DNA of 61,790 nucleotides, counting the filler, from Dugesia japonica (taxonomy: Eukaryota): the NCBI GenBank assembly GCA_001938525.1. It is 6 parts of 6 records of this genome, joined end to end, with 100 filler letters (N's around TTAATTAATTAA, not from the genome) between each part and the next. Parts side by side here need not be neighbours in the genome. Positions count along the whole stretch, not along the records: positions 21,148 to 33,754 come from MQRL01543369.1; 5 more parts are not named here. One strand, written 5' to 3'. The position numbers and the translations under genes are program-made. Positions 1-61,790 of the stretch are shown here, piece by piece; positions within the stretch are counted from its first letter, which is position 1, and every line of letters begins with the position of its first letter. The notes beneath the pieces are model-generated. The model saw only the letters and a program-made list of their open reading frames with translations. It had not been told where the DNA came from and searched no databases.

Positions 1-32
<32 letters not shown>

Positions 33-1349
33 CATAGAAATAAAATTGTATCGGAATAAGTAGAAAAAGGAATATTAAATTAAAGTATTAGAATCAGACG
101 AGTCTCATTAGTATTATTATTTTTTATGGCAGTTTATAGGTTGGGGAAAATCACTAATGATAAAATGAATGGTGGAATCAAAATGAAATATTGTTGTTAG
201 TAAATCAAAACCGTTATTATTAGAAATAGTTATAATTGTTATTATAATAAAATGAAATAGGAACTATTGTTGGGGTTTTATCTAGGTGTGTTGGTTTTTT
301 GTAATTAAATCTTGGGTGGTCGGCCTATTAAAACCTCGTGAAGAATTTAATCTGGTGTCACTAGAAATCCAGATCTTCGGAATGGAGCAGTTGACTCGGA
401 ATCCGAGTTCAGACTCGCATTCCTTTGGTTTGTGTTCATACTTCGTGATACTCGCTTGATCCTCAAGACGTACTTAATTTCTATTGTCTATTGATCAGTG
501 CTTTTGATTACATATCTATGACTAGTCAACGTTTCTCCATATATATACTCGTTATGATGAGTGAGGTTTGAGCATATGTTCAAGTAGTTAAAGTGATGAC
601 TATTATTGATAATTTTAAAAGTCATTAGCGAAGGTTAAGTGCCATGTAAACTTATTATTATCCTGACACCCAGATTTTTATAACGGAAAACATCAAACAT
701 TGTTAATAATCTGTAAACTATATTAGCACGGTTTGTCACCAAGTCCATTACTAATTAACCTTACCTGTTCAAGCCAAATTTTCTCATTATTTTGGGTCAA
801 CAGTACTCTATGGGAGGCAGCGATTACTAGAAAAGAGAAGTTATTTTAGTTGGAAAATCTTTATTTTAATTTATCGTGAGCGAAGAACCATATTATACTA
901 GTTAACTGCTTCTAGTATGAACGTTTTTAATGGATTTATTTTACTTACTACTTAGTTACCAAAAGGTGAGTAAATTTAAGCTTTAATTACTGGTAAAAAA
1001 TCACCTTATCCTTAAAAATAAAAGAAATCCGGTTTTTTAAAATTATATTATTGTTAATACCACCATTTAGACATTTGATTGATTGTCATCTGAGTTCTTC
1101 TTATTGGCCCAAATTTTGGAATTCCAAAATTATTGGAACTCAATTGGTTAATCTTAAAACCCTTGTATCTTCTTTCTTAGTCTTGCTATTGTTTTTTAAC
1201 TTGAACTTTCGAAATCTCCAATTTTTTCTTGGCCATTATTTTCTTAATTGCTAATTTTGCATCATGGAAAATCTTCATTTTTCCCATATTTTCATATAAA
1301 TTTAATTAGTTACTAGAGTAAAATCTCAAAAAGACACTTTGGAGTCATT

Positions 1350-2852
1350 TGCGACCAAAATATATATAAAAACCAAAACAAAATCAAAAGATTGAAGCCG
1401 CGAAAAATTTTTCATGTCAAAACCGAAATGTATAACTGGTTTTTAGAAATGCGGCATAATCAAAATTTAGTTTCAAATGAGATATTAAAAGTAAAAGCGC
1501 TTGATGTGAATTAATCATTAAATGGATCAGAATTCTTTGTAGCTAGTGATGGTTGGCTTACAAAATTCAAAGAACACAATGGTATACGTACATTGTCTGT
1601 GTTCGGAGAGAGTCTGTACTGTAATATTGAAACAAACAATGTTTTCTTAAACTATTTCAACGGGATTGTGAGAGAAAACGACTTTCAACCAGAGTGTATT
1701 TCTAATTACGATGAAACTGGTCTTGTTTATGAAGGCTTACACAAAGAAAGCCAATGTCGCAGAATTGAAAAAAATGGCTGCTGGTAGGAAAGCCGTGAAA
1801 GAAAGAGTAACAATTATGCTTTGCACAAACGCAACAGGCTCACATAAGCTCGATCTAATGATGATAAATAAAACAAAAAATCCTCGATGCTTCAAAAATA
1901 TAGATATTACAAGGCTACTAAAATGCTTGGCAAACGAGTTCTAATTTTAAAGCCTGGTATATTGAGATCTTTATCCCTCAAGTGACTCTTCATTTACAAT
2001 TAAAAAATCTCCGAATCAAGGCACTGTTATTGGTGGATAATGCATCTTGTCATGGTACAGAAAACATGTTTAACGAGAATCCTAATTTCACGGTGATCTA
2101 TTTTTCTCTTAATAATACACCATCTTTACAACCATAAGTGTTATCAAATCGCTTAAACAGCGATATCGAAAGCATCTATTGATAACACTTGCAGCTCAGT
2201 CCATAGATGGTGGAATGATTTCAACACTTCAGAATCTATATTTGAAATATGTTGCTTTCTTAATTGTTCAAGGCTGGACTGAACTCCCGCAATCGATAAT
2301 TCAAAATTATTTTAAACATCTTTTTACTCAACAGAACCAGATTGATTCAAACTAACCAGGTCATAACGTTATTAATGAAGATGTTCATCTGGTGAAACTA
2401 TACAATTCAATTTTGGACGCCAATAAATTGTATAAAAATGAAATAATGGATTGGGCAAATAGAATTAATGAGACATTTGTTTTCACTCATATCGAGGAAA
2501 ATGATGAAACGATAAATGACGATATTATCACCAACGAAGAAAACGTTGTTACAAACTCTATGAACATCAAATAGGCTATTAAATCTTTCAACATAATGAT
2601 AGAATGGGCAGAGGAAAATGATCCTCCGCTTAATGAAATTTTAGCTTTGCAACATATTAGACAAAAAGCTGTACTTAAAAAATATAAGTAATTTGTGTTG
2701 TTGTAATAAATGTTTTGATTGTTCTAACTTTTTTTCAGTTGCATTATGAAAATTTTTTTTGAATCCTTTTTTTTGTATAAGCAACTTTTTCTATTTAATC
2801 AACTTTTTTAAAAAATTGGTTCACATGAGTTGCTTATATAGAGCGCTTACTG
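1350..2852 (+). mobile_element. Decayed Tigger/pogo (CENP-B/DDE_1) DNA transposon with right TIR
   Basis: Frameshifted motifs ASDGWLTKFK, NYDETGL, KERVTIMLCTNATGSHKL, KNPRCFKN, LLLVDNASCH; ends ...GCGCTTACTG followed by TA at 2853-2854. Confidence 0.9.
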
Positions 2853-3051
2853 TATAATGATTTTAGTGTGATATAATTTGATATAATATAGAGATTTCAA
2901 TATAATGTTTTTGATATAATACTTACGATATAATTGAGTTAAAGTTTATAATATAATGACGTTAATGTACTGTTTTTGATATAATGTTTATGACATAATT
3001 TGATATACTATTTTGATAATGTTTATGATATGATTTTATAATTACAATTAT

Positions 3052-3195
3052 TGTGAGAATAATTGTTGGACTTAACCGTTGATCGCATTTGAGATTTCAT
3101 TAAAATAAGATAAAGCTTCGATCAAAATAAAATTTGAACTGTTTTACAAATAAATTTTGTTTTGATCGAAGCTTTATCTTATTTTAATGAAATCT
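3052..3195. repeat. Palindromic dispersed repeat (44-bp arms, 16-nt loop); same family as 40040-40230, 53375-53590, 35443-35510
   Basis: 3092-3135 is the reverse complement of 3152-3195 with 1 mismatch; the flank matches 40170-40210 in reverse complement. Confidence 0.85.
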
Positions 3196-6100
3196 TTTAT
3201 GTTATGATGTTTTGATATATTGATATGAAGTTATTGATATAATAATGATGCTATAATGTTGATGGGATGATATAATAGTCTGATATAATAGTTATAGAAT
3301 AATCGTTTGATATATTAGTGACGATATAACACTTTCGATATCCTAATTAGGCGATAAGCATTCTGTTGTATTAAATAATTCTGATATGTTGACTATGTTA
3401 CTAGGATCTAAAATTCATCTTGTTAATTTATTAGAAATTTAAATCGATAACTATTTAACTTCACTAGCAATTTAGCATGACAATGTGATGAGAATTTTGT
3501 TAAAGTAAATGATCATGATTAGGTAACTTATTTAAACGAAAAATATATATTTCCTAACGAAAAGGCATTTTCTTTTATATAATTTTTTTGGAATAGATTA
3601 ATACTTTAAAATATGAAATAATGTGTATTTTTCAATACGAATTTCTTCGTTTAATTCAATTGCAATGTTAATAAAGTAAAGTATTAAAATCAATTTTGTT
3701 GGTACTAAAATTATGGCAATAATAATAAGTCAAGGTTTAATAATGATAATTTCAAGATAACCTGGTCGAATCAAACGAAAATTAGAGACAATATTATATA
3801 GAATTAATTCAAGTTATAATTAATCATTTAAAATTCTTTCCACGTGACTTAAATTCATGCCAAATAATTATGGGTGCATAGTGAAGGATGAAGTGGAAGT
3901 TCCCTAGATCAATAAGGGACTAGGCTCTCACAGAGAACTTCCAACTACTATTTCACTATCTTGTATAATAGCATATATACTGAACTATAAAAATGATCAT
4001 AGTTATAAGATGAGATGTGTGTTTACGATATTAAGAACGTTTATGAATAATATGAATTAAAGTGAATCGAATTATCATGCTAGAATATTGTTTAAACATA
4101 TGATGATTTAGAGATGTCGAAAAGAATAACCAAATCAGAAGCATTGAGATCATTGGAAGGATGGAATTTTTCTGCTCCTACACCAAATAACATGCCGATC
4201 CTATATGATTCGTGGGCGGACTATGACGCTGACCAGGTTACATGCTGGATGTCCGCCGACAAGTTACGATTAAAGGAGATAGAAAATAAAGATTTAAGGT
4301 AGGAGGTCATAAAATTAAAGATACAGTTAACTCAGAAGGAAGAGGAGGAATTCAAGCGTGCGCAGGATACTTGGAGACAGAATTCGGCGCTCGCAGACCT
4401 AAAGTTCCGCGTGTCACAACATTTCTTTGACCCACCACAGCATACTCCCCTCGGAACATTAATCGAACGGAAGATTTTTAGCATCAGAAAGTAGTGCAGC
4501 GTCTGGACAATCACGTCGAACGCGTAATGCTGACACTCGTCGCACATCTCAAAAATCTGGAAGAGTGTGAGATTTTTGCCGAAACAGATGTCTGACATTT
4601 TTTTACATGAAATTGTGATTATAATTTACTAATCGTTGTTCTGAGGTAGTTTGATGACTTGGTCACAAAGAGTAGAAAAAATAAGTAAGAGAATCTCATA
4701 TTAAAATTAAATGTTATTGATTTTACAATAAGTCGAGACTTACCTTTTTATATTAAACATAAATAATTAATTACATTGAGAAAGTAAATTAAAATACAAT
4801 AAAACTGTCAAAATTTCTATTACTTGAAAGGATCGAATCTAGGAGATTTTTTATGATTTGTTTAATTCACAGAATGTCAACGCGAACTACGAAAACATCT
4901 CAGGAGAAATTGTTGAACGATCAACAGATGGTTAGAGCCGAGATAAAGAAATTACAAAAATAAAACAATGAGCTTCGAGAGACGGTTTGGCCTCACCAGA
5001 CAGAAGTTATCAACATTAAGGGAACGATTCAGTGTGAGTCGTCGAAGGAAGCTTACATTCATTACCAACAACAGAATGATGGCCGAAATAATAAAATCGT
5101 CCGCGGATAGAGAAGCCGCCGTGCTCGCCACCATTAAAACATTATGGAAAGAGTACGAGACCAAAAAATCTCGGTGATGAGTACGTAATAACAGAGGAAA
5201 CTATTTTTTGATCTCCGTGATCGTTGTAAAAAATAAATGTATAAATGTCACAAAGAAATTTTCTTCTTAAAGTTTGAATCAATTAAACTGAAGCCATAAC
5301 ATCAGACCTTCTAAAGACGGGATACCGCGAAGTTCTACATGAACCACGGGTTAGATAGTCTCAACACAGGTGGTTTTGTAAAATATCTGATGGTTTCTAG
5401 GTATCTACTCTGAGAAAAGAAATTCGAGAAAGTAATACGAAAGCAAAGAGAATATTAATTAAAGAGAAAATTAATAGGTGTTTTACTGTTTACAGCAATT
5501 ATAATTACAGATTTTAGCGTAATATCTAAATAGTGATAACAAAGTCAGTGCACCGATAATTAGGCTCAGACATGATAGAAGTTGCCTATCGATAGTACAA
5601 TCTTAATAATTTGAAATTGCAGTGGTAGTTATGGCTAACGTTCATATCTTAGCGTGAGCTTAAAACAAAATTCAATAGATCAAGAAAAGTTATGCTGATG
5701 GATTATGAATTGACAAAATGCTACTACTATAACAGTAATGTAACAGTAACACGTTCTACCTACAACTTAACTAATATTTATATGAAGTTATTGACTGTCA
5801 CATATAGACTCTAAACACATTCATTGGAGATTTTGGTTTAGTCAGCAATCTAACTCTAATACTGAATCTGTGTGTATGTAATTCATTCGTGCTTATTGTA
5901 GCCTAATGAGATCACTTAGTAATACTCTGAATAAAGGATTATGTATAATAGTGGGGAGTTTAATGTCAATGGCATTAGTTCACTGATAAGTTAAAAGCGA
6001 CAATGATAGAATGAATTAGAGAAATAAGGAGTAAATACATATCGGCTAGTGTGTTACCTCATCATTTCTGAGTTGCATGTTTGTTGGTCAATTTAAAAGA

Positions 6101-9100
6101 GATTATGAGGAAGCATTGATTTTTATGGCGATAGTTGGGACTAGTAAGCGTAGGTAAAATTGTGAGAAGGTTGTCTTTGTCACTGCATTCATTTTTATAT
6201 TTTAATTATCTTATACAAAGTATTTTGCAGTCAGAATTAATCCTATTTTATTTCAATTTAATGATGACAACAGAAATAAAGTTTTCGAATAAACACAACA
6301 TTATTAAATATAAAAATAAATACACTAGCATGATAAGATTTTAATACAAAATGAACATTAAGATTCCTTGCTCGATGATCCTTCAGTGGATATCCAAAAA
6401 AAATAACAATAGTTGCAATTTTCAGTGAGTTTCTTCAACCTTTTATAATGACACAAAAATTTTATCTCGAAAAGGCTCAATAACTAGACTAAAACTTGAC
6501 AAAACTTCTAAATTTCAGGGGGATTTATATAGGTTACCTTTTGTAACTCATTTTTCTTCCGATTTATGAGTTATTTTAAAACTCATTATTTCCTCTTTAA
6601 TTGGCCCCTTATTTTTAAAATTCGAATTCTCTGTATCTGTCTTTGTTCTTTATTAGTTGTTATTTTAAGCAATTACATCATTTTTACTTCTTTGTTTTAA
6701 GTCTTTTTTCTGGTCTCTTATTGGCTTAATTTTTGTACTCTTCTCCTGGTTTTCCTGAAGGTTTCCTGTTTTTAAATTTATCAAAATCGTATTGTTCATT
6801 TTGAACGCTTAACTTTTTTTTTATCCCGTCATTTTCTGACCATCCTAAGTAAAGTTATTTGTCTTTTCTTCTTTTACCACTAACTGACCTTTATTTTTAT
6901 GTACTAATTAATTAATAATTTTTTTATTCGTTTTATTTCATTTTTTATTAATTTTTATAAATATGATTCGGTATTCTAATGTTTTAATAAAGTTAACCAA
7001 CTTTCTTCTTCTTTCGTATTCTAGTTATATTCTTTTTTTATTCTATTATTTCTCAATTAATTTCTAATTATTAGTAAATTAATTTGTTGCGATTCCGCTC
7101 CTTCTTACTTCTTTTTATTCCATTTCTAATTACATAAAACTCTGATTGTTTGAGGTCCCGCTTATTCCTATTATTACTTTTTCTGGGTGTTTCACCACAA
7201 AATTTATATTAGTTATGTCTAAAGTTATAAGGTTTAACATATTGTTGCGTTTCTTGGATTTTGATGTTAAAATTAAATTTACTTTTTTCCTCCATCTTCC
7301 TTTACATTTAATTATTCTGTCAACAGTCTAGAGCCATACCAATAATCCTCAAGCGATTACGTCGCCACTGTGACATGCCAATCAATTCTCGGGTTCCGTG
7401 CAATTTTGTGGTTTCGCGTCTTGCATTCTGATGCTATTGAACAATCTTACATCACTTGCTCAGTTTGTACCTCGTTTAGTCTTTATTTTATAAATCATAA
7501 TTAATCATTACATGATGAAACTGGTCATACATAATTCACAATCAAATTACAACAAATTCAGCTACAATTATTTATGTTTTACATTTACTCGCTGAGATCA
7601 ACAGTGTTTCCTTTAGCCACGCTTTCCTCTCTTGTCGGTTAGTCCAATGAGGGTATTAAGCATGGTGGCCTCACGGTTGGCGTATATTTTGATAACGTCA
7701 GCCATGAGGCGGCTGGCCTGTTGTAGTGCCAACTCTTTATCCTTCAGCTGTTGATATTTTATGTATTTTTGTTACCTGTTCTTTTAACCGTAGCACTTCG
7801 TTCCACCGCTTTCTGGGTTTCTCTTTTCATCTTGTTTGTGTGTTCAGCAACTCTTTTTAGGTCACCATTTTCTTACTCACTAATTAACGAACATCAATTG
7901 TCGTTAAAATACCGTTTCATAGAAAAATATGATCGTGTTATTTAGTCGATCATCTCGTTACATATTTAGAAAACTTGATTTAGTTGATTTTTTGAAACGA
8001 ATAAAAATAATACATCTGCCTCTGCAGTTTAAAGTAACCATAACTTTTCAATTATTCAATTCGTCTTAGTGTGACGTACATATCATTCTTATTAATTGAG
8101 TAAAACAACGAAATAATATTGAATCTTTATTTTGCTAAGGATTCAGTTTTGAATATGACGGGATCCCAGATCTCTATCAGGTCATAATTTTCTTGCATCA
8201 AGTTGGTCAGCAATCGTTCCTCAGCTTGACTCAAGCGCTTTCCTTGCTCAACATTACTCTTGATTGAAGCTGACAATTCTCCGAGAGCCAAGCATGTTTT
8301 TTTTGGGCTCGGTTTTCTTTCATCTTAGTTCTCTCCTTATCAACGCGTAGTGCTGCTAATTCCTGCTTTAGGCTGCGGTTTTCCTTTAGCAACTCCTGGC
8401 ATTGAACTTTCAAGGCTGACTTTTCTTTTTCAAATACCTCCTTTTTCCGTCGATCAGTTCTACGGTGCATCGCCAAGGGATCTAGAATTTTCCGTCTTCA
8501 TCATTACTTAAAAGCAGCGGGATATCTTTGCAAAAATATTCTGTCATTATCTATATTACATAAAGTTAATCATATTTTTTATTATAAACCTCAGGGGTCT
8601 ATTCAATTAATAAAAATAAAGGAAATCTAAATCAATACCACGATTTTTCAGCCTGTGGCCTATTATGCCTTCCAGTGGCGTAGACAGGAATAAATGAAAT
8701 GGGATTTATGTTCGGGATCATGGGCATAGAGAGCCAAGGTGGGGCTTGGGAAGATGCTCAAAATGGAAAATTTTAGTAAGCGGAACGCTAACAGTTTGAT
8801 ATTGGTGTTGCAAAACTGCGGGTCCTCGTGTTTACGAATGCGATTCCCAAAGGTGCGAGCGCGCGCGATTAGAGGGGCTGCAAAATTGTATAGTTATTAT
8901 TTTACTGATATTATGACACTGTATCTATTCATCATCATCACCGTTTTACGACCACCTGTCAAATGTCCAAACAAGCTTGGGTTGGTCGGCTGCTCCCCAA
9001 CAGCAAGACAGATAGCCAATTAAACTTTTAACTAAAACTTTTTAACAACCATATACTTGGTTTGGGAAGCTGGTCAATCAGCTATACTGAGGAATGCGAA

Positions 9101-9379
9101 ACAAAGTTTTACGCTGGATGCTCTTCCTAAGCAACCCCATTTTGAGGAAATGGATATCCTACACACTGAGAACAATGTATAGTTTTATGATGGCACAAAA
9201 CGAAAGTTGTAAAAGAAAGTATTAAAAACATCTGATGCCTAAAATCAGGAATTTTACAAACAAATATACAGATTTCATTAAAATTAAAAACTTCATATTT
9301 ATTTATTAAAGACTTTTAAGTTCAACTTTTGAGTAAACCACAGTCATCAACCAGCAAAATCTATGTCATTTTAAGCTAT

Positions 9380-9860
9380 AATGTAAAGTCCAAACGCCTT
9401 TTCTGTTTGATAAATTCATTGATCATTTCATCGGTAGTTTGGATATGTTCGCGATGGATAGTTAAAATAGCCAGTCCATTGAGTCGTGTTTCGCTGGTAA
9501 TGTTTCTAAGATGTTTTCAAACGTCGGAGAGTTGAAAATAAACGCTCACTCGTACATGTGGATGCGGGTAGTGTGGCTAAGATTTACAGCAGCTTTCAGA
9601 TATTCGGTTGCAATGTAGCATTACAGACTGCAAGGGCCTCTAAGGTATTTCTTGGAATACCATTTTGGCTCACACGTGATAGGTGACGATACCATAGCTT
9701 CATTTCTGTAATAGCCGAATCTACATCGCAATCTAGATCTTCAAAATAAAAATCAACAAGATGTTTAATGTCCTCCAACTGTTTACAAGATGGTGAATTA
9801 TTCGGATCTTTATTAATGAGACACTGGAAACCTCGAAGAAAACTCTTGTGGTTCAAAAAT
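9380..9860 (-). pseudogene. hAT transposase C-terminal dimerisation domain remnant
   Basis: ILATLPASTCTSERLFSTLRRLK...RLNGLAILTIHRE, with stops and a frameshift. Confidence 0.85.
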
Positions 9861-9865
9861 TTAGA

Positions 9866-10480
9866 TCATGGACCGTCAACCTGGGCGATATCGCCTACTA
9901 GTGGGCGTTTGAAAATATTTAGTGGGGGCTAGGATGAAAGTGGGCAGTGTGTGTGCACTATATGCATATGTGGGCATTAGCGTTTTCACAATTTATCTGT
10001 AGCCTATACCCAGCTGTAACTAGTAACTAGAATATATACAGACAACACCTTGTAGCTGAGCAGCTAAGTGAGAATCTGCACTCTTCATTGGAAGCTATTA
10101 TCCGTGCTGTAAACTAAGATCAATAGTAATTTTCTGAATGATCACCTCATTTGTCAATTATGAAAAAACAATGATGAACAACATAATCGACCTGTTCTTC
10201 ATACTGTAGTTTGTTGGTTTGTATAAAGATAACTAATTGACAAGATTTACAGAATCATTTGACAGTATTCTACTATCATTTGACTCAAATGGTGGAAGAA
10301 TTAAAAGCTCCAAAGAAAGATGCGTTGGGCGATACTTGGGCGAGAATTTTATCAATTTCCAATACTGGTCTCAGTGAGTGAAAAAATCAATACTAATAAC
10401 ATCGAAAAATTTGGAAAGCATCTGAAATCCTCGGAAGCTGACTTTTCAGCGCTCTTTTGCGATTTGATTGAGTTACAAAA
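9866..10480 (+). pseudogene. hAT (Charlie/Buster, ZBED5/SCAND3-like) transposase fragment
   Basis: HLVAEQLSENLHSSLEAIIRAVN...NDEQHNRPVLHTVVCW resembles the LLLHTEVRW region; multiple stops. Confidence 0.75.
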
Positions 10481-10894
10481 AATTAAATTTAAGTAACTTT
10501 AATATTATGTTTATATTAATAAGGGACAAATATTACATTAAGAAATTTAAATTACTATAAATAGTATTTTATGTTTTAGGGTCAAAAGAAAAAATAAATA
10601 TAATTACTAAAAATAAAAATATAATTACTAAAAACAATAAAATAAAAAATTATTTAATTTTAGAAATAAATTAAATAAAAATCAAAGATCAAACTAGTGT
10701 TGGGGTGAAACACCCGAATGAAGAGAATCAAAACCACGGGGGTCATCAAATGCGAGATAAGGAAAGTGAGCTACACAATTATTTTCCGAAAAACAACTAA
10801 AAGAAGGAAGAAAACGAGTCCAACTATTAATTTATAAACCAAAGGTTAAATGAAGAAGTTGACAGTAATGAATGTGAACATTACAACCAGCCAT

Positions 10895-10994
10895 NNNNNN
10901 NNNNNNNNNNNNNNNNNNNNNNNNNNNNNNNNNNNNNNTTAATTAATTAANNNNNNNNNNNNNNNNNNNNNNNNNNNNNNNNNNNNNNNNNNNN
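10895..10994. other. Artificial scaffold-joining spacer (44N-TTAATTAATTAA-44N); same spacer at 21048-21147, 33755-33854, 43585-43684, 52617-52716
   Basis: Five identical 100-nt structures with a core that has stops in all frames. Confidence 0.97.
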
Positions 10995-11079
10995 CGGTTT
11001 CGTTTAACACGGTGATCTGGTAGAACCTATCTTCCGTGTTAAGCGAGGGATGGGTGTATTTAAAAAAAGATTACAAAAC

Positions 11080-12232
11080 ACGATTTAGTAGTCTACTTTG
11101 TATCCCGGAAAGATCTCATTTGTTAAAATAATTGTATAAAGAAGGTACTGGTTAACTTTAATATTGACGATTCGTTAAAAATGATCGAATTTAAGTATAA
11201 AATTGTTTCAGATTTAGTTTGTGTTAGTCGAATTACAGAAACGGTTGATACAATTTGTAGACTCAATGCTAATTTAATAACTGCAGATAGTGCATTAGAA
11301 TCTATGTGGAAAAAACGGGAACTGCAAAATTCGAACATCAATCGTAAAATTCTTCGAATTAAGAAGCTTAGCTCAATATCTTCACAACGATAATAATGAT
11401 TAAATGTAAATGGCTGAAGCTTTTGTATCATCCACAGATACTAAAAACAAAAAACTTTTGTTGGAGCTTCGTAATCGATTAAATGCAATGAATTTAGCAG
11501 ACGGAGTTATTAAAGAAGTTGATGCTTCTGATGATATCACGAAAATACTTAGTAATGAGAAGTCTATGAGTGAGCAATTGTATCAAGCCCTGGAAAATGT
11601 TTTATATTACCTAGAAAACCCCAAAAAGATGGAAAATACATTATTGAAACTACAAAAAGAAATATCATTATTTGAAAGTGGTGGTACAAGAAGGTACTAT
11701 CTCCAAAGAGTTTATGATTTTTTAATGACGATTAAGCCTACAAGTGTAAAGTCCGAACTGGCGTTTTCAGCTGCTGGTTTGATATGCTCAAAAATTTGGA
11801 GCTGACTAAATAACGATACGATTGATACATTATGCTTTTAAGATCGTATTTTCAAAAATTAAATAATTTATCCTTTAATATATGTTTTAATAATTTAAAA
11901 TAATAGTAATTTAATATTTAATTTTTGTAATTTTAATATAAAATTTGGGCACAATATGTGAATGCAAATGTTCATTTTTGAATGAAATATGTTTAATTAT
12001 GTACTTTTATGTTTTAAAATGCAAAATAAATAAATGGATTATTTATTTTTAAATAACTTACATCAAGAAATATTAATTTTGTTGATAAAAAACCAATAAC
12101 ACACAATTAATGTACCGGTTTTCCATTGATGTAAGAAAATAAAAAATCCCGAATTTACCAGGATTTCTCGGTATTAAAATTTTCAACCCTGATTTCTGGG
12201 ATTAAAACTTTTCGGGATTTTTGCAAACCCTA
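11080..12232 (+). mobile_element. Decayed hAT transposon, 3' half with right end
   Basis: TIKPTSVKSELAFSAAGLICSK..LNNDTIDTLC (hATC domain); subterminal CGGGA/GGGAT motifs ending ...TGCAAACCCTA. Confidence 0.85.
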
Positions 12233-13855
12233 ATTCAAATGAATCAAATAATTATTTGAAGAAAAAGGATATCAAAAAGTAAATTTACTTGGAAGACAGT
12301 GAAATTGTTGGAACTACAAATTCTTTTTAATTATTTAGATTCTACAGCACTGACGCCAACAATACATGTCAAATTTCCTTATTTTGAACTTTTTGAAAAT
12401 ATATTAAAAAAATATTTTATTCCAAATTATCAAAAATAAGAATTCGAGCCAAATTTTTATATTCTAACCCAAATAAAACAATACGTGTAGAAATGTCTTT
12501 TACTAGTAATGTAATGATTTTAAAATATATGAAACAATTATTAAATAAATTTCATAACTATTTAGATTAGTGGTGGGCAAATGGTATGTCGTGAAAAAAA
12601 TTTATAAATTAAAAATAACTACACAACGCCAAGCTCATGCATCGCATTGATTTTCAATTTTATATAAAGAATAATAAGATTTTATTTTTCGTATGTTAGT
12701 GGGTAGATGGTAGCGCATCAGAATACTTCTCCCCTCCGACAAAGTGTTTCAAAATTTAGTCTTTTTAAAATTGCTGCAATTTGATGGGCTAACACATTTT
12801 AGTCGAAAAAAAATTATCGATTCCGAATTTCAGTTAAAGTTTTTCTGGGCCGAAAATGATTGTATGGTTTCAACCTTGGTAACATTCGACTCGGAATAAA
12901 AAGTTTTCTATACATAGTTTAACGGATTAGTACCGAAACATGTATCGTTCTCGAAATTGTGGGCCCCTAAAACCACGAGGCACATAAATAAATGGTATCA
13001 ATATTTTGCTTTCATGGAAGAAAATATGAAAAATCGACACATTGATCTACCAATTGTATTTGTTTCTAAAAACAAATACAAAATTTGACTAGTAGAGTCA
13101 AAATTTTCTTGATTATCGTTGCTTTTTTTCAGAGAAAACTGCAATAGATCGATTAGGCAAATCCCCTATAGCTAATATCGAACAAGCTGCAGTTGTTGCA
13201 ATAATATTTTGTTGATAATTTTTTGAAATTCTTAACATTTGGATTTTACTAATTTATTGTTTAATATCATTTTATATCAATTTTGTAAATCTAGGATTAA
13301 TTTCGCAGATTTGTCTATTTAATTATAATATTAGATTAGCTCTGATTTTAATTAAATTAAACTATTTTGTAAATTTTTCTGGCACGAGAATGTTAACAAT
13401 AAATCTTTAATGTCTATCAAAATTTAAGCGCAATTCTACAGAAAATAGATTGCTATTATAAATTTCATTTTATTCAATTTCCGGCTTAATTTTGATCTAA
13501 ATTTGTGTATAAATGACAAAAGTAATTTCAATTTTTAATATATCAATGGGTTTTGTGAATCTTTTACATAAATTTTTATAATAAACGTATTAACCCAATC
13601 AGAAATGACTTTTTGTCTTTTGATGAAAAAAAATATTTTATAGAATTCTGTTAATTTGGACAACACGAATATGAAAAATAATCTCAGGAGATGAATAAAT
13701 GTGTGCACTACAATTTAATAAATGAATAATAAATTTAATAAATAAGTGATAATAAAGCGAAGAATAACCTTCAAAACCAACGTTCAAATTATTATACATT
13801 TCAATGTGGTGTCTATAAGAGTTAAATAAGCTGTTTTCAACAAACTAAGTAATTA

Positions 13856-14211
13856 TAGGGGTCTACCGATATGCATTTGTGTCTATATTGGCGATACCGA
13901 TATTGCCGAAATGAGTATTTGTTAGGACAAAAACCAGTGGTCATATTTGATGACTTTCCAAAATTGCATTCAAACTCTAAGCATCCTAAAAGGCATTCTA
14001 ATTCTGATGCTAATACTAGATTCTATATTTCACATCGGAATCCACAAATTTGAGGCTACAATAAATTCCCTAATATTAGTGTTGTTGGGTATACACTGTA
14101 TTTTTTTTGTCAAAATGTTACTTATTATGAAATATCGGTCACGTTAATATCGGAACCTATACATGCTACCGATATCAATATTTCCGAAACCCTGATATCG
14201 GTAGACCCTTA
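13856..14211. mobile_element. hAT-family MITE with TIRs and 8-bp TSD
   Basis: TIR TAGGGGTCTACCGATAT / ATATCGGTAGACCCTTA (1 mismatch); TSD AGTAATTA at 13848-13855 and 14212-14219. Confidence 0.92.
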
Positions 14212-14476
14212 AGTAATTACTATAGTTATGAAATTTTCTCATAATTATTTTAGAAAATTATATATGAAGCAGAAACACTTCGTTATACTTTTTACACCAC
14301 AACTAGAAATTATAAGTAAAACTATAACATTAATATATTCATAAAAAAATATTTTTATAAAACAATTAATTTATAAAGATTTTAAACAAATATTTAAATT
14401 AATTTTCTAAAATTAAAAAATAATTTCAAAATATTAAATTAAACTAAGATAATCAATTATCTAAATGCAAGATTAT

Positions 14477-14845
14477 TAGGGCCTAACCAAAAATAAATGG
14501 CAACTTTTCCAATAAACACGATTGATTTTTCGCAAAATGCAAAAAAATACGGATTAATAAGGCAATATACAAATTTTGCATACATAGTAATATTCATAGT
14601 ATTATACATACAATAATGTAATAATATTAATATTTNNNNNNNNNNNNNNNNNNNNNNNNNNNNNNNNNNNNNNNNNNNNNNNNNNNNNNNNNNNNNNNNN
14701 NNNNTAAATGTAAAGATAAAATGCAAATAATGTTCAGCGTTAACATTTTTTACATGGAAAACAAATTTCACGTTTATTTTTCAAAATTATACTAATTTCA
14801 CGGCCCGTAACACATTTGTGTAATTGTGATTTTAGTTGGGCCCTA
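14477..14845. mobile_element. hAT-like MITE
   Basis: Ends TAGGGCCTAACCAAAA / TTTTAGTTGGGCCCTA; degenerate 8-bp TSD AAGATTAT/ATGATTTT. Confidence 0.7.
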
Positions 14846-15899
14846 ATGATTTTCAATTACATTTTAGGAGAAATCAGTAAATTTATCAAATTAACTTAAT
14901 AACATATTTTTCATTGTAAGTTTAGTATTAATATTAATAATAAAGTAATGGTTAAAACACAGTGAGCTACACGCGAATTTTAACGGAATTCTATAAACTC
15001 AAGACTGGAAAACCGTTTACAAAAATGACATACTTTGAACATCGAGCTCTATTAGCACTCAAGGCGGTGTTTCCAGATGTGGGGCAAACGTCTCTTAATG
15101 TGGTAGTAACGATCTGATGCGTAGATTCTTGTGTAGATTGTAAATAATTCTAAAAATTTTTATTTTTAAGATATAATATCATACTAGCTCTTGCACATGT
15201 GTCGTCATAAGAATATTTTTTGACTGTCCACCTTTATCAATTTTGCTATATGGCATATGCAATTAAATTTATTTTTCCCAATATTATTTGGTGCGATATT
15301 TTTCTTATATATTTCTACTTATAATATCAACAATTATGTTATTTATTGTCTTCAATCTTTAATTTGGTAACTAAAAGAATCTATATGTCAAATAACATAC
15401 CGATAATTTGAATGTTAGCAGCTTGATTTAATAATAATTAATTCTCTGGTTTCGAGTATATTTTCAAAGGTCGTGAACCCTAAAAAGTATTATATTATTG
15501 ATAATATCTGTGAGTATGTTTTGAAAAGCGAGTTGAAATTTTTGTGCTTTGGTTGTATTAGTTAAATTCAAAACTTCACAACTCTCCATAAATTTTATTT
15601 ATTATTACAAGTGTATTTGATTAAAATAAAAATTATGTCAAGAATAATGCATAGTATTCAAACAAATGATCTGAGAAATTTTTCAATAAAATAAGAAATA
15701 TTCTACTTTACAAAAAAATTATAAAATATTTTAAAAAATAGGCAAAAAACGATGGCAAATGTTTAATAAAAAATAAGTAAGTAACTCTGTAATATTAAGT
15801 GGTTTTCTAGAACTGCTTTGAAATTTTTTGCATTCCTGGAACATTGTTCTTGCTTGCTGGACTCGGGTCTGAATTCTCTTTTGTTCATAATAGTCCATG

Positions 15900-15984
15900 T
15901 ATGTATAAATTCGGGAGCCAAGGCAGAACCACGGGTTAAGCAGAACCGTGGGTTAACGATGCGTGGGTTAACGGGACTGTACTG
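15900..15984. mobile_element. Tigger-like transposon terminus
   Basis: Repeated GGGTTAA subterminal motifs ending GGGACTGTACTG then TA. Confidence 0.55.
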
Positions 15985-16756
15985 TATTATATTAGATAAT
16001 ACATATAAATTCATAAGAATATTTAGATTGTTATTATGGTAAGAATCGATCTTATAAATTTGGTTTTAATTCTATTTTCAAAGTGAAGAGAATTCGAAAC
16101 CATTTTTGAAAATTTATTAAATCACAAAGACAACAAAATTAATTTTGTTTTTTTAAACAAATGAAAACAAACCAAACATTTCAAATTGAATAATCAAAAT
16201 TGAAACATTTTCAAAAGTTTTAGTTTAACTAAACATTGAATTTAATTTTATTTCAATTTTTTTAATTATTTCAAATTTCCAAATAACATTTTCAGAAATT
16301 TTAATTTATTATTAAATATATTAGTGCGTCCCATAAAAAAATGAGCGTTCCCCGATTTTGTTGACATAATTAATGAATGGCCCCAAGAAGTAAATAACTA
16401 CTTATTGTTTCATATTTAATGTTTATTATCTGATCATTATTATTTATACTATTAAATATTAAAAAAAAAATAACATGAATAAAAGAACCACAATTTTGAT
16501 CTTTTGCTTTTAAATCATTTTTTAAAATAACATTGTTTATTCACTTATTTGACAGATCAATGGTTAAAAATTTTTTTAAAAAAATGATTTTTTTTAATGT
16601 TGACAAACAATTAACTGCGAATATTTTCAATGAATTCAAAATTATAATAATAACAAAAAAATTATTAATAATAACCAATGAAAATTAGATTTAATCAAAT
16701 TAATTTAATTTCAGTTGTTATTTCAAAGTTTATAATCAGAATTTACTGAACTTTTG

Positions 16757-16787
16757 TTCCTGAGGAAGGCATAGCAGAAATATTGAA
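16757..16787 (+). ncRNA. Minimal type I hammerhead ribozyme-like motif (stem II mismatch)
   Basis: TTC-CTGAGGA-A-GGC-ATA-GCA-GAAA-TA-TT-GAA; downstream 16795-16856 is a diverged direct repeat of ~16484-16547. Confidence 0.5.
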
Positions 16788-18527
16788 AAAAAAGAAGAAC
16801 AACAATTTTGGTCTTTTGCTTTCAAAACATTTAAAATAAAATTGTTTATTCACTTAAATATTAATATTGAAATAACTGGATGGGTTAGAAGTAAATATAT
16901 GGAACCTTAAATCCAAATGAAAAAGGGTTGGAAGAGTTCATTCCGTCTACGGTTTTTCTTGAGATTTAGGTCTAGAATTAAATCCAAATTTTCTATTCTT
17001 TTCAAAATATCATCCAGAATCCTTTATCATTGCAACTGTAACATTAGTTAAATTGGATTTATTCTGCATTCCGTATTTCTTAAATCTTTCATTTATTTCA
17101 TCAATCTTATACCAAAGATATCAAATTTGATTTAATTAATGGTTTATCTTTGTCATTTAATTTTGAACCAGAAATAATTGGTTTTTTATTATCATCCAAT
17201 TATTTAGCTAATAAATCCACTATCTTTTGATTGACAAACTTACTATCTAACTTAATAGCTGAATTATATGTTAAATCCTATTTTTAATATTCTAGAATAA
17301 TGTTATAAATAATATTACAATACCTAAACTATAACAATACAAAATAACAAAATACAATAATTACACCTAATTTTGTTTCACATAAAAATCGACATTAAAT
17401 CAAATCACACGAAAAAGAACTATAATTTTTTGAATCGCAATAAATCACATTCGCATAAAAAGCTTGTACAGAAACAAAATTAGGTGTATAATTAGCACCT
17501 AGTGTAAATAAGCAATGTGGTATCTAGGATATGGCCAACATGGTTCCCTCCATAGGCGCTTAATAAAGAGTAGCTTTATTTTTTTCTGAAATTTTGCTAA
17601 ATTTTATCCATTTTAAAGATTCACTACGTAGTAAAAACAATCTAATACAGTTTATACAAAACTTGCGTTAGGTTATGAAAAAGAAACGTTCAAATGCATT
17701 TTGTCGGTCAAATGTGATTTGTTTAAGAAACTGATTTTGATGACATAATCGACAAATTCGCAAGTATTAAAGCAAGAAAAATTAAATGGAAATAAAATAT
17801 CAAATTACAGCTGGATTTGGTTAAATTGTATAATTTATATAGTTTTGATGGTAGTCGCCCTTCTAAATATTTGCTTTAAGGGGCATAAACTCTAACTGCG
17901 GCCCTGGAAATAGGATAACAATTATTTTCTATTTATTATTTGATGAATTCATCAAATATAGTTTATAAGTAAATTTATTAATGTTTAAGAAAATTTCGAT
18001 TAAGTTTTTAAAAATAATTCAATTTACTAGCAAGAAAAACACTCATCATCAATCATTTTTTTAATACTACGTTGGTACGTATTGAAAAACTGAATAATAA
18101 AAGTTTTAATTTTCAAACAAATTTGCGCAACAATTATTTTAATTATTTTCTCCAAATATTTTGAATTTCAACAATTCTATAAATATTTTAATTAAACAAT
18201 TCAAATATCATTCTCAAACAATTTTTTAAAGATTAATTAATTAATATTTTGAAATTAATTCAAATTGGAAGATAGGTAAGTATATTTGTTCAAATAATTT
18301 TTATTTATTTATCATTGTGAGTGTGTTTTGAAAAGCGGGTTGAAATTTTTGTTTGATTGGTGATCATTTTAAAAAAAAAATTTCTATTTAAAAATAGATT
18401 TAAATTATAGATGAAAATTTTACTAGATGAAAATTTTAAATAACGAAAATTTGGTTTTAAATTTTAATGAAAATTAATTAAAAATTAAGATTTTGAATAA
18501 ACGAAAATGTGGTTTTAANATTTTAAA

Positions 18528-21047
18528 ATGACGATTGAAGAATACAGTAAATTCTTTTTAAAATAACTTCAAATAATAATCTAGAAAAGTTTATTAAACG
18601 GTGTGAAATATACTTCGAGGCAAAGAACATCGTTGTTAAGATAGATCAGAAATGTTGGATAACATGTATGCTTCATGAAGATTTAATGGAAGCATTGTGA
18701 AGACATTGAAGAAAGTTAACGGATATCGAGAGTGATTGCGATTAGCTTTTAAGAGCAAGAGAGACGTAATAAAAAATTTACATAATCTTGTAAGCCATCG
18801 ACTTGGGGATGAAGTGCTTTAAGTGTTTTTTTAGAAAAGTGGAAGATTTGATCGATAAATTTTAGCAAATGAAATGCTGACGAAAGAAATACTCTTATCA
18901 AAAATGCTAATAATTTGTGCAGATAGTAAAAAAGCAGAAGAAGAGATTATCCTGCGAAATTAGAGAAAGTAGAAGATATAAATGAAACGCTATCATTAGT
19001 TGAAAAAATTGAAAGAAGAGAACCTATTAACGTAGTAAAGAGTTATGCGTAGGTAACACGGGGCGAACGTACTCGAGAGAGGAGACAAAGAATCGAGGGA
19101 GTTACGAAAAGAACAGAACTACAGTGCTGAACATGCCAAAGTTATGGGCATACAAAAAGAGAGTGTCCAAGTAATTCTCAAGTGGAATGTTGGACTTGCC
19201 ACAAGAAAAGGCATTTAAGTAGAAATTGTCCAGACAAGAAACCACTAAAATGTTTTGGGTGTGGTAAAATTGGTTAAATCAGAAGGATGTGTACAGAATA
19301 TTGTATGCTGTAGATGTAAAAGACCAAATCACAGAACGGAAAAAGTTATTCAAACCTTAATAAACCTAGATTAGAAGAGAGAAGATACTTTTTTAAAAGT
19401 TGACAACAAACAAAATATTGTTGTCGGACCTAACAAATCCATGCCATTCGAGAAGAGGATGATGAGGAGAATGACGAGATATTTTCTGGGAGCATAATAG
19501 ACAATGAAGATCCGAGAAGAGAATACCCAAAAAGGAAGGGCTCCATCAGTAGAGGAATTGGCCGGAGTCATTCATTAAAAAACATGCTGTTTGATTATCC
19601 TTAGGAGGCCGAGAGATGGAATGATATGAACAAAGTTGGAGAATAGGTTTACAGATTCNTAAAAAGAGAAAGTTACAATGATTTGGAAGTTAACAAAGCA
19701 GAAGTCGTAGAAACAATTGAAGATAAACAGAACATAGAAATTTCATATGATAAAATGCAAGGGAGACCTAGCATTTCAATCATGATCAAGTGTGAACAGT
19801 TTGATTGTTTGTTAGATACAGAAGCAAGAATAAATGTAATGAGCATGAAAAGATTTAGTAGACTCGGAGAAAAAATGCTAGAAAAGCGAATAACAATTGT
19901 ATTGCACGAATAACAGCTTATTGGAGACAATTGGAAATATACGTGTGGATGTTGTAATTTCAGAGGTGTGCAAGGAAGTAACATTTATAATAGTAGATAA
20001 ATTAATACCAAATCTAATTGGTGTAGTGCAATTTCAGAATATTTTTGGATATCATCTTTAAAGAATGTGCAGGGTAGACATCAATAATCATCGAGAAAAA
20101 CTTGTTTGCAACATCGAGGCAAAATTTGGTGGGCAGATACAGACGGGTGAACGATTGAGACATGCAATGGAGATTCTAGACATTAACAAAGATCATAGAT
20201 TGACTCCGATTTTTCAAAATAATGAGGATTTATTAATGGCGGATAAATGGGACATTGGATGTACACACTTAACGAAGCATAGAATTATCATTAAAGGAGG
20301 TTCAATCAACATAAAACCATTTCGCTAACCAATGAATCTAGAGGAGAATATTGAAGAGGCCATCAAGAATCTGTATGATAACGGTACCATCCGGAAGTGT
20401 AATTCTCAATGGAATACGCCATTAATCTGCGTTTGTAAAAAGAAAAAAAGAATATACGATTATGCTTAGACTTTAGACACTTCAATGCAATAACAGAAAG
20501 ACAAGCTTTTTCTATGTAAAATGTGGACGAAATGCTGGATGCTTTGAAAGGTACACTGTATTTTTGCTCAATAGACTTAAGGAATGCATATTATCAAGTA
20601 AAACTGATTGAAGATTCTCAAGAAAAGACGACTTTTTCGACCAAACAAGGGCAACTTTGTTTCAATTGAATGCCTTTTGGAATTGCAGCAGCACAAGGTA
20701 CGTTCCATGAAATGATGAATAAAGTGATTGGAAAAATAAAAGGAGCGATGATTTATATAGATGATATTCTCATATTTATGGAAACAAAGGAGTAGCACTA
20801 TGAAATAGTCAATAAAGTATTGACAGAAATTAAGAATGTTGGTCTAAGAGTTAATCAGGAAAAATATCAATTTATGCGAAAGNAGATCAAATTTTTGGGA
20901 CACGTTATCAGTAAAGAAGGTGTCAAAACAGATCCAACTAAAATAGAAGCAATTAAGAACTTTATTAAACCAAAATGGGTAAAAAAGATGAGAAGCTTTT
21001 TGGAAATTTGCAATTACTATCACAAGTTTATTAAAGATTATTCGAAA
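18528..21047 (+). mobile_element. Decayed Ty3/Gypsy LTR retrotransposon (gag, protease, RT), cut by scaffold end
   Basis: Several CCHC knuckles at 19125-19330, LLDTEA protease-like site, LCLDFR, MPFG, YIDD (20754-20765), FLGH; many stops. Confidence 0.93.
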
Positions 21048-21221
21048 NNNNNNNNNNNNNNNNNNNNNNNNNNNNNNNNNNNNNNNNNNNNTTAATTAAT
21101 TAANNNNNNNNNNNNNNNNNNNNNNNNNNNNNNNNNNNNNNNNNNNNTAATAATAAATAATAATAAATAATAATAAATAATAATAATAAATAATAATAAT
21201 ATATAATAATAGTATATGAAG

Positions 21222-21430
21222 AACAACCCCAATTCCCCCAGGGTTTGAGGGTGGTGCTGGGGGAATTGGGTTGTTGTTACATGTCACATTTCACAAGGTT
21301 ATATGTCACATTTCACCAGGTTATATGGCACATTTCACAATTCACATTTCATATGCTATAATTCACATTTCACATGTTATAATTCACAATTCTCCAGGTT
21401 ACAATTCTCCAGGTTATAATTCACAATTTA
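21222..21430. repeat. Putative viral terminus: GC-rich hairpin followed by ~21-22 bp iterons
   Basis: 21222-21241 pairs with 21257-21275 (one bulge); then ATGTCACATTTCACAAGGTTAT-type tandem units at 21281-21430. Confidence 0.75.
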
Positions 21431-21475
21431 ATTCTAAAATAAAATTTTTTAATTCTTAAATTTTTTCTATAGAAA

Positions 21476-22186
21476 ATGAGTACTAAGAAAAAAGAAGATA
21501 TTCCACAAGAAAAAGTTGATCTAGTTAAAAAAGTAGATCCACAAGAAATGACTACTGAGAAAAAACCATTACAAGAAATAAGTGCATCAACTATTGTGAA
21601 TTTAATATGTGATATTACTAATATTAGTGAAGCAACAATAGATGAGATAATGAATTATGCAAATTGTGATCTTACAAAAGAAACTGCTGAAGATAATTTA
21701 AATCGACTTAATGGATTATATAAAAATATTGATGGTTTAAATATAACCGATGAAAATAAAAAATTTCTTGAAAAAAGTTCGACTACTTTAATGTCTTTAG
21801 TAACAAATGATCAATGTAAAGGTATAATGATTGAATTTTTAGAAGGTAAACTTGTACATTCTGAAAAAATTATTGATGAATATGAAAAAAGGTTTCAACA
21901 AGAAAGAAATGAACATAATTCTGTTTTAAAGAAACATAATGAAAAACCAAAACCAGAATATGTTGATTTTATTGATTTACGATATGTGCCTAAAAAGAGA
22001 GAAGGAAAAAGACCATATGTAAAATCGGCCGATGTTATTAATTTATATACTAGATTAGAAAGTGATCCCAAAAAACTTTATAGCCTTTCTGTAAATGAAT
22101 ATACTAGTATATCAACTATGGGAAGTAAATCAATTGCATCTGCTGAAGCTAAATTTAAATCTCAAACCCCAAAAAAAGTTAAATAA
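21476..22186 (+). CDS. Viral hypothetical protein, 236 aa, charged/helical
   Basis: Intact ORF, first in the viral gene array; no recognisable motif. Confidence 0.75.
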   Translation: MSTKKKEDIPQEKVDLVKKVDPQEMTTEKKPLQEISASTIVNLICDITNISEATIDEIMNYANCDLTKETAEDNLNRLNGLYKNIDGLNITDENKKFLEKSSTTLMSLVTNDQCKGIMIEFLEGKLVHSEKIIDEYEKRFQQERNEHNSVLKKHNEKPKPEYVDFIDLRYVPKKREGKRPYVKSADVINLYTRLESDPKKLYSLSVNEYTSISTMGSKSIASAEAKFKSQTPKKVK

Positions 22187-22188
22187 AA

Positions 22189-22434
22189 ATGGATAGTGTT
22201 TTTTATAGAATGTTAATTAATTAAAATTTTAAAAATAACTCTATAATAAATTTTTGCAAAATAAATAATCTAAATGAAAAAACTGTTAAGAAATATTTAA
22301 AACAATGGAACATAGAATATAACACTAGAACATGGAATCCATCTAGAAATAATCAAAGAAATTCAAATGGCAGTTTTATATCCGCCATCGATCGTTTTGA
22401 ATGTCAAACTAAAAACCCCATTGTTATTTCTTTA
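22189..22434 (+). pseudogene. Small HTH-like viral ORF with one in-frame stop, running into a gap
   Basis: MDSVFYRMLIN*NFKNNSIINFCKINNLNEKTVKKYLKQW...; begins 2 nt after the upstream stop; TAA at 22222-22224. Confidence 0.5.
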
Positions 22435-22928
22435 NNNNNNNNNNNNNNNNNNNNNNNNNNNNNNNNNNNNNNNNNNNNNNNNNNNNNNNNNNNNNNNNNN
22501 NNNNNNNNNNNNNNNNNNNNNNNNNNNNNNNNNNNNNNNNNNNNNNNNNNNNNNNNNNNNNNNNNNNNNNNNNNNNNNNNNNNNNNNNNNNNNNNNNNNN
22601 NNNNNNNNNNNNNNNNNNNNNNNNNNNNNNNNNNNNNNNNNNNNNNNNNNNNNNNNCTAAGAAAGTTTCACATACTTATGTTTCATCAGAAGATATAAAA
22701 AAATTTTATGAAAAAATATCAGCTGAACCTAAAAAAACATTACAAGATTATAAAAATCTTTATTCAAAATATTACTTTNNNNNNNNNNNNNNNNNNNNNN
22801 NNNNNNNNNNNNNNNNNNNNNNNNNNNNAGTAAGATAATAGTAAGATAATAGTAAGACCAAAAAAAATACACATGCCCAAAAAATACAACAACCAAAAAA
22901 AACACATGCTAAAATATTTCTTTAATAA

Positions 22929-23084
22929 ATGGATTTAGAAATAATATTTAATACTAAGAAAGTTTCACATACTTATGTTTCATCAGAAGATATAAAAAAA
23001 TTTTATGAAAAAATATCAGCTGAACCTAAAAAAACATTACAAGATTATAAAAATCTTTATTCAAAATATTACTTTATAAAATGA
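22929..23084 (+). CDS. Small viral protein, 51 aa (below the ORF-track cutoff)
   Basis: MDLEIIFNTKKVSHTYVSSEDIKKFYEKISAEPKKTLQDYKNLYSKYYFIK; stop overlaps the MCP start (ATGA). Confidence 0.55.
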   Translation: MDLEIIFNTKKVSHTYVSSEDIKKFYEKISAEPKKTLQDYKNLYSKYYFIK

Positions 23085-24621
23085 TAGATTTAGATTATAA
23101 TATTGAATTTCAACATACATCAATTAAAAATGATATTCTAAAGATCTCGCCTTCATCAGGCTCAATTAACAATTTAAATGCCAATGGTGATATTGTATTC
23201 CAGAGTCTTCAATCTACAAATCCATTGGACATTTGCAATGCATTATTATACTTCAGAATTGAAATTAATATTCCAGAAGTAGCAAAAGATAAAATAACTC
23301 TCGAAAATAATTTCTTTCCAAGTTTATTTAAATTAATGAGATTAACCCTAGGCTCTACACATATTGAAACAATTAATGATCCAGGTTTTATCTCAACAAT
23401 GTTAAATTTCATCACAACAACTGAGACTTATAAAAAGGAATATGGTCAATTATCAGGTTGGATACCAGACATAAATCAAGGTGACACTGAAGTAAAATCA
23501 TGGGAAAGTAACCTTGGCTATTATAACAGAAAGAAACTTTATAAATCTAATAAATTTGAAGGTTATTTTCAGTTAAGAAATTTATTTGGCTTTTTCCAAA
23601 ATTATAATCGTCTATTATACAATACGATGATAGAATTTACATGCAACCGTCAATTAGAAGATAAATTAATATTCTATNNNNNNNNNNNNNNNNNNNNNNN
23701 NNNNNNNNNNNNNNNNNNNNNNNNNNNTATAAATCTAATAAATTTGAAGGTTATTTTCAGTTAAGAAATTTATTTGGCTTTTTCCAAAATTATAATCGTC
23801 TTTTATACAATACGATGATAGAATTTACATGCAACCGTCAATTAGAAGATAAATTAATATTCTATTATGAAAAAGATTCTTCCGCAACATTGAAACTTTT
23901 AACTCTCGAACTTCACATTCCAGAATCGCGATTATTACCAAGAAAAGAATTAATTCTACTAGAACGCATATCAACAAATAAACCAATTAAAGTTTCATTT
24001 TTAAATCGTCTTTCCGCGAAATCAAATCTTGACTCCGGCGGTTATTATTCAATTAAAATTAGCTCTTTAGCATATCAACCTAGATATATTTTAATTTNCT
24101 TTAAAGATCCAGAAAATTCATATCAAAAGTATAATAATTTATTTATACAAAGTACATATACAACCAAAAAAGAAAAAGTTAAAGAAAAAGTTAAAGAAGG
24201 AGATAAAGATGTAGAAAAAGAAGTTGAAAAAGAAGTAAAAGAATATAAATGTATAAAAGGTATCCAGTTACAATTAAACAATACTTATTATCCAATCAAC
24301 GAATTAAAGTTTGACATGAGAAATAATGAAATGGCATATCCTTATTCTCAATATATAAAATGTTGTCATGAATTCCTAACAGAACCACAATTATCATTAA
24401 TGGACTATAAAAATTTATATCCACTGTTCTGTTTCGATACAACAGCTCACGATGATAAAATGAATATTAATAATGTCGATGTCACACTTCATATTACAAA
24501 AGATTCAGAATTTCGTGGAACACTTTACTGGTGCATTCTTGAAGAGAAACATGTTGAAATGAAACTTGCTAATAATAAAATTGTTTTAGTTGAAAATATG
24601 AGAGGACTTGATATAAAATAA
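23081..24621 (+). CDS. Major capsid protein (double jelly-roll, Polinton PY/hexon-like); split only by a gap-associated duplication
   Basis: NNFFPSLF...IETINDPG, QPRYILIxF, LNNTYYP, YKNLYPLFCFD motifs; 23540-23677 repeated at 23728-23865 across the N gap. Confidence 0.88.
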
Positions 24622-24630
24622 ATATAAGAA

Positions 24631-25986
24631 ATGTCCTCTAAAAAGTTTATCTGTGATTATTGTGGTAAAATATTATTAAAAAAAAATAAATCTCGACATT
24701 TAGATTTATGTATTAACAAAGCACACAAAAAACCACAAGGGCAACAAGGGGGAGATTTACAAAATTCAAGTGTAATATCTAAATTATTAAAACCAATAAC
24801 TACAGAGAAATATCCAGGTGAACGTCATTTATTCCGTCATAATTACACTGGCCCTGGCACTAGATTAGATATCCGACTTGAAGAAGATGCCGAAGGAAAT
24901 TTAGTTCCACGTGAAGGTGAAGAACCTATTAATCAAGTTGATGCAGCTGCATTAAAACATGACATCTCCTATAATTCAGAAGATATCCGTGATCGCCATA
25001 TTGCAGATGTAAATTTAATACATGATCTTAATAATATTGAAAATCCTAGTCTCCAAGAGAAATTTCAGAGAGCCCTTGTAAAATTGGCTATGAAAGGTAA
25101 GATAATGATAGGCCAGGGTCAGAAAAACCACAAGGCCAACAAAAAAGCATTAAGAAAAACTATAATTAAGAAAGAAGAATCTGATGATGAAATTGATCCA
25201 GGAGAAATTAAAAGTAAAGAACTACATAAAGAATATAGAAAACCTAAACATTTTAGAAAAGTCATTGTTCATCATAAAGATGACATTTGGTCAGCCGATC
25301 TCATCTTCCAAGGCACAGAACGTAAAGGAAAACATGTAATTTTAACAGTTATAGATCTTTATACGCGATTCGCATTCATCGAACTCTCTAATAATAAAAC
25401 TGGTCCTAAAGTAACAGAAGCGTTTAAAAGAATCCTTGATAAAAGTTCTAGAACCCCAAAGAAATTATGGGTTGATGAAGGTAAAGAATTTTATAATTCA
25501 ACTTTTAAATCTTTCTGTAAAAATAATAATATTGAAATCTATTCAACTCAAAATCAAGGTAAAGCAGTCGTTATCGAACGTTTCAACCGAACTTTTAAAA
25601 ATAGGCTTTTTAAACATTTTACTTTTTCTGGATCTCAAGATGTAGATTCAGAATTATTAGATAAAATAGTTAATAATTACAATAATCATATACATTCAAG
25701 TATTAACATAACACCTCAAGAAGCAACAATAAATCCAGAAAATATAGAAATCCAAGCACCAAAACCATACACTGAAAAAGTTAAATTTAGAATTGGAGAT
25801 CGCGTAAGAATAATTAAAATTGGAAAAACATTTCCAAAAGGCTACACTTATAAATGGTCAACAAAAGGTTATTTGATAACAAAAATATATCATTACTCGC
25901 CAATAACATATGAAATCTCAAATCTTAACGGTGAAAAGATACTTGGTAGATTCTATACTTCTGAACTTCAAAAAACAGAATTATAA
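24631..25986 (+). CDS. Fusion protein: Zn finger, parvovirus VP1-type phospholipase A2, retroviral-type (rve) integrase
   Basis: CDYC..H...C; HNYTGPG and DAAALKHDISY..RHIAD (PLA2); WSADL, WVDEGKEF, VIERFNRT (D223/D282/E316); C-terminal FRIGDRVRI..KGY..KWS..GRFY..ELQK typical of Maverick integrases. Confidence 0.93.
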   Translation: MSSKKFICDYCGKILLKKNKSRHLDLCINKAHKKPQGQQGGDLQNSSVISKLLKPITTEKYPGERHLFRHNYTGPGTRLDIRLEEDAEGNLVPREGEEPINQVDAAALKHDISYNSEDIRDRHIADVNLIHDLNNIENPSLQEKFQRALVKLAMKGKIMIGQGQKNHKANKKALRKTIIKKEESDDEIDPGEIKSKELHKEYRKPKHFRKVIVHHKDDIWSADLIFQGTERKGKHVILTVIDLYTRFAFIELSNNKTGPKVTEAFKRILDKSSRTPKKLWVDEGKEFYNSTFKSFCKNNNIEIYSTQNQGKAVVIERFNRTFKNRLFKHFTFSGSQDVDSELLDKIVNNYNNHIHSSINITPQEATINPENIEIQAPKPYTEKVKFRIGDRVRIIKIGKTFPKGYTYKWSTKGYLITKIYHYSPITYEISNLNGEKILGRFYTSELQKTEL

Positions 25987-26056
25987 GAAAGCAAACCCAT
26001 AAAGGCCATAAAGGCAGAAGGAGAAGACAGTGTTAGATTAAATTAAATAATATAAA

Positions 26057-26248
26057 ATGAAACAACTTCTGCGAACTAAACACTTCTTCTCCGAACTTGA
26101 AACTATAATTGAAACAATTGAACACTCTTCTGAACTTGAATTATATTATAAAATTTCAGATTTTCAACACTGCTTTATGCGAACTCAACCCGAACCCGAA
26201 CATGATGATATTTTAGATTTCGATGAAGATATTGGAAATGAGAATGAA
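26057..26248 (+). CDS. Acidic viral ORF (N-terminal part only; continues into a gap)
   Basis: MKQLLRTKHFFSELETII...HDDILDFDEDIGNENE, open until the Ns. Confidence 0.5.
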
Positions 26249-26556
26249 NNNNNNNNNNNNNNNNNNNNNNNNNNNNNNNNNNNNNNNNNNNNNNNNNNNN
26301 NNNNNNNNNNNNNNNNNNNNNNNNNNNNNNNNNNNNNNNNNNNNNNNNNNNNNNNNNNNNNNNNNNNNNNNNNNNNNNNNNNNNNNNNNNNNNNNNNNNN
26401 NNNNNNNNNNNNNNNNNNNNNNNNNNNNNNNNNNNNNNNNNNNNNNNNNNNNNNNNNNNNNNNNNNNNNNNNNNNNNNNNNNNNNNNNNNNNNNNNNNNN
26501 NNNNNNNNNNNNNNNNNNNNNNNNNNNNNNNNNNNNNNNNNNNNNNNNNNNNNNCT

Positions 26557-36583: not shown

Positions 36584-38402
36584 GGTGGTAAGACAAAATA
36601 TACTCAGACAAAATATATCCGACAAAATATATTAAGACAAAATATATTTAGACAAAATATTAGAACAATATATATTAGGACAAAATACTATTGACAAAAT
36701 ATATTGAGACAAAATATTTGGAGACAATATATTGGGACAAAACATATTATGACAAGATATATTAGAACAAAATATATTGAGATAAAATTTAAATGATGAC
36801 ATCTTCAAAGTTTTTTAATTTGAAGAACCTGTATTACTTTNNNNNNNNNNNNNNNNNNNNNNNNNNNNNNNNNNNNNNNNNNNNNNNNNNATCCGACAAA
36901 ATATATTAAGACAAAATATATTTAGACAAAATATTAGAACAATATATATTAGGACAAAATACTATTGACAAAATATATTGAGACAAAATATTTGGAGACA
37001 ATATATTGGGACAAAACATATTATGACAAGATATATTAGNACAAAATATATTGAGATAAAATTTAAATGATGACATCTTCAAAGTTTTTTAATTTGAAGA
37101 ACCTGTATTACTTTCAAATAAAAGTTACACTAATATATAATTAAATATAATAAATTATTAATTAATTAATTGATGTATATCTTTTACAGCTAAACAGAGA
37201 CTAGGTTTTATTTTAATTAATTAATAATTTAATTTAACGTGTAGTTAACAACCTTCCAAGAAGCAATAACGCGGCAGAAGGATGGCATAATGCTTTCAAC
37301 TTTATGGTTAACATTTCACATCCAACTGTAGGCAGACTGGCTTAAAAATTGCAGCAGCAACACACCTCAGCATCAAGAGAAATCAAATTAAAACTGGTCA
37401 ACCACTTGTTAAGAAACGAAAAACGTATCAACGAATAGAATATCAATGATACCACTAAAATTATGGTTTATGGTTACAATTCAATGGATCAACTGACATA
37501 TTTAACAAACATTGCTCGTATTTTGAATATTAATGTAACATAGTTAAGTTCTGTTAATATAAATACAATTTTGTTAGTTAATTTATTGGTTATTAATTTT
37601 AATTGTTAAAAATATTATTACTAACTATGTTATTTATTAATGTTTTGTATATTGTGACATAGTTACATATTTTATACTATAGACTAGTATTTCTCAATCT
37701 TTTCTTCGTTATGTCCCCCGAAAATCCTTTTAAAACCTTCATGCCCCCCCCTCCATATAATTACTTGGAAAAAAATAAAGACGATGTTTTTGGTAATTAA
37801 ATAAAAAGTACACCATGTACAATAAGAAATTAGTTACATATATAGGTATTTATTTTAACAAATAGAATTTTAAAGATTTACTAATCACTAGAAAATTATC
37901 ATTGCTGTATTAAATAAATTTTTAAACAAACAAGTTTAGAATTGAAAATTTCAAATTGCCCCCCTGTGGAGCGTGGGCCCCACGTTGAGAAACACTGGTA
38001 TAGACTCTCGATTATCCGAGTATGGGTTATTCAGTTTCCGGATTATTCGTGTATTAAATTAAATTATTAATAAATAAATAAAACCTAGTCTCTGTTTAGC
38101 TGTAAAATATATACATCAATTAATTAATAAGGAATTTATTTTATTTAATCATATATTAGTACAACTTTTATTTGACAGTAATACAGGTTCTTCAAACTGA
38201 AAAACTTAGAAGATTCCATCATATATATTTTGTCTCAATATATTTTTTCCTAATATAGTATTTAGTCTGAATACTAAAAGTATTTAGTTGTCATAATATA
38301 TTTAGTCTGAATATTATTTGTCATAATATATTTTGTCTGATATATTTTGTCTGATTTATTTTGTCGAAAATATTTTGTCTGAGTATATTTTGTCATGGAA
38401 CC
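36584..38402 (+). mobile_element. Non-autonomous MULE/foldback element with long repetitive TIRs and 8-bp TSD
   Basis: GACAAAATAT arrays inverted at both ends; 37171-37210 is approximately the reverse complement of 38079-38119; TSD TGTCCAAG at 36576-36583 and 38403-38410; internal NNAAEGWHNAF..HPT MULE motif. Confidence 0.85.
37685..37997. mobile_element. Charlie-type hAT MITE nested in the MULE
   Basis: TAGTATTTCTCAA / TTGAGAAACACTG ends; TSD CTATAGAC/GTATAGAC. Confidence 0.8.
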
Positions 38403-38735
38403 TGTCCAAGATAGGATTTTCGTCAAAATTGTTTTAACGATAAAATTAATAAATCAAAACCGTATTATTAATATGTGGGGAAGGAGTAAACATCATTTTA
38501 TAAATGGGTCACTGAAAGTTTGACAAAAAGAGGAAGTGGGCTTAAAATTATTGACATAATTAATGACCAGTCACTAAAGTAACTCATAACTATATAGATT
38601 TTTATTAATTTACAATAAATAAATAACTTCAAAACCAAGAAATTGTTTATCATTAAAGTTGACAATAAATTATGTTTTTCTTTTATTTTATGTGATCATA
38701 TTAACTCCATAAAAATATTGAAATGGTATGTGAAT

Positions 38736-39302
38736 TTAAAATTTATTTAAAATCATTCTCACCTGTTTAATTTCTTCAATAATTGGAGAGGAAATAGATT
38801 TCGCCTCGTTTATTACAACTTGATTAGTTGTATTCAAATCGCATTCATTAATTCCTGATTGAATAATAAATTTCATTGCCAATTTTGATTTTTCTTCTAA
38901 TTCACTCATATTGTAACTGTTTTCAATATCTTCGTTCAGTAATTTTAAAGCGTTAACTGAAAACTCTTTGTAAATTTCACTTCGATCAGGATAAGATAAA
39001 TTTTCTTTCGAAAATAATCGTCTTGTAAGATACTTTAGAGTTTTAGTAAAATGAAATTTCGTGCTGTATGATGTTCTGTTTCGATTGTGTTTATTATTAG
39101 TGATTTTACGAGATTCACTATCACATTCATTTGAAACAGACAAATTTTTGTATTGACAATAAGAGTTCTGATTACTAATCACAGTTGATTTACACAAACA
39201 ATCATTGCAATAGACTGGTCGATATCGAATATTATAAATTTCATTTTCTAATTTATTAATTGAATTCGAATAGATATAATTAACAATATTTTCTAAACTC
39301 AT
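38736..39302 (-). CDS. Orphan intronless ORF, 188 aa
   Basis: Long stop-free ORF in very AT-rich DNA with a TATATAAA ~135 nt upstream. Confidence 0.55.
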   Translation of the reverse strand: MSLENIVNYIYSNSINKLENEIYNIRYRPVYCNDCLCKSTVISNQNSYCQYKNLSVSNECDSESRKITNNKHNRNRTSYSTKFHFTKTLKYLTRRLFSKENLSYPDRSEIYKEFSVNALKLLNEDIENSYNMSELEEKSKLAMKFIIQSGINECDLNTTNQVVINEAKSISSPIIEEIKQVRMILNKF

Positions 39303-40078
39303 TTATTAAATAATCATTTATTTAAACAACATTATACATCAATTATTTGATTTAATCAACAAAAATGAAAATTTTGAATCAAAAAACAATTTAACAGTTA
39401 TTCTTTTCAAATAAAAGTATTTAGAAGTTAGTTTTTTTTATATAAATAGTGATTTATCAGGCTGAGTTTATCAAAGAAAATGGAATTGACGAACTAGAAA
39501 AATGACGTTTTTTATTACCAATATCCAGTTGTTGTAGTTTTTTCATAAATTGTCTGTCTTTAATATGCATTTTCTTTCTCCTTGCACCAGCCTTAAATGT
39601 AACAATTTAGATGAAAAATTTTAAGCAATTAAATTAAACTTGAAAATATAACACATATATAACATGCGTTCTAAACAGAACCATTTAAAATTTTTACCCA
39701 AACCAACAAATCATCAATATTACTCCGATGATCTGATTTGCTAATATTATATATTGTGAATTGGCAATTCAAAGGCACACATTATACTGTTTTTATTTAG
39801 CTTTTTTAATCATTATTCACGATTCTGATTAAATATTTTAATTTACTTGACTCTGATAAATTATTTTGGTTTATTTTATTTCTGATTTACGTGTAAGTAG
39901 ATGGCTGCTAGCTCACTTAGCTACACCCCCCTCCAGCAAATTTTCTGATGATTTCATTGGCTGAAAAGTATATACACTGGCTTATGATTTCAATGGTCTA
40001 ATTTTGTTAAGGATATTTTTTCGATTTTGGTTCGAAATTTCAATAAAACAAAGAAAAATCTTCGATCAAAATAAAATG

Positions 40079-40114
40079 TATTCCTGAAGAAGACAATAGT
40101 CGAAAATTTGAATA
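40079..40114 (+). ncRNA. Minimal type I hammerhead ribozyme motif
   Basis: TATTC-CTGAAGA-A-GAC-AATA-GTC-GAAA-AT-TT-GAATA, closed by a perfect 17-bp inverted repeat (40061-40077/40130-40146). Confidence 0.7.
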
Positions 40115-40692
40115 TCTATAAAAAAAATTATTTTATTTTGATCGAATCTTTTTCTTTAATTTAAAGAAATCTCAAATGCGATCAATGGTTAAGTCCAACA
40201 ATTATTCTCGTAAAAATTGTAATCATAAAACTTGGTTCGAAATCGTCGTAAAATAATTCGGGAAAGTTGAATGTCAAATATTTTTCTTTGGATTTTCTCG
40301 ATCAAAAGTAGTCGTGTGGTTTGGTACTTATCTTATAATAAAAAATGGACCTTTTCGAAAAAGGTTTGCTGTATAAAAATGCTTGGTTTTCTAGGAAAAT
40401 GGTGTTGCGCACTAACACAGTCGAACATTGTGTTGTTAATTTATCAATCTATATTCATCTTATTAATTTGAAATTAGTATCATTCGATTCAGAATTAAAA
40501 ACTCTATTTATTGATGAAAAATACTTTTAGGGAAATAACTGAGTTACGCATATTGTATTGAGTAGCTTATATTCGATTGAGTAAGTGAGTAATTTATATT
40601 TTATTGAGTAACCGAGTAAATTATATTCTATTGAGTAAGTACCATATATTCTATTGAACATATTACTCAGTTACTCAGTTAGTCATTTAATC

Positions 40693-40743
<51 letters not shown>

Positions 40744-40882
40744 NNNNNNNNNNNNNNNNNNNNNNNNNNNNNNNNNNNNNNNNNNNNNNNNNNNNNNNNN
40801 NNNNNNNNNNNNNNNNNNNNNNNNNNNNNNNNNNNNNNNNNNNNNNNNNNNNNNNNNNNNNNNNNNNNNNNNNNNNNNNNNN

Positions 40883-40948
<66 letters not shown>

Positions 40949-41044
40949 TTTTACAAGTCCGATTGCAAATCTTCATTTTTGAAGTAATAATCTAGATCTA
41001 AAATTAAAAATATAAATAATTTTAATAATAATAATAATAATAAT
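40693..41044. repeat. (AAT)n microsatellite; also at 1-31, 21148-21210, 33855-33894, 43685-43755
   Basis: Direct observation. Confidence 0.95.
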
Positions 41045-41089
41045 ATGAAACTATACCAGTAGCGATTTCTTCATTGTCCACTTCTTATT

Positions 41090-43584
41090 AAGATACTACA
41101 CTGTCCTCTATACTATCTAGTGTAAAGTGCCCATATGGTACATATATGCTTTTACTAGTCCATTCTCGCTTATCGTCGTTATTAGTGAGTGCGACTTTTT
41201 TGTTCTTAAAGTTATACAACTGGTGGTTTATCGAACCCATTCTAAATTGTTCTATTGATGCTGGCAAATTATTTTCATAACAGTCAAAGTATGACTGATG
41301 TTTTAAATTATTATTCTTTATTGTTATGTCTTTGCCTTCATCGTTCTTTTGTCACTCAAAAGGCTATAACACTTTGGTCTCAAGAAAATCAATTCTTTGA
41401 ACTTAACCTCTTTTCTTTCGTCCTTAAATTTCCCAATGACTGAAATAAGACTGTTACTGTAAAGGGAGTGACTTGTGTTGTAATTGGATGTGTCCAATAA
41501 CTGGTCCTTCACCATCAAACCGGTTAGCTTTTCCAAACTTATATCTACAACTTAGTAAATGAATGCAAACGTACGAGGCCACTTGTGAAATTTTACTTTT
41601 TACATAGAAGTATCACAAAATCTTTAGAAATTGTATAGAAGTTACTAAATATTTTAAAAAATTGCATAAAAGTCAATAATCTTTTATGAAAATGCATAGA
41701 AGTCACAAAATATTTTATGAAATCGCATAGAAGTTATAAAACAAATTCACAAGTGGCCTCGTACGTATGCATTCCCCTACTCAACTTCAAGAAAAATATT
41801 TATTTACAGTATTTATTTTACAATTTTCTTCTCTACGGTACTTTTCCAACTCCAAGTACTATAGTTGGTACATTCGTAACTTTGAGAGATCAAGTACCGC
41901 CCGTCCAATGTAGCTCGGACGATCTAAACATATAATTTCTTTATTAAGGAGGACAGCTATCAGACCATCGTCTATTTTGATTGCTTTTCTGAATCCAGCT
42001 TTCGAAGTGTATATCATCAACTTCTTTGCTGAATTACACAAGCGCAAATTTTGTTCTCTTCCTAGGGTTCTCCACCGTTTTCCCATATAAGCTATTGTTG
42101 AGTAGTTTGTGGTAATTTTTCTAATTCTGTATCCACTTTTGATATTAACTTCGTATTAATATCAATATATTTTATTAAATATTTGTCCTTGACTAAATTG
42201 AACTCTCCTGTGTACATTTGTAACCTGTCCACCCAACTTTATCTATATATGTAGCAGCCTTCAGTGAATGATGTAGTTTTTCCTAGGATAATGTGTCAAC
42301 ATCAATTTTTTCCCTTTACTGTTTGTAGCGAATTGGCGTTCCACTGCTACTGGGAGATCACTTAGATAATCCTGTATTTCCACTGGAATAACCATATTCA
42401 CCTCTAATGAGTATCCGTATGGCAACGAGTCAAAATTCGCAGTCTTACATTCCTCCAAAACATTATCCAATCCTGTGTGAACCCATTCGAAATCTGCATA
42501 GGGCAACTTCTGACTTAATGCCCAGTCATACAGATTATTTATGTCAATGTACAGTAAATCAGTGTTCTCATTACAGGCAACATGAAGTTTGTTGACAAAT
42601 GTTAGCTTTCCTCTAATTCCACCTTCAAAAAAGGTGTACATGTCATTATCTTTAAACAGTTCGATTGGTTCATTTTTTTGACATCACTGATGAATCCCAA
42701 ATTACATGATTTATAGGTAGTTTCTTTATATTCCTCGGTAAAATGGTTGTGATCTCGAACCGGGTTTATTAGTCTCTGTTTGCATAAATAACAATTTTGG
42801 GCTGTTGCAAACTAATTTTCTTGCAATGAAGTAATCGTCATCTGCTTATTACCATGATCTTTGTAATAAGGTCCCATTATATTTTTATTAATATCTTCAA
42901 CTGCCAATAAAAACTGATAAATTCAGTCATTTCCAATAAACTGGTTGTATTTTANNNNNNNNNNNNNNNNNNNNNNNNNNNNNNNNNNNNNNNNNNNNNN
43001 NNNNNNNNNNNNNNNNNNNNNNNNNNNNNNNNNNNNNNNNNNNNNNNNNNNNNNNNNNNAGTGATTGTTTTCCCGAAATCCTTGAATGTTAATTTTGTTT
43101 TTGTTGGCATAGTGTACATGGTAGTGCCAGTTTGAATACGATCGCAAATCGGTTGATAATTTTCGAATGTCTTTCTCAAGCAAAATCTATTCAGACAATT
43201 GGAACATCATAATGTTTGTATCCTTAGACCATTTGATTTCCTATCCCGATTCATGAGACGATTTAAATTTAATACTACGGTATAATGAAATTTATCTTTA
43301 TCCTCAAGCAGTAATAAATTAATCTTTTTTTCGCCAACAACTTTCGAACGATGTATGATATCGAGGTTCGGATGTTTCATCACCACATCACCGTTGACGT
43401 CTTCAAAACATTGAGAGTTCCACGATAACACATTTATAGATAACCCCGGATTTCTTTCTTCAAACTTTCTAATGTTCTTTAACTTCATCGGCAAATCAGA
43501 CTCATCATACTTTAATTCTGACATGAATCTATAGTATTGACAGGCTTTGTATCTATGATTTCCACCTCATCCTTTTTGAGCATG
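41090..43584 (-). pseudogene. Decayed Polinton protein-primed DNA polymerase B
   Basis: RDHNHFT, GGIRG, YIDINNLY, KLLNNSLYGKTVEN, PSYIG.AVLDLSKLRMY, GKFKDE, LRPKCYS, NDDKR...PYGH. Confidence 0.92.
41561..41774. mobile_element. MITE inserted in the pPolB pseudogene
   Basis: 29-bp TIR GAATGCA(A/T)ACGTACGAGGCCACTTGTGAA (1 mismatch); internal ATAGAAGT repeats. Confidence 0.8.
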
Positions 43585-43684
43585 NNNNNNNNNNNNNNNN
43601 NNNNNNNNNNNNNNNNNNNNNNNNNNNNTTAATTAATTAANNNNNNNNNNNNNNNNNNNNNNNNNNNNNNNNNNNNNNNNNNNN

Positions 43685-43732
<48 letters not shown>

Positions 43733-44449
43733 AATAATATTATTATTATTATTATTTATTAATTTATTATTGAATTGAATGCATTTGATTCAATTGCTGC
43801 TGTATGACATTAATGGATATCCGCATTTTTAACGTCGAGGAAAGTTTCCAGTAGTATTGATGCTACCAAGTAGTAAATACTTTATACCGACCAAACCCGG
43901 TTGTTTATCTGTAGATCAAATTATGATATCTTATATGATTTTTAATGTCTATCATAGATTCAGTATTAAAATTATAGTAAATAAAAATTTTATTGTTGTC
44001 CTATTTATTATTGTTCTATTTATTGTTCTATTTATTATTATTCATTAATTCTTTGTATAATTATAATTCACAACTTATTTTAAAATAAACGTTAATAATA
44101 AAAGTTATTTTCATAATTTAATTTATTGATACACATGGACAATTTCCGCTTTCAGTAACAAATTATAGGTTAATATAAACCAGTAGATTTTATTCGGGCC
44201 CATACCAGGGTCACCTATATTTTCAGGCCAATTTATTTTTTCATAGACCCACAAGTAGGCCTGAGGGCCCACCTTGAGAATCACTGATCTAAATGATCAC
44301 TCATTATTTTGATAAATTCAAAGATTATCTACAAATTAATCGATATGTTGTTTATAAAAACACCGAACTGAAAGTAATAATTATAATATACAGTGAATTA
44401 AATTTATTTAACAAAATTAAAATTTGGTATCTGTTTGTGTTGGGTTGTA

Positions 44450-45039
44450 TAGGGTGTTCCAAAAAAAATTTCGTTTTTTATAAGTTAGGAAAAATTAAAA
44501 TGAACAACTATAAACTAAATATTTATAAATGTATAAAGAGTTAAATAACATTTCCATTCTTCTTGATTACTTCTTGCAAATGATTTTTCAAATGATTCAA
44601 CTCTTTAGATAACTTAGACCTTGTCATCACCTTCACCTTATTCATATCTTCATTATTTGTTTTTGTCTGTGATCTTCCGGAGCCTTTGACTCTACGAACT
44701 CCTCAAGGAACTGTTATTCCTTAATTTATTGGCAATTTGTTGGATTCGTCGCAAGGTTTTTATTTCTCCACAGGCTGTCACCAAAAACTCTTGTATTTCT
44801 GTAGCCGTAAAATCATTTTTAGTCATAACACCGACAAAAAAGTCATATTTTCGGTTGTAACGTTTTTTTATCATATTGCATTTGGATGTGATGAGTATGA
44901 GCATTTGATATAATAAAACAAATGCAGTAAGTTTATTTCATATTAATTAATTTAAATTGAATNNAAAAAGGTTTATTTTAAATTGATAATTAAATTTTTC
45001 CTAACTTATAAAAAACGAAATTTGTTTTGTAACACCCTA
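44450..45039 (-). mobile_element. Internally deleted Tc1/mariner element
   Basis: ~45-bp TIRs TAGGGTGTT...ATAAGTTAGGAAAAATT, TA TSD; residual HTH ORF at 44692-44904. Confidence 0.88.
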
Positions 45040-45713
45040 TAGATTAAAAGGGTCAAATTCTTTGGTTAAAATAGGAAATATTTCCTTCTGAAGAATATGT
45101 TAAGTGTTTTTTACAAAGTTTATTTTTTCTTTTCATAATATAGTATCCAACGATAGCAATACAAAATAGTTTACAATCCATAATATATTGAAAGGGAAAT
45201 TTCTTTCAACAAGATAATCCAGAGTGATATTTACTTAGCTATTTATAAATTAGTCTTTGAACAGTATTTGAGTCATCCATTATTTATATTTTGTAAGGTA
45301 ATAAAGGAATGGTATAGTTCACTGGCATCCGTAAATTCACGAGAGATTTCTGAATGATAAATGGGATAATTTTAAAATTTTCAGCATTCTAAACAAGCGA
45401 AAAAGTTAACCGATCCTTATAGACTTAAATCAGTATCCTTTTAGATTCTTAGCGTATATAAATACAATTAATCAAGGATCGCCATGGTTAGTCGGTTGTA
45501 AATTGGTTATGNNNNNNNNNNNNNNNNNNNNNNNNNNNNNNNNNNNNNNNNNNNNNNNNNNNNNNNNNNNNNNNNNNNNNNNNNNNNNTTTTTTAAATAT
45601 TTGTACAAATTGTTAAATAAGATTTTATTAAATGTTTCTTTACTTTTTTTCAAGTGGTTTTTTAAATAATAAATACTTTTGTAAATTTTGATAAATATTT
45701 ACAGGAATATTAA

Positions 45714-47056
45714 CCCTTTCCCTGCGTATAACGCACTATGTCTCGTCATAAAATTATAATCCCAAAAGCGTATGACGAGTAGGTCTCGTCATTACTGCTA
45801 CTGAGTTACGTTGTGTGTTTAATGATGCGTCGCTTAGTAGAATAAACATTATCGCGTAGTACAATAACAATAGATATATTAAAAAAAATATTATGAGCTA
45901 GATTTTTTAGCATATCTATGTTACCGGAAATACGTCATTTCGGTGTCGAATTTACTGAAAATTTTCCCATGAAAATTATTGTTTATTTTCTGTTTATAGA
46001 AATGAAAAATTGATAGAAACTTTCATAAAAACTTATGTATTGTTATCAATATTATTGAATTTATTATCAAATTGAAAAGTATCATTATGACAGCAAGACG
46101 NNNNNNNNNNNNNNNNNNNNNNNNNNNNNNNNNNNNNNNNNNNNNNNNNNNNNNNNNNNNNNNNNNNNNNNNNNNNNNNNNNNNNNNNNNNNNNNNNNNN
46201 NNNNNNNNNNNNNNNNNNNNNNNNNNNNNNNNNNNNNNNNNNNNNNNNNNNNNNNNNNNNNTTGCTGATGGGTGGATAAATGGAAGAAACTTTCAACCGG
46301 TTTTCCATCAATATCAAGTGTGGTGAATTGCAATGCACTAAGTTTAGTGACAAGAAAGATGTTTATATGTTGTCTACTCTCCACAAGTACGTGTTTGTGG
46401 GCGTCACAGAACGACAATTCTGAAGCCGAATTCTGTCTTGGATTACAACATAAACATGTGAGCAGTGGACAAAATAAATCAGTTACTGCAACCACACTCA
46501 GCAACCAGAAATACCTGGAAATGGTATTGCAAACTGGCAATACACCTGATCCAGGTATGTATGCTGAATGCATTCGTTTTGTTCAAATCTACTCAAGGAG
46601 CTCAAGAAACATATTTGCAGTTTCAACATGATGTTTTCAAAACATTGATTTATACTGGAGAACGCAATGCACAAGATAAAGTCGATAATGAGATAGCCCA
46701 ACCTTCCGAAAGACATTTCATTATGCATATCCCTCGAACTGAAATAAACCAATCCAACAAAAAGATGTCGTGTTTGTCATTCTCGTGGAATTCGTCGAGA
46801 GAGCCGTTTCAACTGCAATCCGTGTCAAACGAAACCTGGAATTTTCCTGGAAAATGGATGCTTCAAGATTTACCATACTGAAGAAAACTATGCAGAAATA
46901 TGAAAATAAAAATAATACTATGAACCACTAATACATTTTTCCAAGATCTGTTTTACATGTTATTTACTTGTTTTAAAACAAAAAAATTTTAGAGCATAAA
47001 AAAATAAAAAATTTCATTACGCGTGACGTCATTAAAACTAGACGCAGCTAAATGGG
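45714..47056 (+). mobile_element. Internally deleted piggyBac (PGBD4-like) transposon
   Basis: TTAA-CCC...GGG-TTAA ends; DKKDVYMLST, KP..VLDYN..M.AVD, KWYCKLAIHL, Cys-rich CRVC..C..C..C...H tail. Confidence 0.93.
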
Positions 47057-49841
47057 TTAAAATTATTAAAATATTTTAATGATTTTTTAAATTATTTTCA
47101 AAACGTTGAAATTAATTATTCTAAATAAATAAAACATCAATTTTTAATAATTAATTAAACTTTTATGAATAACTTTGATATTATGGATTTAACTAATGAT
47201 TTTAAACTTTAACAAATATTNNNNNNNNNNNNNNNNNNNNNNNNNNNNNNNNNNNNNNNNNNNNNNNNNNNNNNNNNNNNNNNNTTAAAAAATGGTTTCT
47301 CTATTTAGGGATGACAACATGTTCAAGTTTGGTTAAAATTGTCCAGTTCATGGGGGCAGAATCCTTTACAGATTCAAAAAAAAATAAATAATTGCGTTAA
47401 AAATTCTTTACAAAAAACTAATATACGTTTAATTGCTTACCATTAATAATTATTATTTATTTTGAAAAATAGAAGTCATATTTGTCCGCAATGTTTTTCA
47501 TTCGATTAACTAAATCATTTTCTAAATATCTTTGAAATTAATTCAGGTAATTATTCAAGTCATTATATTTAGCATCTTGATTTAATTTTGATTTTTTTTG
47601 TAAGAAATGCGTATTATTACTTTAATTTAGAGTTGTCCAAACTTTCTATGTTTGTGGGCTAATTTCACAAGGAAATTAGGTCCAAGGCCACAGTTCNNNN
47701 NNNNNNNNNNNNNNNNNNNNNNNNNNNNNNNNTAAAATATGTACTTGTATATTTATCTTTACACTTATTAAAAAAGCTCCATATTGACGTGAAATTTTAA
47801 TAACAAATATGTATGTGAGTATGTTTTGAAAAACGAGTTGAAATTTTTGTGCTTCGGTTGGAAATTATTTTTTAAAAAATATTTTTTTCAAAAAAATTGG
47901 CAGTCACAAATTCATTTAGAAATTAAAGTAAATTAAATTAAATTTTTTGTACAAAAATTATAATTAGTTTAAAGATTAATTTAAATACTTTTATACACAA
48001 TTTATTGTAGACTTTTTAGAAATTACAATTTTGTTTTAAAATCTCTNNNNNNNNNNNNNNNNNNNNNNNNNNNNNNNNNNNNNNNNNNNNNNNNNNNNNN
48101 NNNNNNNNNNNNNNNNNNNNNNNNNNNNNNNNNNNNNNNNCCTTAACTTTTCGAATTATTTTCAAATGTAAGTTTAATCTAAAATTTTAAATTTTTTAAA
48201 AATAATTTCCAATTAGATTATTTGAATAAACAAATAATGATGGGTATAGTTTTGTTTTGTGAATAAATTTTCTATGGAATTGAGTTTTGACATTAATGAT
48301 CAGACGAGTACTTCAAACTCATCTAAAAATGTTTAAGAATAGATCCTTAGATTAAATATTTAAATGAATTTTATTTTAATACACAAAAAAATGTAATGAC
48401 AGACTAAGTACAACTAAAATTACAAATATAGAAAAATCTGAAAGATATTTTATAAAAATAACTCCATAGATATACAAATATTAATATTATAAATTTTCTC
48501 TAGAAAAGATCGTGAGTCAGACTTTAGACAACCCTGTTTTAATTTATTAAGTATGTGNNNNNNNNNNNNNNNNNNNNNNNNNNNNNNNNNNNNNNNNNNN
48601 NNNNNNNNNNNNNNNNNNNNNNNNNNNNNNNNNNNNNNNNNNNNNNNNNNNNNNNNNNNNNNNNNNNNNNNNNNNNNNNNNNNNNNNNNNNNNNNNNNNN
48701 NNNNNNNNNNNNNNNNNNNNNNNNNNNNNNNNNNNNNNNNNNNNNNNNNNNNNNATGCGAGGACTGTGCCTGCTTTTGATTACAAGGTTCTATATTAGAT
48801 AAGCGTACGCGAATCCTTTCATGGAGAATTTGTAATCTTTCTCAATTCTTCGATTTCATTTCTTTAATGTTGAAAACCCATGCTCACACAGATAATAACT
48901 TCTTCTGTTGTTGCATGTGATTTTGTCAAAAAAACTTTAGATTTTCTTTGGATTGATTCTGAAAATTTGATAATAAAGTTTCAAAGTAAACAACCGGTTT
49001 ATCTTTTATTTCAGGACGATTTGCTTCAAAATGTCGTTTATAATATTGCAGCAAAAATTTTTAATAAAAAAACTAAAGCTTTTTCTAAAAATTTCCAATT
49101 TTTTTCGCCGAACCCATGGAACTTCTCGCGGAACACAGATTGGAATAAACGGAAATAAACCAAATGAAAATCTACATTCAGTAGGGAATTTGAAATTAAA
49201 TCGATAAGTTAAATATTCCAAATTAATCAAAAACATTCAATGAAAAAATGAAATAATAATCCAAACATAATTTTTAATTAAGAAATACACATTAAAATCG
49301 TTTGTTATTCAATAATTTATTGAAATGTTTTCGAAATAAATGATTAAATCTAAAAATATCTCTACATTTGTTTTGTGAAAACTGATATTGATTTTTGAAT
49401 TTTAAATGAACAGTATAAATTCCAACTAAATAAAACTGGAATAGTAATAGAAAAATTAAATATTTATTGGAATGTATTTTATCAAATACTCAAAGGATAT
49501 TTGTGTGAGATTTTAAAATATCCATTTAAATTTTTTATTTTTTTAAAAAATATGTTCTCAAATTTTTTAATTATTTTATTTTTTGAGCTGTATAAAATAT
49601 CAATGAATGTTTTTGCATGCTTTATTAATATTCAATTTAAAATATCAATTTATTTTTTATAAACAAAGANNNNNNNNNNTTTCATATAACCTATAGCCTA
49701 AATCATTAAATGATGACCATTGAGCACACACAATAGTACCAATTTTAATTATTTTTTTCGATAACAGTAAAATATAGCACTTTTAATAATATCAGTAATT
49801 TGTAAAAATAAATTAAAACAATATTAATTGTTAATAATTAA

Positions 49842-52616
49842 TGTTAGATATAATATTTAAACAAATATGTTTAAATATTATTGATTTATTTAATTTAATA
49901 ATAATTCAAGAAATGCTGATTCCGAAGCCTACATTTTTTATGGGTCTTCAGATACTGCAGAAGACTGGATCAAAACCACTAAGGAATTTGCCATTTTTAA
50001 TCAAATGGGAATTTCTTTTGTATTTGATATGCTATTACGAGGCGATGCCAAGGAATTTTGGCAAGAAACGAACACAAACAAAGATTTCAATACAAATCAA
50101 AAGAGCGAAAGTTGGTTTCGATCAACATTGATTAATGATAAATCTCTAGTTGATAAAATTATAGATCTATCATTAATTAAACAAAGAATTGATGAAAAAT
50201 ATCGGGATTTCAAGATAAGACTAAAAAACCTTGTCCACGATATATTTGAAAGTAAAAGATCACCAGAGGACATAAGAGGAAAAAAGAGTTTTAATTCTGA
50301 ATGGATAAAGAAGTGAAAAGTTAAAAGAATCCTTTGCACTCCAACCAGAGTTAAATGACGAAAAACGTCGGGAATTGGCTGCAAACCTTGATAAATTTGT
50401 AACAAAAAGTAATGTAAATGTTGCCAAAAAAAGCTATGTAAGTGCAGTTAAGAAATCAGCTTTTGAACCAAAATATTATAAAATAGGAAATGATTACAGA
50501 AACAATATTTTCATCACAAAGAAAATGCTCCAAAATATTCTACTATTTCTAGAAAACCGACAANNNNNNNNNNNNNNNNNNNNNNNNNNNNNNNNNNNNN
50601 NNNNNNNNNNNNNNNNNNNNGAAGAGATTTTCCAAAACATTCTCTGAAATATGTAGCAACAAAAATTTATAATAGATGTCATGTTAAAGCTCCTCCAAGA
50701 GTAGAATTCCTATAGCCTGGTGCTTGTTTTTGTTGTGGAGAAACAAACCATAGAAGAATAAACTGTCCTTTAAAAATATGTGTTTAATATGCGGTAAAGA
50801 AGACCAAGCTTTCAGAAATTGTGCATTATTACAAAGAGGGCACAATAATCAAAGAATATTATGTATAGTAGAACAAGAGAGAGACGAATCTTTAAATGAA
50901 TGTGACTCCTTAATTGATTTTGAACATGATGCAATAATTACCTTAGAAAATAATCGGGAAAAAATGTCCAGTAAACCACTGTGTCCATCTCGTCAGTGAG
51001 GTTGCATTAAAGAATTTTGAAGAGAAATATAGACATACATTGATAGAAGACCTGATGTTAAACTGATGCATCAAAAACGTGATGGCAGAAATTGGAGGAG
51101 TGTAAATTGTAATGGAATAGTGTAGAGATGTTATGGGATTCAGGAGTTCTGTCTCAGTGATGAGTGAATAAATTTGGAAGAATATTGGTTCACCAAAAAT
51201 TTAATTTTCAAATATAATGCTAGCTGGAGTATTTTCTGAGAAAAGTGAAAAATGTATAGGAAAAACTAGAATTTAATTATTTGGGAATAAAAAGCATATA
51301 GCAAAAGAAATAATTATTGTTAAAGATATTTGTCCAAATTTTATTGGTGTTATCAATAGAAGTGCTTGAAATGGGAATAAAAGTGATCAATTTCATAGAT
51401 TCAAAAGATGTGATATGCAAAAATAAGAAACATAATAATAAAAAAAGGAATACACTCAAGTAGGGCCTGCAAAATTATCGAATTTCGGCTTTAACGGTAA
51501 GTATTTGAGTAAAAACCGGTTTACCGGTAAATTACCGGTAAACCTGTTTTTAAATAAATAAAATCATGTATAGCATAGTAATGATGGCGGGAGAAAAAAA
51601 CGTACGAAGAAATAACTAAGAATAATTTTATAATATTTATAGTCTAAATCATAAAGTTTTAATTCATTTATCAAGAAAACATAATTATAAATATGCAATA
51701 ATAAAACCAAAATACATTAATCTGAAAACGAAAACAAAATACATCAATTTAATAAAAGTTTTATTATTTTATTATAAAATTGCGTATTAATGTATCGGCA
51801 CCACATAAACCTTAATCTGCAAGAAGTTTTCTTAAATCATACGAGGTGCAAAATTTTTGGAACGATAAGCCATCTCTTGACACTATTCTGGAGGTTACTG
51901 CAAACATCGAATCGTCAAAATTCCTTTTAAAATAATGTACCCAGGTATTTCGAGACGAATCTGCGTTTGAAGATTTTTTTTATCTTGATGAAACACTGAT
52001 TAAAAACAACTTTCAGCTCAAAAATGGGACAATTTTGTTTCAATCGCAAGCCGTTCGGATTATGCACCGATCCTGCAAAATTTCAAGAATTAATCCATAA
52101 AATTTTCAATAAGATGTTATTTAAAAAGTGGATGTGGAGAAGTGCTTTAGAATAAGCTATTACTTCGAATTCGATTTTCAATTAAGGCAACCCAACAATA
52201 GGCAACTGGAGTATCACCGTTTGAAATAGTTTATAAAAGAAAAATTATGATTCATTGACCATTACTAAATGGCAATACAAGTAGAGGAGAAGTTATGTAA
52301 TTATTTGATAAAAATTTGAAACATGCGGCCCTGAAATTAAATGAATTTGAATCAGATAAAGAATTTATCGAAATTTTGTTGAAGGGGAAGAAGTTCTAGT
52401 GAAAGTGGAACCTCAGAATTTAAAGACAAATGGATACAGATATGAAGGTTCTTTTGAAATATTAAAATTTATAAGCCCACATCAGGTGCTTTTAAATTAT
52501 TCTGGAATTTCTAAACCACGAAGGATCGAGTGGCTAAAACAACAGATGTTCAAAAAGATTAAGAAGGATGGATGTCAGATATAATATTTAAACATATTTG
52601 TTTAAATATTATTGAT
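49842..52616 (+). mobile_element. Decayed, deleted Ty3/Gypsy element with both LTR starts
   Basis: TGT(T/C)AGATATAATATTTAAACA at 49842 and 52573, the latter preceded by a purine tract; CCHC knuckles at 50724-50822, WDSG protease, ATGVSPFEIVY integrase remnant; foreign insertion from ~51461. Confidence 0.85.
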
Positions 52617-55600
52617 NNNNNNNNNNNNNNNNNNNNNNNNNNNNNNNNNNNNNNNNNNNNTTAATTAATTAANNNNNNNNNNNNNNNNNNNNNNNNNNNN
52701 NNNNNNNNNNNNNNNNTATTTGTATATATGTATATGGTTAAAATTGGGCCAAGTTAAAGAAAAAAGTGTATTCGAATGTAAATGATACCTATGATTATAT
52801 GGAATATTATTTATCGATAGATGTTATAGTTAAAATTTCCGATAAAGAAGAAAAACGGTATTAAATCTGTCAATTCAACAATTTCCAAACATTCAAATCA
52901 ACTGTATACAGAATATGGTATGTTACTTTGCCAAACAATAGTGAAATTTTTTAAAAAAGNTACATGTACATGTCCATCATTTTTCATCATTTATACGTGT
53001 AAACTTGTTATTGGACTTTCAATTCATTTAAAATATTGTAAACCTCCAATTGAGGCTAAAAATGTTGAAAAAAGAAGGCCAACTAAGTCTAAAAAGTATA
53101 ATATAACAATATACTCTAAATATACTATAAACCAACTTCTTTATATATTTTTATAATATTTGTTTAAATTGTTAGTAAATATTTCTATTTTTTTTATTAG
53201 ACTTCAAATTAAAAACTTATCTTTTTTATAATACATGATTATTTAGATAATATTTTTGATAATTACGCAATTTACGATTCAAAAAATTAAAATAAGTGCT
53301 AAAACAAATAAATAAATGTTAAAAGAGAATCAAAATAATGTACTATTTTCTAAAATTTAATGTTCAAAATATTAAAATAAAAGCCTCGATCAAAATATTT
53401 TTATTTCGGTTTTTGATAATAATTCTATTTTTCGACTTTGTGTTCGTCAATAATTCTAAAAACTTATTGAATTATTATTAGAAACCAAAAAAAAAAACAA
53501 ATTTTGATTGATGCTTTTATTTTAATGAATTCTGAAAAATGACCAATGGTTACATCTAACAATTTTTCTCGCAATAATTGGAATTTCAAAATATTGCTCA
53601 TTTCTGATATTATAATGCTCATTAAGTATTTTTATATTGCTCAATTAATTTCTTGCCAAAATAAAATATTTCAATAAAATTTCAAATTAATTTTATTATA
53701 ACATAATATTTAAATTAAATTAATTTAAAATTTTAAAAAGAGTTATTAAATGATATTAGATTATTTTAAATTATAATAAATTATTATTTTATTATAAATT
53801 TATTTTTAATATTAATATTGAAATATTAAACAAAACGTATTTTAATATTTAAAAATTTTATAGAGATTCTAAATGTAAAATATTCGTATGTCATGATGTT
53901 TTTAAACTTAACTCTTTTCTATTATATTTTCACAATACCCATTCTAGATAGCTACTATCTCAATTTAAACTCACGGATATCAGCATTATTTAGAACATAG
54001 GTTCCCAACATTTTTCGGGTGGCGATCCCTTTTCATAAAATCTATTTCACCCGCGATCCCCCATACAATCCAAAAGCCATTTATGAATAAGGTAATTAAA
54101 AAAACAAAGAAAATAATTTTTAAGTATAATTTTAGAAGAGCATTTTAATGAAATAACATCATGAAAAATGATCGCCAACTAGAATCCTTCTTTTAACATA
54201 TAACACTGAGTTCAAAGTCATTTAAATTGAATAGCAAAAAGAAGAAAACAAAGGTTGTGATCGATAAAGCTCAACTTTACTACTGAAACATATAGAATAA
54301 TTCCATTTGGTTATCAATTTTAAAACAGGTCATTAAAATCAAGAAAGAAAAATATAACAATTCATCTTACATTGTTAAATTGTGAAAATCACGAATGTAA
54401 CTTTTTCATTGACAGCTTAAAAATGCGTTGGACAGACGTTTTTGTGAAACCTACCTCACGACTCGCTTGCCACAGAATAATTCGATCATCGATGATACAA
54501 TTCCAGTACTATGTCTATCTATTTTGGGCTTGTAAATGTCCTTGATTTTGTACATTCTGAATATTTCTATAAGCTTTAAAATTTTATTTATTTTAAATGA
54601 CGTAGAAATTCTATATAAAACTTTATCTTAAACTTTCTTTACATTTCAATAGCTTTCTAGAATAAATTACATTTGTTTAAATCTTGATCTGGATTTGATT
54701 ATTAAATCTTAAACATAAAAGTTTCAATATTTAACCTTGAAATAAATTGTAAATTGATTAATTTCAATTAAATTTTATAGAATTATAATTAAATTATTAA
54801 AATTAAATTATTAAATTAATTAAATAAAACAAATTAATAAAATCATCGAAAATGTTCAACGTAGTGGATTAATTCAGATCAAAATCTGAAACAATTTTCA
54901 AAACCAGTCATTTTCTTTTTTATTGTTGCTCATCACAATTTTGATTTATATTATACAAAAAAAGATTTATTTTGCTTTTTTTTCAAAGATATTTAAATGA
55001 AATAAAAAAATCTAAATTAATTATTAAAAAATTTGAAATTGAAAAACTGAAAACAGAAAAGACTTAAAATGCTATATTTTTATGGATTTAATTTATGTGT
55101 CAAATTGCTAATTTTAAGCACCTTCAAAGAGTTAATTATTACAGTTAATTATTCAAACAGTTAATATCCTTAGAATATATTAATTGTTAAATATCCTATT
55201 TTAATTTAGTTGAATTTTATGTTTCTCATATAAATTTTCACAACAAATTCCAACTGAACAGTGAAACATGTAAAAAATATATTTATGTGTTTTAATCTAT
55301 ACAATTTAAAATAAGTTGAAGTTACAAAATAATTTTAAATTATTTAAAACTTTCTTCGTCTCTGTACGATTGCAGAAGAAAGAAAGCTTTTGTTCTGTAT
55401 GTTCTTCCAACTTGAGTTACATTTGTTATTAATTTCAATTTAATAAGCCTACCTTTAATATATCATTTCATTGTTTATTCGCATCCATGTTTATCTTATT
55501 CAATTTTTAAAATGATGATATATAAGTAGTATATATGAAGTATATATGAAGTTTCAGTTGTTGGGTATCTTTACTGTTAATGATATAATCAGCATTCGTG

Positions 55601-56145
55601 AGTTTCTCGTAAAATATTCAACAAATTTTACTCCGTAAGCACAGCATTCTAAATATATACCGATTTAGATGTGATTTTCTACAGTCTAATCGAATTAAAC
55701 AAACCACTTCAAAGAACTCGATTTGATTCCGTGAAATCAATAAAATAAAATTCGAAAGAAAAACTGATAAAAAGTCAAAAAGTTGAAAATAAAAAAGTCT
55801 TCCAAAAATTGGTTGCAATATTGGCAAATGTGTGCTACTTTAAAAGAGATGATAAAAAATTGGATAATTTAATACATACGTTTTCTTAAAGGTCACTCTA
55901 CATTTCGAATACTGTAGTATTTAAGAACACAAATAAAATAAATCGTACACTATAAAGATTTATGAATAATTATCATTCAAAATTTTGCAAGGCAAATTAT
56001 ATATTATTATTACTCAAAGATAATACTGATATGTAGTTAGATTTGCATTGAAATCATTGGTTTAATCTTTATTTGAAATGAAAACAGCCAATCCGATATT
56101 ACAATTTAAATCAATAAAATTCTTATTAATTTTAGCCAAATATTT

Positions 56146-57099
56146 ATGTTGATTCACAAAATAGATTTCATGAAATTCATCATATATTTCGAATGTGGAG
56201 ATAATTATCTTTATTTTGCTTTAAGATGTTGCTTTATGATTTGTACTTTAATTGGTAATTTATTGTTTTTAATTGCACTTCAGAAATACAAAATCGCATC
56301 AAAAAATCCACAATTATTAATAAATTTTCAAACTGGAAATAATATCTTACTAATAATTATTTATTTTATTACACAAATTCAAGAATATGAACCATTCTCT
56401 TCAAATTACACTGGTTATGTTTACTTTTATTGTTTCTTTTGGATTTATGGATTTTTTCTTCAATTTTGTAGTGTTATCGATATGTTTCTAACGGTTTTAA
56501 TATCATTTGATCGGTTCATTTGTATTGTTTTTCCATTAGTTTATAAAAAAATAATTAAAAGATTTATTGTTATTTTAATTATTTATATTGTTATCATTTC
56601 TTTTTATTTAGAAATATTTTATTTATCTCTCAACTATAACATGTCATTTTACTATAACANNNNNNNNNNNNNNNNNNNNNNNNNNNNNNNNNNNNNNNNN
56701 NNNNNNNNNNNNNNNNNNNNNNNNNNNNNNNNNNNNNNNNNNNNNNNNNNNNNNNNNNNNNNNNNNNNNNNNNNNNNNNNNNNNNNNNNNNNNNNNNNNN
56801 NNNNNNNNNNNNNNNNNNNNNNNNNNNNNNNNNNNNNNNNNNNNNNNNNNNNNNNNNNNNNNNNNNNNNNNNNNNNNNNNNNNNNNNNNNNNTATTTGAC
56901 AATATTAATAATCGATTGTTTAATGTATTTTCTTAGTTATCCATATTGGAATATGAATAGTAAAAAATGTTTTCTCTATTTTCTCAGTTATATTTTTTCA
57001 CTTTTAATTTCATCGAGTTTTGTTATTTATTTTTTGTTGTTTAAAAAAATTGCAAAATGTATTTGTGATTGTATTTTTCGTAAATTAAAATTATTCTAA
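56146..57099 (+). CDS. Divergent intronless rhodopsin-family GPCR (middle in gap)
   Basis: GN in TM1, TM3 C...SFDRFICIVFPLVY (DRY-like), multiple hydrophobic helices, FVIY..F.K tail with Cys. Confidence 0.8.
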   Translation: MLIHKIDFMKFIIYFECGDNYLYFALRCCFMICTLIGNLLFLIALQKYKIASKNPQLLINFQTGNNILLIIIYFITQIQEYEPFSSNYTGYVYFYCFFWIYGFFLQFCSVIDMFLTVLISFDRFICIVFPLVYKKIIKRFIVILIIYIVIISFYLEIFYLSLNYNMSFYYNXXXXXXXXXXXXXXXXXXXXXXXXXXXXXXXXXXXXXXXXXXXXXXXXXXXXXXXXXXXXXXXXXXXXXXXXXXXXXXYLTILIIDCLMYFLSYPYWNMNSKKCFLYFLSYIFSLLISSSFVIYFLLFKKIAKCICDCIFRKLKLF

Positions 57100-59859
57100 T
57101 TTTCAATTAATTTTCACATGAAATAATTAATTAATTTAATTAATATAGTTTTATTTAATAAATAAAAATATATAATTGATAAATGAAAAACATGAATTTA
57201 TTTTAAAACAGTATCTGCTATATTAAAATACTCTTAGGTGTGTGCTTTGAAAGTGAGCCTTCTTTATATGGCTGCACCAATAAAATTAATTGATTTATTT
57301 GACTGAACTAACTGCTCTTACTTGTGTTGCAAAAATATTCAGTCGCGGAATACATCAGTTTCCTTAAATATGGGAGAAAATCATTAATAATGATGACTAT
57401 TACTTTTAATATTTCATCTCTTTTTAGTTCATTTTTAAATAACGACACAACATTGTAAAATCAAGACTCACTTTCAATGTGCACACGTAATAGTTATTGT
57501 GTCTACTTGAATTTGATTGATAATTAATATTTATCGAGATTCTGCTTGGATGATTTGGATGCTATAAGAATGTTATCCCTGTTTACGATTAAGTTTTCAG
57601 TTTTCACTGCTATTTTATAACGCTGTCCGCCTGGCTAAATGTTCTTATTGCTTATATTTAAGACTTGTGATTATTTTGGGTTTTGTCAGATGTGTGTATC
57701 CTACATCCCATTTATCTTCTATGAGAACTTCTTTTTTATATTTAATTATGTTACATAACCATTGATCTTCTTTAATTTTCAAAGTATTTAAGATCGTTGA
57801 CAATCGCTTTCCTTTTTTGATTTTTCATCAATTTTTCAAAGTTCATTTTCGGTTTTTTCAGCAGTTTCACATTTACAAATTTACATTCATAGTTTTTGCT
57901 TTGTGAATAACTTTTTTATGAAAGCTAGTTGTGAATTCAAATTTTCAATGAGTTCTCCAAATTCATCTAACAGCCAGCATTAGATTTTTCGTTTTGTCTT
58001 TCTTTATTTCACATGTCTACTCACTGTATAATTTTCCGATTTCTGATAATTTTGACTTATTACTCTGACGCAACTTTTAACTGCTTCAACTTGATCTCTT
58101 CTTTTATTCAATCTCTATGTAATTTATGAAACTTTATAATACCTTCTATGTAATTTTTGAAAGGTTTTCTTGACTTCTATGTGATTTATGATAACTTTTA
58201 ATTACATCGAAGTCAAGAAAAAATTTAAGTCAATAAAATTTTCAAGTCAGCATGAAAATTCTAACCAACAAATTAAATTAATAAACCATCATACTCCAAA
58301 TATAGTTCATCACATTAAATTTCTAAGTCAAGTATAAAATATAAGATTCATTATTGAAAAATAAACACTTCAACATGGAAAATAATAACTTTATCATAGA
58401 AAATAATAGTTTCATCACAAAACATACACTTCATCATAGAATATAAAGGTATCATCTTGATAAATACACGAGTCTTCATCAAAAATTAGAGACAACTACA
58501 TAGAAAGTATAGAACTCCTCATTGAAAATCATAAACCTTAAAATTCATAAGATTTTAAAAAAAGAATTTATCAGTTTAAATTTAATAAGAATTAAACTTT
58601 ACCAGTTTAAAATTCATAGGATTTGAAATTTATCATTTAAACATTGATCAATTTAGAATTACTTAACTTATTTTACATTTAATGTTAATATTGCCTAGGG
58701 AAAAATTACTGTTAATGTTAATATTGCCCGGGATTAAATTTTCTTAACAAATTATTAATTGTACTTTATTTAAACAAAAATAAATAAATTTACTTCATTT
58801 AAACACACAAGCATAAAAATCCATTTATTAAAATAAAAAATAACTATTGTGTAATCATTATGTAATCATAAAACCACCGTTATGCAATCAAAATGTTATC
58901 TATACACACAAAATGTTGGCTATTCAAATTGCAGTATTACTGTCACAATTACGAAACTACACCAAAAATTCTCGACTTATCAAATCACAGGAAACATGTG
59001 TGTGACCAATCAAATTTCTACCAAAAATGATTTTCTACCCCAAGTGGCGGTCTGTTTTAAATTTTTACATGTAATTACTTGCATTACTTCTGAAAGCGTT
59101 CGTAAGATTCAAATATTTCACTTTAAATAATTTGGACTTTGCATTTTTATGTCCAGTCTTGCTATGTGAACAATAACTCAATGTCATTCTTGACATACCA
59201 CCATCATTAAAATGACGTTTCCCTGTCATATACAAAAGTAATTTTTGATAGCTCATATATTTAAGTCTGGAACTGTGGTGTAATAAATTTCTTCAACTTC
59301 CTTATAAACTCTTAATTATTGTGATTTGTTATTGCGGTATACATTTAATCATCAAAAATATTGAATAAATTAATGGTTACATAATATCTTTGCTCATGTG
59401 CGTTTAACAACCTTGATTTATTCGTTAAAATAACTTCCAAATCTTTTGTGATGGGGTCCGTACAGCACCGATTCCAAATAACTGACCTCAGCGTGCAAAA
59501 TAAATTGACCTTCTGAGTTAATATACTCTAATAGTAAATAGTTAGAAAAGGCCTTATTGATGTTATCGAAACTTAACTCGCCTTTCTTTATCAACACTGA
59601 CTTATGTTTTGACTTTCAGTACTTATAAAGTTTTAGCAAGTTACTAAAATGTTTTTCTAAATTTTCTAACTAAAAATTTGCAATTCCAAAAGACTTATCG
59701 AATAGTTCTGTCCCTTTGTCTGATAAATTTTCAAAAAAGGAATCAAACAATTAAATGAGAAAATTGTAGTTAGAATTGAGCTAGGAGGCTACTGAATTCT
59801 TAGTTTAATTTTAGAAATTAACTTTAAGTTAACTAAACTCAGTGATATAAATAAGTTGT

Positions 59860-61110
59860 CACGAAGTAGTTATCCCTACATCCCAGCAGCTAAATATGAG
59901 AAATACTTGTGGGAACTTGTATTTGATGAAACGGGCATGCCGATGAAGTTTGCAAATATTTTTAAGTTTGAAAAGAATAATCAGGGCCTTTGAACAAATG
60001 TTTTGTCTTGGAATCCAAATTTAATAGATGATGAGTTAGAGAAAAATGTAAAGAAACATCCTAACTTAGATATTATTCATTGGAGTAAGGTTGAGTGGCT
60101 AGAAAATATACTTGTTATTGTTCGAGATTAAGAAAAAAACATTATAATGAATTTGAACACATTTATAAATATTGACGTAAAAGAAGATAGAATAAGATTT
60201 AGATCAACTTGATGTCCAAATTGCTTGAATTTATTTAGGAATAATATTGTTTACGAATAATATGGTCCTCTTTACAGTGAAATTCAAAGTGGTACTACGT
60301 TGTATACAATGCCTACAGAAAAAGACTTAATATTTAAGGATTTCATTAAAACTGTAAACCAAAATTTTTTATTTATGCAAATTTTAAATCTGTATAAGTA
60401 AAATATTCTGATTATCATTAAAAACATTTACATATTTATACTGGACTATTATTATTATTAGTTATTATTATTACTACTGAAACTAAACATCACCAATTCA
60501 TAAAGTATGGTAGTATATATGATTTTCTCTTTTGTATTTAAGAAATAGTAAAAATAAAATGAAAATATCAAAAGATGAAGAAATCTCATTTAAAGCATTG
60601 TCTATCTGCTCTTTGTGTAGTAACCTTATAATAAAATCCTTTCGAGGTCATAATCATTATACCGGTGAAGATCATAGAGTAGCATACTTAAAATATAATT
60701 GAAGTAAGAAAATTAAAATTAAGTTGTCTTTAGCCTTTCATAATTTGAGGGGATATAATCTACGTCTTATTTTAAATCATTGTCTTAATAGATTTTAAAA
60801 ATTTGAAATTTCTTGTATCCTTACAACTAGTGAAAAATATTTATGTCTCATTACACACATTTTAAAATAACAGAAAAGTTTATAGATAGTTATCAATTCA
60901 TTAATTTGTCCTTAGACTCAGCTATTAAAACAATAAAATCAACTACATTGACAATGAAATAGTGTAGTGATAGTGAAATTGTCAAATCTAAGAGTATGTT
61001 TCATTATGATTTCCAAACCACCTTAAAGGTGCTTGAAAAATCAATGTCATTCCCACCGAGATAGGATGGAGTTACCAAAGAATTGTTTGTGAAAGCAGTT
61101 GAGATGTAGG
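59860..61110 (+). pseudogene. Second decayed Polinton pPolB (N-terminal/exonuclease part)
   Basis: MPMK...KFEKNN..NVLSWN..HPNLDIIH, CPNCLN, GTTLYTMPT, HNHYTG, FHNLRGY, FIDSYQF; collinear with 42700-43524. Confidence 0.85.
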
Positions 61111-61790
61111 AACTTAGATGATGTTACTTCAAAATATAATAATTCATTTATTAACGACTTCTCGTCAGTGTCCTCGTTTTTACATAATTTTTAGCTAATT
61201 GTCACACAACATAAGCATTCAAATCGGTTTTCAAAGGAAAAGCCTTTGTTAATTCTTGTGATTTTACTCTTTTTCAAATAACTTTCTTTACAGTTTGTTC
61301 CACTGATTATGCGGATCCGATTATTTCGTTCAAAGCGTTTGAAACTCGTAATTTCAAACTTTCAAAGTTTTCACCAGTCTTTTCACTGATTATATTAAAA
61401 TCTANNNNNNNNNNNNNNNNNNNNNNNNCCTTTACAAACTCTAACTTAAACCAATCTTTTCTTGATTTTTCGTCTATATTGGCTAGTGATTTACAAATTA
61501 ACCATCTTAGCATTGTCATCCGACAAAATATAAAAAGTTAAGATAAAGCTACAATTATTAGTAGCTAAAAACGTTTCAATTTCTCTCAAATAAGCTATTG
61601 GATCTACGTCATGATTTTCGGCGAAATAACAGTTCTCTTTATTCTTTTTTAAGGCTTCAAAAATTCAATTTACTGCTTAGTTCTTAGTAATTGAATTTAC
61701 GTTGCCATGGTTGGAAGTTAATAACAAAAATCAAATAATTCAAAAGATATATTATTATTTACACTTTTAATATTAAAACAAATATTCAAA

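Follow-up and report, generated by a model that had tools for sequence, protein, structure and literature searches.

Whether animal Polintons form infectious particles is a long-standing question; their virions have never been seen, and one report describes Maverick-Polintons as having no known virion (10.64898/2026.06.19.733378). For adintoviruses and Maverick-Polintons, the phospholipase A2 protein PLA2X was proposed to act in entry (Starrett 2021, PMC8502044; Geisler 2018, PMC5803895), and another paper already proposed the Polinton PLA2 to be packaged and to aid entry (PMC4642659). The mavirus protease is reported to cleave GG/X and GY/G, with the slash marking the cut, and both the integrase and a predicted hydrolase that is itself cleaved and has a GK/G site are reported from mavirus virions (PMC6048507). 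Adintovirus Penton and Hexon-Adenain were predicted to be -1 slippery-site fusions (Buck 2024, PMC11071296), and the frameshift section of that paper names neither a PLA2-integrase nor a protease-integrase product. Fusions of either kind, or cleavage or frameshifting at their junctions, were not found described in the full-text literature, including the accessible parts of PMC3671162, PMC11296320 and PMC12220804 (the fusion may be shown in figure maps, supplements, Repbase or subscription journals); the pairing of PLA2 and integrase Pfam domains is already present in database annotations. Here we analyse a PLA2-integrase fusion that is real and widespread and seems to be a so far undescribed variant of a known system.

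The fusion gene and the element around it

The window, that is, the whole 61,790-nucleotide stretch of Dugesia japonica DNA analysed, contains a reading frame of 451 codons, single and uninterrupted on translation, with the following parts:

24631..25986, plus strand: PLA2-integrase fusion ORF, 451 aa (P0001; translation, Pfam, relatives)
24652..24726, plus strand: putative N-terminal zinc finger, C8/C11/H23 with C27 or H32 (sequence, weak Pfam)
24748..24756, plus strand: G40-G41/D42, second candidate protease site, N-terminal to the PLA2, in predicted disorder at 31-43 (alignment, model)
24826..25113, plus strand: parvovirus-type PLA2 domain, Y72-x-G-P-G loop, H110-D111, D126, last helix 141-161 (Pfam, alignment, model)
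25105..25119, plus strand: junction M159-I-G-Q/G163, candidate GX/G protease site at the PLA2 helix end (alignment, model)
25117..25182, plus strand: predicted disordered linker, residues 163-184 (model, alignment)
25198..25983, plus strand: rve-type DDE integrase, D223/D282/E316, C-terminal beta domain (Pfam, alignment, model)

Both enzyme domains scored above the curated Pfam cut-offs, PF08398 (parvovirus-type PLA2) at residues 66-149 (E 1.2e-8) and the rve core at residues 214-305 (E 4.4e-10), E316 being read off the translation. With its loop Y72-x-G74-P-G76, the H110-D111 pair and the downstream D126, the PLA2 has the YxGPG, HD and D features of the PF08398 type and is predicted to be a phospholipase. 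It matched AAV VP1 in sequence (E 0.017), and its fold matches were densovirus and parvovirus VP1 models; with VIA-align, rice PLA2 gave Z 7.0 (rmsd 4.0, 94 aligned), a score that unrelated helical hairpins tie. The initial annotation had described one 451-aa ORF with a zinc finger, a PLA2 and a DDE integrase, and M159-I-G-Q-G163 between the two enzymes. The fused enzymes, all the residues named for them and the intervening motif (25105-25119) are where it placed them; C8/C11/H23/C27 of the finger are also in place, but Pfam support for the finger is weak (E 0.08-0.16). In relatives, the leader is a zinc finger, a DUF5679 domain, a basic peptide or absent.

The same annotation had proposed looking in the reads for a stop or frameshift between the domains. 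A 120-nt contig from DNA run X1 (25077-25196), which may be the source sample, crosses the junction with 0 differences and no indels listed. Since relatives are fused too and this contig bridges the junction, we ruled out an assembly artefact or a Genscan-type join. A second X1 contig (25116-25219) represents a family variant with a far shorter in-frame linker and again a GxG, and the length of the linker is highly variable across relatives.

The gene lies between the double-jelly-roll capsid gene and the A32 ATPase, with the protease and the minor-capsid pieces on the opposite strand:

23081..24621, plus strand: double-jelly-roll major capsid protein, two pieces flanking a 50-N gap (PF21738)
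26051..27186, plus strand: A32-type packaging ATPase, interrupted by a 306-N gap (Pox_A32, E 2.4e-5)
30560..31057, minus strand: C5 (adenain-like) cysteine protease with H72/D88/Q110/C117 (Peptidase_C5, E 9.6e-6)
31088..32647, minus strand: minor capsid (penton-like) pieces, labelled from the gene order or ORF homology of relatives
32725..33246, minus strand: conserved Polinton protein, function unassigned, one K-I-GG/K motif, clustering with 16 ORFs of related loci
41118..43566, minus strand: type B DNA polymerase fragments, broken, in several frames, only a candidate for the same element

With an rve integrase, double-jelly-roll capsid, A32 ATPase, C5 protease and minor capsid, the element is an integrated Maverick/Polinton. 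Its protease, which the initial annotation had already located, belongs to the C5 family, and the intact H72/D88/Q110/C117 support an enzyme predicted to be active and encoded by the element itself; a partial second copy (31468-31887) lies within an 830-nt duplication around N gaps. The minus strand at 27496-30567 is occupied by two long, mutually related ORFs (437 and 565 aa) that include gaps, internal repeats and a stretch of hydrophobic residues. Neither Pfam nor a comparison with the ORFs of the larger related loci gave a match for them, and they may encode fibre- or membrane-active proteins. A short DNA motif recurs at 24731 and 25126 (plus) and at 30896, 31726, 32926, 33002 and 33418 (minus), mostly within ORFs but in differing frames and often reading K-P-Q-G-Q-Q, with a related motif at 25997, 26006, 27436, 30643 and 32671; one contig per DNA run links 24720 with 25126 across it.

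Around the element the DNA is AT-rich and contains decayed transposons and a weak match to a 7TM receptor, which makes an animal host probable. Tc5/DDE_1 transposase remnants lie at 1317-2134, Ty3-type remnants, judged by eye, at 19647-21095, a single-exon-like 7TM GPCR ORF that crosses a gap at 56146-57099 (plus; weak 7tm_1/Srx matches), and another, weak type B polymerase fragment at 60550-61043 (plus). The 15-nt tandem units and 182-nt inverted repeat pair (37032-37213 / 38076-38257) at 36573-38401 look like a MITE-like insertion; they lie between the virion genes and the polymerase fragments.

Whether this copy is alive is an evenly balanced question. It could be a silent relic, the mechanism proposed below then holding for the family and not for the locus, which is compatible with that proposal. 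RNA reads were near zero in two polyA libraries (9 partial reads from 1887 Mb in one, a single partial read from 1749 Mb in the other), no RNA dataset was listed as containing the fusion ORF, the polymerase is present only as broken pieces 8-10 kb away, and neither terminal inverted repeats nor a target-site duplication were found in the window, where the assembly is gapped. However, the ORF and the protease are intact, two libraries cannot establish silence in every tissue, and each DNA run placed about 7,700-8,200 short contigs of variants on the stretch, a figure that is not a copy number but points to a large family.

Distribution of the fusion and conservation of its junction

The fusion is a widespread family trait, not a one-off. 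A search for the PLA2+rve architecture, as the initial annotation had suggested, bore this out: among the query and the best 120 of 460 relatives, some of them near-copies, 99 of the 121 aligned proteins have the catalytic residues of both PLA2 and integrase (H110-D111, D126, D223, D282) in one chain. Metagenome loci are fused in frame in 38 of 80 cases; 7 of the 80 have a same-frame stop (six inside the PLA2 match, L077 between the domains) and 17 have no PLA2 in view, and both groups were kept outside the fused and -1 counts. The long loci L008, L024, L030 and L038 have polymerase, ATPase, fusion, capsids and protease on one contig. A viral contig search with the whole alignment as query returned 9 loci, L081 included, and the same search with the single window protein returned no match. 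Across the wider integrase family, the best 150 representatives include 10 PLA2 and 3 protease fusions, the remaining 137 having neither partner by motif and profile tests. Two single sequences, either of which could be a gene-calling join, have further domains: P0365 is an ATPase-PLA2-integrase triple fusion of 684 aa, and P0363 has a protease domain N-terminal to its PLA2.

The initial annotation had read the junction as an adenain site. The strict adenain consensus is (M/I/L)xGx/G and (M/I/L)xGG/x. It occurs once in the window protein, and 5000 shuffles gave 0.48 per protein, with at least one in 39%, so the motif alone is weak evidence and its value depends on conservation. Conservation does not extend to the strict form, which was found at the junction in 9 of 99 fused proteins and 1 of 26 in a second set (22 Lottia gene models left out; 10 of the 38 remaining rows off the anchor pattern), and we rejected it as a conserved trait. 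The low count arises because P4 is usually Lys (65/99), and the strict match of the query is thus incidental. The part of that reading that stood is the glycine core: GG/X or GX/G is present at the junction in 91 of 99 fused proteins and 24 of 26 in the second set, where four further LxGG sites fall outside the search pattern; 8 of the 99 have neither form. K157 and G161 are found in all 99, giving the consensus K-x-K-hydrophobic-x-hydrophobic-G-(X-G or G). P0358 retains GxG though just two residues remain to be removed. Before the PLA2, in the bin of G40-G41/D42, a GG or GxG occurs in 66 of 99. Covariation between the GG and GXG forms looked strong by Fisher test (p 1.7e-6, inflated by kinship), but a tree test left 5 independent pairs with a sign-test p of about 1, and we dropped it as independent proof.

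Evidence bearing on cleavage

We propose that the leader-PLA2-integrase protein is a virion-packaged precursor which the C5 protease would cut at G40-G41/D42 and at G161-Q162/G163, freeing a phospholipase and an integrase, and put the probability of this reading at roughly 0.58. Behind it stand the joining of the two domains in one frame, their catalytic residues, the conservation of GG/X or GX/G, the protease gene and two alternative couplings of the integrase in relatives. Cleavage of the junction with mavirus-type specificity is the best reading of the sequences, and three independent lines favour it.

The first line is the second fusion partner. Some relatives combine an adenain-like protease, an integrase and a chromodomain, with a GG or GxG in each linker:

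Proteins: P0085, P0090, P0092, P0095, P0107, P0109, P0117, P0188, P0308
Metagenome loci: L033:4593-5957, L046:7579-8925

In the comparison of tails, which excluded 14 models from Lottia as well as rows carrying remnants of integrase, the motif was in 10 of 10 linkers of protease-integrase fusions, in 1 of 11 of the short tails of free proteases and, as background, in 13 of 906 windows of 25 aa from the integrase part. On the integrase tree (FastTree, 244 integrase rows), the protease-integrase state changes 4 times, at least 2 of them forced. Free PLA2s had the motif in 7 of 8 cases when the tail exceeded 6 aa, the single miss being a mis-anchored row that actually has GG, and in 4 of 9 when it was shorter, in a small and related set.

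The second line comes from related elements, where one family of small ORFs of core-like type contains 74 motifs against 44.6 expected (0/200 shuffles); no such enrichment was found in the major capsid protein, minor capsid or ATPase of these elements. The commonest P4 residue at the small core-like sites is Lys and the commonest P2' Leu, matching the junction (the 108-site tally drew on ORFs preselected for three or more sites). Elsewhere in the window such motifs are few, and its own small core-like gene may lie inside a gap or be absent. The third line is placement, as both sites lie in or border low-confidence, probably disordered model segments (31-43 and 163-184). The free-standing integrase P0306 has, in residues 1-15, a short leader with L-R-G-G/A, a strict adenain-type site.

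Alternatively, the fusion may work uncleaved, G161 capping the PLA2 helix, G163 starting a flexible hinge and the integrase staying tethered. In the full model the last PLA2 helix terminates at G161, and G161 is invariant in the 18 shorter, free PLA2 proteins aligned, so that it may indeed be a helix cap; in the PLA2-only model the helix continues through the site at lower confidence. Cutting at the junction would have to unwind P4-P2 from the helix in these models. The missing adenain-type P4 in 90 of 99 proteins and the non-significant covariation after correction for kinship also fit a permanent tether. However, the distant PLA2s P0361 and P0363 end ahead of the glycine, which means that the fold can do without it, and a tether leaves unexplained the motif in the protease-integrase linkers, its enrichment in small core-like proteins and the upstream GG/D site. 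We consider it unlikely, though a serious competitor to cleavage.

It is also conceivable, but far less probable, that the protease trims only the leader (at GG/D) and PLA2 tails, the junction being an inherited tail site, the release of integrase incidental and the fusion a tolerated stop loss between neighbours. The three closest free PLA2s (65-68% identical) end 1-5 residues past G161, and the tree shows frequent switches between the fused and the free state (FastTree, 244 integrase rows); P0122-P0124 count as free PLA2s by their protein sequences. A chance stop loss fits poorly with fused integrases that have no start of their own and retain just a short helix after the linker, and with a coupling maintained by two routes, in frame and by a -1 shift with heptamer and hairpin, across deep divergence.

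This second route is seen in relatives in which the integrase overlaps the end of the PLA2 in another frame, -1 in 15 of 80 loci (L023, L041, L042, L049, L057, L058, L059, L065, L069, L071, L072, L073, L074, L076 and L080) and +1 in 3 of 80. All 15 have an in-phase heptamer directly past the GxG codons (9 A_AAA_AAC, 4 A_AAA_AAA, 2 T_AAA_AAA), perfect in 13, compared with a perfect heptamer at the same place in 4 of 38 in-frame loci. Hairpins with z < -2 follow in 5 of 15, compared with 1 of 38 in-frame loci (p 0.02 by Mann-Whitney test, without a correction for kinship). All 15 are candidates for programmed frameshifting. At the junction of the window itself, we rejected a slippery site, with only imperfect heptamers and the hairpin absent.

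The -1 forms could instead be unprogrammed, products of indels or assembly errors in the A-runs of dead copies, leaving only the in-frame fusion as real. Seven loci with runs of 6-10 A and no downstream structure could be such A-run indels; one clade has in-frame and -1 copies at one A-run, with a similar locus in +1; and the 9-pair stem shared by four loci of one clade, although fully paired, has three one-sided and 0 compensatory changes. Against this, the bias is 15 to 3 in favour of -1, five divergent members of one clade as well as the unrelated L042 retain an in-phase six-A heptamer followed 5-6 nt later by a hairpin, and the -1 state requires 8 tree changes, at least 6 of them forced, for the 11 of 15 loci in the tree. 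We find indels or errors an improbable account of the -1 forms as a whole.

A proposed packaged integrase and known systems

If the precursor is cut as proposed, the packaging handle that carries the integrase into the particle, as Gag does for Pol, would be the PLA2 part here and the protease in other lineages. The C5 protease of the element would cut the precursor as the particle matures, the freed PLA2 may aid membrane penetration and the freed integrase would insert the incoming genome. In frameshifting lineages, the -1 shift would yield much PLA2 and little PLA2-integrase, and the window copy would produce both at 1:1. The fusion on which the initial annotation built is supported; that annotation overlooked the second site at G40-G41/D42 and the -1 and protease-integrase forms of relatives. 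It had seen in the fusion a coupling of membrane entry to integrase delivery. We prefer a packaging device because cutting would separate the PLA2 from the integrase.

A conserved layout of carrier, cleavage site and integrase is what a packaged integrase would need, and relatives arrived at it through two or more fusion partners and, probably, through frameshifting as well. The Gag-Pol-like reading, if true, would constitute molecular evidence for particle formation and for integration on entry without prior expression of integrase; if the precursor is cut by the element's own protease, this would be a retrovirus-like route carrying integrase into new cells. It also predicts a Polinton protease that tolerates Lys at P4 and takes a hydrophobic P2', and many "split" PLA2 and integrase gene calls may be recoding sites.

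The element resembles adintoviruses and Maverick-Polintons in its double-jelly-roll capsid, A32 ATPase, adenain-like protease, rve integrase and parvovirus-type PLA2 (PMC8502044; PMC5803895). It differs in that PLA2X, as described in PMC8502044, has a gene of its own and a pX-like tail, whereas here a linker and then the integrase replace the tail, which sets the protein apart from PLA2X proper. In PMC5803895, CAP and INT are separate ORFs. Nor is this a strict adintovirus, defined by an integrase with a C-terminal chromodomain and a PolB carrying an OTU domain at its N-terminus (Buck 2024): the window integrase ends earlier and has no Chromo match in Pfam, and several relatives have the domain. 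Mavirus (Born 2018, PMC6048507) is similar in its clan CE protease cutting GG/X and GX/G and in having an rve integrase and a processed predicted hydrolase in virions; the junction studied here fits this substrate pattern and is a candidate site. In mavirus, however, MV02 and MV13 come from different genes, and MV13 is predicted to be an alpha/beta hydrolase rather than a PLA2 (PMC6048507).

The VP1-unique PLA2 of parvoviruses has the same Ca-loop, HD and D residues but is joined to a capsid protein rather than to an integrase. In the Gag-Pol precursors of retroviruses and LTR elements, the integrase is C-terminal, behind a particle protein, and is freed by the element's protease; some lineages make Gag-Pol by a -1 shift at A_AAA_AAC plus a hairpin. 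We suggest, tentatively and at a little under even odds, that a large branch of Polintons converged on this solution, placing integrase behind a virion protein, dosing it by -1 frameshifting in some lineages and releasing it in the particle at GG/X or GX/G. The likeness would be one of working only, and a Polinton is no member of that group: it is a dsDNA virus with a cysteine and not an aspartic protease and no reverse transcriptase, and its integrase carrier is a phospholipase or a protease.
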